Part shown: piece by piece, positions 1 through 64,000 of the stretch
How positions within the stretch are numbered: position 1 is the first letter of the stretch
Layout: every line of letters begins with the position of its first letter
Source of the DNA: Sphyrna mokarran
Lineage: Eukaryota
Reading direction: 5' to 3'
DNA length: 64,000 bases
Assembly (NCBI GenBank): GCA_024679065.1
Contig: JAGIQG010000009.1
Location: forward strand, 65,286,001-65,350,000
Position numbers and translations under genes: made by a program
The notes under the pieces: generated by a model
The model's input: only the letters and a program-made list of their open reading frames with translations
Told to the model about the DNA's origin: nothing
The model's database searches: none

Positions 1-183
1 AGGATTTTCACAGTAACTTAATTGCATTGTTAATGTAAGCCTACTTGTGACAATAATAGATAAACTTCAAAAACATTATCAGAATTGACCAACTACTTAA
101 ATTATGGCAACTATGCTTTATAGCCTCCAAGAACACTGAACAGCAGCCTGTAAAATTCTTAAGCAGTTTCATCATTACAGACT

Positions 184-1039
184 GTGTTATAATGACCAAC
201 TTTTTTTTGTGATTTTGTTGCTGAATAACTATTGAAGTATTGGCAGGACACCAAGAAAACTCCTTTGGTCCACTGGATATTTAGTGTTTGTGTTTACGGT
301 CGATGAGACCTTGGTTTAATATCTCATCCGTTGGAAGTGCACTCGATGGTGTACCTAGATTCACATTTATAAACCTAGATTCACATTTTTTTCTGTCAAT
401 TAGACAGCAGTTATTATCTCTCAGGCCTTATGCACAACTACTATTTATTTGCTTCAAAAATATTAAGCTAATTTCATAGGTCTGCTCTAATTTACTCATC
501 CAATCTGAGGTATATGCCACATTGGTCAACTACTATGAGCATTTAATTTTTGACATCAAGTATATAACCAAAGTTTGTGTTATAAATTTCTACCAGTGAT
601 GTCACAAAATCAATCCACATACTCTACAACATTTATAAATTTCAAGGTGGCAGCTTGCAATCACCTTCTCAAGAGTAGTGATAAACAATGAATGCTGGCC
701 TAGCCAGTAAAGCGCACGTTGTGTGGAAGGATAAATTTTTTAAAAAGGTGAATATCTCGCCTTTAAATATTCCTACCTAAATAATCATCAGCCATGATGC
801 AGTAACTATCATTCCCATCTGAGTCAATATGTTGTGGGTTCAAGTTCCTCATCAGAGCTTGAGCAGCTCTACACCATCGAGTGCACTTCCAACGGATGAG
901 ATATTAAACCAAGGTCTCATCGACCGTAAACACAAACACTAAATATCCAGTGGACCAAAGGAATTTTCTTGGTGTCCTGCCAATACTTCAATAGTTATTC
1001 AGCAACAAAATCACAAAAAAAAGTTGGTCATTATAACAC
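184..1039. repeat. Near-perfect inverted repeat: arms 184-353 and 870-1039 (170 bp), spacer 516 bp
   Basis: Base-by-base comparison gives one mismatch; arms resemble a decayed Deu-domain SINE (cggatgagatattaaaccaaggtc). Confidence 0.95.
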
Positions 1040-1049
1040 CAGTGCATAC

Positions 1050-2500
1050 AGACCATAAAGAATTTGCCATGTGAAATTTGGATGATCAGCTACTTCTGGA
1101 GTACAAGTCTTCAGCACTATTGCCAGAATGTTTTCAGTGCCCATTTCTTTTGCAGTATTCTGTGCCTTCAGCCATTTCTTGATGACATGTGAAGTGAATT
1201 TAACTGACTGAAGGCTAGCTAGTATCTGTGAAGCTAGGGACCTCAAGAGCTCGAAATTGATCCTGCACTTGGCACTTCTGGCTGAAGATGGCTGCAAATG
1301 CTCCAAACCTTATCTTTTGCACTGATGTTCCCAGCTTCCCCATCAAGGATGACAATATTTGTACAGCCTCCTCCTGCAGTTAGCTGTTAATTCTCCATTA
1401 CTACTCATGACTAGCTGTGATAGGATTGCAAATCTTAGATCTCATCTGTTGGTTTTTGGGACAATTTAGTTTTATTTATCATATGCTGTCCTACTGCTTT
1501 GCATTTAAGTAGCCTTGCCTTGTTGCTTCACCAAGTTGACACTTCATTTCTAGGTATGCCTGGTGCCATTCCTGGCATGCCCTCTGCACTCTTCATTGAG
1601 CAAAGCTCAGCCTGGCTTAATGGTAATAGTGGATGATATGCCAGGCCATGCAATAACAGGTTGAATACTAATGCTGCTGCTGGCCCCTTCACCAATAGGA
1701 TAGATAATCAATGTTGAGTTGTTAGATCCATTTGAAATTCTCATTTGGCAAGGTGGTAATGCCACATAACACAATGGTGGGTACCCTCAAAATAAAAACA
1801 AGACTTTGTACCTATAAGGACTATACGGTTGTCACTCCTATCAATACTGTCATGTATAGACACATCTGCAATAAGTAGGTTGGCAAGAAAGTCAAATAGG
1901 TTATCCTCTCACCATCTGCCATAGGCCCCATCTTCAGTTAGTTCAAATTAGTAGTGATGTTACCAAGTCACTCCATGAGATTGCAACTGAAGTCCACCGA
2001 CTAGAGCGCATTCTGTGCTTTTGCAATCCTCAGTGCTTCTTCTCAGTGATGTTCAATTTGGAGTACTGATTCATTAGTTAACAGGGCTGGCAGGACAATT
2101 ATCGGTGATTAGCAGGAGGTTTACTTGCCCATGTTTGACCTGGCAGTTGAGAACCCTTGGGGCAACACCCTCCTAACTTTATATCACAGTGCCACCACCT
2201 CTGGTAGATCTGTCCTGTCAATAAGGACATACCCAAGGATGGTGCGAGAACGAGGACGAGAATCACACCATGGTGCTAATACATGTAAACCCACGCAACA
2301 GCATCAATTCCATGAGAATGACTATAAGGCTGTTTCTTGTCTAGTCTATGAACAGCTTTCCCCATTTTGGCACAAGCCCCAGGTATTTGTAAGGAAGACT
2401 TTTCAATGTCGACAGGACTGGGTGTGATCTTGTTGCTTTCAATGCCTAAGTCGATGCCAGGTGATCCATCTGGTTTCATTTCTTTCTGACTTTGTAGCAA
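1050..2500 (-). mobile_element. Old decayed CR1/L2-superfamily LINE fragment (endonuclease-proximal ORF2)
   Basis: Degenerate ORF2-like peptides; pieces that appear to belong to the same family occur at about 10960-11890, 33290-34320 and 37036-37620. Confidence 0.6.
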
Positions 2501-2736
2501 TTCATCATAACTGAATGGCTTGCTAGGCCATTTCAGAAAGTTTTCAAGAGTCAACCATATTGCTATAGTCTGGAAACATATGCAGGCCAAACTAGGTAAA
2601 GTTAGCAGATTTGACCACAGCATAGTCCTTAAAGATACAAAGCCCTGTTTTCATTTTGAGGATACCCTACCATTGTGTTATGTGACATTACCACCTTATT
2701 AAATGAGATAATTTTGAATGGATCTAACAACTCAAC
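1713..2736. repeat. Older inverted duplication: arms 1713-1834 and 2612-2736
   Basis: Reverse-complement match of roughly 80-85% by eye. Confidence 0.85.
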
Positions 2737-2925
2737 TTTGGGACCAGCTGGCTTTTTATGACAATTGTTTGATGGTCAACAATACTAACATTTCAATTCA
2801 GATTTATTAACTGAATTTAAATTCCCCAGCTATCATTGTAGGATTTGAACCCATAACTCGAGCTTTGACCTGGGCCCCTGGATTACTGGTCCAGTGACAT
2901 TACCATTACCCCACTGTACTCCCAC
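2505..2925 (-). mobile_element. tRNA-derived SINE (family also at about 3960-4380 -, 39790-40120 -, 49651-49995 +)
   Basis: B-box-like ggttcaaatcc; body shared among the four copies; 3' tail shared with the old LINE family. Confidence 0.7.
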
Positions 2926-4895
2926 TTCCATCAAAATATCATAATTGTTGCTTTACTTCTCACATACAGGATGCATAAAATCAACATTATGGAACAGTAA
3001 AACTTTACACTTAATAACAGTTTATACACAACAAGCTGGGCATCATTTTATAAGCAAAATGAAAGAAAAAAATTAAACTTAACCGACTGTTCATCTTACA
3101 TAACCACATTAGACAGTCTCACTCCGGGATATTTATATCTATCACAAATTTCATATTGCTTTATATTCATGTTTGTTCCAACCAAGTCTAAAAGTACCAA
3201 TTCTGTCTGGGCTACAGTTTCAAACATATCTTTACTACCAAGCAACATTTTTCCATGAGTCCGGATGAAGTAGTCAGTTGGAGCATTGCAATTTCTTCAG
3301 CAAGCTCAGCAAAGACTCGAGGGGTGGGGTGGGGGAGGTGGTGATAGTGGTGGTAGTGGTGAGGAATCAATGGTGCTAATATTTGTAAACCCATGAAACA
3401 GCATCAACCTATATCCATAAAGTACATTTAATGTAATGAAGCATCCCAAGATGCTTTGTAGGAGCATTATAAAACAAATTATGATACTAAGTCACATAAG
3501 GAGATACTGGGTGAGATGACCAAAAGGTCAAAGATGATGATTTTAAAGGAGTGTCTCAAAAGGAGAAAATTGTGGGAGAGAGGCAGAGGCATAATGCCAA
3601 CTGAATGCACATCCACCAATGATTCAGCAATTAAAACTGGGAATCTACAAGAGATCAAAATTAGAGGACGACAGATATTTCAGATGGCTATGCAGCTATA
3701 AATTAGTGATAGGAAGGGGTAAGGCTCAGGAAGAATTTGAAAATAAACATGAGAATTTTAAAAAGTAGACTTTGCTTGACCGAGAGCCAATATAAGACAA
3801 AGACCAAAGGGGCAATAGGAATGAGACACATTGCAAGGTAGGACATGGGCAGCAGAGATTTGGATGGCCTCAAATTCATGAAGGCTAGAATATGGCAGTC
3901 AGGCCAGAAGTCATTGGAATAGTTGACTCGAGAAGTAACAGCAAAATCAGAGTGGGAATTTAGCTCTTTTGAAAATTTTTTTAATGGAACGTGAGCATTA
4001 CTGCCATGATAAGTATCGTTGCCCATTGTTTATTGCCCTAGAACTGAATGACTTGCTAGGCGATATCAAAGGGTAGTTAAAGAGTCGATTATTTCATTGT
4101 GGATCTGGAGTCATATGTAGACTAGGCCAGGCAAGGAGAGCAATTTTTTTTTTCCCTAAAGGATATTAATGAACCAGATGGTATTTTACAACAATTGATG
4201 ATAGTTTGTGGTCAACGTATGAAACCTTCAATTCCATATTTTTATTAACGGAATCTAAATTCCAACAGCTATTATGCTGGGATTTGAACACACCCACCAA
4301 GCATTACAAACATACTGGTATATGTTTGTGGACCTCTGGATTACTAATCCTGTGACATCACTACTAAACCACTGTCGCCCCTTAGGAATGGTATGATTAC
4401 AAAGTGGGAAGCTCATCCTCAGAAGAAGCCTGACACCAAGACTACAAGCAAATTGCCAACAGTCTGGGACTAAGCCAGACGGAGGGACGGGCATAGTAGC
4501 CAGGGAATAGAGTTTGAAGTGTGAACCTAAAATAATAGTTTCACTCTTCCCAAAATGTATTTGGAGGAAATTTCTGCTCATCCAGTTCTGATAATAAACA
4601 ATCTGATAATTTAACCACAGTGGAGGAGAGCTGGTGATGAGACAGTGTTGGGTGTTGTCAGTGCATGTGTGAAAATCTTTGCTGTATCTTCAAATGATGT
4701 CACCAAGGGGCAGCACAAAGCTGAGAAGTAGGAGAAGGCAAAGTATAGATCCTGTATATACAACAGAGATAACACTGCAGGAAGGGAAGACATTTCATGT
4801 AATAACCTGGCTCCAATGAGATAGATAAGAATATAAATAGTGAGAGCAATTGCACCCAGCTGGACGATAGTGGAGAAGCATTGAAGAACATACTA

Positions 4896-5189
<294 letters not shown>

Positions 5190-5581
5190 TCAATATTTTT
5201 CCTGCAAATCAGTAATGCAAACTATCTGAAAGTTGCACTGTTATATTTCATTTGAGGATATGAATCTTTTACTATTAGGACCATTTTAATGTAATAAATA
5301 ATTTGAAAATAAATGTGACAGATGGAAAAAGTACTACTAATTACCTGAATTTTTGGGGTTCCCACCTTCCCACCAAAAGTAATAGAACAAATGCATTTGA
5401 ATTTGTGCAGTGCTATTTATGTCTTTACGTTTCACCAAAGCACTTAATGCATTACTTTTATTTAAGTTTTTATTCCATCCAAAAAAAAACAAATTCAAAT
5501 TGAAACCAAATCATGGTCCCCACAGGAAAGACAACGAAGATCCAAGCTACAAGATGAGGCACTGCATCCCAACTTGATCGA

Positions 5582-5605
5582 ACACTTCATCTTAGCCAAA
5601 AGGCC
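5582..5605 (-). pseudogene. U2 snRNA 5' fragment at the head of a short element (about 5476-5605)
   Basis: - strand GGCCTTTTGGCTAAGATGAAGTGT matches U2 nt ~11-34 at 23/24; the rest of U2 is absent. Confidence 0.75.
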
Positions 5606-7802
5606 AAAATGGCTTAAAAAAAATTGCATCAGCCAGTGCCTCGGTTAAACTTCTTTGGTTACCCTGATCAATGACTCTACTCTAAGCCTGGGAAATCAAC
5701 TGGCCTGATCATTAACTTTCACTGCCAGGAATGCATTACATTTTTGAGGTACAGCCACTTCTGAATCAAACAACCAATTTGTGAATGAAGATTCCATTAG
5801 CACCAATGAGAAATAAATGATTGATTAGTTTTTTTTATAAGCACTGGTTAAGAGGTGAATGTTGGTTAAGACGCAAGGACAATTTGTCTGTTCTTTGCAT
5901 TGTTCTGAGATCTCTCACACTCAGCCCATTTAAATAGGCAGATGAGCTCCTGCTCAGTATTTTCCAATAAAATACAGCATTTCCTCTGAATTACAGTGAT
6001 GCTCCAGGATTGGTAATGAGATTAAACTTAAACCTCAACTCAAAAGGCAAATTATGATTCCAGTATTCCAAGTTTACATCTTAGAGATATAGCATATATC
6101 TAATTCTACAGTTTGAACTTATCCTTGAAAATTTTTAAAAAAGGGTATCTAGCTCAAACCAAGTTCCCTTAATTAGAAATAATATTAAGAAAAACATTTA
6201 CTTTTCCCCGATCTAACAGACTTGCTTCTATAGTAATCAGAATAACTAAATTTTTAAGAAGGGCTGCTTGGCAAGCAGAATTTAATCACAATTCCTCTTA
6301 CCCATACTATATATTTGGTCTATGATTTAGGACTGTAACTTTGAGAAGACATGTTAAACTTTGAAAGGCAACAGAATTTTATCTATACTAGTGTTTCAAT
6401 CAAATACAGGGAAAATGGAAAATCAATAGCCAGTAATGGCCTATACCAGAAATAGGCCGAGAGAGAAAGTTCAGGAAAGCTAAAGAGGTAGATCACCATT
6501 AGTTGAGAAATGGACCTTCATTTAAAATGTCATGGAGACAAAGGATTCCCAAAATGGAGTATTTAGGCAATAGTCCTTGGATTACCAGCTGCTATATAAT
6601 ACTGCAGTAACTTTAAAATTCATTAATTACATGCAGTTCTGAAATAAAGAACTATTCTGTTCACAAAACTACTCAACTCTGTAACAATCATGGTGCTAAC
6701 TTGAAAGAAAACACCAAAATGTGCTAATCCTGTCCAAAAATGTATCCCACCTCCATATTAACAGTCCTTCTATTTTATTTTCTTCCATCGAATCCAACAA
6801 TCAAACTCCTAATATTTTTATTTCCTCAGAGTGTCTACTATCCAGTGCAATCTGACAAAAACTTCCATTTGTTGTTGAGGACTAAAAGCCAGAATTTTCC
6901 CATCCTCATTCCCTTTGATTCTACAAATCCAAAGACCTCAGAAGTTTTGAGTCAACAAGGTCCTGAAAATCAATCAAAACAGAATAAACTGTAAAGCTGC
7001 AAAGGTGCATGCATTGATAACCTTTTCTGAAGCCAATGTTAAGCAGGAGTGTGAAAAAAGTGCAAAAGAATGTACATAGATATGCTAGACAGGTGTTTGT
7101 AGACCCTTAACTGCAGGTCCACTATGAAGAAAAGGACAGGAGAACACTGAAGTGAAGTGAAGGTGGCAAATAGCAAAATAGTGAAGGATCAGGATTATGC
7201 AACATTAAGTCAAATCTGCCACAAGGTGGCATAGAAAGCACACCAATGATCTTAGAAAGTAAATTAATATTCAAGTTATTCTAAAATCACAATGACTTTG
7301 GTTAAATTTAGCACAAATTTGAAACCTAAACTGCTAAATTGCCTACAGGTTGCAAATTGAAACAGAGTTTTTTACTTGACCATCCCAGGAGGAGAACACA
7401 AGCAAGGCCATGCTTATTGCCATTTTTAGTTGCTAAGAGTTGGTGATATTTGTACCATTTTTTGGGTAATGGAGTAGCCTGCTAGATGTTTTATACATTA
7501 AAAGTCAATCATAGTGTAGTGTTGCCATGTGTGGCAAGTTCTCTTCCTTGATGATTATTAGTTAAGCAGTTACAATAATTCTTGATAACTGTTTCGTAGA
7601 GGGAAGGAAAACTTTGTCCTATATCAGTGGGGTTATGGAGAAACAATAAGTCTAAATTTTCAAAATCAAGGCTTTTCTTTTTATAAAACTAAGGCAGGGT
7701 TTTCTTTGATCTGAAAACTTCAAATAGGCATAATTTAGAGTGCAATTACTCATTACTACATAATCTTAATTGTACAGAAATGTTTGCAAGATTCATACTT
7801 TA

Positions 7803-7892
<90 letters not shown>

Positions 7893-7999
7893 CTAATTTC
7901 AATAAACCAACTTGTTATTTTTTTTAAACATAACAGCATTTCCAACAAATTATAGAATCTACAAAAAAGGATGAAAGAATGTCAAATATGATATCTCTA

Positions 8000-9240
8000 T
8001 TCAAGAAAAGGAGACTAAAAGCAGGAGATTATAAGCCAGCAAACCTAACATTGGTCATTATGAAATTTATTAAGAATTCATTATTAGAGAACCAGTAGCA
8101 GGACACTCAGAAAATCGTGAAATAAAGTCAACGTAGTCTTATGAAATTGAAATCCAAATCTACTCGAGCTCTTTGAGTATATAACAAATGGAGTAGATAA
8201 AAGGGAATTAGTTACTAATTTGAATTTCCAAAGGCATTCATTAAAGTGTCACACAGAAAGCTACTAAACAAATTAGGAGCTTATGATGTTGGGTGGGATA
8301 CATCAGTGCAAAGAATTGCACTAACAGAAAACAGAGTTATGATAATTGGGTCATTTTCAGGTTGACAAAATGTAACTAGTAGAGTGCCACAGGAATTAAT
8401 GCTGAGGTCTCAACTATTTACAATCTACATTAAAGATTTGCAATGAGAGACAGAGCCAAATTTACTAGTAATACAAAGATAAGTAGAAAGCAAGTCAAGA
8501 AGGGAACATAAAGAGTCCGCAAAGGGATAGATAGGTTAAGTGAGTGGACAGAAATTTGGCTGATGGCAAGTAAAATGTGGGAAAAACATGTGATTATCCT
8601 CTGTGGTAGGAATAATAGAAAAACAAAAATCAGAATTGTGAAGGGCACAGATGTTCTGGTACATGAAGCACAAAATCATATAGTCGCAAGCAAATAGAAT
8701 GTTGACCTTCAATGCAAGGAGAATTAAGTATAAAAGTAGGGAAGTCTTGCTAATAACTATACAGGACACTGATGCGACCAGGCCCAATATACTATGCAAA
8801 TTTTGGTTGCCTGATTGAAGGAGGAATGCAGTTGCAATTCAGAGCATGTTCATTCTTAAGATAAAGAATTGTCTTATGAGGAAAGGTTGAGCAGGTTGGG
8901 CCTATATTGATAGCCAATAAGAATGTGATGATCTCACTGAAAATTAAGATTCTGAAGGGGGAGGAATCTCAAACTACAGAACACAATTCCAGAATTAGGG
9001 ATCTCATTTAAAATGAATATGGGAATAAATTCATCTGAGTTTCATTCATTACTGAATTGTCTACTTGTGAAATGTGTGGAGGCTGTGTTGCTGAATATAT
9101 TCAAGGCTGATTTTTGCCCAAGAATCAAGGATAGTGCACAACAGGTAGGCAAAGTGGAATTGGCACAAAGATTAGATCACTATAGTCTTATTGAACCATG
9201 AAGCAGACTGCATGGCCCACTGCTGCCCCTATTTATTACA
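8000..9240 (+). mobile_element. Old decayed CR1 LINE (RT region to 3' end)
   Basis: Degenerate nucleotide similarity to the younger CR1 copies in the window; many stops. Confidence 0.75.
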
Positions 9241-10039
9241 CTGTTCTTCACCCTAAATCACTTAAAGATGCTTGCTATATTAAAAATGCTGAATAGATGA
9301 AAGTGAATGATGGCAAGTTGCATTAAATACCAACAAGTCTTCTGAAAGAATAAAAGACAGAACTGCAATTTTCAGCATGTGCTGCTGACTCATCCATTTA
9401 CTTGCAGTTTCTCAGTGATAGATTTACTCTTGCCACCTCCTTTTCTTTCATTTCAATACATGCTAATTAGTTTTGCAAATACAAATCTGTCCAGTCCCAA
9501 AAAAATCCTATATATAAAGAAGCAACTGGTCACCCATCTGCTATTAATTACCAATCTCAGTTGAGGAAGGCAAAAATCTAAGCAACCAACAGAACTCATT
9601 CTAAATCACCAGACTTGATGAATATAAGTTTCTGCAATGTCACTGTGACAGGGCAAGCATTGGGAAAATCAATCAGAATAGAATAAAATAGAATTGGGAG
9701 GATAAGATCACCATTATTGGTTTCACCATTCAATAGGTGAAAAGTGGAAAGGAAAGAAAGCAGCAGCAACAAGATGGACAATTAGAAATTTCTCGTAACT
9801 TAAATAAATTAAGGGGATTGTGGGATCTGAGGAGAGGCCAGAAAAGTAGAAAAGGATAAGATTAGTCATGATTGCATTAAATGACAGAGCTGGCTCAAGG
9901 GGCCAAATAGTCTGCCTCTGCTCCCATTTCTTATGATCTTACAATTACTGGTGTGCTATCTACCATTAATTTCTTAATCCATGGAGGTCATATTCGGAAT
10001 TATACAATTATATCAGTCCAGATTGTCCAAACTAATTAC

Positions 10040-10092
10040 CTCTATCCTGGGTTTCTTTAGTTCTGATGATATTTCTTCAGCTGCTCTTTTTA
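10040..10092 (-). CDS. CDC73: CDC73 exon 5 (VKRAAEEISSELKKPRIE; bipartite NLS region)
   Basis: 53 nt; ccag acceptor and gtaatt donor; KR...KKPR motif; separated from exon 4 by a 106-nt intron. Confidence 0.97.
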
Positions 10093-10198
10093 CTGGTGGT
10101 TTACAACAAACAAGAAAAACATGCAAAAGAATGAATTTTGTTTTGTGGATTATTATTGCAAATTTTTTCAAAAGCTCCACAAAATAAACCATAAATAC

Positions 10199-10261
10199 CT
10201 TGCGTTGAGCGTTGCAAACCAATCTCTAGCGGGGCACTTCTGTCTATACTTGCAGATGTTG
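10199..10261 (-). CDS. CDC73: CDC73 exon 4 (PTSASIDRSAPLEIGLQRSTQ)
   Basis: 63 nt; ttttcccag acceptor and gtattt donor; peptide visible in ORF 10101..10298. Confidence 0.97.
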
Positions 10262-12716
10262 CTGGGAAAATAAAAAAATCAGGCATAAAAATATTCATCC
10301 AAAAAAGTTATCAAATAATTCTCTACAGCAAACACTCACAGCTATCCTGCAAAAACTAGGGACACAATTAAAATTTTATACTATATTAATGCAATCTGAA
10401 AAACTTACTTCATTCGTAACCTGATTGCAACACTATTACAAACTTGGCAACATGAAATGTCAGATACAAAACTGGATCAACGCTATATTACCTTAAACTT
10501 CAAAGAAGTGCAAACATGACACATTCAAAAAGCAATTTAACAAAAACAGGAAAAACAAAGTAGTTGTTCATATTTTCCATGTCACCTTTATTGTATTGGA
10601 GTTATGGGTCTATTATGATAGGATACCACGTGTTCATAAAGCATTTAAGCATTCTGAAGTATATAACGTCTCCAAATAATGCAGAAAGATATCAAAACCA
10701 ACACTACATTAATAAATATAACATAGCATTGTTATATCTTCAAGAAGAAAATAATACATTTTAATTTCAAAGGGGTATTTCCTTCATATCTCAGAATATA
10801 GGATAGAATAGTAGTAGATCTTATGTCATTTCCATTTCTTTCAAAGCAGGCTATCTGAAAGAACATGTCATTAACTGAAAGTATAAATCATGGGACCAAA
10901 TCTAGTCCTTCCAGCCATTCTGGAAGCTTAGACAGTTTCAACATCAATTAGAACTTCAGCTAAATCAGTTAGGGAGGCTTTTGATCCAAATGACAGTGAA
11001 GGAATGGCAAAACATTTCCAAGTTAGGATGAGTGCGACTTAGAAACATGTCATGGTGGTGTGGCTACACACCACCTGTCTAGTGGATAAAATTCACATGT
11101 TTGGAAAGTACAAAGGAGCCTTAAGTTGCTGCATATATTCTCCATATGGTATATACCATAGCTACTGCGCACCTGTCATGGAGGGAATCAATGTTTAAGA
11201 TGGGTTGCCAATCAAGGGGTTACTTTGTTCTGGATGAGGTTGAGCTTCTCTAGTGTTGTTGGAATTGCATTCAACCAGGCAACTGTAGCATATTCCATCA
11301 AACCTGTGCCATGTAGATAGTGGACAGGTATTGGAAAGTCAGGTGAACGATGTGCCCAAATTTCCAGTCTCTGACTTGCTCTTGTAGCAATGATGAAGTT
11401 CATCTCGTTAATTTTCTGGTCAATGGGAACCTCCAGAAGTGTGGCATAAATCTTGTTTGCCATTTATCAACCAAAGCCCAAAATATTGTCACAGTCATGC
11501 TACATTGGCATCTGCAGAATCATGAATTGAATTGGAAAAATGTGCAATCACCAATGAACATCCACACTTCTGACTTTATGATGGATAGAAAATCAATGAT
11601 GAAGCAGCTGAAAATGGCTGAGCCTAGAACACTACCCTGAAGAACTCCTGTAGCAATGTCCTATAGTTAGGTGATTGGTGCCAATAACCATAATCATCCT
11701 CCTTTTTGTCAGATATGATTCCAAAAAGTGGCGAGGCTTCCCTTACCTACCACTGACCTCCATATCTCTTGCTAACTTTGATTTTACTAGGGCTTCTTAA
11801 TCTTACAATTAGCCAAATGCTTGCTTGATGCGAAGTGCTGTCACACTCATCTACCTGTGAAATTCAGTTCTTATGTCCATGTTTGGACCATTAGACCAAG
11901 AAACATCAGTTGCTTTCTTCTGTCTGTTCAGGTTAGGGCCAAGGCTCCAATAGTTCTATAACCCAAACTAAACGTCATGTTCAAGGTTGATTACTGCAAA
12001 TCAGTCTCTGATCACATGTGGATAATCTTAGGACATCATTAGTTTGAATATACTCAAAATTCCGAAGTTCTAAGTGATCCTTTCCATGCGTTAGATAACA
12101 GTAAAGCAGTAGGAATGAATTTGAACTTTTGCAGTTCCCAGCCAACTGAGTCAGCTGACACAGGAAAGTGCCAGCAGACATTAATGTGTGAGCATCAAGA
12201 TGGGAAAACAGTCTCAAGTAGATGTGATTTCCCTGCAGCAGAATAACCTGCTGACAATACCATATGGAGTCACACATCAATAACTTGAACAATTTACCAG
12301 AAAATGAATTGTTTCCGTTGAAGAAGCAGGGATTTGCAAAGGTTCTTCTCTGTATTTGTTCAATAGATTTCATGAAGAGCAAGAGGGCCAGCAGGCGCAA
12401 CAGAACACGTAATGGAGCAAATGGAAAGCAACTACATTTTCCTGATCTGATGGTAGAGCATCCTACAGCCTCACTGAGCAGCAACCTCAGCACTCCAGTA
12501 TTCGACACAAAAAGAGTCTACAGGCTCCAAATAATACAAGAACGTAGTATTTTTGAACTCTGTAGAAGATCCATTGAGAAGTGTAGCTCTCAGAAATTGA
12601 TTCTTTCATCTCAAATATCAATAGATGAGGTCTCACTTGCTTTTAAACCTGAATTACTCGCTTTTACTGGAATTTGTCAGCCAGGAACATTGACTTTTAT
12701 AGCATGTCATACTTAC

Positions 12717-12786
12717 GTGTTTCACCATTTAAGTAGCTAAGAAGATCCTTTCTGTCTGGCCTTCGAACAACAGGAATATTTTCTGT
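12717..12786 (-). CDS. CDC73: CDC73 exon 3 (TENIPVVRRPDRKDLLSYLNGET)
   Basis: Manual translation; 70 nt; aatag acceptor and gtaagt donor. Confidence 0.98.
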
Positions 12787-13928
12787 CTATTTAAAAAAAA
12801 TTGAAATATAACATTTTTCTTTTAAAATGCCAATGTAAAATGCACTGATTTAATCATTTACTATACAAAAGATTCAACTGTGTGCATTATTACAGCAAAT
12901 ATCAGCTTTGCTGATGACTTTCAAAATGAAACTGGTTTATTCCCTTTTTTCATTCCTATACCACATAAAAATACATATCAAAATGAAGGCTTTGAATGGA
13001 CTGTCTGCCAGATAGACAACAGTACTTGCAGGCTCATTCCTTCCTACTCTTCAGCTTAATAACTATGCAACTGGGAAAAATTATGCATCTAAAACTATCA
13101 CTACCTCACGAGACCATCCGCACATCATAATACATTACTAGGGCGGCACATATAACTAACAATGGATAATATACTTGATATATCAAAGAAATTAATAATA
13201 AATCCAAGGGCTGGAACTAATTGAGGTTAACGTAAGCAAGCAAACAGTTTTTGAAAAAAATAATAGCACCAAAGACTGACGAATCTCCAGGAACTGATGG
13301 TTTCCAATACAAGTTTTTAAAAGGAAGATTTGGAAATTGGGGATGCTTTAAGCAACAATGTTCCAAAATTTCCATGATTCGGGATTTAGAATAGAAAACT
13401 ACAAATGTAATTCTATTAATGAGAGAAGTAATCATAGACCAGTTGTGTAACATTTGCCCTGGGGAAGTTAGGACAGAGTGAAAGATTTGAGCTGATTAGA
13501 TAGCCAACATGAACTTGCAGTAGACTAACAAATCAAACTGAATTTTTTGTGGGAGTAAATAAAGAGGGAAACAGCAAACTGGTTCTTGGATGTAATTTAT
13601 ATGGGCTTCCAAAAGTGTTCAATAGAATTCCACACAAGAGACTGTTAGATAACATTAAAATCACAAGAATTAAAGGCAAATTATTGATTTGGTTAGGTGC
13701 TGTAAGACAAATGGGGCATTGAGAATGTATTTGAATTGTAAGTGGTAACTTGGGCCCCACAAAGACCTGTGCTGGGCCTCAACAATTCATTGGGTTTATC
13801 AGTGTCTTAGATAACACAAGACAGCCATACATCAATTGCCAAATAAACAAAAACTTAGTAAATAGTGCAAACAGGAGCATGAAGAGATATTTATAGATTA
13901 AATAAATGGACAAAACCATGGCAAATAA

Positions 13929-14990
13929 ATAGAACATAGAACACTACAGCACAAATAGGTCCTCTGGCCCACGAGTTGCGCCGATCACATCTATACCTAC
14001 CAAGCCACAGACCTATCTATAACCCCCTATCCCATTAGTTCCCATATACTCATCCAGAAATCTTTTAAAAGACCCCAGCGAGTTCGCCTCGACCACCACC
14101 GACGGCAGCCGATTCCATTCACTCACCACCCTCTGAGTGAAAAACTTTCCCCTAGCATCCCCTCTGTACTTGCTTCCCTGCACCTTAAATCTGTGCCCTC
14201 TCGTCGCAACCATTTCAGCCCTGGGAAATAGTCTCTGAGAGTCCACCCTACCTATTCCTCTCAACATCTTGTAAACCTCTATCAGGTCGCCTCTCAACCT
14301 TCGTCTCTCCAGGGAGAACAGTCCCAGCTCCTCAACCTGTCTTCATAAGGCATGCCTCCCAATCCAGGCAACATCCTTGTAAATCTCCTCTGCACCCTTT
14401 CAATAGCTTCCATATCCTTCCTATAGTGAGGCGACCAGAACTGCGCACAGTACTCCAAGTGGGGTCTGACAAGGGTCTTATAAAGCTGCATCATTACCTC
14501 CTGACTCCTAAACTTAATTCCTCGATTAATGAAGGCCAGTACACCATACGCCTTCTTGACCACTGTCTCCACCTGCGAGGCCGATTTAAGAGTCCTATGG
14601 ACCCGGACCTCAAGATCCTTCTGCTCTACAACACAGCTAAGACTCCTACCCTTGATATTGTACTCCTTCATCCCATTATTCTTGCCAAAATGGACCACTA
14701 CACATTTATCCGCGTTGAAGTCCATCTGCCACTTCTCCGCCCAGTCTTGCATCCTGTCTATGTCCCGCTGCAACTTTTGACATCCCTCCAGACCATCCAC
14801 AACACCACCGACCTTTGTATCATCGGCGAACTTAATAACCCATCCCTCCACTTCCTCATCCAGGTCATTTATGAAAATGACAAACAGCAAGGGTCCCAGA
14901 ACAGATCCCTGGGGCACTCCACTGGTGACCGACCTCCATGCAGAAAAAGACTCATCAACAACCACTTTCTGCCTTCTGCCAGCAAGCCAG
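13929..14990 (-). mobile_element. Young 5'-truncated CR1 LINE nested in an older + strand CR1 (about 13200-15690)
   Basis: ORFs 14294..14965 and 14013..14297 (GVPQGSVLGP, KFADD, RPHLEYC); (TTCTATG)n-type tail. Confidence 0.95.
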
Positions 14991-17547
14991 AGTTATCTTT
15001 GGAGTTATTTTTGGATCACAGGAGGATAGATCCAAATATTAATTAAATGATGAAAAGCTCGGAAAGTGGAGGTTTAGGGTTCATGTAGAAATCATAAATT
15101 AGATGCAGATGCAAAAAATAATCAAGGCTAAAAGAATATTAGTGTTTATAACTATAAGGCTAGAATTTAAAGTGAAGTTTTGCCATACACAGTTCTGGCA
15201 CCACATCTTAAAAGGATACATAAGCATCAGAAGAACTGTGGCATAGATTTGCCTGAATATATAAAGACTCCAAACATAAGAGGAGATTGCATAACCTAAG
15301 TTTGTATTCCCCAGAAGGGAGAAATGGGTAAGACGTTATTTGATTCAGGGTGTAAAGATTTGGAAAGAATTGATAAGGTAGAAAAAAACTTTGTGCTGGC
15401 AGGGAATTTAGCACAGGCAGATGATCATTATGAGCCACGGCTTTCAAGGAGATGAGATAGGACTTTTTTTCCTTATCCAAAAGATAGTATAAGAGCAGAA
15501 CAAAAGTCAATTCTATTAATAATTAATAATTTTAAATTTGAGCTCAATATATTTTTGTTACTCAAGGATATAAAAGATGTGGAGCCAAAGCAGGTGGATG
15601 GACTTCAGACACAAGCAGCCATGAACTTAACTGAATGTCAAAATAAGTTTGACAAGCCAAATCATCTAGCCCAATCCTACGCATAAATGCACCAAATGGC
15701 ATCTGTACTTGGTATACAAAACAGCACCACCTAATCTCCTGATCAGTCCTATTAGCTGATCTCAGCCAAGATTGTATTGGAGCTTTACAAATGCTCTCAG
15801 TATTGACAGACTTGACAAATGGGGTGGAGGAAAGAAACAAGGGCCAGGAACCCTGTATGCAATTATTACTCAGCAGTCTGCACTGAAAAAAGTAGATATG
15901 GATGTAATTTTGGTTCAGTTTGGTATGACTTTCAGGCGAGGAGACAACATGGAAGGGAAATTACATAAATTTGCCTCTTATCTTTGGTCATTATTCTTTA
16001 TTTTCAGAGACCTTCAAAGCAAAAGTATGTATTTTTCTCAAAGCTCCAAATAAAACATACCTACAGTACACTGTGGGAAAATACCAAAAAGCAAATGAGC
16101 TTTGATGTTAAGGGTTATCAGGTTGACCAATTACTAATGCGACTTGTACTAATTAATTCCATTTTGTACCAATAATTCTGAACTCTGATCAAAATCCTGG
16201 AAGTCCCTACCAAACTGCACCATGCATATTCTTACATTATAAGGGATTGCAATAGTTCAATGAGGCAGTTTATCTTCACAAGGCCAACTAGGGATGGGCA
16301 ATAAATGCTGGAGATGCCCACATCTTAAATTAATTTTAAAATCATTCCATTGTTGTTTCTATCAATGATCAAGCTCTGATCTCTGCTGTTAGATGAAATA
16401 GTGCAGCATCATAGGCAGCAGAATCACTCAAACCATCTCTCAGTTGGGATGGGGAAATTGAGCAGGATTTCCATCCCAGCCAGAGGTGAAGATCTGTAAA
16501 CAGAACTTTCCTCAATAACAATATTCCCTCAATCAAACAACCTGCTAATATTCATCATCAAGGCTTTCGTGAAATACTGCTTGAGATGAAGTACCAAAAG
16601 GTGATGGCCAGAGTGCATGCTACTTTACCCAATGAAGGAATCAAAACATTCAAATGATTAGGAGGAAAGCTGGCAAGTTCAATAAAGCAATTACACAGCT
16701 CAAGAAAATTTGGACTTAATTCTTCAGTTTTGAAGAACATTACAGATTGATTCCCTTCCCAACATTTTCCTCTCTTGTAAAATATATTTCTATCCTTATA
16801 TTTGAGGATAAATGATCCAAGTATCCAAAAAGAAAAATAACTTCAAATATTTGTTTGTTTATAGTTATTACCATCTGTATTTCCTTTAGTTCCTTTCCTA
16901 ACTTCTTCTTTATGCTTCATCTTTCTCCACTAAAGGAGAAGCAACATATCAAAAGGTTCTGATGAGCTACTTAAACTTCAGCAGGAATAGTAAGAAGAGG
17001 GTCGCATACAAACTACTAACAGAATTCCTTCAATTGAATAAAGCAATTACAATGTAAGCCTATGGCCAAGCTCAATATGATAGCAGTTTCAATGTTTAAC
17101 AGACTTCCATTTACTTTGTCTTTCTCTCACTCCCTTTTGCTTCCCTATCGTATCACAGCTCAAAGTTTTTTATCCTTTTGCATTCATACTTCACACACCC
17201 AGTAAAGTACATCTACTTTCAAATCAAACAACAGAAGTTATTCCTTGTAGTTACTTGCACGGTTTAGGCCTAGACATACTCTGCTTTTCTTGTGGAAAGC
17301 ACTGGTTCAGAATTTCCAAACACTGAAAAAAGTGAAGGATATATTTGTTGCTGCAAGCTGCTTGCATTTATATAGTAAAATGCATAAGACACTTCACAGA
17401 GGAGCATTATCAAACAAAAATTATACAATGAGGAGGGCATTAAGGCAAATGAACAATAGCTTGATCAAACACATAGATTTAAAGGACCATCCTAAAGGAG
17501 GAGAGAAAACCAATGAGAAGTCTACTGTGAGAGTCCAGAGTTTTGGA

Positions 17548-17710
17548 ATTAAAACAGAAAATACTGAAAATATTTGGGTCATGAACAGTTATGGAGAGAA
17601 AAGAGTAAATGTTTCAGGTTGATGACCTTTCATAACTCTGTTTCACCCCACAGATTCTGCCTGACTTGAGTATTTTCTGCTTTTGTTTCAGATTTCTAGC
17701 ATCTACAGTA
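17548..17710. mobile_element. Palindromic Penelope-like terminal-repeat remnant (also at about 43468-43665, 54385-54490/55240-55300, 56160-56310)
   Basis: aaaacagaaaat(a/g)ctg...tattttctgcttttgtttcag inverted arms; sequence shared with the ends of the Penelope-like element at 49400-52170. Confidence 0.65.
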
Positions 17711-18233
17711 TCCAGAGTTTAAGACCTTGGCAACTGAAAACATAGCAAGCAAATGAGGAACAATTAAAATTGGGAAATGTGTAAGAGGTCAGAGTTGCAA
17801 GATTGCAGACATTTCGGAGTGTGGTAGAACCAAATGAAATTACAAAAATGAGAAGAAAGGCCACAGAGGATTCTGAAAACAACAATGAAAATTATAAAAT
17901 TGAGCTTTTGCTTAATAATAATGCTTACTGCCAATGAAGGCCAGTAAGTACAGAAGTGATGATTAAAAGGGGAATTGATAAAAGTTAGGAATGGCTATTA
18001 GAACTTGGAGAGGCTTTAAGTTTTAGTTAGGTGGCAAGCATGACAAGCTTAAATACAACTTTCCAAACAAAATGATGTTCATTCGTCTGTATGCATCAAT
18101 AATGACTTTATACAAACAGCTATTCTTTCATTTCTGACCATCAATGAATTCCCAACAATAACTGTTGTATGTCCCACATGTGAATACATAATTTGAATTT
18201 AACTTTTTAATCCAAAACCTTATTTTAAATTTA

Positions 18234-18383
<150 letters not shown>

Positions 18384-20346
18384 TCAGTGGAAAAGTACAT
18401 TGCAAAGTGAAAATTATAACGTATCACAGGGTAAGAAGGTGCCAGATTTATTCATACTTGTGATTTAACAATTTGTATCCAAGAATTGTATTAAAACCTA
18501 TATGATTTCAATACAAGAGAAAATAGCAGCCACTACGTATGAGTAAATGCCAAAGTAATCACATCTAAGATGTTGTTGCCATTCTTCCCCTTGCAAGGGC
18601 CCTGATCATTTATAATATTGAACACTTCAAATATTAATGATGCAGATGGAGAGCAATGTCAGGGAGCTAAGACCTAACTTTTTATAAAGTCTTGTGACTA
18701 ATTTCTAAAATTTCAAAAACCTGAATGAAGACACTTATTAAAATAACTGAAGCTATATTTGACTGTGATCCTCAAATAAAACCAGCTAACATGGCAGTTC
18801 TAAAGAAATTGATATTTCATTATCTCTGAAGAAATCCTAATAACCCTGCATGGACTGCAAAGCCTAAATTCAAAGGAAACTCTAATGGTTGCCTACATTT
18901 CATCAGTCAAGCCTAGCCAAATGGATCCAATTCATCTGTTAGGACTAAGTTCCTTAGTCCTTCCTTCAATGCTTAATGGTTAAAACATTAACCATCTCAG
19001 GGACTCAGATAAAGGGATTCACACCCTTTGTCAAAATTAAAGTGGAGAGTCATGTGCTGTGACCCTAGCTGGTAAAACCAGTAACATTGACTTGTGGTAA
19101 TAAAAAACCTCAGTCCGCCATTCTTACTATCTGAAAGCAGCACAGAAAAAGGAGTTCAGTCCAGGTCTGGATATCTGCCCCCTGCGCCCCCATCTAAAAC
19201 ATTTTTATCAGAAGCTCTGTAACATCATCTACAAGACTAGTTCATATCTGCTTGCCTATCTCACAGTGGAAGTCAACTTAATTGGGAAAGTGAATAACCT
19301 AGCAATGGTTTTAAACCTGCCAACCTCTTTAAAGGAATAAAATATTTGTCTTTAATTCTGGACCGAAGTGAAAGAATATTTATTTTTTTCCGTGGAATTT
19401 TGTTTCTCTGTTGGTCTTTTACTGTACAAATGTATACTGGGGTATAGTTGCTACATTCCACTACGTTTTAAGTGTATACAAATAAATTAATCCTCTTGAG
19501 TTTGCTGTGCAGTTACTAATAGGAAATTGGCATCACACCAAAATCATGGGTTGGGAAGCTCACCGCCATTTGTAAAGTTGGAAACAATTCAAAACATCTA
19601 GTTGCAGACAAGTGATGACAGGAGAAATCAAGGCTGTTTAAATTAACCCCTCTTGTGTCCATATTAGTAACAACTGCTGCCATTAGAGGTTATAAAAAAA
19701 ATTGTTAAAGGACAGTATCATTCTCACATCAACTTAACATTGGTTATAAAACAGTTGTTTTTCATCGACAGCCAAAGACAAACACTAAACTTCCATAAGC
19801 ATTTGCATCTTCTAAAGGCAGCAACCTGTGTGGAGTAACACTACTAAAAGCTTCAACCACCACAACTTCATTCATGCTAATAGCAATTAACAGATCCACA
19901 GAGGAGGATTTAGGAGATATTACCAAACACTTGGTCAAAGAGGTACATTATAAGCACAGGATAAAGGAAGGGAGGAAGGGAAATTTAGGGAGGGAATAAA
20001 AGTGCTCAAGTGCCTGGACAGTTGAAGACACAACCACCAAGAATCAAGTGAAGTAGAGGATGCACAAGGGGTCAGAGCTGGTAGAACTGTGCTCCAAGTC
20101 TGAAGGAAGTTAAGACAATGGTGGGGAAACACAGAGTCATAGACGGATGTGAACATGGAGAAAAATTTTTAAGTTTGAGATATTGCTGGGCTGGAGTCAC
20201 TGAGATTCACCGAACAAAACGTGATGAGTGAACAGAACATGATGCTAGTTAGAATTTAGGAGGAGAGATGATTACAAAAAGAATTTGAAAAGTTATGAGC
20301 ATTAAAATCAGAACCGTAAACAGTTGTGAATGTAGCCCAACCCATT

Positions 20347-20694
20347 ACCTTATTGAAACATATAAGATGATTAGAGGTTTAGATAGGGTGGACAGTGATA
20401 GTCTTTTTTCTAGGATGGAGAAAGCTAGCACGAGGAGACATAGCTTTAAATTAAAGGGTGGTAGTTATAGGACTGATGTCAGAGGTAGGTTCTTTACCCA
20501 GAGGGTGGTAAGGGTATGGAATGCCCTGCCTGCTGCAGTTGTAGATGCGCCAAGTTTGGGGGCATTTAAGAGGTCAGTAGATAGGTTTATGGATAAAAAG
20601 GGAATGGTTTAGGTTAGAGGGTCATTGCTTTTTCTTAATTGGTCGGCACAACATCGAGGGCCGAAGGGCCTGTTCTGCGCTCTAATGTTCTATT
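20347..20694 (+). mobile_element. CR1 LINE 3' fragment (same subfamily as 38641-39386)
   Basis: ORF 20295..20612 (LIETYKMIRGLDRVD...FFTQRVV); ttcta-type tail. Confidence 0.93.
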
Positions 20695-21041
20695 ATGCAA
20701 ACTAGCCACCCATCCACTGACTCTGTCTACACTTCCCACTGCCTCGGCAAAGCAGCCAGTATAATTGAGGACCCCATGCATCTCAGACATTCTCTCTTCC
20801 ACTTTCTTGCTTTGGGAAAAAGATACAAAAGTCTGAGATCACATACCAATCAAATTTATAACAGCTTCTTCCCTATCAGACTTATCTTTCATTAAGTTGA
20901 TCTTTCTCTACACCCTAGCCATGGCTATAACACTACGTTCTGTACAGTTTCATTTCGTTCTCTGAATGGTATGTTTTGTCTGGATAACGCACAAGAAATG
21001 ATATTTTTCAATGTTAACACGTGACAATAATAAATCAAATC
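20695..21041 (+). mobile_element. Rex1/Babar-type LINE 3' fragment
   Basis: KAASIIEDP...RYKSL peptide; (AATCA)n tail; homologous to 44504-45698 and 61125-61769. Confidence 0.8.
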
Positions 21042-21728
21042 AGATTACATCCATTGCAGAGCACTGGATAAATAATTAGGAATGGGAAGGTTGGTTACGC
21101 TTTACTTGTTCAATATGACAAAAGAGTCGCCAAAAAAAAAAACTAAATCCTGTGTCAAAGATATCAAAGACTGCTAGAAAATAAAATGTCTTGTAAATTT
21201 GGTGTTAACAAAAATCAAAATGTCTGAATGGAAGGATTGGAAGAACATCAGACAAGCAATCCCATCTGACATTTAAAAGCTACAATAATTAACTTTCAGT
21301 CATGTTCACATCAACATGTTTTAACCAGAATATGTATTGTAAAAGTCTGAATTATCAATTTTAAAAGACAATTATCCTTGCTATTGACTAACTAAAACAA
21401 AGCTATGTAACTAAAAGCTCTCGTTAAAAAGTCAGTTTACATTTGTGATTGAAAGGCTACCTTTGCAACAGATCAAATAATTCATATGCAGATTGGAACT
21501 GATGATGGCACGCAGGAAGTATATTGCTTCAAGAGGGCTGAAGAGCATTTCAGAATAAATGGAGACGACCAGCTATATCACTTGATCAACTTGTCAGTTC
21601 ACTGTGTGGTTAGTTAGTTAAAGTGTTAATCCTTTCCATTGAGTAATGGATATATAAACATCAAATTCAGTTTTCTGAATTTTTAAAGGCGCACATGCAT
21701 TCACTTTACACAAACTATACTAACTGAG

Positions 21729-22548
21729 GCAGTATGGCAATGCAATGGTTAAGGACTGTTGCCTCACAGCACCAAGGACCCGTGTTCAATTCTGGTCTCA
21801 AGTGACTTTGTGGAACAAAGAACAAAACAGCACAGGAAACAGGGCCTTCGGCCCTACAAGCCCACGCCGCCCATTTTAACACTCAGTGAGTGCCTCATTC
21901 CAGTCCTCCTCCTACTTACGACTTTTGTCTACATCTCAGACTCCACAATAAAGGGGTGCATATTAGAGAACTATACGTGCACCAGATCAAGGGAGATCCA
22001 ATTTAGGGACAATTTATTAATACCAATCAACCTAAAAGCACATTTTTGGGGTGTGGGAGGAAACCGGAGCACCCAGAGAAAACCCACGCAAGCATGGGGA
22101 GAATGTGCAAACTCCCACAGACACCAACCCAAAAGTCGGAGATCCAACGTTAGTCCCTGTAACTGCACAGCAAACAGTAATAGTCACTCAGCTGTCGTGT
22201 TGCCCATCAATCGGTCCAGTTCAAGTGTACACTAACGACATGAAGCACTAGTCAACTCTCGAAGCAACAACTAAGAGCAGCCCTTGCACAAACCACCACG
22301 TGTATGCCCCTTGCTGGCCAACAAGGCAAACTGAATCGCCTGCAGATGTAAAAAACAGAAGTCTGTATGTTCTCCCTGTGTTTGAGAGTGTTTCCTCCGG
22401 GTGCTCTGGTTTCCTCCCACAGTCTAAAGATGTGAAGGTTAGGTGGATTGGCCATGCTAAATTGCCTCTCTCATCAGGGGATTAGATGGGTAAGTACATA
22501 GGGTTGCAGGGATAGGGGACTTGATGGGTTGAATGGCCTTCTGTATTG
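21729..22548 (+). mobile_element. HE1/V-SINE-like tRNA SINE interrupted by an antisense insertion (21813-22356)
   Basis: tRNA-like head at 21729-21812; V-domain (ccgggtgctctggtttcctcccacagtc) resumes at about 22357. Confidence 0.8.
21813..22356 (-). mobile_element. 3'-end module of SINE-tailed CR1 (copy C)
   Basis: Colinear with 36580-37035, 53088-53477 and 25277-25740. Confidence 0.85.
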
Positions 22549-23360
22549 TTGTTCATTGTTCGTCCATTGTCATTGATGAGGACCAAACACCATTAGTTAT
22601 TTTGAGGTTCAGTGCGTCCAATTCGGGCACGCAATGTCCTGGCACATATTGGACAGGCTTGTGTAGACACTGTAGTTGTTGCGCTGGTGGCTCTGAACTT
22701 GTGCAACTCATGCTTAAGTTGTGCTTCAGCAATACACCTTGCTTCATAAGCTTGACAGCCTTTGTGGATGAGACAGCGCCAGGTAGGGCAGTTTTGTACC
22801 AGTGTTTCCCAGGTGGTTGTGTGTATGTCAAGCAACTTCAGGGAAGCCTCGAGTGTGTCTTTGAAATGTTTCTTCTGCCCTCCATGCAAGCGCCTACACT
22901 TGTCTGACATTTGTCAGACATGACCTGCCCGCTAGATCTGCGCTCTCATCAGCAACGTGTGGACTGATGGTAGACTTGTTCCAGATAGAACTTAGTGTCT
23001 AGTACTTCGTCTTGCCATTGATGCGTAATATTCTGCAAAGACAAGTCCTGTGGATATGATTGAGCTGTCTTGCATGCGTTCAATGCACAGTCCACATTTC
23101 ACATGCATACAGGAAGGCAGTGAGTACCGCGGCGCTGTAGACCTTCAGTTTTGATGCTGGTCTGATTCCTCGACATTCCCATACAGTGGAGCGCAGTCTA
23201 CCGAAAGCAGAACTTGCCTTTGCTATTCTGCAGTTAACTTCTGTGTCAATGGTCACTGCTTGGGAGAGGGTGCCACCAAGATAAGTGAACTGCAGTTTCT
23301 GCCCTTTGATTGTGATTATGGGTTTTGTGTACAATGCATGAGAAGCAGGCTGCTACATGA
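22548..23360 (-). mobile_element. RTE-clade LINE 3' fragment
   Basis: FTYLGGTLS...EVNCRIAKASSAFGRL and GGQKKHFKDTLEASLK peptides. Confidence 0.9.
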
Positions 23361-25276
23361 TTTCTACATTGTAGAGATTCTATGACTCCAAGGTAATAAC
23401 CAGTGGCATTTTACCATGTATACGAAACCTTCTATAAACAGCATAAGAATTTTAAGATATAGATTCTGTGCTCTCATGTATCTATTAATGATGCAATGCA
23501 ATACATTTGCCAAACAATGGCCATAAATCCTCTGCTGATGACAGATAATGGATCAGCTTCATAACCAAATGTTTCAATTTCCTGCTATGATTATCTGCTC
23601 AGGTAATTTGCAATTATAATTCCTTTTAATGTAATAAATCTGAATATTAAAATATAGTGCCACAACATTTGCTTCTACTATCCTGCAGTTTGCTACATCC
23701 ACCTCCAAATTATTTTTTTCCACGTGGCCTGTTCACTTGAATGAACAATCCCTTTTTTAAAAAAATAACAGCCTCACCTCATGATATCTTGAAGGAAATC
23801 ATTTGCAAGCAGCCCTGTGTGATACCTTCTAAGTAGCATACATAGTAGCACACGTACAAAATTGACTCAAAAAACAAATGCCTGTGGTTAATGTCATTTA
23901 ATCGGACTGAAAAGCATTTGATGGTGCCCAAGGAATTGAAGCACTGTCCAATTCTGAGCACTACACTTTAGTAAGGATATTAAAGTTTTACAGTGGATGG
24001 AGAGAAGATTTGCCACAATGGTAACAGCAATATAGGACTTTGGCTTCCGGGAGGAAGAAACTGGGATTATTCTTCTTGAAGTAGAGGTTGAGGTGATTAA
24101 ATAGAAGGCTCCAAAATTATGAAGGAATAGGATACAGAGAAAAACAATTTCCACTGACAGAAGGGCAAATAACCGGAGGGCATAGATTTAAGACAATTAT
24201 GGAAGAAAATTCAAAAATAAGCTTCAAAAGGGAACTGAATAGCTAAAAAGGAAAAATCTGTCGGGCCACTTCAAAAAAGCACGGATTTGGACCAATTGAA
24301 ACACTAGAATATAAACACTACATGATTCTATTCTGTGAATAAAATTTAATTCCATCCTCCAAAAGAAACAGATGTGAAAAACTCAAATGATATAAAACTG
24401 CTACAAGTAGGTAAGGCCTCAAAGAATGAAATTTGGAATGCAAACCTACAAATTACACATGTAAAAAATCTGGAAGTTGAGTAACATACTAATTTCCATG
24501 ATGAAGCATTGTTATTTGTCTTACTTTTGCACTGAAGTTCCCAATTAGTTTATACTGAACCCTGGACTAACTTAAGTTACAGAACAGTCTACCGCTGATG
24601 AAAGGCACCGTTGTTAGTTAATGGATAACTTTCTAGTGCTCTGCACTCCCAAGTAAATTTTCAATATCATTGTGTACTTTAAGTGGTAAATGCTTCTTTA
24701 TTTCAAATCACCAATTCATTAGTCGATCCTAGCTTTAAACACACTCCACTTGTCCTTGCAATAATTTTTTTTGTATTTTTTAACCATCTTAAATATTTTC
24801 TGCTAATTTGTTTGGCTAATCTATTGTTCAAATTGACATCTTTCATCAATTTAATCTGGGAAAGATCATTTTCTCACTAGAATTTGTTTTTTTCCAATCA
24901 AATATCAGCCCATTTGACTTGTCCTTTCCTTTCCCTGATTAAACTAAATCAAGTTACAAGGTGGTCAATTTTTTCCGCAGATGTTTCACCACTGTTAACG
25001 TGCCAATGTATGACCTTTTTCTGAAACAGCAGCACAATCATCCTGACAAAACAACAATTAACTTCATCATTGTTAACCTGTAAATTCATTAAGCAATTTG
25101 AGGCAAAAATACTGTGAATTGTAAATCATCATAAACTGCTAGACAACGTGTCTTGCTCTGCTGTGCTGCAAAAATGGCAGTTTAAACCTTGTGAATTTTA
25201 AGAAATAGTTACTTTGCATTCATAGCTAATTAAACTCACCAGCAAAGTTAGAGTTGGTAATTAAATTTTTTTTTTA

Positions 25277-26316
25277 AGAGATTAGAGCAACACAGCACGG
25301 GAAACAGGCCCTTCGGCCCAACGAGCCCGTGCCGCCGTCATAACTACATAGTAACAATTCCATTATCCTATTCTAATTTTAGGTTATTCCTAATATGGAA
25401 GAATCTCAATGTAGGGACAATTTGTCTCCCAATCAGCCTAAGAGCGAATTTTTGGGATGTGGGAGGAAACCGGAGCGCCCGGAGAAAACCCACGCAACCA
25501 CGGGGAGAACGCGCAAACTCCCGCAGACACCGGCCCAATTCCAAGTGTCTGCACAGCCACATCGATAGTCTCTGAGCTGTCATGGTGCCCTTCAGATGGT
25601 CCACATAAAGCACTCATTTACGACATGAAGTACCAGGCAACCCACGAATCAACATCCAAGAGCTGTCCTCGCACCACCTGCCGAATGCATGCTCAATGTT
25701 GGTCAAGTATGGACCGAATTACCTGTGGGAAAAAAAGCCATAGTTAAACAGTCCTACTATATCCCTCTATCTGCATACCGCTCATGTGGCTGTCCAAGAG
25801 ACCCTTAAACAGCCCCAGCGTGCCTGCTCCCACCACCTTACTCGGCAGTGCATTCCACACCCCCACTACCCTTTGTGTGAAAAACTGCCCTCTAATATTC
25901 GTCTTATACATAGCCCCCCTCACCCTAAGGCCATGACCCCTCGTCCTATCCATTTCTGAAGGTGGAAAAAGTTTACCACCATTTACTCTATCTATACCCC
26001 TTATAATCTTATACACCTCTATTAGATCCCCTCTAAGCCAACGTCTTTCAAGGGAAAACAACCCCAGTCTATTTAATCGTTCCTCATAAGACAGTCCTTC
26101 CATACCAGGCAGCATCCTGGTAAACCTCCTCTGCACTCTCTCCAAGGACTCCACATCCTTCCGATAGTACGGCGACCAGAACTGGACGCAGTATTCCAAG
26201 TGAGGCCTAACCAACGTTCTATACAATTGCAACATCAAACTCCTACTCTTGTATTCTATACCCTTTTCTATGAAAGCTAACATACTATACGCTTTCTTTA
26301 TCACCTTCTCCACCTG
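25277..26316 (-). mobile_element. CR1 LINE 3' fragment with SINE-derived 3' end (copy A)
   Basis: Open ORF2 C-terminus 25744..26313, followed by a 3'UTR containing a V-SINE body and tail. Confidence 0.93.
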
Positions 26317-29300
26317 TGAAGATGTAAATATCTTCTAAATGACAATATTTATGTTTCTGCAATGTCATTCAACTTCCCTGGCCAGACAGGAAATAACTAT
26401 TACTGCAGATTGCTGAGATTGAGATTGCTTCCGTTCAATATCCACTGATCACTACCCCACCCCAGCCAAAAGAAAAATCTAATCTTCCTTTCTTTATTTA
26501 TTTCTCTTTCTGTACTAAATTTGACTCATTAATCAACAAAAAATTTTCAAGATTGGGCAAAAAATATCAAAAGCCTCTCTCTTCCTTCGTTTAATTTGAC
26601 TTATGAAAATTAGGACAACGATGATATTTTACTTTGAAGAATCTATTGCTAATATATACCTCTCTAAACTACCCAAAATATTTTAATTTTTAAACTTTCT
26701 TGACTTTGTTCAAAATTACACTAGTCTCAGTATCCAGTTTAATTTAAATCAATTTTCTATCTCTAGTGCTGTATACATAATTAATAATCCTGCCTCAGCT
26801 ACAGACATGTTTCCATTACTATTGCTATCATTTTCCATCTGTAATCAAGGATTCAAGTTCTTCATATGTATTTCTTAGCACTTGTGTAATGCATACGTTG
26901 GTTTGGATACCTTTGGTTTGGCAATTTCTCTTTTTATTGCATTGCCTTTTTTTTTAAATTGATGCTTTTGAGTCGGCATGTCTCAGTGAAGATTGGTTGA
27001 AGACCCATGATGTTGCTCACACGTGTTGCAGGTCCCAGTAGATACTGCACTGCTGGATCAGACTCCTAACGATAGCAAGTTGCCACTCAAAAGCTATTAC
27101 CAGCGCCATTCCTTCACAGTAGAGATATAATAATGGCAACCAGCTGTGAAGGCTTCACCTGAGCTTCTGTTTTAAATGTATACATATGAATACACTTTGT
27201 ACAATATCAAATAGCACCAATAACAGAAACAGCCATTATTAGATCAAACTAATCTCATTCCCCATTCCACTCTGCTTCAACCAATGGGCAATTTAAGTTT
27301 TTTTTTAAAAACAATCATGATCTCTGTCCTTGGTGCCAATTCATGAACATTTACAGACCATGTTCAGTGCAAATGAGTTATCTGATCAAGTGTGCAGTAG
27401 AAAGGTCTCTATTTTGCCTTTTTTAGTGTAACGTATGTTGTAATAATATGGACACTGATTGGCTCACTGATTCTTGTTTGAGGATCATTCTCATATTAAC
27501 TTAATATTTTCACGAAATTTCCTCCACTAGTTACATCCAATGGACATTAATACTTTTAGTAAAAAAAGTAACCCATTATAAATGCACACTTTTCATATAA
27601 ACTACTACGCAACCAAACCAACTGCAATTACGTAGTTACTCAAAAATAATTTTAACACAAAGTCCAAACACTGGTCAACAAACTTTATTTTGCAGAATGC
27701 AATTCAGTAAAAGTTAATACCAACAGTGCAATACCACACGGTTTTTCAGTTCTGACACTGCCAAATTGAAAGCCAATAATCTCAAGGATGTCATCACAGA
27801 ATGAGTGTAAGATACTTTGACTGCAGGTCTCCTGATAGAAGCAGCTATTCACAAGATATAAAATCAAACAAATATAGTTGAAATTTTATCCCAAGTGCTT
27901 TGTAAGAAGTCACCTAAATGGAATAGATTCAGAAAAAAAAAATAGCTCAAGATTAGACAACCATGAGGCACAGTGGTCCATGAACAGCAGCAGAATAGCA
28001 TCTCACCAGCATCTAGAACCAAACTGTGCTGAGAAGAAACTGGCAGAGTTTGAGTTAAAATGCTATTATTTCAAAACTGAAACTAAAGTGCATCTTCAGC
28101 TCATATCCATAAAGATACAATTTCTAGTAAGTATGTCTATTATATTCAAATCATCTTTGCAGTACTATTGCAAAACCTTAAACAGGTCGGTTATCTGAAC
28201 AAGTACCAGATGACGATCAACAACTGTCATTTAAACCAGAATGAGTATTAAGGAAAGGGACAAAAAAAAAAATGAGTGTGGAGGAGGAACAATTGAGAGA
28301 TGACCAAAATTCTCAAAAATATTTGACTTACAGATAGTCATTTATTTTAACTTTAAAAAGTACACTGGCTTTAGGTAAAGGAATAGTTGGGAGAAAACCA
28401 AGTTCTTCAGTACAGAATTGCAAAATACACTTCCTAATACCATCTTCATTGTACCCACTCCCCATGCCCAAACTTCTCCCCTATAATCCATTTCTCACCT
28501 GAAGGCACCAACTTTTGTTTTAGTTACATTTGTGTATTCTTCTAGTGATTTGTTGACTTTTGAATCAACATTTACAAGGTACACATTCCAGCAGAAGCTG
28601 ATGAAAGTTTATCAGCAATAGTATCCCTAGCTTATTTTCTTTCCTCTTTCAACATTCACAGACGGAGGCCAAGTGTAGCATTTTGAGAGTCCTAACTGCT
28701 GTCTGGATGAGGTCAGCTAAATAAGAAGTCTCACAACACCAGATCAGCTAACCCATTATATATTGAGAATAAAAATCAGTACGAAATGGTTTGCATGGAA
28801 AGGGATGAAACAGATTTGTAAAAATCAAGAACTCACCCAAAAGCATTTAAACATTTTCTGATTTTATTCGAATGACCAATTAAGTAACCTAAATGTCACA
28901 ACTGCCATATGATGAGAATGAAGTAATTCACTACTTGTTTTGGTTTTTCAACAAAATACACTAAAAACATATGATAAACATTCTACATTTACCTGTTGTA
29001 ATTCATTGCTTATTTACTGAGCAAAGGAGGTATCTGGAACCATTCTTTTAAACATATGTGCATTACACATGACCAAGAGGACACAGGCACAGATACACGC
29101 GTCCTCATCCCACAACAGATAAAACCAGTTTTTATAAATATTGAAACTAATGCCCTAACCTTTCCCTAGTACAGCTGTTCTCACTTCACAAGAGCATGTA
29201 CTTGTAACAGGATTGCAACAAAACAGCCTCCATTATTCAATTAGAAATAGGTCAAATATACTTCATACTTCAGACTTTTCAGTAACTTCAAGATGCAGCC

Positions 29301-30029
29301 AAAAATAACTTATGAAAAAGTGGCTTTGCTTTTCCCAAAAGTCAGAAAGAGATTTAGTACATTTACTTTTTACAATTGATCTCAGAGTTCTCTCTCAACG
29401 CAAGTACCCTAATAACTATAGTGCAGTTGAGAGCAATAATGCTCAAACAGTCTATTTTATTTGGAATTCCTTATTCACTCAATTTTACTATACGAACCGA
29501 TGTTTGCATAGTAATAAGAAGAAAAACATCCTAAATGCCTCATAAATATTATCTTGAAATTTAAGATTGTGTCCCCTTGTAGATTCATTTGCCAGAGGAA
29601 ATATCCTCCCCATGCTTCCAATTTCAACATCACAAATGACCACACTTGAAGTAGTGTGTAAAGTTCTAATGCTATGGTAGAGGAGTACAAAAACGGTTTA
29701 CAAGGACAATATCAAAACTGTGAGGTTATAGCCATCAGCAAAGGAATAACAGACTGTTGTCTCTTGAAAAGTCAAGACTGGGAGGTGACCTAATAGAGGC
29801 CTTTAAAATTCTGACCAAATTTAAGAAAGCAAACAGACAGTATTCCTACCTTGGAGAAAAAAAACTACCTGTAATCAATATTGAATATTCAAGAAATCAA
29901 ATAGGGAATTCAAAGAAAACTTCTTCACCAGGAAGTGGTGATAATGTGAAACTCAATACAGAGCAGTCAGGGCAAGTGGCAGGGATGCATTTGAAATGCT
30001 AGATAAGCTTATGCGGCAGAACAGAAATA

Positions 30030-30578
30030 CAGGCAGTCCTCAACTTTACGATATTCAAGGTACAATGAACAGCACTTAAGAAAATTAAAAGTTCACATCA
30101 TGTTTCAAATTTGTCAGTTTTACTTTACAATGCCAACTTTTACATTTTTGTAAACATGAATCATAAATTTGAAACATTTTGAATGAACTTGGGCAAGTCG
30201 TGAAATCTCCCACAGAAACACCAAGCCCCCTGCATCCTTCATTCAGCAGGCAGGTCGCTATCCTGCCTGGTTACAACCAGAAACAGGAGAACTGTTGTTG
30301 AAAACTGGGAAGTGAGGCTGCAACCTGGTGGCAAAAATCCTGCCTTGCGCCAGTGGTTGATCTTCCATGATAACAATATGATTTTCATGCCTGCAGTCTA
30401 AAGCGTTTTGCTCAGCCAGCTACAGAGAACTCCTCGTGACCCACTGGCAGAGGTCTGAATGCATGAGAATGGCCTTCTAAGAGAAAATTAAGTCGCAATC
30501 TTTTAACATTCCAACATCTCAACATTCATGACACGGTTTCCGAGAACAAACTGGGTTGTAGATTCCAAGGACTGCCTT
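30030..30578. mobile_element. Tc1/mariner (pogo/Tigger-like) MITE inserted in a decayed CR1 3' fragment (about 29640-30650)
   Basis: TA|CAGGCAGTCCTC...GGACTGCCTT|TA termini; CR1-like sequence continues across the insertion. Confidence 0.75.
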
Positions 30579-33500
30579 TAGAAGATTATGATGGATAGAT
30601 TTAGATGAAGAACAGGATGAGGCTCAAATGGAGTACTGAATGACGATACAGATCAAGCTGTTATAATTACAAGTTGCCATGATTTTCAACTACCTTCCGC
30701 TTATTTGATGAAACATACTTCAGAAGTATGGATTTTTATACATTTTTCCTTTTAATATGAATTTTAGGCACTGTACTTTATAAATGTTTGCATGAGCTCC
30801 TGTTAAACAAAGAGTTAGCTTGATTATTGCAATGAAGAGTTGTTTGTATTAATTAAATCTGGAATGTCACATGATGATTAGGGATAAAATATTGTATCAT
30901 ATAATAAATCATAGATTAACTCTAGAGTTATCTGCATTAATTAGATTTGGGATGTCACATGATTAGGCATAAAATGTTGTAGGAAAATAGATATTTATAG
31001 AATCAAAGAACAAGTTCAAATTTAAGAGTGATTAAATGGAAATGAGAACAGTTCAAAATAATCGAGTCTGTGAAATGTAGTTTATCAAAAAGATTGGGAA
31101 AATGGTTCAAAATCACTAGGCTGTTTGTGTTTTTGATTGGAAACACAGTTACAATAATACAAAGATGTTACCAAAGGAAGTTTAGGACTCTAACTCATCC
31201 ACATGTCTTAGATTTCATTAATTATAGTTATAGCACTATAGTGCAGCTCACTATGTATCAATGGCCCACTGATGAACCTGTGAATGATGTATTGATGGTC
31301 TACAGATGCAACCATGAATACTGTATTGATAATATTAATGTATATCAATATTAATGTTATGAATGGCACAGAGCAATTTTTTTTTTAAAACCAGGCCGCT
31401 GTTGACATTGGAACTAAAATTGGAAAAAGTAAAATTTAACATGCGTCAAACTACATCGCTCATATACAAGTTGAACAAAGCTGTTGTTGACAGTCAATAC
31501 CAGTTGTCCCAAGAAACGATCTCATCCATCTGTCCAAAAACAACATTCACTATCCACTTGAAAAAAAAAATCACACATTGTTAACTGGATCATTAAGAGT
31601 TATACCACACCGATCAATTTGAGATTTGGTACATGTCCGAATACGCACCAGCAGATAACGGTTATAGTGCCCTTTGATTCTAACTATTTTACAGAAAAGC
31701 AGTATTATATCATGTATCCATCATTAACTGACACTCAAGGGAATGTATATTATGGCCGTATAAAAATATACTGCAGCAAATCAATGAGTTATATATCAGG
31801 TATAACATCTTCTGATGGATCTTGAATTTACAATGGGAACTTACTCCCCTTCCAGATATGTACAAGTAGTGGACTATATATTTGTTCTCTGGACACTGAC
31901 TTCTTCATATCCATTATGTGCTATTGCGAATGCACAAAACACTTTCATTTTCACTTGTACTACAATTAACGAAGGAGAAAGTGGTTAGGTTGTACTGAGG
32001 ATTATTTGTTCAGTTCACTTGCACTTAACCCAAATAAATCAAAATAAACAGATGACTGGGAAGTACAACGTACTGAACAGCTCTGGTCACCCACCCGCAG
32101 CCTCCAAAATGTCACCCAAGCTGAAATGCTATATGGGAGAGATGCAGGAGGCTGTCACCAAGCTATTAATCTGATACCCAATTGTTAGGGTCAGTTATGA
32201 AAGAACACAAGTTCAAGGTGAGATGCAGGGGGTTTAGGGGCAAAGTGAGGAAAAACATATTACCTAGAGGATGGTGAGGTGCATTCCTAAAGCATTGTGT
32301 CAAAGGCGAAAGAGTTGAAGGACAGCATTTCCTCCTTTTAACGGCAGGAAATCAGGCAAGTTAAGTCCAGCCACTTTCAGAAGTCGGGGGGAAGATAGTA
32401 GGTCTGTAATCTGGATAACAGAACTGGACATTGAGGTAATGGGTTGGTTGGGGGAAGGAAGGGCACAGCACTTACGTTTCCAGGAATTAGAAACGTATCT
32501 AATTCTTCTAGCTTTTTTTGGATAACTATTGCTATAAGGTAGTCAGAACCATCTAATTTATGATTTAAATCAGATCATCCAATTGAAAGGTACTATAGAT
32601 GTACCTACACCACAGGAACTCCTGCAGGTCAAGGAGGAAGCACAACACCAACTTCTCAAGGACAATTAGGAATGGGCAATAAATGCTGGCCAAGCCCTCA
32701 ACAACCACATCCCACAAATGAATAAAATAATCTTCCATAATCAAAAATCATGAACATGAACCCATAATCCAACAAATCAAGATCAGCTGATGAATAATTA
32801 ATGAAAGTTAAACTTCTTTGGCTGAAACAGCCCTTTGATCAAGTTGCAAACCAACCAAACCAATAGTATTCATTAGACTGTTCAAATCTACCTTCCGATC
32901 AGTAAAAGGTACTCATAACTCTACACTAGAAACCCAGGTTCAAATATTACTTGACCACAAAGTTCAGATTACAAATAATTATAATTCTGAGGTGTCATTG
33001 TCTGATTAAAATAATTCAACCAAGGGTCCATTTAATTGCCCAGCCAAACGTCAAATACCTCCTGAGGCAGTAAACATCTTAAAACCAGCCAAATAAATTA
33101 TTTTTCTGCAGCTTCAATGCTTAAAAGCATAACATTCCAGACCACTCAATTTTCTTCCAATTCTATGAAAATTGAATATTGTTTTTTGAGTGTATATTTC
33201 TCTGTGCATATTCGTAGTATAGTATAATTTTCATCAATATAACACTTTTAAATCACTAAATTTACCTAAGTAAAACTTTTTTTTATTCTTTCTCTGGATG
33301 CTGGCTAAATCAGTATTTGTTATCCATCCATCACTGTCTCAAGAGGTAGTGTTGAGCCACTTCTTTGAATAACTACACCCAGAATGCTGCTTGGAAGCCA
33401 AGTGCCAGGATTTTGACACAGCACAGTGAAGGAACAGTGGTATAATTCCAAGTCAGGATAGTGTATGGGCTTGGAGTGAACTTTCAGGCAATAGCATTTC

Positions 33501-34323
33501 TACACACGTGTCGACTGTCTTTGTCCTTCTATATGGTAGAGGTTACAGATTTGAACAGTGCTGTTTGAAGGAGCCTTGACAAATTTCTGCAACGTATCTT
33601 GTACATGGTACACAATGCTGACACAGTGTGCTGGAGGGAGTGAGTGTGAATCCAGCAGACTGCTATGTCCTGGATGTGTTGAGCTTCTCTAATACTTTTG
33701 ACATGCATCCAGGCAAATGGGTAATAGAGTCCATCACATTCCAGACCGTACTCTGTAGATGATGGTCAGATTCTGGGGAGTCAGGAGGTGAGTTATGGTT
33801 CACTGAATTCTCAGCCCTTGACCTGCTTTTGTAATAACAGTATTTATATGATTGGTCCATTTCAGTTTCTGCTCAATGGAAATCCCCAGGATGTGGCAGA
33901 AGTAGTGATGGCAGTGCCATTGAACAGCATGGGCAATGATTAAATTCCCTCTTGTTGGAGCTGGCACATGTGGCACAAATGGTACTTTCCACTCACCCAG
34001 GCCAAGTCTGAATGCTGATTAGCACATTTTGCTGCATAAGGATGCATACAACTTTGGCATCTGTGGAATCACGAACAGCATAAATAATTGAGCAATCATC
34101 TATAGGCATCCACATTTCTGAACTTATAATGGAAGGAAGTTCATTGATGAAGCAGCTGAAGATTGTTGGGTCTCAGGATCTCCTGCAGCAATATCATGGA
34201 ACTGAGATAATTGACCTCCAACAATCACAATCATCTCTCTTTATGCTAGGCATAAGCCAGCAAAGAGATTTTCCCCAATTCCCACTGAAGCTTCAGTTTT
34301 ACTCAGACTCCTTGATGAGCCAT

Positions 34324-37035
34324 GTCAGGTGGTTAAGGTTGTAGTAGGGGAATATGTGGCTAACAGTGACCACAATTCTGTCTACTTGAGGATACAGATG
34401 GAAAAGGATGCTTGTTGCCCTAGGGGGAGGGTGCTGAATTGGGGGAAAGCTAACTACAATTGATTAGGGAGGAACTTATGGAAACTGATTGGGAACGGTT
34501 GTTCGAGGATAAGTCCACACGAGCATGTGGGATTCTTTCAAGGGAATACTGAAAATGTTGCAAGATAGATATGTGCCGGCTAAGAGGAAGGATGGGAAAG
34601 GTAGGATTACTAGGGATATTGAGGACTTGGGTAGGAAGAAAAGAGGTGTACATTAGGTCAAAGCAGCTGGGAACAGAGAGAGCATTGGAGGAATATAGAG
34701 AGAGTAGGAGGGAACTCAAACAGGGAGTTAGAAGGGCAAAAAGAGGGCATGAAATGGTTTTGGCAGATAGGATTAAGGAAAATCCTAAGGCATTTTACTC
34801 CTACGTTAGGAATAAAGAGGTGGTTAGAGGAAAACAAAATCAGACCTCTTAGGAACAGAGGGGGGGAAGTGTGCTTACAGCCCGAGGGAATGGGAGAGAT
34901 CATGAATGAATACAGCGTCAGTGTTCACGAAGGAGAGGGGCTTGTTGACCAGTCCTGTCTCTGAAGGAGCTGTAGACCGGTTGAGGGAAATATCCAGACC
35001 AAGGGAGGAAGTATTAGAGCTTCTAGATAGCATTAAAACTGATAAATTTCTGGGGCCTGATGGCATTTATCCCAGGCTGCTTAGGGAGGTGCGAAGTGGA
35101 TTTACTGGGCCTCTGACACAAATTTTTGTCTCTTCTTTGGACACAGGTGAGGCTCTAGAGGACTGGAGAATAGTTAATGTTGTACCGTTATTTAAAAAGG
35201 GTAGTAGGGATAACTCTGGAAATTATAGGCCAGTGAGTTTGACATCAGTGGTAGGGAAGCTGTTGGAGGGGATTCTTAGACATAGGATGTATAGGCACTT
35301 AGAGCGTTGCGATCTGGTTAGAGATACACAGCATGGCTTTGTTAAGGGGAGATCGTGACTTACGAACCTAGTAGAATTTTTTGAGGAAGTGACAAAAACA
35401 GTCGACAAAGGGCAAGCCGTTGATGTCGTCTATACGGATTTTAGTAAGGCGTTTGACAAAGTCCCTCATGGGAGGTTAGTTGAAAAGGTCAGGGCTAATG
35501 GGATACAAGGACAGGTAGCTAGATGGATAAGTAACTGGCTTGGTAATAGGTGACAGAGAGCAATAGTGCAAGGGTGTTTTTCTAGCTGGAGAGCAGTCAC
35601 TAGTGGTGTGCCGCAGGGCTTGGTACTGGGATCTCTTCTATTTGTAACATATATAAATGACTTGGAAGAGGGAGTAAGTGGAGTGATCAGCAAGTTTGCA
35701 GATGATACAAAGATGGCTGGACTTGTGGGTAGTGAGGAGCATTGTCAGGCCATACACCAGGACATAGTTAGGCTGGTAACTTGGGCAGATAGATGGCAGA
35801 TGGAATTCAATCCTGATAAAGGCAAGGTGATGCATTTCGGGAGAAAGAACGTAGGAGGGAGGTATATGATAAAGGGTAGACCAATCAAGAGTACAGAAAC
35901 GCAGCGGGATCTGGGGGTGCAGGTGCACAAGTCTCTGAAGGTGACACAGCAGGTGGAGAAGGCTGTGAAGAAAGCATATAGTATGTTAGCCTTTATAGGA
36001 AGGGGTATAGAGTACAAGAGCTGGCCTTTAATGTTGCAGTTGTACAAAACGTTGGTTAGACCTCATTTGGAATACTGCGTCCAGTTCTGGTCGCCTTACT
36101 ACCGGAAAGACATGGAGACTCTGGAGAGAGTGCAGAGGAGATTTACCATGATGCTGCCTGGTATGGAAGGTCTGAGTTACAAGGAGAGGTTAGGCAAATT
36201 GGGGCTGCTTTCCTTAGAAAGATGTGGACTTAGAGGAGATCTAATAGAGGTGTACAAGATTGTGAGGGGTACAGATAGAGTAAACTGGGTTAAGCTTTTT
36301 CCTAGGATGGACTCAAATAGCACGAGGGTCACGGGCTTAGGGTGAAGGGGGTAAGATATAATTTGGATGCTAGAGGGAGTTTTTTCCACAGAGGGTGGTG
36401 GGGCTATGGAATGTGTGCCAAGTAAAGTGGTGGAAGTAGGCACTCTGGAGTTATTTAAGAGATAGTTAAACGGGCACATGAACAGAATGGGAATGGAGAG
36501 ATATAGGAAATTGATGTAAAATAGGGATCATGAGCCTTGAGAGTTCCCTGGGAAGTGTGTAAATTGTCGATGATATTGATGTATTTGTTTTATCCTACAG
36601 GTGCTTTGGTCCGCCTTGTTGTCTAACAAAGGGCGTACACGCGATGGGTCATGAGAGGGCTGCTCTTGGATTTTGAGAGTATCCTAGTACTTTACGTCGT
36701 TAGTGTATGTTTGACCTGGACCATTTGATGGGCAACACGACAGCTCAATGACTATTGCTGTGCTATGCAGATACTTGGATTTACGCCTGTGTCTGTGGGA
36801 GTTTGCGCGTTCTCCCTGTGCTTACGTGGGATTTCTCCGGGTACTCCGGTTTCCTACCACATCCCAAAGATGTGCTCTTAGGTTGACTGGCAGAACAAAT
36901 TCTCCCTAAATCGTCTCACATAGATCTATGAACATAAATAGGGATCATGGGTAGAAGTGGGAACATCAAGGTAGCAGCGCGGGCTCATTGGGGTGAAGGT
37001 CCTGTTTCCTGTGCTGTTTTGTTCTTTGTTTTTTG
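34324..37035 (+). mobile_element. About 2.7-kb CR1 LINE (end of endonuclease through RT), disabled, with SINE-derived 3' end (copy B)
   Basis: SDHN motif; ORFs 34906..35358 and 35566..36345 (YRPVSLTS, QHGF, GVPQG, KFADD); in-frame stops; splits an older - strand LINE. Confidence 0.95.
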
Positions 37036-38640
37036 ACTGCCCATGGTCAAATGCTGCCTTTATGTCACTCTCACCTCTCAAGTTCACTTCTTTTGATGAT
37101 AGTTGAGCTATATCATAATGAGGGTAGGAGCCAAACAGAGCATCAGTGAGGAGATTATTACTAAGAAAGTACTGCTTGATAGCGCAGTCAGCAACCTCTT
37201 CCATCACTGTGATGATCAAAACTAGACCGATTGGGCAGTAATTGACCAGACTGAATTTGTCATACCTTTTGCACACATAGCATTCCAGGGCAATTTTCCA
37301 CATTGCCAAGTAGATGCCAATCCTCAGCAGCACTGGAACTTGGCTAGTTCTGGAAGAAAAACGACTTAAAAATAATTGCCAGTATCGTGTCAGGGAATTT
37401 CTTGCTATCATGTGCAATGACTCAAAATGGCTGAAAACTAGCATTTGTGATGGTTGGGATTTCCCTAGGAAGCCAAGACTGACCATCCATTTGACACATC
37501 AGATTGAAGATTGATGCAAATGCTTCAGCCGCAGCTTTTGCATTTGTGTTTGCCTCACCCAGTGACGATAGGGATACGCTAACCTCCAGTTAGCTATTTT
37601 ATTATCCACTACAACTCGCGACTGCATATAGTAGGAATTGTAGGCCATTCAGGCTTGAGCCTGCTCTGCCATTTAATATTATTGCTGACAGTGACCTCAA
37701 ATCTCCATCCCACCTACCCGATAACCTAGTCCCCCTCACTCCATCTCCATTATAAATGGGTGACCCCCTATTTTTAAGCAGTGTTCTCTAGTTCTAGACT
37801 CTCCCAATCAATGAATCAATTACTCTTCTAAACTTCAGTGGATTCAAGCCTAATATGGATAAAAGAGCAGAACTTGATATGAGAGTGATAACAGCCAATG
37901 TAGCATCAAGGCACTCAAGCAAAACTGAAAACAGTGGAAATCAGTGGAGAAATTTTCCATTGGAGTGAGGCATACGTAACACAAAGAAAGATGGTTGTGA
38001 TTGTTACAGGTCAATTACTTCAGCCTCAAGGCATCACTGCAGGAGTTCCTCAGGGCAGTATCCTTAGCCCAAATACCTTCAGCTGTTCCATCCATCCCTC
38101 CATCATAACATCAGACATGGGGATTTTCACAGATGATTACACATGTTCATCAAGCATGACTGTTCTGATGCAGAAGCAGTCAGTGCCCAAGTGCAGATCT
38201 GGACAACTAGCTGGTTTGGGCTGATAAGTGTGGTCAAGGAGCCAATGACAATGATTTCTGCAACAATACTGATAATGTTGTAAGAGTATTGTGACAATGA
38301 AAATCACACCGGGAATTTTGATCAAATTACCTCAAAAACAAAGTTGCTACAATCTGTGACCTGACCAAGCTCAAACTTCCTTTGCTGGTCAAACAAGGAT
38401 AGTTGTGCAAGTTAAACTAAACACGGCAAAAGCGTATCCACGTACGAGTTAAAATTATGTGACTTATATGCCATTTAAACTAAGCACTACGGAATCTGTA
38501 ACTCCACTGGTCTGGCCAAACAACATGACTGATTTTCAATTACACCACTAGCTGACTGCCAGGGAATTTCCTGGAAGAATCTGGGAAGTTTACGATAAAG
38601 GGAAGTGTTTCAGCCCTTTATCTTATATTATATTATTGCA

Positions 38641-39386
38641 GGAATAATAAATGTGTAGAGTATAGGGCTAATGGTAGGATTCTTAATAGTGTTGATGAAC
38701 AGAGGGATCTTGGTGTATTTGTGCATAGATCCCTGAAAGTAGGCAGTCAAGTCGATAAGGTTGTTAAGAAGGCATATGGAGTCTTAGCTTTTATTGGTAG
38801 GGGGATTGAATTTCGGAGCCGCAACGTCATGTTGCAACTGTACAAAACTCTAGTGCGGCCGCACTTGGAGTATTGTGTGCAGTTCTGGTCCCCACATTAT
38901 AAGAAAGATGTGGAGGCATTGGAGAGGGTACAGAGGAGGTTTACCAGGATGTTGCCTGGTATGGAGGGCAGGTCTTATGAAGAGAGGCTGAGGGATTTGA
39001 GGTTGTTTTCGTTAGAAAGGAGGCGGCTAAGAGGGGACCTAATCGAAACATATAAGATGATTAGAGGTTTAGATAGGGTGGACAGTGATAGCCTTTTTCC
39101 TAGGATGGAGAAAGCTAGCACGAGGGGACACAGCTTTAAATTAAGGGGTGATAGTTATAGGACGGATATCAGAGGTAGGTTCTTTACCCAAAGGGTGGTT
39201 CGGGAGTGGAATGCCCTGCCTGCAGCAGTTGTAGATGCGCCAAGTTTGGTGGCGTTTAAGAGGTTAGTTGATAAGTATATGGAAGAGAGGGGAATGGTTT
39301 AGTTTAGAGGGGCATTGCTTTTTATATTGGTCGGCGCAACATCGAGGGCCGAAGGGCCTGTTCTGTGCTGTAATGTTCTATGTTCT
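38641..39386 (+). mobile_element. Young CR1 LINE 3' fragment with an open ORF2 C-terminus
   Basis: ORF 38721..39302; tgttctatgttct tail. Confidence 0.95.
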
Positions 39387-39516
39387 TTGTCATCAGTGAT
39401 AATTCGCAGATCAACCGCCCTGAAAAAACATCTTCAGAGAAGACAAAGAGCCACGTGGAAAATCTACATTGGAAATGGACTTGGTCACTTCTTTCTGAAC
39501 TGGGTAGTATTTATTC

Positions 39517-39678
39517 CAGTTAAAGAGTTGAGTTAAGAGTTGCAGTTAAAGAGTTGAGTTAAGAGTTGCAGTTAAAGAGTTGAGTTAAGAGTTGCAGTTA
39601 AAGAGTTGAGTTAAGAGTTGCAGTTAAAGAGTTGAGTTAAGAGTTGCAGTTAAAGAGTTGAGTTAAGAGTTGCAGTTA
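39517..39678. repeat. Perfect 26-bp minisatellite, 6.2 copies (CAGTTAAAGAGTTGAGTTAAGAGTTG)
   Basis: Read directly; identical units, no spacers. Confidence 0.97.
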
Positions 39679-40119
39679 TTTGAGTTTGGTACCTACAATT
39701 TAAACTTGTTCCAACAGAATTTGAGTCAACTCATGTCCTTCTGTTTTGTAATATTAAACTAAGTATCTGGAAAGTAGTTTAAGTTTTTTAAATTCATTCA
39801 TGGGCTGGGGTCTTTGCTGGCTGGGCCAATATTTATTGCCCATCCCTGAGGGCATTAAGAGTCAAGCACATTGCTGTGGGACAAGTCACATGTAGGCCAG
39901 AATAGGTAAGGACAGCAGATTTCTTTTCTTAAACGACATCATTGAACCAGTTTTTATGACAGTGGTTCTGTGGTCATTAGACTTTTAATTCCATATTTTT
40001 ATTGAATTCAAATTTCATTATTTGCCATGGTAGGATTTGAAGCCAGATCCCCAGTGCATTACCCTGGATCTTTGGAAACTAATCCAGTGACAATACCAAC
40101 ACACCAATGTCTCCTCCCC

Positions 40120-40900
40120 TTTACAGCCAAACAACATAGGTGACAGATAACATTTGTGCCATACAAGTAACAGTATTTACTTGACTATGACTATCAATGA
40201 CTATCTGCAACAAGAGATAATCTAACCATATTTCCACGACATTCAATGGCATCAATATTACTGGCTCCAACACTCTCAACATCCGAGCTGTTACCATTGA
40301 CTAGACAGTGAACTGGATCAGTCACAAATACTGTGGCTACAACAGCAGGTAAGAGGGAAGGCATTCTGCAACAAGTAACTCAGCTTCTAATACTCTAAAG
40401 CCCATCTCTGTTCTACAAGTCAGGCATGTGATGGAAGACTCTCCATCTGCTTGGATGAATGCAGTTCAAGAAGCTGAAACACCATCCAGGACAAAGCAGC
40501 TGACTTCACTGGAACCATCCACTGCCTTTCCCTACACCACTGATGCACAGCAACAGCAGTATGTACTATCCACAAGATGCAGAGCAGCGACTCACCAAGA
40601 CTCCTTCCAGATCACCTTCCAAACACACAACCTCTACCACCTAAGACAAGGATAGCAGATGCATAGGAACACTACCACCTGCAATTTCCATCCAATTCAC
40701 ACACCATCCTGACTTGGGAACTACATCACCATTCCTTCACTGTTGCTGGATCAAAATCATAGAACTTGCTCCCTAACAGCACTAAGGATGTTCCTAGACT
40801 GCAACGATTCAAGACAACTCAACACCATCTTCTCAAGGGCAATTAAGCACGATCTCCAAATGCTTGCCTAGCCAGCAACACCTGTAGCTCATTAAAAATA
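40120..40900 (+). mobile_element. Old LINE 3' part (same family as 33290-34320)
   Basis: MEDSPSAWMNA peptide; 3'UTR caccatcctgacttgg...aagggcaatta shared with other copies. Confidence 0.7.
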
Positions 40901-42299
40901 GTCCTATGCTGTGGCTGCATGCTGGACACTTTTCTAAGAGATTTGCCTACATGTAAGCCTGACCTTCTTTGGGAGTATCAAGTCTTGTTCTGCTCCACAA
41001 ATTTTAATCCATCGATGCACACTGTTTTATGAACAAGTTTAAGACTAAGTATTTGATTATGATTTTTAACTACTTTCTTCTGCAAGCATGAAGTAAACCA
41101 GTTACCCACAGCAGAGGGACAAGCTTTACAATTAAGCACAATATCCAAACTTAGGAAAATAAAACAAAAAAAATGCTTTGCATTTCAGTAATTTACAAAC
41201 AGGAAGTGGTAGGACACTAAGTGACTAATCTTGTTGTTGATCCCCAAATAGAAAAACTGGTACTTTAGTGATATATAAAGAGTCTGAGGAGAATGAAATG
41301 CCGCTTATAAATATTCTCCATGAGTGACTCAGATGGATTCTCAGAGCATGATAAAACTTTAAGATAACTAATCTGTATCCATCTGTGGACAATATTCAAT
41401 TACTATTAATGCAGTTTATAATTAACACTCAAATTGTTCATGTTACAGTAGATGCAGATTTGATCTTAAAGGCAAAGTGTCTCAAATCAGTTTGAACTGC
41501 TGCTTTAGTTGACATTTATCTCAGACTGCTGAAAGAAATAGAAGCCATGTTGAGTTAACCCTGTGCTCATTTTTTAAATCAGGCATTGGTTCTAATGACG
41601 GTTTTAGCTCAGTTAATAGCATACTGATACGCAAAAGGGTCAAGTCAGAAGCAGGAAATTACTGATGCAGTTATAAGAAGTTGCTATTAACCAAGTAACC
41701 AAGTTCAAGGGGTAGTGTATTTTGCAAACCAATTCCAACTCATCTATTTTTGATGTTGAAACATAAAGTATAAAGAAAAATCCCACCCCTATATGTTTTT
41801 TCAGAGATTCAATTGTCATGGGGCTTTATTTAAAAATCACTTTTGGGCATCTTAAAATCACTTAAGTTTTCTCCATGGGCTCAGGTGCTTTGCCAGTCAT
41901 GTTTTGAACAGGTTTATTTTGATTAAATTGCCCTGAGTCTTGGCAATGTGAAATCAGACATACATAACAGAACCACCAATAAATCACCTGGTGGTTTGTT
42001 TTTCCCTGAACAGAACTTTATGTTGTCAATTATTATTCAGAACATTCGGATAACACAACTTCATGAGGAGTTTTCCCTTTTCCAATTCTAGCAAAAAAAT
42101 CAATGCCCAAGTAATATTTTCAGGCTATAACATGCAACATATTGTGCTAATGGGGAGCATTCAACAGACATTTATTTAGTGGTAATTTTGGCAAAACACA
42201 GTGAATACCCAAATGTTATTTCAATGTCAACAAGTGACTTCATAGTAAAAAAATTGAGTAACAATATTTGTTCAAGCCCTTTGTGATACAGTTTCTTCG

Positions 42300-43030
42300 C
42301 TCGCTCATGTCATCTTCTTTCTAGAAGATTGATTGCTATGGATCTCCACTTGTCTGTCTAGCGCTGCCCTTAATGTTCGACGTAAATCAAAAGCAGCTAA
42401 TCAATTCTGTTGGTCATCCATTTGCTCTTCTGCTTTCCTCTTCTATGTTTCGTACAAATCTTTCTGTCCAATAATTGCCTGTCTACAGTCTGCTTTCAAG
42501 TGACCAAAATATTCTCTCTTTGATGTTATACACTCATTTCCTCTTTTCTCCTGCCACTTCCAGCACTTCCTCATTTCTGTAAGAAATGTGCTAGAGCCTC
42601 CATTATATCCATCAATAACCCCTTTGCATTTTGACCACATGTGCAAAGCATACAACACAAATGACAAGTTGTAGCATCTCAGCATTCCTTTTCCTAAGAT
42701 TGAGGTTTTACCCCTTTCATATCAACATATTCTTCATTCTGTCAAAGCTGACTTTGCTATCTCATAATGACATCTCCCTCGAACCATGATAATCTGCTCA
42801 AAATATGTGAACCTTTTCACTTGCTTCAGGATTGTCCATTTACTTCAATTTTCACTTCGAGGATCAGGTCTTTATTCATCATTGAATATGAAGACTACCA
42901 ATACATTCTTACTCCCTCTTCCAAACTCTTTGCCTTCAATTTGTTCACAATTTCCTGTAGTGTACAGATATTTGTCTGAACCAAAAATATTGTCTATCCC
43001 TCTGCTATCAAAGCAAAGAATTATTATGCA
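42300..43030 (-). mobile_element. Old decayed RTE-type LINE 3' fragment
   Basis: Frameshifted IEVNGQ.LKQVKRFTY, RMLRCY, EYFGHL peptides. Confidence 0.6.
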
Positions 43031-44084
43031 TATATTGTACCTATTTTAATCTATACATACTCATGTTGACAGTTGGCTTTACCCAAAAGAGGAAGTTGAG
43101 TAAACTTTAATCAAACTTTATCTGCTAACATTCCTGTTAAGTACCTTGGAACATTTCTACTGTGTTACAGATGTAACATAAATGCAAATTGGCACTATGT
43201 CCTTCTGCTGTAATTTGCAACAATTCAGAACAGGTTTGTTAAGAGACTGTATGTATCTGGCACAACTGTATTTTTTAAAAAATCTAATGCACAGAGTTTC
43301 AGAAAAATAAACTTGGTGTAAACTCTTCTAACAATACATTCCAACTTCTGCATAGCACATCCAAACCAATCACTAGTATAAAGGCCTTTTATACCAGATG
43401 TTTCTTTTAAAACTAGCCATTTATATTCTGCACACATTGAAACTGGCACTTTTTACAACTCATACGTGAAATAAAAACAGAAAATGCTGGAGGAACTCTA
43501 AGTCTGACAACATCTATGGACAGAGAATACAGTGAACATTTCAAGTCAAAGTCACCCAGATTCAATGTTGGTTCTATGCTCTCTCCACAGATGCTGTCAG
43601 ATCTGCTGAGCTTCTCCAGCATTTTCTATTTTGTTTCAGATTCCAGCATCTGCAGTATTTTGCCATTATCAAGATGTGAAATGTTCATGTTGACAATGAA
43701 TGGTTTTGAAGTCTATCATTAAATCACAAACCCAGTGCAGATATATCATGAATCACATATAACTGTTTTTTTTTTATCAGTTTTAATAATATACTTGAAC
43801 CCCAATCCTAGGGGAACGTTATATACAAACTGTGAAATTCTTTATTTCCTACAGGAGACATTAGTTCTCAGCATTAATTTCATGTTAATTATGGAAGATT
43901 TTTTTTGCTTGAATACATTAAGATCCGGCACTGACTGATCCAAGTATTTAGTTTAGAAACTTTGAGGTCTACAAAACATCTGGCTGACATTCAGTCTAAG
44001 TGTCAAAGATAATTTACTAACTCAGTGCATCACCCCTTCTTTTCTAATTAAAATTAGATTGGATGGCAAAAGTTAAAAAATTTA

Positions 44085-44345
44085 TAAGTTGCAAGTAGGC
44101 TTACATTAACATTGCAATGAAGTTATTGTGAAATTCCCCTAGTCACCACACTCGGGCTCCTGTTTAGGTCAATGCAATTAACCAACATGTCTTTCAGGCT
44201 GTGGGAGGAAACCAGAGCACTCAGGAGGAAACCGATGCAGAAACGTGAAGAAGCTGCAGACTCCACAGAGACAGTGACCCAAGCTAGGACTCGAATCCGG
44301 GTCTCCAGCACTACAAGGTAGCGGTGCTAACTACTGTGCCACAAA
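44085..44345 (-). mobile_element. V-SINE-like tRNA SINE (tail also seen at 1-65 on +)
   Basis: tRNA head, V-domain and gttaatgtaagcctacttg tail. Confidence 0.8.
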
Positions 44346-44503
44346 AACAAGACAACATCTTAACTGTTTTATGATTTGATATACTGCATACAGCATTAGT
44401 ATACTACAGAATTTTATTTACAAGAATATATGCCAAACAAAATTTTGTCTGTTATTTCAAGTGGTACACTGCAACATCAGAAAGGCAGAGTACTATGACC
44501 CAG

Positions 44504-45698
44504 TTTGATTTGATTTATTGTCACACTTATCAACATACAGTGAAAAGTATTGTTTCTTGCGTGCTATACAGACAAAACACACTGTTCATCAGAGAAGGAA
44601 ACAAGAAAATGCACAATGTCATGTTACAGTCATAGGTAGGGTGTAGAGAAAGATCAACTTAACGCAAGGTAAATCCATTCAAAAGTCTGACAGCAGCAGG
44701 GAAGAAACTGTTCTTAGTAGGTTGGTACGTGACCTCTGACTTTTGTATCTTTCTCTGAAGAAAGGAGATGGAAGAGAGAATGTCCGGGATGCGTGGGGTC
44801 CTTAATTATGCTGGCTGCTTTGTCGAGGCAGCGGGAAGTGTAGACAGAGTCAATGGCTGGAAGGCTGGTTTGCATGATGGATTGAGCTACATTCAGGGCC
44901 TTTTGTAGTTCCTTGCAGCTTGGGCAGAGCAGGAGCCATACCAACTTGTGATACAACCAGAAAAAAGTGCTGTGGTGCATCTGTAAAAGTTGGTAAGAGT
45001 CATAGCTGACATGCCAAATCTCTTTAGTCTTCCGAGAAAGTAGAGGTATTGGTGGGCTTTCTTAACTACAATGTCGGCACAGGGGGACCAGGACAGGTTA
45101 TTAGTGATTTGGACACAAAAAAACTTGAAGTTCTCGGCCTTTTCTACTTCATCCTCAATGATGTGGACAGAGGCATGTTCTTCTTTACGCTTCCTGAAGT
45201 TGATGGCAATCTCCTTCGTTTTGTTGACATTGAGGGAGAAATTATTGTTGCTGCACTAGTTCACCAAATTCTCTATCTCATTCCTGTGTCTCGTCATTGT
45301 TTGAGATCTGACCCAGTATGGTGGTGTCATCAGCAAAATTTGAAAATCAAATTGGAGAGCAATTTGGCCACTCAGTTATAGGTGTATAAAGACTATAATA
45401 GGGGGCTGAGAATGCAGCTTTGTGGGGCACTGGTGTCAAGGCTAATCGTGGTGGCGCTGGTGTTGTGTTTATCCTTACTGATTGTAGTCAGTTAGGAAGT
45501 TGAGGATCCCGTCACAGAGAGTCCATGGAGTTCGGAGATGAGTTTCATGGGAATAATAGTGTTGGAGGCTGAGCTGTAATCAATAAATAAAAGTCTGATA
45601 TAGGTGTCCTTGTTATCTAGGTGTTTCAGGGTTGAGAGCAGGGCCAGGGAAATGGTGTCTGCTGTGCACCTGTTGCGGCGGTAGGCAACTGGATCCAG
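44504..45698 (-). mobile_element. Rex1/Babar-type LINE 3' fragment
   Basis: HLDNKDTYIRLLFIDYSSASNTIIP and KAASIIKDPTHPGHSLF peptides; (AATCA)n tail. Confidence 0.88.
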
Positions 45699-46735
45699 TT
45701 TACTATGTTGCAAAAAAATATATGAACGTACGTACAACTTCCAAAAAAACTCAGTCATTATTTTCCAGGGTGTTTTAGTGATATTTCACAATCTAACAAT
45801 TGTTTTATTTTGAAAAAAAAAGCGAAAAGTTTTCAACTAGCCATCTGATTTCTGAAATGAAGCTATCTGTAGATATACAAGGACGGCCTCCAGATTGCCT
45901 ACATAAGTCACTACATTTGAAAAAAAAATGTTTCAATGCAATAAAAATAATTAAACATTAGATACCAGACCCCAAGGAACTATAACTGAACTTGCGAATA
46001 CTCAGCTGCAGGGGGTTTGATGAATTCTGCTATGATTTCATCTCCAGGTTATAATATATTAATCACTGCAATGTTACAAATTCAAAGATGTTTAGTAAAA
46101 TTAGCATTGGTCTTAGATTCTGTGGTCAAAATTCACTAAGAGTTAAAATAGATTACATGGCCAGTATGACAAGATTTTTAAACCTTTCAAAGAATCAGCA
46201 CTTTAGACAAAGAAAATAAGTATATTGAAAGAATAAGTCTTGAGTGACGGGATGGAAAGATTTAAATCTAAAATGCTCAAGTCCTTTCTTTGATACAGTG
46301 CATTTAAATTTTACATCATAAATAATTTTCCAATAAAGGCCTCCAATGTACTGATCAGTTTAATGAAAGCAAAAGTTTTTCATCAACTGATGTTCACAGA
46401 TCTCATCCACTCTCGTCATCAAAAACCATCATTCCACCATATTGACAATTCAAGAACTCTCATATAACTCGGGTTTTACAATGAAGCTCTAACAAACCCA
46501 TACTAAAACACAGATTCACACTCAAACTACTGTGGAAATATTCAGCTAAAGGGGGTTTAATGCGCAGAGAGAGGCCGTTCAGCCCATTGAGTCTACACCG
46601 ATCACAATCCCACCCATGCTCTGCTCCCATATTTCTACATATTTTCCTCACTAATCCCTCTAACCTACACATCTCAGGACACTAAGAGGCAATTTTAGCA
46701 TGACTAATCAACCTAACCCACACATTTCTGGACTA

Positions 46736-47461
46736 TAGGAGTATAATATCAAAGGTAGGAGTCTTGGCAGTGTTGAGGAGCAGAAGGATCTTGCGATGTG
46801 GGTCCATAGGACTCTTAAATCGGCCCCACAGGTGGAGGATGTGGTCAAGAAGGCATATGGTGTACTGAGCTTCGTTAATCAAGGGATTGAGTTTAGGAGT
46901 CGGGAGGTAATGCTGCAACTTTATAAGACCCTTGTCAGACACCACTTGGATACTGTGTGCAGTTCTGGTCACCTCATTACAGGAAGGATGTGGAAGCTAT
47001 TGACAGGGTGCAGGGGAGATTTACAAAGATGTTGCCTGGATTGGGAGGTATGCCTAATAAAGATAGGTTGAGGGAGCTAGGTCTCTTTTCCCTGGAGAAA
47101 AGGAGGTTGACAGGCAACCTGATAGAGGTTTAAAAGATGTTACGAGGTATAGATAGGGTGGATTCTCAGAGACTATTTCCCAGGGCTGAAATGGTCACTA
47201 CGAGAGGACACAGGTTTAAGGGGCTGGGCAGCAAGTACAGAGAAGATGTCAGAGGTAAGTTTTTCATTCAGAGGATGGTGAGTGAATGGAATCAGCTACT
47301 GTCGGTGGTGGTGGAGGCAAACTCGCTGGGGTCTTTTAAAAGACTTCTCGATGAGTGCATGGGATTAAATGGGATTGGGAGTTACAGATAGTTCTATGGC
47401 CTAGTAGGTATAGGTATGATCTTGTGGGCCAAAGGGCCTGTTTGTGCTGTAGCGTTCTATG
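46736..47461 (+). mobile_element. CR1 3' fragment (same subfamily as 13929-14990) inserted into a - strand V-SINE (about 46560-47587)
   Basis: ORFs 46796..47071 and 47137..47391; SINE halves on both flanks. Confidence 0.9.
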
Positions 47462-48699
47462 AAACCGGAGGAAACCACACAGACACAGGGAGAATGTGAA
47501 AACGCCACACAGACTCAAGTCACGAATCGAGCCCAGGTCCCTGGAGCTGTGAAGCAGCAGTGCTCACCACTATGCTACCATGTCATCCATACTACACAGA
47601 TCTGTTGCTTCTTTTGCAATTCTTAACACATCACTGTCAATCAATGTCAAAGCAAGCATCCCAAGAAGGTTTCAAAGCTTTCAAAGCAGCAGGGAGCTTG
47701 TCAGCGTTAGGTGTTACTTTTGTATGTAACTAAAATTTCAGCCATTGTCCTACAAATACTCAGGTCTGTTATCAATACTACTGGGTGATTTTAGTAATTC
47801 TACGTTAAATAAATTTCCTCAGGTTAGCTTGGAAGCTGTTTGTATTTTCTTTGAACGTGAATCATTCAGCTAACCAAAGCGTCATCTCGTTTCAAAATAT
47901 CTCAGGAGCACTTGGTGTAATTAGCCTTCAGTGGAGTTACTATTATGCAACCAATTGCATGCCAGTCAATAGTATTGGCTAAAACAGGACAAGCGCATTG
48001 TTCTTCCAATAATGTCAGCGGGTCCTTAAAATGAAATAGTCACCGGAAGCAGCAGACAGTAATTGGGTTTAATATCTCATCCGATCATCGATAGTTTATA
48101 ACAAACGTATTTACAAAGCATTTAATCTCGCGGATTGAAAATCGTTGCAATAGGAAACTCGGTCACAATATCTCAATACAAAATTTGAGAAAGAATCTGC
48201 GTGTTTATTTTTAAAAGACTCCAGTCAACAGGGGCCATGCAAGCAACTCGAGAAAAAAAATGCAAAAAAAGTCAAGAAAAGTTTGTGCAAATCTATCTAT
48301 CCGCAGACTTTTTTAAAAAACAGGTAAGTGATCAACTTCAGCCAATACTTGTCGATTGCAAGGAGTGATACAAGTGTGTCTGTTTCCCTCAAAACACTGT
48401 CCAGCGTATTAAACAAACACAACCTCTCCCTCATTTTTGTTTGGCTAAACAACCAAAGTAATTGACTTGTTTGGTAACATTACGGGTGAAACTGGCACCA
48501 GCATCCACGATCCGCTCGCAGTTCGGACGGGGAAAACAGCAGCAGCATCCTGCACATGCTGCTCAAACTCCACTCAACTCCGTATTCCGAGCTCTCCCCC
48601 CCCCCCCCCCCGACATTATTAGACTAACCAACCACCCCCCTCCCCCTCCTCCTTCAAACAAAAAAAAACAAATAAAATCAACCTCGTGGACACCACTCA

Positions 48700-49220
<521 letters not shown>

Positions 49221-49399
49221 CCTTGCACAGACTTCAACAGGTCCCAGTGGCTGCAAAATCCTTCCTCGCCCAGACACACGCACAAACTCTGGCTTTCCCA
49301 GCTTCTCTGAATTCCACGGGCTCCTTGTGGCACTATCATTGAGTTGACTTTACATTTCTCCTCATTTCTTTAAAATCCCTCCACGTTCTCACCTCATTG

Positions 49400-52170
49400 G
49401 ACATGACTGGCCTCTTCCAGCCACATTGCCACTAGCAATAAACTTTGACAAAGGATCATCTGGACTCGAAACGTCAGTTCTTTCTTTTTTCTTACAGATG
49501 CTGCCAGACCTTGCTGAGATTTTCCAGCATTTTCTCTTTTGCATTGCCTTTACTTTCCTTAACGCTGTTTCTGTTTTCACTTGACCCCATTTTCTGCCAT
49601 CCTGACACGATGACTATTCATATTTGGTTTGGTTTATATGTTGGTATACAAGGGGAAGTGATGACTTAGTGGTATTATCGCCAGACTATTAATCCAGAAA
49701 CTCAGCTAATGCTCTGAGGACCTAGGTTTGAATCCTGTCACAGCAGATGGTGAGCTTCGAATTCAATACAGAAAATTGAGAATCAAGAATCTACTGATGA
49801 CTGTTGTTGATTGTTAGAAAACCCGATCTAGTTCACTAGGGAAAGAATTCTGTTATCCTTACTTGGTCTAGCCTACACGTGGCTCCAGAACTACACAATG
49901 TGGTTGACTCTCAACTGCTCTCCAAGGGCAACTATGGATGGACAATAAATGTTGGCCAACCAGTGATAGCCGTGTCCCGCAAATGAAATTTTAAAAATAC
50001 AGTGAAAAAAATTATTTAGCCATTGGGCTGCTTCTACTGTCTATCTCCTTGCAATTGTTTCACTTCCCATCTGCAATAACCTCAACAAAACTATTCTACT
50101 GAGCTACATGTATCTTTGGTCTTCCTCTGATCATTTCACCTTCCTTTTCAGTTTCCAAACTTGCTGCACTTTGCTCTCTTAGGTCCAACCCTGACCTTGT
50201 CATCAAACCAGCCAACAAGGATTGTCGTCTGCATAAGGACCTTTACTTCACAGAGGCTGAGCACCAATTCTCAAGACACTTCCCCCTATTGCCCCCTGGA
50301 TAACAACCACAGAACATTGAGCCACTATTAGATGACCTCTAGAGATTGGCCCTCCACAGCTTCCAATCACATAGCCTCATAACTCCAGACAGTTTGCTTC
50401 TACTTCCTTCCCAAAATCCACAAACAAGACTGCCCTGGTCGGCCCATTGTGTCAGCCTGTCTTTGCCCCACTGAACTCATTTCCCCATATCTTGATTTCA
50501 TTCCATCTCTTGTCCAGTCCCTTCCCGCCTACCTCTGTGATTCCTCCAATGCCCTACAACATATCAATGATTTCCAGTTCCCTGGCCAAAACTACTTCCT
50601 CTTCATCATGGATGTCCAATTTCTCTACACCTCCATTCCCCACCAGGATGGCCTCAAAGCTCTTCATTTCTTCCTCGAACAGAAGTCTGAACAATCTGCA
50701 TCCACTACCACCCTCCTCCAGCCGGTTGAACTGGTTCTCTCCCTTAAGAATTGTTCCTTTAACTTGTCTCACTTCCTCCAAATAAATGATGTAGCTATGG
50801 GCACCTGCATGTCTGTCTCTTTATGGGTTATGTGGAGCATTCCCAGTTCTAGTCCTACTCCAATCCCCTCCCACAACTCGTTTATTGGTATGTTGATGAC
50901 TATGTTGATGCCACTTCATGCTCTTGTCTGGATCTGGAAAAATTTATCAATTTAGCTTCCAATTTCCATCCCTCTATCACATTCACATGGTCCATCTCTG
51001 ACACTTCCCTTCCTTCCTTGACCTCCCTATCTCCATTTCTGGAGTATCCATTACAAGCCCACTGATTCCACAACTACTTTGACTACAGCTCTCACATCCC
51101 ACATCCTGTATGGAATTCCATTCTCTCAGTTTCTTTGTCTTTGCCGCATCTGTTCTGATGATCCTAATTTCAAAAGAGCACTGTTGATATATCTTTCTTC
51201 TCCCTCAGTCATGGTTTTCCTCCCATTGTGGTTGATAAGGCTCTCAAACACATCCAAATCTTCCCATAAAATAAAGATGCCCCTTTACCTCCACCTTGCT
51301 CACTGTCTCAAGTCCTAAACATCCCTTTCAGGTGAAGCAGCGATACACACGTACCTCCTTCAATCTGGTCTATTGCATTCACTGCTCCCAATGTGGTCTA
51401 CTCTACAGTCGAGAAACCAAACGTAGACTGGACGATCGTTTTGCTGAACAACTTCAGTCTATCCATAAGCAGGATCCTGACTTTCCTGTTGCTTGCCACT
51501 TCAACATGCCACCCTGCTTGCTCCCCTGTCCATAAGTCTGTCTTTGGCCTTTTGCAATGTTCTAAACAAAGCCCAATGCAAAATGGAGGAACAGCATGAC
51601 ATCTTCTGATGGGGAATTTTACAGCTGTCTGGACTGAACATTGAGTTCAATAACTTCAGAGTATGAACTCTTTCTCCTCCCCCTTCACTGCATTTCCATT
51701 TATTTTATTTCATTTTGTTTCATCCTATTCAGCCATTTTATAATCCTTCTTTCTCACCTCCATTTTTCCACTTTCCATTCTGGCTTTCTTTCTTGCATCC
51801 CCTTTAAAACAACTAGCACCTTCCTCAGGCAGTCGTTTAGCAATCTGTACTTCTGTTCTGCCATTCATACATTCTGATCATCTAATGGACACTTGTTAGC
51901 ACCTTCCCAGCCTTCTGTATCATCATTTGCATTCCCTTTGGCCCATTCCACCTTCCTTCCCCTTCCCTCCCCTACCCCCCTTGCTCCCTCATAGTATCTG
52001 CTGATTCTCTTTGCTCTTAGTTCTCATAGAATCTGCTCATTCTCTTTGCTTAGTTCTGACAAAGACTCAAAATGTTGTCTCTATTCTCTCCCTACAGATG
52101 TTGTCAGATCTGCTGAGGTTTTCCAGTATTTTCTGGGGTTTTTTCAGATTCCAGCACCGTGGTATTTTGC
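49400..52170 (+). mobile_element. Decayed Penelope-like retroelement (RT + GIY-YIG endonuclease) with related terminal repeats, interrupted by a SINE at 49651-49995
   Basis: FYFLPKIHKQDCPGRPIVS, MDVQFLYTSIP, VAMGT, and NLVYCIHCSQCGLLYSRETKRRLDDRFAE peptides; direct repeats at about 49441-49545 and 52050-52170. Confidence 0.88.
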
Positions 52171-52544
52171 TCCTACCCTTTTCTCTCTGTTGTGTTCATT
52201 GTTTATTTTCCTCTTTCATGTAAGGCTCAGAGATCTTTTCTTGCATCAGATAGCTATAGAAACGTAAGCTGTTTTTGTGGAATTCAGAGTTGCAAAGTTG
52301 TGGCATTCACATTTTCCATTTCAGGATAATTGTATTCATTGGAAGATGTTTGAATGTAGTCATGAAAAACAGGTGTAGTGAGGTTTTGTTTTAAATTGGT
52401 TTTCAAGACAGCACAGTGGTTAGCACTGCTGTCCCATAGCTCCAAGGACCTAGGTTCAATTTTCAGATCTTTTTTCAACTCCTTCAGGCAATCAAAATTA
52501 GTTCAGCAGGTCACTTTGACCGTAATTATATTGCAGATTAGTTA

Positions 52545-52830
52545 TCATAGAATCCTTTCAGTGCAGAAAGAAGCCATTTGGCCCATCAAGTCTGCATCGA
52601 CCACAATCCCAACCATGCACATTTTCCCTGCTAATCCCCTGATACTAGAGTCAATTTAGCATGGTCAACCAACTTAATCCACACATCTTTGGACTGTGGG
52701 AGGAAACTGGAGCACCCAGAGGAAACCCACACAGGCACAGGAAAAAGTGCAAGCTCCATGCAAACAGTGACCGGAGGCCGGAATTGAAGCTGGGTGTCTG
52801 GCGCTGTGAACCAGCAATGCTACCATGCTG
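52545..52830 (-). mobile_element. HE1/V-SINE-like tRNA SINE
   Basis: tRNA head, V-domain and CR1-like tail (gattctatga). Confidence 0.8.
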
Positions 52831-53087
52831 ACTAAAAGATATTCTTATAGTTTATACTATTTCTATTTACTAAAAGCACTATGGAAGAGAAACCCTTTTC
52901 ATATGTCAATACACCATGGTCCAATCGAGTGATAAAGGTTGAAACTCTTATCCAACTACGTTCTTTATTTCAACCATGCTTCTTGGGGAAATACAAAGTA
53001 GAGAAGAGTAGCTATATATTTTCAATCAGCTGTGCTTGCAGGATAAATTGTATGGAAAGTAGGATCAAAATGAGAACATTACATATT

Positions 53088-53477
53088 CCTGGATTTTTTT
53101 GAGAGTATTCTAGTGCTTCACATTGTTAGTGTACGCTTGACCTGGACCATTTGATGGGCAACACGACAGCTCAGTGATTATTGCTGTGCTGTGCAGATAC
53201 ATGGATTTGGGCCTGTGTCTGTGGGAGTTTGCGCATTCTCCCCGTGCTTGCGTGGGTTTTCTCCGGGTGCTCCGGTTTCCTCCCACATCCCAAAGATGTG
53301 CTCTTAGGCTAATTGGCAAAACAAATTCTCCCTAAATTGTCTCAAATTTGGTCTTTAATCCATAGATCTATAATCGTAGACAGGGATCATGGGTAAAGGT
53401 GGGAACATCGGGGTGGCAGCACGGGCTCGTTGGTCTGAAGGGCCTGTTTCCCGTGCTGTTTTGTTCTTTGTTCTTTG
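53088..53477 (+). mobile_element. 3'-end module of SINE-tailed CR1 (copy D)
   Basis: Closely colinear with 36665-37035, including the (TTCTTTG)n tail. Confidence 0.88.
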
Positions 53478-55404
53478 ACTCATGCACAGACTTTAAGCAG
53501 CATTAGTCTAAGCTACCTTTGTGGTGGGTAAATTCATCTTCAATAGGGATTCCACATTCAGCGTAAAATATCCAAAATAAGCATGGTTCTTGGAAGTATC
53601 TTTAGTATTGTAACAAAAATATCAGGGTTATAGCTCACCAAACATTTGTTTATCCAGTCCTAGAGAATGCAAGTTGTAAATGGCATCCTTATATGGCAAA
53701 AGATATAAACAAGATTCAAGCAATCCAAAGATGTCATGAATCAATATGGAAAATACATCCTTGATTAGAGATTTGGAATGAAAATTACTACAGCAAAGAA
53801 GGAGAAAAATAGATTATTCTGTAAAATATGGAATGGACTGGTGGTAATTGACAGAAACAAATATCTTGTGCCCTCCTGCAATGACAAAACACAAGGTAAC
53901 TGTCTACACAAACAACAGACTATTTGTTTCCAAGATGATGCATCAACAATCTTTCTTCCCAAGGAAAATCCCGTAGTGCAACAAGCTGCCAAAGGAAATT
54001 ATCACAGTCCCAGTATCGGAAATCTTCAAAACCCAGTTTTGGATTATTACCGTTTATGAGTTTTCATTAACAGCACAACTATTTCAACAGCCCTGATTTA
54101 GCTAGCACTAAATACACAGATGTTGGCAGAAGATAATTAGTCTGTAATGCTGAGAGAATAAAGCATGGCAGTGCTCTTCTCCAGCTAAGACACTAAACTG
54201 AAGCTGTCTTCACAAGTGATTCAAATGGGTACTAAAGATTAATGGCACAATGGAAAGGCCAAAGTTGCTTTACTGCCTGAACCATAGGAGTAATAAGAAC
54301 TCAGTAAGAATTTAGCTACCCCAGTCCAACGCCGGCATTTTTACACCATAGGAGTAAGCCAGACAACTCCGCAAGCTTATGTAAAAGCAAAATACCATGG
54401 ATGCTGGAAATCTGAAATAAAAACAGAGGATACTAGAGAAACTCAGCAGGAGTGACAGTGTCTTTGCAGAGAGAAGCAAAGTTAAAAATTTTCCAGCCCC
54501 CCGTGATGTATTTTCAGGTTGGGCTGGTATGTGAAATAGAATGGGGGACTATCTCATCATCTTCCTGCCCAGTGCCAAGCTGTCCTGCCTATTACAATGT
54601 GCAGGTAAGATGTCAGCCAGCCCACATACCTTTACGCCTATTGAGGAGCTTAACTAACCACTTGATGACCTCCGCTGCAATCACATATGAAGGAAATCAG
54701 CCTGTTATTTTTCCAATTTTGGGAGGGAAATGGCAAGAAGGGAGAGGAGGAACTTCCTTTAAAAGTCCCCTGTGCCCCTTGGAGTACCTCCCATCTTTAG
54801 AATCCTATCCTCTTTTTGTGACTCTCCACTACCTCTGGCCTCCAAAACTCAAACGCACCTTTCTCAGGTCTCCAATCCGTCCCTGACCAAAATCTCTGGG
54901 TGCACCATTGGGATTGCTTATAACTCCAGCAATAGCTGTTGAGTTCTGGTGCTACTTAGCCACACTGCTGCCAGTTAATCATATTGGCCAGCAGCTCCTG
55001 AGACCAGAACTTAATTTTTCTTAGGAACAAAAGTCCAACACTTATCAAGTTAAGGCCATCCCCAACATATTACCATAGTGCATCCTTTTATAAAATTAGT
55101 GAGCTCAAATCCAACATTTCTCCTGGGGTTTGAGAAGGTAGAGGTTGGTGAAGAGTGAGGAATGCCTTCCGTTATAAAATTTACCACAATACTTGAAGCA
55201 AATATGACTTTGCTTCATATCCGACTCAAGACATCGGCTATTTTGCTCTCCACAAATGCTGCCAGACCTGCTATTTCCTCCACTGTTTCTATTTGTTTAC
55301 AGATAATACACTTAACAAATATTTTTATTTTATCAAGAACTTGTGGTTTTATTGCTCTATTTCAATTTAAATATACATCATACAATGATATATATATTTA
55401 TGAG

Positions 55405-55530
55405 ATGAGAGGTCACACCACACCAGGTTATAGTCCAACAGGTTTATTTGAAATCACAAGCTTTTGGAGTGCTGCTCCTTCGCCAGGTGACTCTTGTCCA
55501 CCCCAGATCAACACCGGCATCTCCACATCT
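55405..55530. mobile_element. Short Penelope-like terminal-repeat remnant of a second family
   Basis: caccaggttatagtccaacaggtttatttg...caacaccggcatctccacatc; family assignment from recalled shark repeats. Confidence 0.55.
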
Positions 55531-55779
55531 TGGTATATATTTACACTTTATCTTTACACTTGCCTTAATAATTGTGATCAGTGCCAGTTCTCCCTTTGGA
55601 TCACTGGCAACTCCATACCCGGAAAATAATGAGTATGATAAATAGTGAACATACACACGTCTGTAAATGTTGATCTCTGTACAAAAAAATACAAAGGATG
55701 CTGTTGATTTTTGCATGTTGTGGTTGGGGTGACTTATTTTTAATGACCATTGCAAGCCTTGCCTCCCCAGAGAGTGTTG

Positions 55780-56130
55780 CTGACTGCCGGACTCTCCCCA
55801 TGTGGTTGAGAGTGAAGCTGACACGCTCATTGTGACGCCGCCGTGTAGCGGAATCCAGCAGCATGTGCATTCCATGGACAATGTCCCTGCAGTCGCTACC
55901 TGGGAAGGTGGCATGTTTACAGCGGTAAGAACAAGTTTCAGACTTCATCCCCACATTTGTTCTCGCTTATGTAGCTTGTGCCGCTTTCGCTTCTGCCGCT
56001 GAGTGCCCTCTGATCGTGTACGGCCAACTCTGGCAGCGGACGACGACCTCTCTTTCCTCACGACTGCGTCTGACAGTGGCGAACATTGTCGAAGCACGTT
56101 TGGCTCCGTTGAAGCTGCGTGAAATCGCTG
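55780..56130. promoter_or_regulatory. CpG-rich patch, likely the GLRX2 promoter/first-exon region
   Basis: Local CpG enrichment immediately upstream of GLRX2 exon 2. Confidence 0.6.
55863..55924 (+). CDS. GLRX2: GLRX2 putative exon 1 (MCIPWTMSLQSLPGKVACLQR; candidate mitochondrial targeting leader)
   Basis: First ATG after an in-frame TGA (55833), with A at -3; CG|gtaaga phase-2 donor joins in frame to exon 2; no acidic residues; lies in a CpG-rich patch. No homology support. Confidence 0.6.
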
Positions 56131-56533
56131 AAATTTAACCAGCACCTTTAACTCTTGAACTCTGACAAAGGGTCATCCTGATTTGAAACTTGTTAGCTCT
56201 ATTCTCTCTGCCGCTGAGACTTTACAGCATTTTCTGTATTTTTTTTAATTTCAGCATATTTAACGTTGTTTAAACATCGGAAATAAAAATAGGAAATGCT
56301 GGAATAACTCAGCCAGCCAGCCAGAAGACTTATCGTTGCTGGGAAGTGGAGGAGGTTTCTGTGTTTTGTGCACGAGATCCTGCTTATTTTCCAAAAGTTA
56401 TCCCTAACCATAAGGGTAACCACACATTGCCTTTACTGGCGACGGTATTTATAAAAAATTCAGAGGTATTCAGTGCGTTATGCTTTAATCTATTCCTCTT
56501 TCACATACCAGAGTACGCTTTTTCTTTTGCAAG

Positions 56534-56597
56534 GATGGGTCAGTTTTTTACCAGATTACCAGAAGAACATCGTGACGCTGCTATGCATTTTATTCGG
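56534..56597 (+). CDS. GLRX2: GLRX2 exon 2 (MGQFFTRLPEEHRDAAMHFIR)
   Basis: ttttcttttgcaag acceptor and CGG|gtgagt donor; 64 nt starting G-ATG, the same size and phase as recalled for vertebrate GLRX2 exon 2. Confidence 0.85.
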
Positions 56598-58163
56598 GTG
56601 AGTTTCCTTCACTATTATCCGAATGCTGTTATTCATTTACTCATCTGGAGTAACCACTCGAGAGGCCGTCACAAAAATATGTTTGACGTTTGTTTCTTCT
56701 CTTTGATTCACTGCAGCAGTTGTGTTGTCCATCAGGTAATGGACAGCAGCTGAGGTTCTCCAGACTCTGTGAGAAGAGAAGCTGGTGGGCCCTATCAAAA
56801 GTCATTTGGCCTCATTACCACAATTTTCAAACCGCAGCTCAACTGGCTGTATGAACAGGTCTTCACGGCAGGTCCTTCCTGTGTACATGGAGTCTCACCA
56901 CCCTTGGCGTACTGGCCCCAAGGTGACTTCAATGGAGAATCGACCATCACCCACCTCCTTTAGAGACGTGCCTTTGTTAAAAAGGATTGGAAAAAGGTAC
57001 AATGGTTTTTGTGGGGGTTCATCTCAAGAAGCTGCATAAAGCAGTACTCTGCTTTACAGACTGTTCCCAATGAGACAAACATTGCTGCTGCTGGAGGACC
57101 ATCAGCCATTGTGAATAACATTGCTTTAACACATTGTTTTAACACATTTTAGAAAAGGTTTCTCAAACACCTTCCACAATTGAATGCTGTCAGAACATCA
57201 GAACCCTTTCAAAGATTATCATTCCATTTTCCCTCAGAACTGTAAAGCTCAGTATAACTCAGATTTTGAAGTCAAATTAAATCATTACCATGAAGAGGCA
57301 TTGCAAATCATCAAGTTGTATTGATGCAGTGACTGTTTGCAAATGAGCTTATCTAAAACAAAAGGATGCCAAGCCTGAAAGAGAGCATATGAGAATGTAT
57401 GACCTATATCTTGATTGAATAAATGGATTTTAATGAATCTTTCTAAGGAGGTATGGTTTGCTGTCTGTGAGAATACATCTGTGTAACTGACTGCTTATCC
57501 TTCATGCTGCCATTACTGCTGCTAGATGCCTGAAGATTACTTAACTTTATGCCACATACAAGCACGCATTTGCTTATTCTCATAACCTTAGTATTATGGG
57601 ATGTTTTCTTTCCATTAAACCATTAATATCCCTCTCTTATGATGATTTCAAAAGATGTGTCTATAACGCAGCTTAACAGCTGGAATATCAATCTATCAAT
57701 CTTTCCATATCAGTGGCAGGCATTAAGAGAGATCCTTGTCAATTGTGTTTGATTCAGAGTTGTGCCCATCAAGCTATAGCCTCTAGGTGCCAGCTAGCAA
57801 TCTGTTTTCGGAAATTTTAGCTATGGAAACAGACATATGTATGTGCTCTGGCTGCCTCACATGCTGGTAGGCACCAGAAGGCTTGAGCTGAAAATATTCC
57901 AATGCAGTGTATCTTACCAATGGAAAAGCTGCCATGTTTCCTCCAAAACCACAGAACTTACACTTAAATAATCAATTGAATGTGAAGCATTTTTGGGCTT
58001 CCTAACAATGCAGAATTGCTACATGAATTCATGTTTTTAAAAGTAATTGTAACAGTGGTCTTGTAAAATGTGACCAGGATTATAAAGAAACAAATCATGA
58101 AACAGGTGATGAACACAATGAAGTAGTTAATTAATTTCTTGCTTGTGAATTATATTTTTTCAG

Positions 58164-58340
58164 AACCAAGTGGTACAAAATTGTGTAGTTATATTTTCCA
58201 AGACCTACTGCCCTTATTGTAAGAAGGCAAAGAGCATCTTTGAAGAGATAGGAGCCAATTTTAAGGCGATTGAACTGGATCAGCGTAAGGATGGTGTTTA
58301 CATTCAAAATACTCTTGAGGAATTGACTGGCGTTAGGACA
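58164..58340 (+). CDS. GLRX2: GLRX2 exon 3 (NQVVQNCVVIFSKTYCPYCKKAK...LEELTGVRT)
   Basis: Glutaredoxin NCVVIFSKTxCxYC motif; 177 nt; tttcag acceptor and gtaagt donor. Confidence 0.97.
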
Positions 58341-60838
58341 GTAAGTCATCAATATTTGTCCTATATGCATCTTGTTAAGTGAAATTAAGTCACGTAATTA
58401 TAAAGTTGTAAAAAATATATATAGAAAAAGATACTAGAAGCAAAGTAAACAGCTCTACTTGGGAAAATACAATTTGATGTAGTTATTTTCCTGCAACTTT
58501 GTTGTATTCTATCAAAATATCTACAATAAAGCTAAATAGAAAAAATGTTAATTTCACTCAGCCTGCTTAGGATGTGTTCTCTACATATGGCATTAATTTG
58601 CCTAGGACACTCTGCCTGTTCTTGTTTACTGTTGAGACCTATTTGGACATGAATGCATGTAGATAATGCATGTGGGCAAGTCTAACTCAGTATTGCAGTA
58701 TCATGCAAGCTAATAGATTACCTGTATGCCTCACATATTAAGCCATTCTTAGCCACTTAAGAAATCAGAGAACAGCTGGAACGGTAGCCAAGAAGGGATT
58801 CAATGATACTGAAAAGCAGAGGAAGAAAGAATGATGGCAAGAAAAATAATAACTAGAAGTAATGAATTATTGAAGGACAATACTTTAATGCAAGGCATTC
58901 AGATGATAAGTGACAGTATATTGGAAAAGTCTAAAACTTAGGTTTGTATAATATTATAGAATGATTCTCCTTTTTATCAGTGTTCAAATTTCATAAATTA
59001 TAATATTCTGTAAATATGCTCCTTTTCTGCTGGTAAAATATTAATGGTAACAGGGACAACTAAATTGAACTTGTAAAAACTACAGCTGGCGATCTCACCA
59101 AAAAAAATTCTAAGTCCCGAACAATTGTGAAAACAGGAGAAATTTGCACCTTTTTTTAGATGACTTAGAAAATCAAATCTTGACTTCCACAAGCAAGGAG
59201 AGTGACTGGGGCCTACAGTGCACGAAAGTCACAGAGAACGGCAGAGAGAGTACAGAAACCTGCTAGCTGTCTCTCTCTGCTCTAGCTGGCCAAATCCTCC
59301 TACCCAACCATGGCTCACTATCATCCCTTCCATCCCCTGCCCCCGTCCTGACCAATTGCTGTTGTATAGTGCACAGAATTGCCTGCATCGATGCTGTTGC
59401 AGAGGATGCAGCGATCCTCCTACCAAAACAGCCTGCCCCCCCCCCCCCCCCCCCCACCCCGGTCTGGCACCGCCGCTCAGGTCCCACCTTCTTGGTTCTG
59501 CCCTATGGGCAGTGCCAAGATGCCAGGCTGACACTGCCCAAAGAGCATTCCCACTGACACCAACCTCCTGGGGCAGCCTCATTACCCTATGGTTCTACCA
59601 GCGAGGCCATCATGTTTGGTCCCGTTGATGGGGGCCATACATGATCCTGCCCAGAGAGAAACTTCACCACAGAGATCACAAATTTCCACGGTTCCATCCT
59701 GGGCTCAATAGTAATATTTAAATCACATTTAAATTGGATTTAAATGTGAAGATCAGCCTCATATCCAACTGGTCTTGCCAGATATTTGGTACTGGTAAGA
59801 TTGCAAGAGGTGAGAAATCGGTGCATGCCCAATTTCTCAGCTCTCTTATGATCTTACTACTTGCCCCACCCATCAGCCAGCAGGGAAAATGGTAAGATTG
59901 CCCTCTATGTGTTTATTTACTGTCACAGCTTTATGTAAGTTTAGTTCTGAAAACAAATAATTTCAAAGTTTACATGTTTGATTCTAAAGTTATACCATCA
60001 TCAACCTTAAAACAATTAAACTGAATGATATTTAGATAAAACTCATGGCTACTTAATCTTACCAAACTTTGTCTTTATTTTAGGCCTAAAGGAGTAGGGG
60101 GGGGAAACTCAATGGATAACGGTTTCAATGAATTGGCACAGACAAATTGAATATTTCTGATTTTTGTGATTTCATCTTGCTTTTTGCAAATCATGTAACA
60201 CTGCAACTTATATAATATAAATATATTATATAAATATAAATATAAATATAAATCAGATATTAACTAATGCAAGCATCAGACCTGCAATGTGACTGGCCCT
60301 GTTTCGACTTTAATAAAATTGAATAGTTAATGAAATCACAGGCACTGGAACAATATTGTGTCAAAGCCACAAACCCTCCGGCAGGGAAATGCAAGTGGCA
60401 GATTTACTTTTTTAAGTTGTGGAGAGAAAAATCAGTTGACATACAGTGGAAAATGTCTCTTCTGTAGCAAACATTTGCAGCAACATGTGTGGCCAATGAC
60501 ACAATGGTCATTGAATTGATCATTTCACATAGACTTGCATTCAAAGCTGGTGAAATATTATTAGAAGATGCTGTACTGTGTAACCAAATCCATTTAAATC
60601 CAGCTTACATCCACAAAGTAATTATGATTGAGGAAGTCTACTCATCTTTAATTAGTTAATCCATTCAGCAGTAGCCTGCAGTCTTCCTTTTGTGCCATCT
60701 ATCAGTTTCCTAAATGTATCCAGATTTTTTGTCTACAATATTCTTATCCTTATCATTTGATAAGGAAACCTATTCAGGAGGAATAAAAAGGGGAGTCAAA
60801 TCAATGTTTAACATATATTATTCCCTTCTTTTTGCCAG

Positions 60839-60988
60839 GTTCCAAGAGTATTTGTGAATGGAAAATGCATTGGTGGTGCTACAGATACACACAATCTCCA
60901 TTCAAGTGGTGAACTATTGCCTTTGGTATTAAGATGTACTCCACCTTGCAAGTGGGATGAGAGTTACTACCTTAAACGTTCTCATTAA
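60839..60988 (+). CDS. GLRX2: GLRX2 terminal exon 4 (VPRVFVNGKCIGGATDTHNLHSSGELLPLVLRCTPPCKWDESYYLKRSH*)
   Basis: TVP and GG-x-x-D glutathione-binding motifs; tttgccag acceptor; TAA at 60986-60988; synteny with CDC73. Confidence 0.97.
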   Translation, partial: VPRVFVNGKCIGGATDTHNLHSSGELLPLVLRCTPPCKWDESYYLKRSH

Positions 60989-61029
60989 TATTGAATTCCT
61001 GCATTTTTCTAATTGCTTGTTACTTTTGA

Positions 61030-61035
61030 AATAAA
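61030..61035 (+). terminator. Candidate GLRX2 polyadenylation signal AATAAA
   Basis: About 40 nt after the stop codon and followed by a GT-rich tract (gtgttgtgt). Confidence 0.55.
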
Positions 61036-61124
61036 TCATGAAGTTTCAGTGTTGTGTCAGATTATAGTATACATGTGAGCCCAGATCTTCCAGTCTCTGG
61101 ATGAGCATATCCCAGAGGTACCCT

Positions 61125-61769
61125 GGCAGGTGGATGAAGTAGAATAGGTCGAGAGCTTCAAGTTTTGGTCCAGATCACTAACAAACTGTCCTGGTCCCCC
61201 CCATACTATAGTTAAGAAAGCCCACCAATGCCTCTATTTTCTTAGAAGACTAGGGAAATTTGGCATGTCAGCTATGACTCTCACGAACTTTTGCAGATGC
61301 ACCATAGAAAGCATTCTTTCTGGTTGTTTCACAGCTTGGTATGGCTCCTGCTCTGCATAAGACCGCAAGGAACTACAATCCATCACGCAAACCAGCGTCC
61401 CATTCATTGATTCTATCTACACTTCCCATTGCCTCAGCAAATCCGCCAGCATAGTTAAGGACTCCACACACCCCAGACATTCTTTCTTCCACCTTCTTCT
61501 TTCAGGAAAAAGATATAAAAGTCTGAGGACATGTATCAACCAATTCAAGGAAAGCTTCTTCCTTGCTGCTGTCAGACTTTTGAATGGACTTATCTTGCAT
61601 TAAGTTGATCTTTCTCTACATCCTAGCTACATTAGCATCACCACGTTCTGCAGTCTCTTCTTTCCTTCTCTATGAACAGCATGTTTTGTCGGTGTAGTGT
61701 GAAAGAAACAATACTTTTCACAGTATGTTAATACATGTGGCAATAATAAATCAAATCAAGTCAAATCAA
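61125..61769 (+). mobile_element. Rex1/Babar-type LINE 3' fragment downstream of GLRX2
   Basis: VKKAHQCLYFLRRL peptide; homologous to 44504-45698; (AATCA)n tail. Confidence 0.88.
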
Positions 61770-64000
61770 AAGATGTGTTGGCGAGCCCTTCGGATGTACC
61801 CTGGCAAGGATGTTTAAGAATTGCCTAGGAATTTTCAAATTCCGATGGGAAATTACTATAAACTGGAATATTTCAAAATTCTGATTTAAAGTTGGACATT
61901 TTGTATGGACCTGATCTACTTAGCAGGAAAAGTTAGAAGGATTAAAATCATTTGTAACGCCTGGCATGAGATTATGAACCCCTGACCTCACACTGGACCC
62001 ATCTGATTATTCCCATCCTTGCCCAATTATCCAACTATCACAAAGCCCTGACACCCCAATGACTCGATTACCCCAGCTCGCATCACTGATTACTTCTCAA
62101 TACCCTGACCACCTGACCTATCCAATCCTCTCATTCATTCACCTTACATATTTACCTTCTCACCTATCTTGGAAGAATGGCTGGGACATTTAAACTTAAT
62201 GTAATACTAAGATGAGTGGTTTTGTTTGCCCTGATAATCATGCATTGCACCAAAGAACTCCAGCAGCAGTTACTCCCCTCACTTCTCAAGAGGCCTGGTT
62301 AAGGCAGGAATATGGAGCTCTAGTCCAAGGTAAAAAAAACAGTTGTGATTCCATGGAAAAGTCAGTCCACAGGATCATGCAAAGCATTTCTCCTCATCCC
62401 AAAGCTTTTAACATTTATATTTCTCCCAAGCTATTCATTAGCTAATAATCTCGGCATATGGTGCCGATTCCTACCTCCAGGCAATGTATTTAAAATATTT
62501 ATTGCATATTATTCATCGTCATTTAACTTGGGTTGTATTGTGTTTTGGATTTTTGTTTTAAATTTATTTACTTTTGTACCCCATATTCACCAGTAGAGGA
62601 TTGCTTTGCATGTATATTCGATGGATAAGATGGACGTGATGAGTAAATTGTAGCTGCATACCTTTGCCATGTCTAACATGATTGTCACCACGTTATGTGT
62701 TTTCCAATGCACCTCTAAGCATTTGTATTATGCAGAATTTCACCTTCAACTTAATTCCTTAAATGTTTTTTTTTATGCACTGATCCGCCTTTGCCATATC
62801 CTGTGCCATCTGCACCATTCTAAAAACAGCAGTTGGACGGGCAGCCTGTTTTCAGACTTTAGTACTTGTTTTCAACATGTTATTGGGACTGTACCAATGA
62901 ACAACTAAAGTTGACTTTTGTCTAGGCTTCGAGGAAACCACCTTGTTAACCAAAGCAAGAATATACCTCATCATGCTGTACAATGGTTCAAAGTACTTCT
63001 CCTAGTCCATTCACCTTAATTTCAATATACAAATTCTCAGTGTAAAATTTACACTCAGGTGCAATTCAGCCTTTTGCACAAGATAACTTATAAATGGACC
63101 TGTAAAAGATTTGTACTTATAAGCCTGATTTTCACAATATTTGATATTCCCATGGTCCCAAAACTCATTAGCTGAATGATAGAAAATGTTGTACAGTAGC
63201 ATAACAGGAAAAGTTTTGCAGTTAACAAATGAGAAGGTTAGAATGCCTTGTTTCCCACACCCACTTCAGTTCATCATTACATATATGCATGAGACAGAGA
63301 TATATAGTTAACCTTTCACAGTAATAGATTACAATGGTGTCAAGTTAATACAGTACTAGATTGTACCATTATATTATGTGTGACCGAATTTCACACTTTT
63401 GTGCTCACTAAATAAACAAAACCAGCACATCTTGTGCATGTAGAGCTAATTCACCGTCTGAGAATGTCAGATAAGCTCAAGAATGTTAAAGAGCAAAGTG
63501 TCTCCAAACACCAATGTCAGTTTATTCTACTAGCATTAATATGAAAAACATGCCAATCAATTGAATCAAACACGACACCAACTGAAGAAGAAAATATGAA
63601 GAGAGAACAACCAAATGTTGGTCATGGAATTGAATTTTAAAAATTGTCTTCAAGGATTAAAGGAATTAGGAAAGGAATTTCTGAACCCAAGCCTAAGTGG
63701 CTGAAAGTCAGGTGATGCCAATAGCTAATGATAAGGGGGTAAAGGAGAGCAATGGACAGATGACTAAAGTCAACAGAATGAAGAGTTCAGGGAAGAACAT
63801 TATACAACTGAAGGAGGTTATAGAGATGGGGATGTGAGAGGAGAATGAAAAGTTTTATACATGAGATGAGAACATTAAGTTGAGGGGTTGGTGAAACAAC
63901 ATAATGTAGATAATTGAGGATGAGAATGTTGGATGAGCAAGACATTGCAGTAGGTATGTAAGGGGTACTGGAGCTAAACATTTAGGGGCTGAAGATTACA

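Follow-up and report, generated by a model that had tools for sequence, protein, structure and literature searches.

A CR1 LINE family of Sphyrna mokarran with a V-SINE-derived head and V-domain in its 3' untranslated region

Repeat fragments at the ends of LINEs are reportedly described in a paper on BovB. In the available part of PMC13343379, canonical vertebrate CR1 LINEs display an esterase-like ORF1, an ORF2 with endonuclease and reverse transcriptase, frequent 5' truncation, a stem-loop tail and, in some copies, repeated 5' subunits, and the elements reported here are alike in these respects. According to the same part of that paper, Zenon is the only one of the CR1-group elements to have a poly-A tail. 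The HE1 V-SINE and HER1 LINE of sharks and rays (PMC3747384, excerpted text) resemble the present case in the V-SINE core, which bears Pol III boxes, and in a CR1-type tail common to SINE and LINE. The nearest published precedent is MER6/MER6A (PMC6887750, excerpted text), where a V-SINE is found inside another transposon and has spread with its carrier. What SINE central domains do is described as unknown in the available sections of PMC4824008 and PMC11481361; the roles proposed in the sections available of PMC4758252 and PMC4824008 are transcription, RNA stability, tail exchange and host benefit.

Copies in the window and anatomy of the module

The window is the 64,000-nucleotide stretch of S. 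mokarran DNA analysed here (assembly GCA_024679065.1, contig JAGIQG010000009.1, forward-strand positions 65,286,001 to 65,350,000), and positions given below are those of the window. A first-pass annotation had reported four copies of a module, A to D, with the ORF2 of A and B running into the module and the other local CR1s being short-tailed. All four copies were found at the places it gave, and both observations are seen in the window. The features are as follows.

25266..26322, minus strand: copy A, youngest subfamily, 97.9% identical to its own consensus; ORF2 stop at 25746-25744, acceptor-like AG at 25724-25723, head from 25590, V-domain from 25530, then tail and A run
34315..37035, plus strand: copy B, whole
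34315..36519, plus strand: copy B CR1 ORF2, 5'-truncated and decayed, stop at 36517-36519
36520..36600, plus strand: copy B spacer, 81 nt, with a pyrimidine tract and CAG at its end, putatively splice-acceptor-like
36601..36729, plus strand: copy B linker, predicted long hairpin (fold z -1.8 to -3.9)
36730..36788, plus strand: copy B head of SINE origin, with its A box degraded and its B box lost by deletion
36789..36908, plus strand: copy B V-domain and post-V stretch; the 73-nt core is 36789-36861, and homology to free V-SINEs stops at the end of the stretch
36909..36973, plus strand: copy B middle stretch, fast-changing, 57-62% identical between subfamilies
36974..37035, plus strand: copy B CR1-type tail, predicted stem-loop, then a short terminal repeat
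21813..22359, minus strand: copy C, of the oldest subfamily, its truncation lying in the spacer; from about 22205 a whole head that includes a B-box remnant
53088..53477, plus strand: copy D, B subfamily, truncated within the linker, 94.7% identical to the B consensus
52520..52835, minus strand: free V-SINE with HE1-type tail (comparison, outside the LINE)
38641..39386, plus strand: short-tail CR1 of another young family (comparison)

Copies A and B share one order, in which CR1 ORF2 is followed by a spacer, a 130-135-nt linker, the SINE-like head, the V-domain and a CR1-type tail. Across 34315-36505 copy B is 76% identical at the DNA level to a full-length A-type element. The spacer is 21 nt long in A, 81 nt in B and 168 nt in the C consensus. 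The short CR1s at 38641-39386, 13931-14990, 46737-47461 and 20347-20693 pass from ORF2 directly into the tail and have no module; the 3' UTR is about 470-700 nt in chimeric CR1s, as against about 50-90 nt in other CR1 families of the same genome. Copy C sits in the middle of a free V-SINE (plus strand) and cuts it in two, as expected of an independent insertion. Rfam gave no match over 21700-26000, the region of copies A and C (three chance-level hits, E 0.54-6.1). Elsewhere in the window are a tandem array with a 12/13-bp unit (39520-39680) and a 170-bp inverted repeat (184-353 vs 870-1039, 99.4% identity).

The captured domain, which we take to be the published V-domain of V-SINEs, is 85-90% identical in its core to the free SINEs of this genome, presumably HE1. 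These free V-SINEs form three clusters with one common core and with tails of what we take to be the HE1 or the L2 type. The C consensus is colinear with the free V-SINE core from the first base of the SINE, and homology ends about 200 nt in. The C head and the free head share 53/77 positions (z 8.0, 0/200 shuffles) and the V regions 82/97; the A head compared by itself shows no significant similarity to the free head (z 0.2). The first-pass annotation had described a module of about 450 bp holding an entire SINE. The order of linker, head, V-domain and tail stands, and the whole-SINE extent does not; SINE homology covers only the head, the V-domain and a short post-V stretch. The middle stretch between V and tail gave no significant match to SINE or CR1 ends, nor to ORF2. 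The point at which free V-SINEs swap tails is also the point where homology ends. A cluster with the L2-type tail (window 44050-44340, minus strand, and 37 further copies) has the head and V core of the others and is an example of tail exchange.

Scored with Pol III box motifs that we presume to be the standard ones, the free heads show 0 mismatches in the A box and 1 in the B box. The chimeras show 2 in the A box, and across them the B box has 3-5. In the C family 3 of 11 B-box positions are mismatched, in agreement with the B-box-like remnant annotated earlier in copy C; the A and B subfamilies have lost about 20 nt that include the B box. The box motifs are the sole support for calling the head tRNA-related, since Rfam gave no hit for one free head and ARAGORN called no gene in 20 loci of free SINEs or in 10 of C.

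The chimera as a genome-wide LINE family

A query with the linker of copy B retrieved 29 other loci (the set being the top 30 among 40 that were scored out of 6,564 candidates). All 29 run continuously from within ORF2 into the module at 86-90% identity to B, and 27 reach the end of the tail. When head and V alone served as query, the match at 29/29 other loci went on upstream beyond the head, reaching ORF2 in 18, and 0/29 begin at the head. The check proposed with the first-pass annotation, whether the flanks upstream of the linker/head junction are CR1 ORF2, thus gave that result for 29/29 loci with the linker query and 18/29 with the head and V query. The junction of ORF2 and module is neither rare nor variable genome-wide, which rules out a chance nested insertion, as the annotation had argued. 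The module is not supported as an independent SINE: its Pol III boxes are not intact and its copies do not start at the head.

The unit instead moves as a single LINE family, with fixed 3' ends and scattered 5' ends. Among 30 C hits selected by the tail, 21 have 5' ends upstream of the head and 9 inside; those nearest to the head lie at -11, -9, +14 and +19, and there is no pile-up at the head. The 3' terminus shows a 7-nt repeat in 20/30 B and 14/30 C copies, and in A an A run in 36/50 and the repeat in 3/50. No standard poly(A) signal was found 3' of V in the A consensus. Flanks of 20 full-length copies gave matches of 0-6 nt, mean 2.95 vs 2.29 for mismatched flanks, and no clear target-site duplication.

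The module is present on 111/112 ORF2 ends of the three chimeric clusters. It is also found on 6/158 other ORF2 ends; five of these are short A/B copies that the clustering missed, and one is a C copy that lies next to an old CR1, having inserted there. A 600-kb sample taken at preset positions contained 9 linker copies and 125 V-domain hits, and 6/65 of its CR1 ORF2 ends were chimeric. Extrapolation from these 600 kb to the 2.77-Gb genome gives about 41,600 copies (95% interval 19,000-79,000). Three age strata are seen, with median identities of top-ranked copies to their own consensus of 98.6% for A, 94.0-94.5% for B and 90.2% for C. In reads of two other organisms 0.27 and 0.21 of full-element words are shared, and in four more 0.07-0.14; this word sharing is mute on the junction.

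At full length an A element measures about 4.6 kb; its 5' start is sharp, its ORF1 esterase-like, and its ORF2 of the endonuclease-reverse transcriptase kind. Among 20 copies chosen by their 5' UTR, all 20 finish in the chimera tail, the module is whole in 18, and both frames are open in 5 (ORF1 310-314 codons, ORF2 989 codons). The 989-codon frame matches PF03372, PF14529 and PF00078, and ORF1 resembles PF13472 (E 4e-7) and PF17182 (E 4e-6), both just under the Pfam cut-off. Judged by its reading frames, the chimeric CR1 is an autonomous and recently active LINE, the youngest stratum having full-length copies with both ORFs open.

The 5' ends of A-type elements show further features. In 5/30 a unit of about 182 bp occurs in additional tandem copies, like LINE promoter monomers. 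A 5' flank of about 20 nt is common to three full-length A copies, which suggests that they inserted at a single site within another repeat or that an alternative 5' end exists. The 5' UTR displays a TATA-like motif. It also has two strong donor-like GT sites, and an intron of about 40-50 nt, lying directly before ORF1, may start at the second.

A pyrimidine tract followed by CAG|G is found at the linker start at 36588-36601 (plus), 25733-25722 (minus) and 22348-22339 (minus) and is kept in all three subfamilies; in subfamily A a branch-point-like motif overlaps the ORF2 stop. This is a putative splice-acceptor-like site. Spliced retrocopies were sought by two gapped-motif searches, one for each GT site of the A 5' UTR joined to the linker start, and neither found an exact match (0 and 0). 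Loci chosen by the 5' UTR continue into ORF1 in 30/30 cases, with a query that disfavours spliced forms, and copies that start near the acceptor have unrelated DNA upstream. A candidate splice between the 5' UTR and the start of the linker, as these motifs suggest, thus finds no support among retrocopies.

Constraint on the V core and its predicted fold

The 73-nt V core is identical at 69/73 positions between A and B, 68/73 between A and C and 72/73 between B and C (95, 93 and 99%). The corresponding values at ORF2 four-fold sites are 88/146 (60%), 77/129 (60%) and 98/138 (71%), and the Fisher p for the difference is 2e-8 to 1e-7 in this comparison of three lineages. ORF2 first and second codon positions, at 87-93% between subfamilies, are below the V core. 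In the order A-B, A-C, B-C, identity is 89, 84 and 97% for the 5' head, 98, 94 and 92% for the tail and 70, 74 and 90% for the linker. An identity so far above that of four-fold sites points to purifying selection on the V core as part of the LINE RNA. Nine positions are fixed in A, B and C and differ from all three free clusters, which argues against conversion by free SINEs.

The head and the 5' part of V have the same multi-branched predicted fold in A, B and C, with one arm shortened by the B-box deletion (predicted fold z for head and V -1.7 to -3.2). When the C structure is laid on six other rows, 261/292 cells are paired vs 95-152 when it is slid. Two-sided changes are found at 4/52 pairs and represent essentially one split, between chimera and free SINE. 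Retention of the fold by paired changes is suggestive only, since the structure is taken from one row (the C consensus) and the lineages are few.

Origin of the module and comparison with known systems

In an ORF2 DNA tree (1,440 columns, 35 rows, at most 4 per cluster, midpoint root) the chimeric copies form one clade at 100/100, placed among short-tail families and with a short-tail sister at 98/98. A protein tree recovers the chimeric clade at 100/99 and does not support the sister relation; in it some sister rows mixed neighbouring elements and the outgroup rows are not one clade, so it supports the single clade only. Both trees are built from elements of this genome only. The clade agrees with the earlier proposal that the chimera persisted across subfamilies, here three, from a single origin. 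The direction proposed then, SINE into LINE, is likewise upheld: the other sampled CR1 lineages are without the module, and the SINE head is present from its first base.

The ownership of the tail is a separate matter. The C tail matches that of the DNA-tree sister family at 54/65 positions, those of other short CR1s at 48-52/61-65 and those of free SINEs at 41-43/62-64, and the B tail behaves like the C tail. The A tail has its best match in another short-tail family (45/65), with 42/64 for the DNA-tree sister and 39-41/62-63 for free SINEs. In a census of 358 distinct V-domain copies (of 465 hits, 107 having been removed as duplicates or as near an edge), the 123 chimera-type tails all stand behind a chimera head, 122 of them with the linker, and 0/197 free-headed V-SINEs carry a chimera-type or short-CR1 tail. 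A search for a remnant of a first LINE tail 3' of the stop codon gave nothing significant; the best z, 3.5, came from one of three scorings among many tests, and a free-SINE control was equally non-significant, which makes this a weak test. No junction or duplication marks the borders of the insert. The tail affinity, the 0/197 free SINEs and the missing first-tail remnant favour a capture into the LINE's own UTR. The earlier view that a whole SINE was adopted by read-through is therefore not favoured, nor is the view that the LINE now uses the SINE's tail.

The preferred reading, to which we give a probability of roughly two in three, is a single capture of V-SINE head and V-domain into the 3' UTR of a CR1, in front of the tail of that CR1, and their likely retention by selection as a folded RNA element aiding the copying of the LINE RNA. 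The capture would have occurred by insertion or template switch and would have brought about 650-700 nt, consisting of SINE core and flanking sequence. A Pol II transcript from the LINE 5' UTR would then carry the module, so that the SINE promoter would be dispensable. In other CR1s the ORF2 protein recognizes the terminal stem-loop and primes there; here it would still bind the terminal CR1 stem-loop and prime reverse transcription. The fold of head and V may act after transcription, in RNA stability or particle assembly, and not as a promoter. That the active LINE has in this way domesticated the core of its parasite, with head and V as a cis-acting RNA structure that raises retrotransposition without Pol III transcription, is a possibility to which we give slightly less than even odds.

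The main alternative is read-through. Transcription of a CR1 may have passed the tail of the element and gone on into flanking DNA and into a V-SINE downstream, which bore a tail of the same lineage, the SINE tail then becoming the priming end. A SINE mobilised by this CR1 would bear a like tail, so tail likeness cannot separate the two models, and an extinct SINE subfamily with this tail would leave much the same picture. Captured flanking DNA might also have the intron-end-like sequence seen at the linker start, and free V-SINEs here do swap tails where homology ends, HE1-type and L2-type tails being found on one core. This read-through is nevertheless unlikely: the tail is found on none of the 197 free-headed V-SINEs, the 5' ends of tail-selected C hits do not cluster at the head and the spacer holds no consistent first-tail remnant. 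That the module is ancestral in CR1 and gave V-SINEs their body is barely credible, even though LINE parts became SINE bodies in the RTE and Vingi clades (PMC5786205, available text). The module is absent from every other CR1 lineage sampled, it holds the SINE 5' head from the first base with its Pol III boxes degraded, and V-SINEs span vertebrates to cnidarians (PMC4824008, available text) and are thus far older than the chimeric clade.

The SINE piece may also be a neutral passenger, its conservation coming from recombination between subfamilies or from a locally low mutation rate. LINE subfamilies exchange segments, and with three lineages compared an exchange of V and tail between them could mimic constraint. 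We consider this quite improbable, because stretches of conserved and of unalignable sequence alternate within a single module, the spacer became shorter, from 168 to 21 nt, with V unchanged, and V exceeds even the first and second codon positions of ORF2.

On the reading of capture and retention, the constraint on the captured core, which was absent from the first-pass annotation, is the strongest point; the main worth of the case is a measured constraint on a promoterless V-domain in an active autonomous element, more than the chimera itself. Conservation of V in an RNA that lacks Pol III boxes and needs no tail exchange speaks against roles in transcription and tail exchange and favours a post-transcriptional one. 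If the LINE has indeed domesticated the core, the highly conserved domains of SINEs serve the RNA and not the promoter or the host, and a natural autonomous element is available for assaying SINE domain function. The carrier encodes its own proteins, so that the role of V could be examined by comparing elements that have V and elements that lack it in a standard retrotransposition assay. In genomes of this kind, repeat annotation may be scoring tens of thousands of LINE ends as SINEs.

No report of a CR1 holding a V-SINE was found in the literature searched, the comparison being with article texts. None is described in the available portions of PMC4824008, PMC3747384, PMC4758252, PMC13343379, PMC11481361, PMC5499810, PMC6887750 and PMC5786205. 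RTE-1_DAn and the elements related to it (PMC5786205) are also LINEs with a tRNA-like sequence; in the available text they belong to a different clade, appear only as a source of stray hits and have no V-domain stated. The chimera differs from canonical CR1s in that its 3' UTR holds a SINE head and V-domain and its youngest subfamily mostly ends in an A run. It differs from HE1/HER1 in that there the SINE took the LINE's tail, whereas in the chimera the head and body of the SINE are found within the LINE. MER6, as described in the available text of PMC6887750, is a long-inactive non-autonomous DNA transposon; the carrier reported here is autonomous and by its sequence recently active, moves via RNA, and shows a constraint on V that is measured against its own neutral sites.
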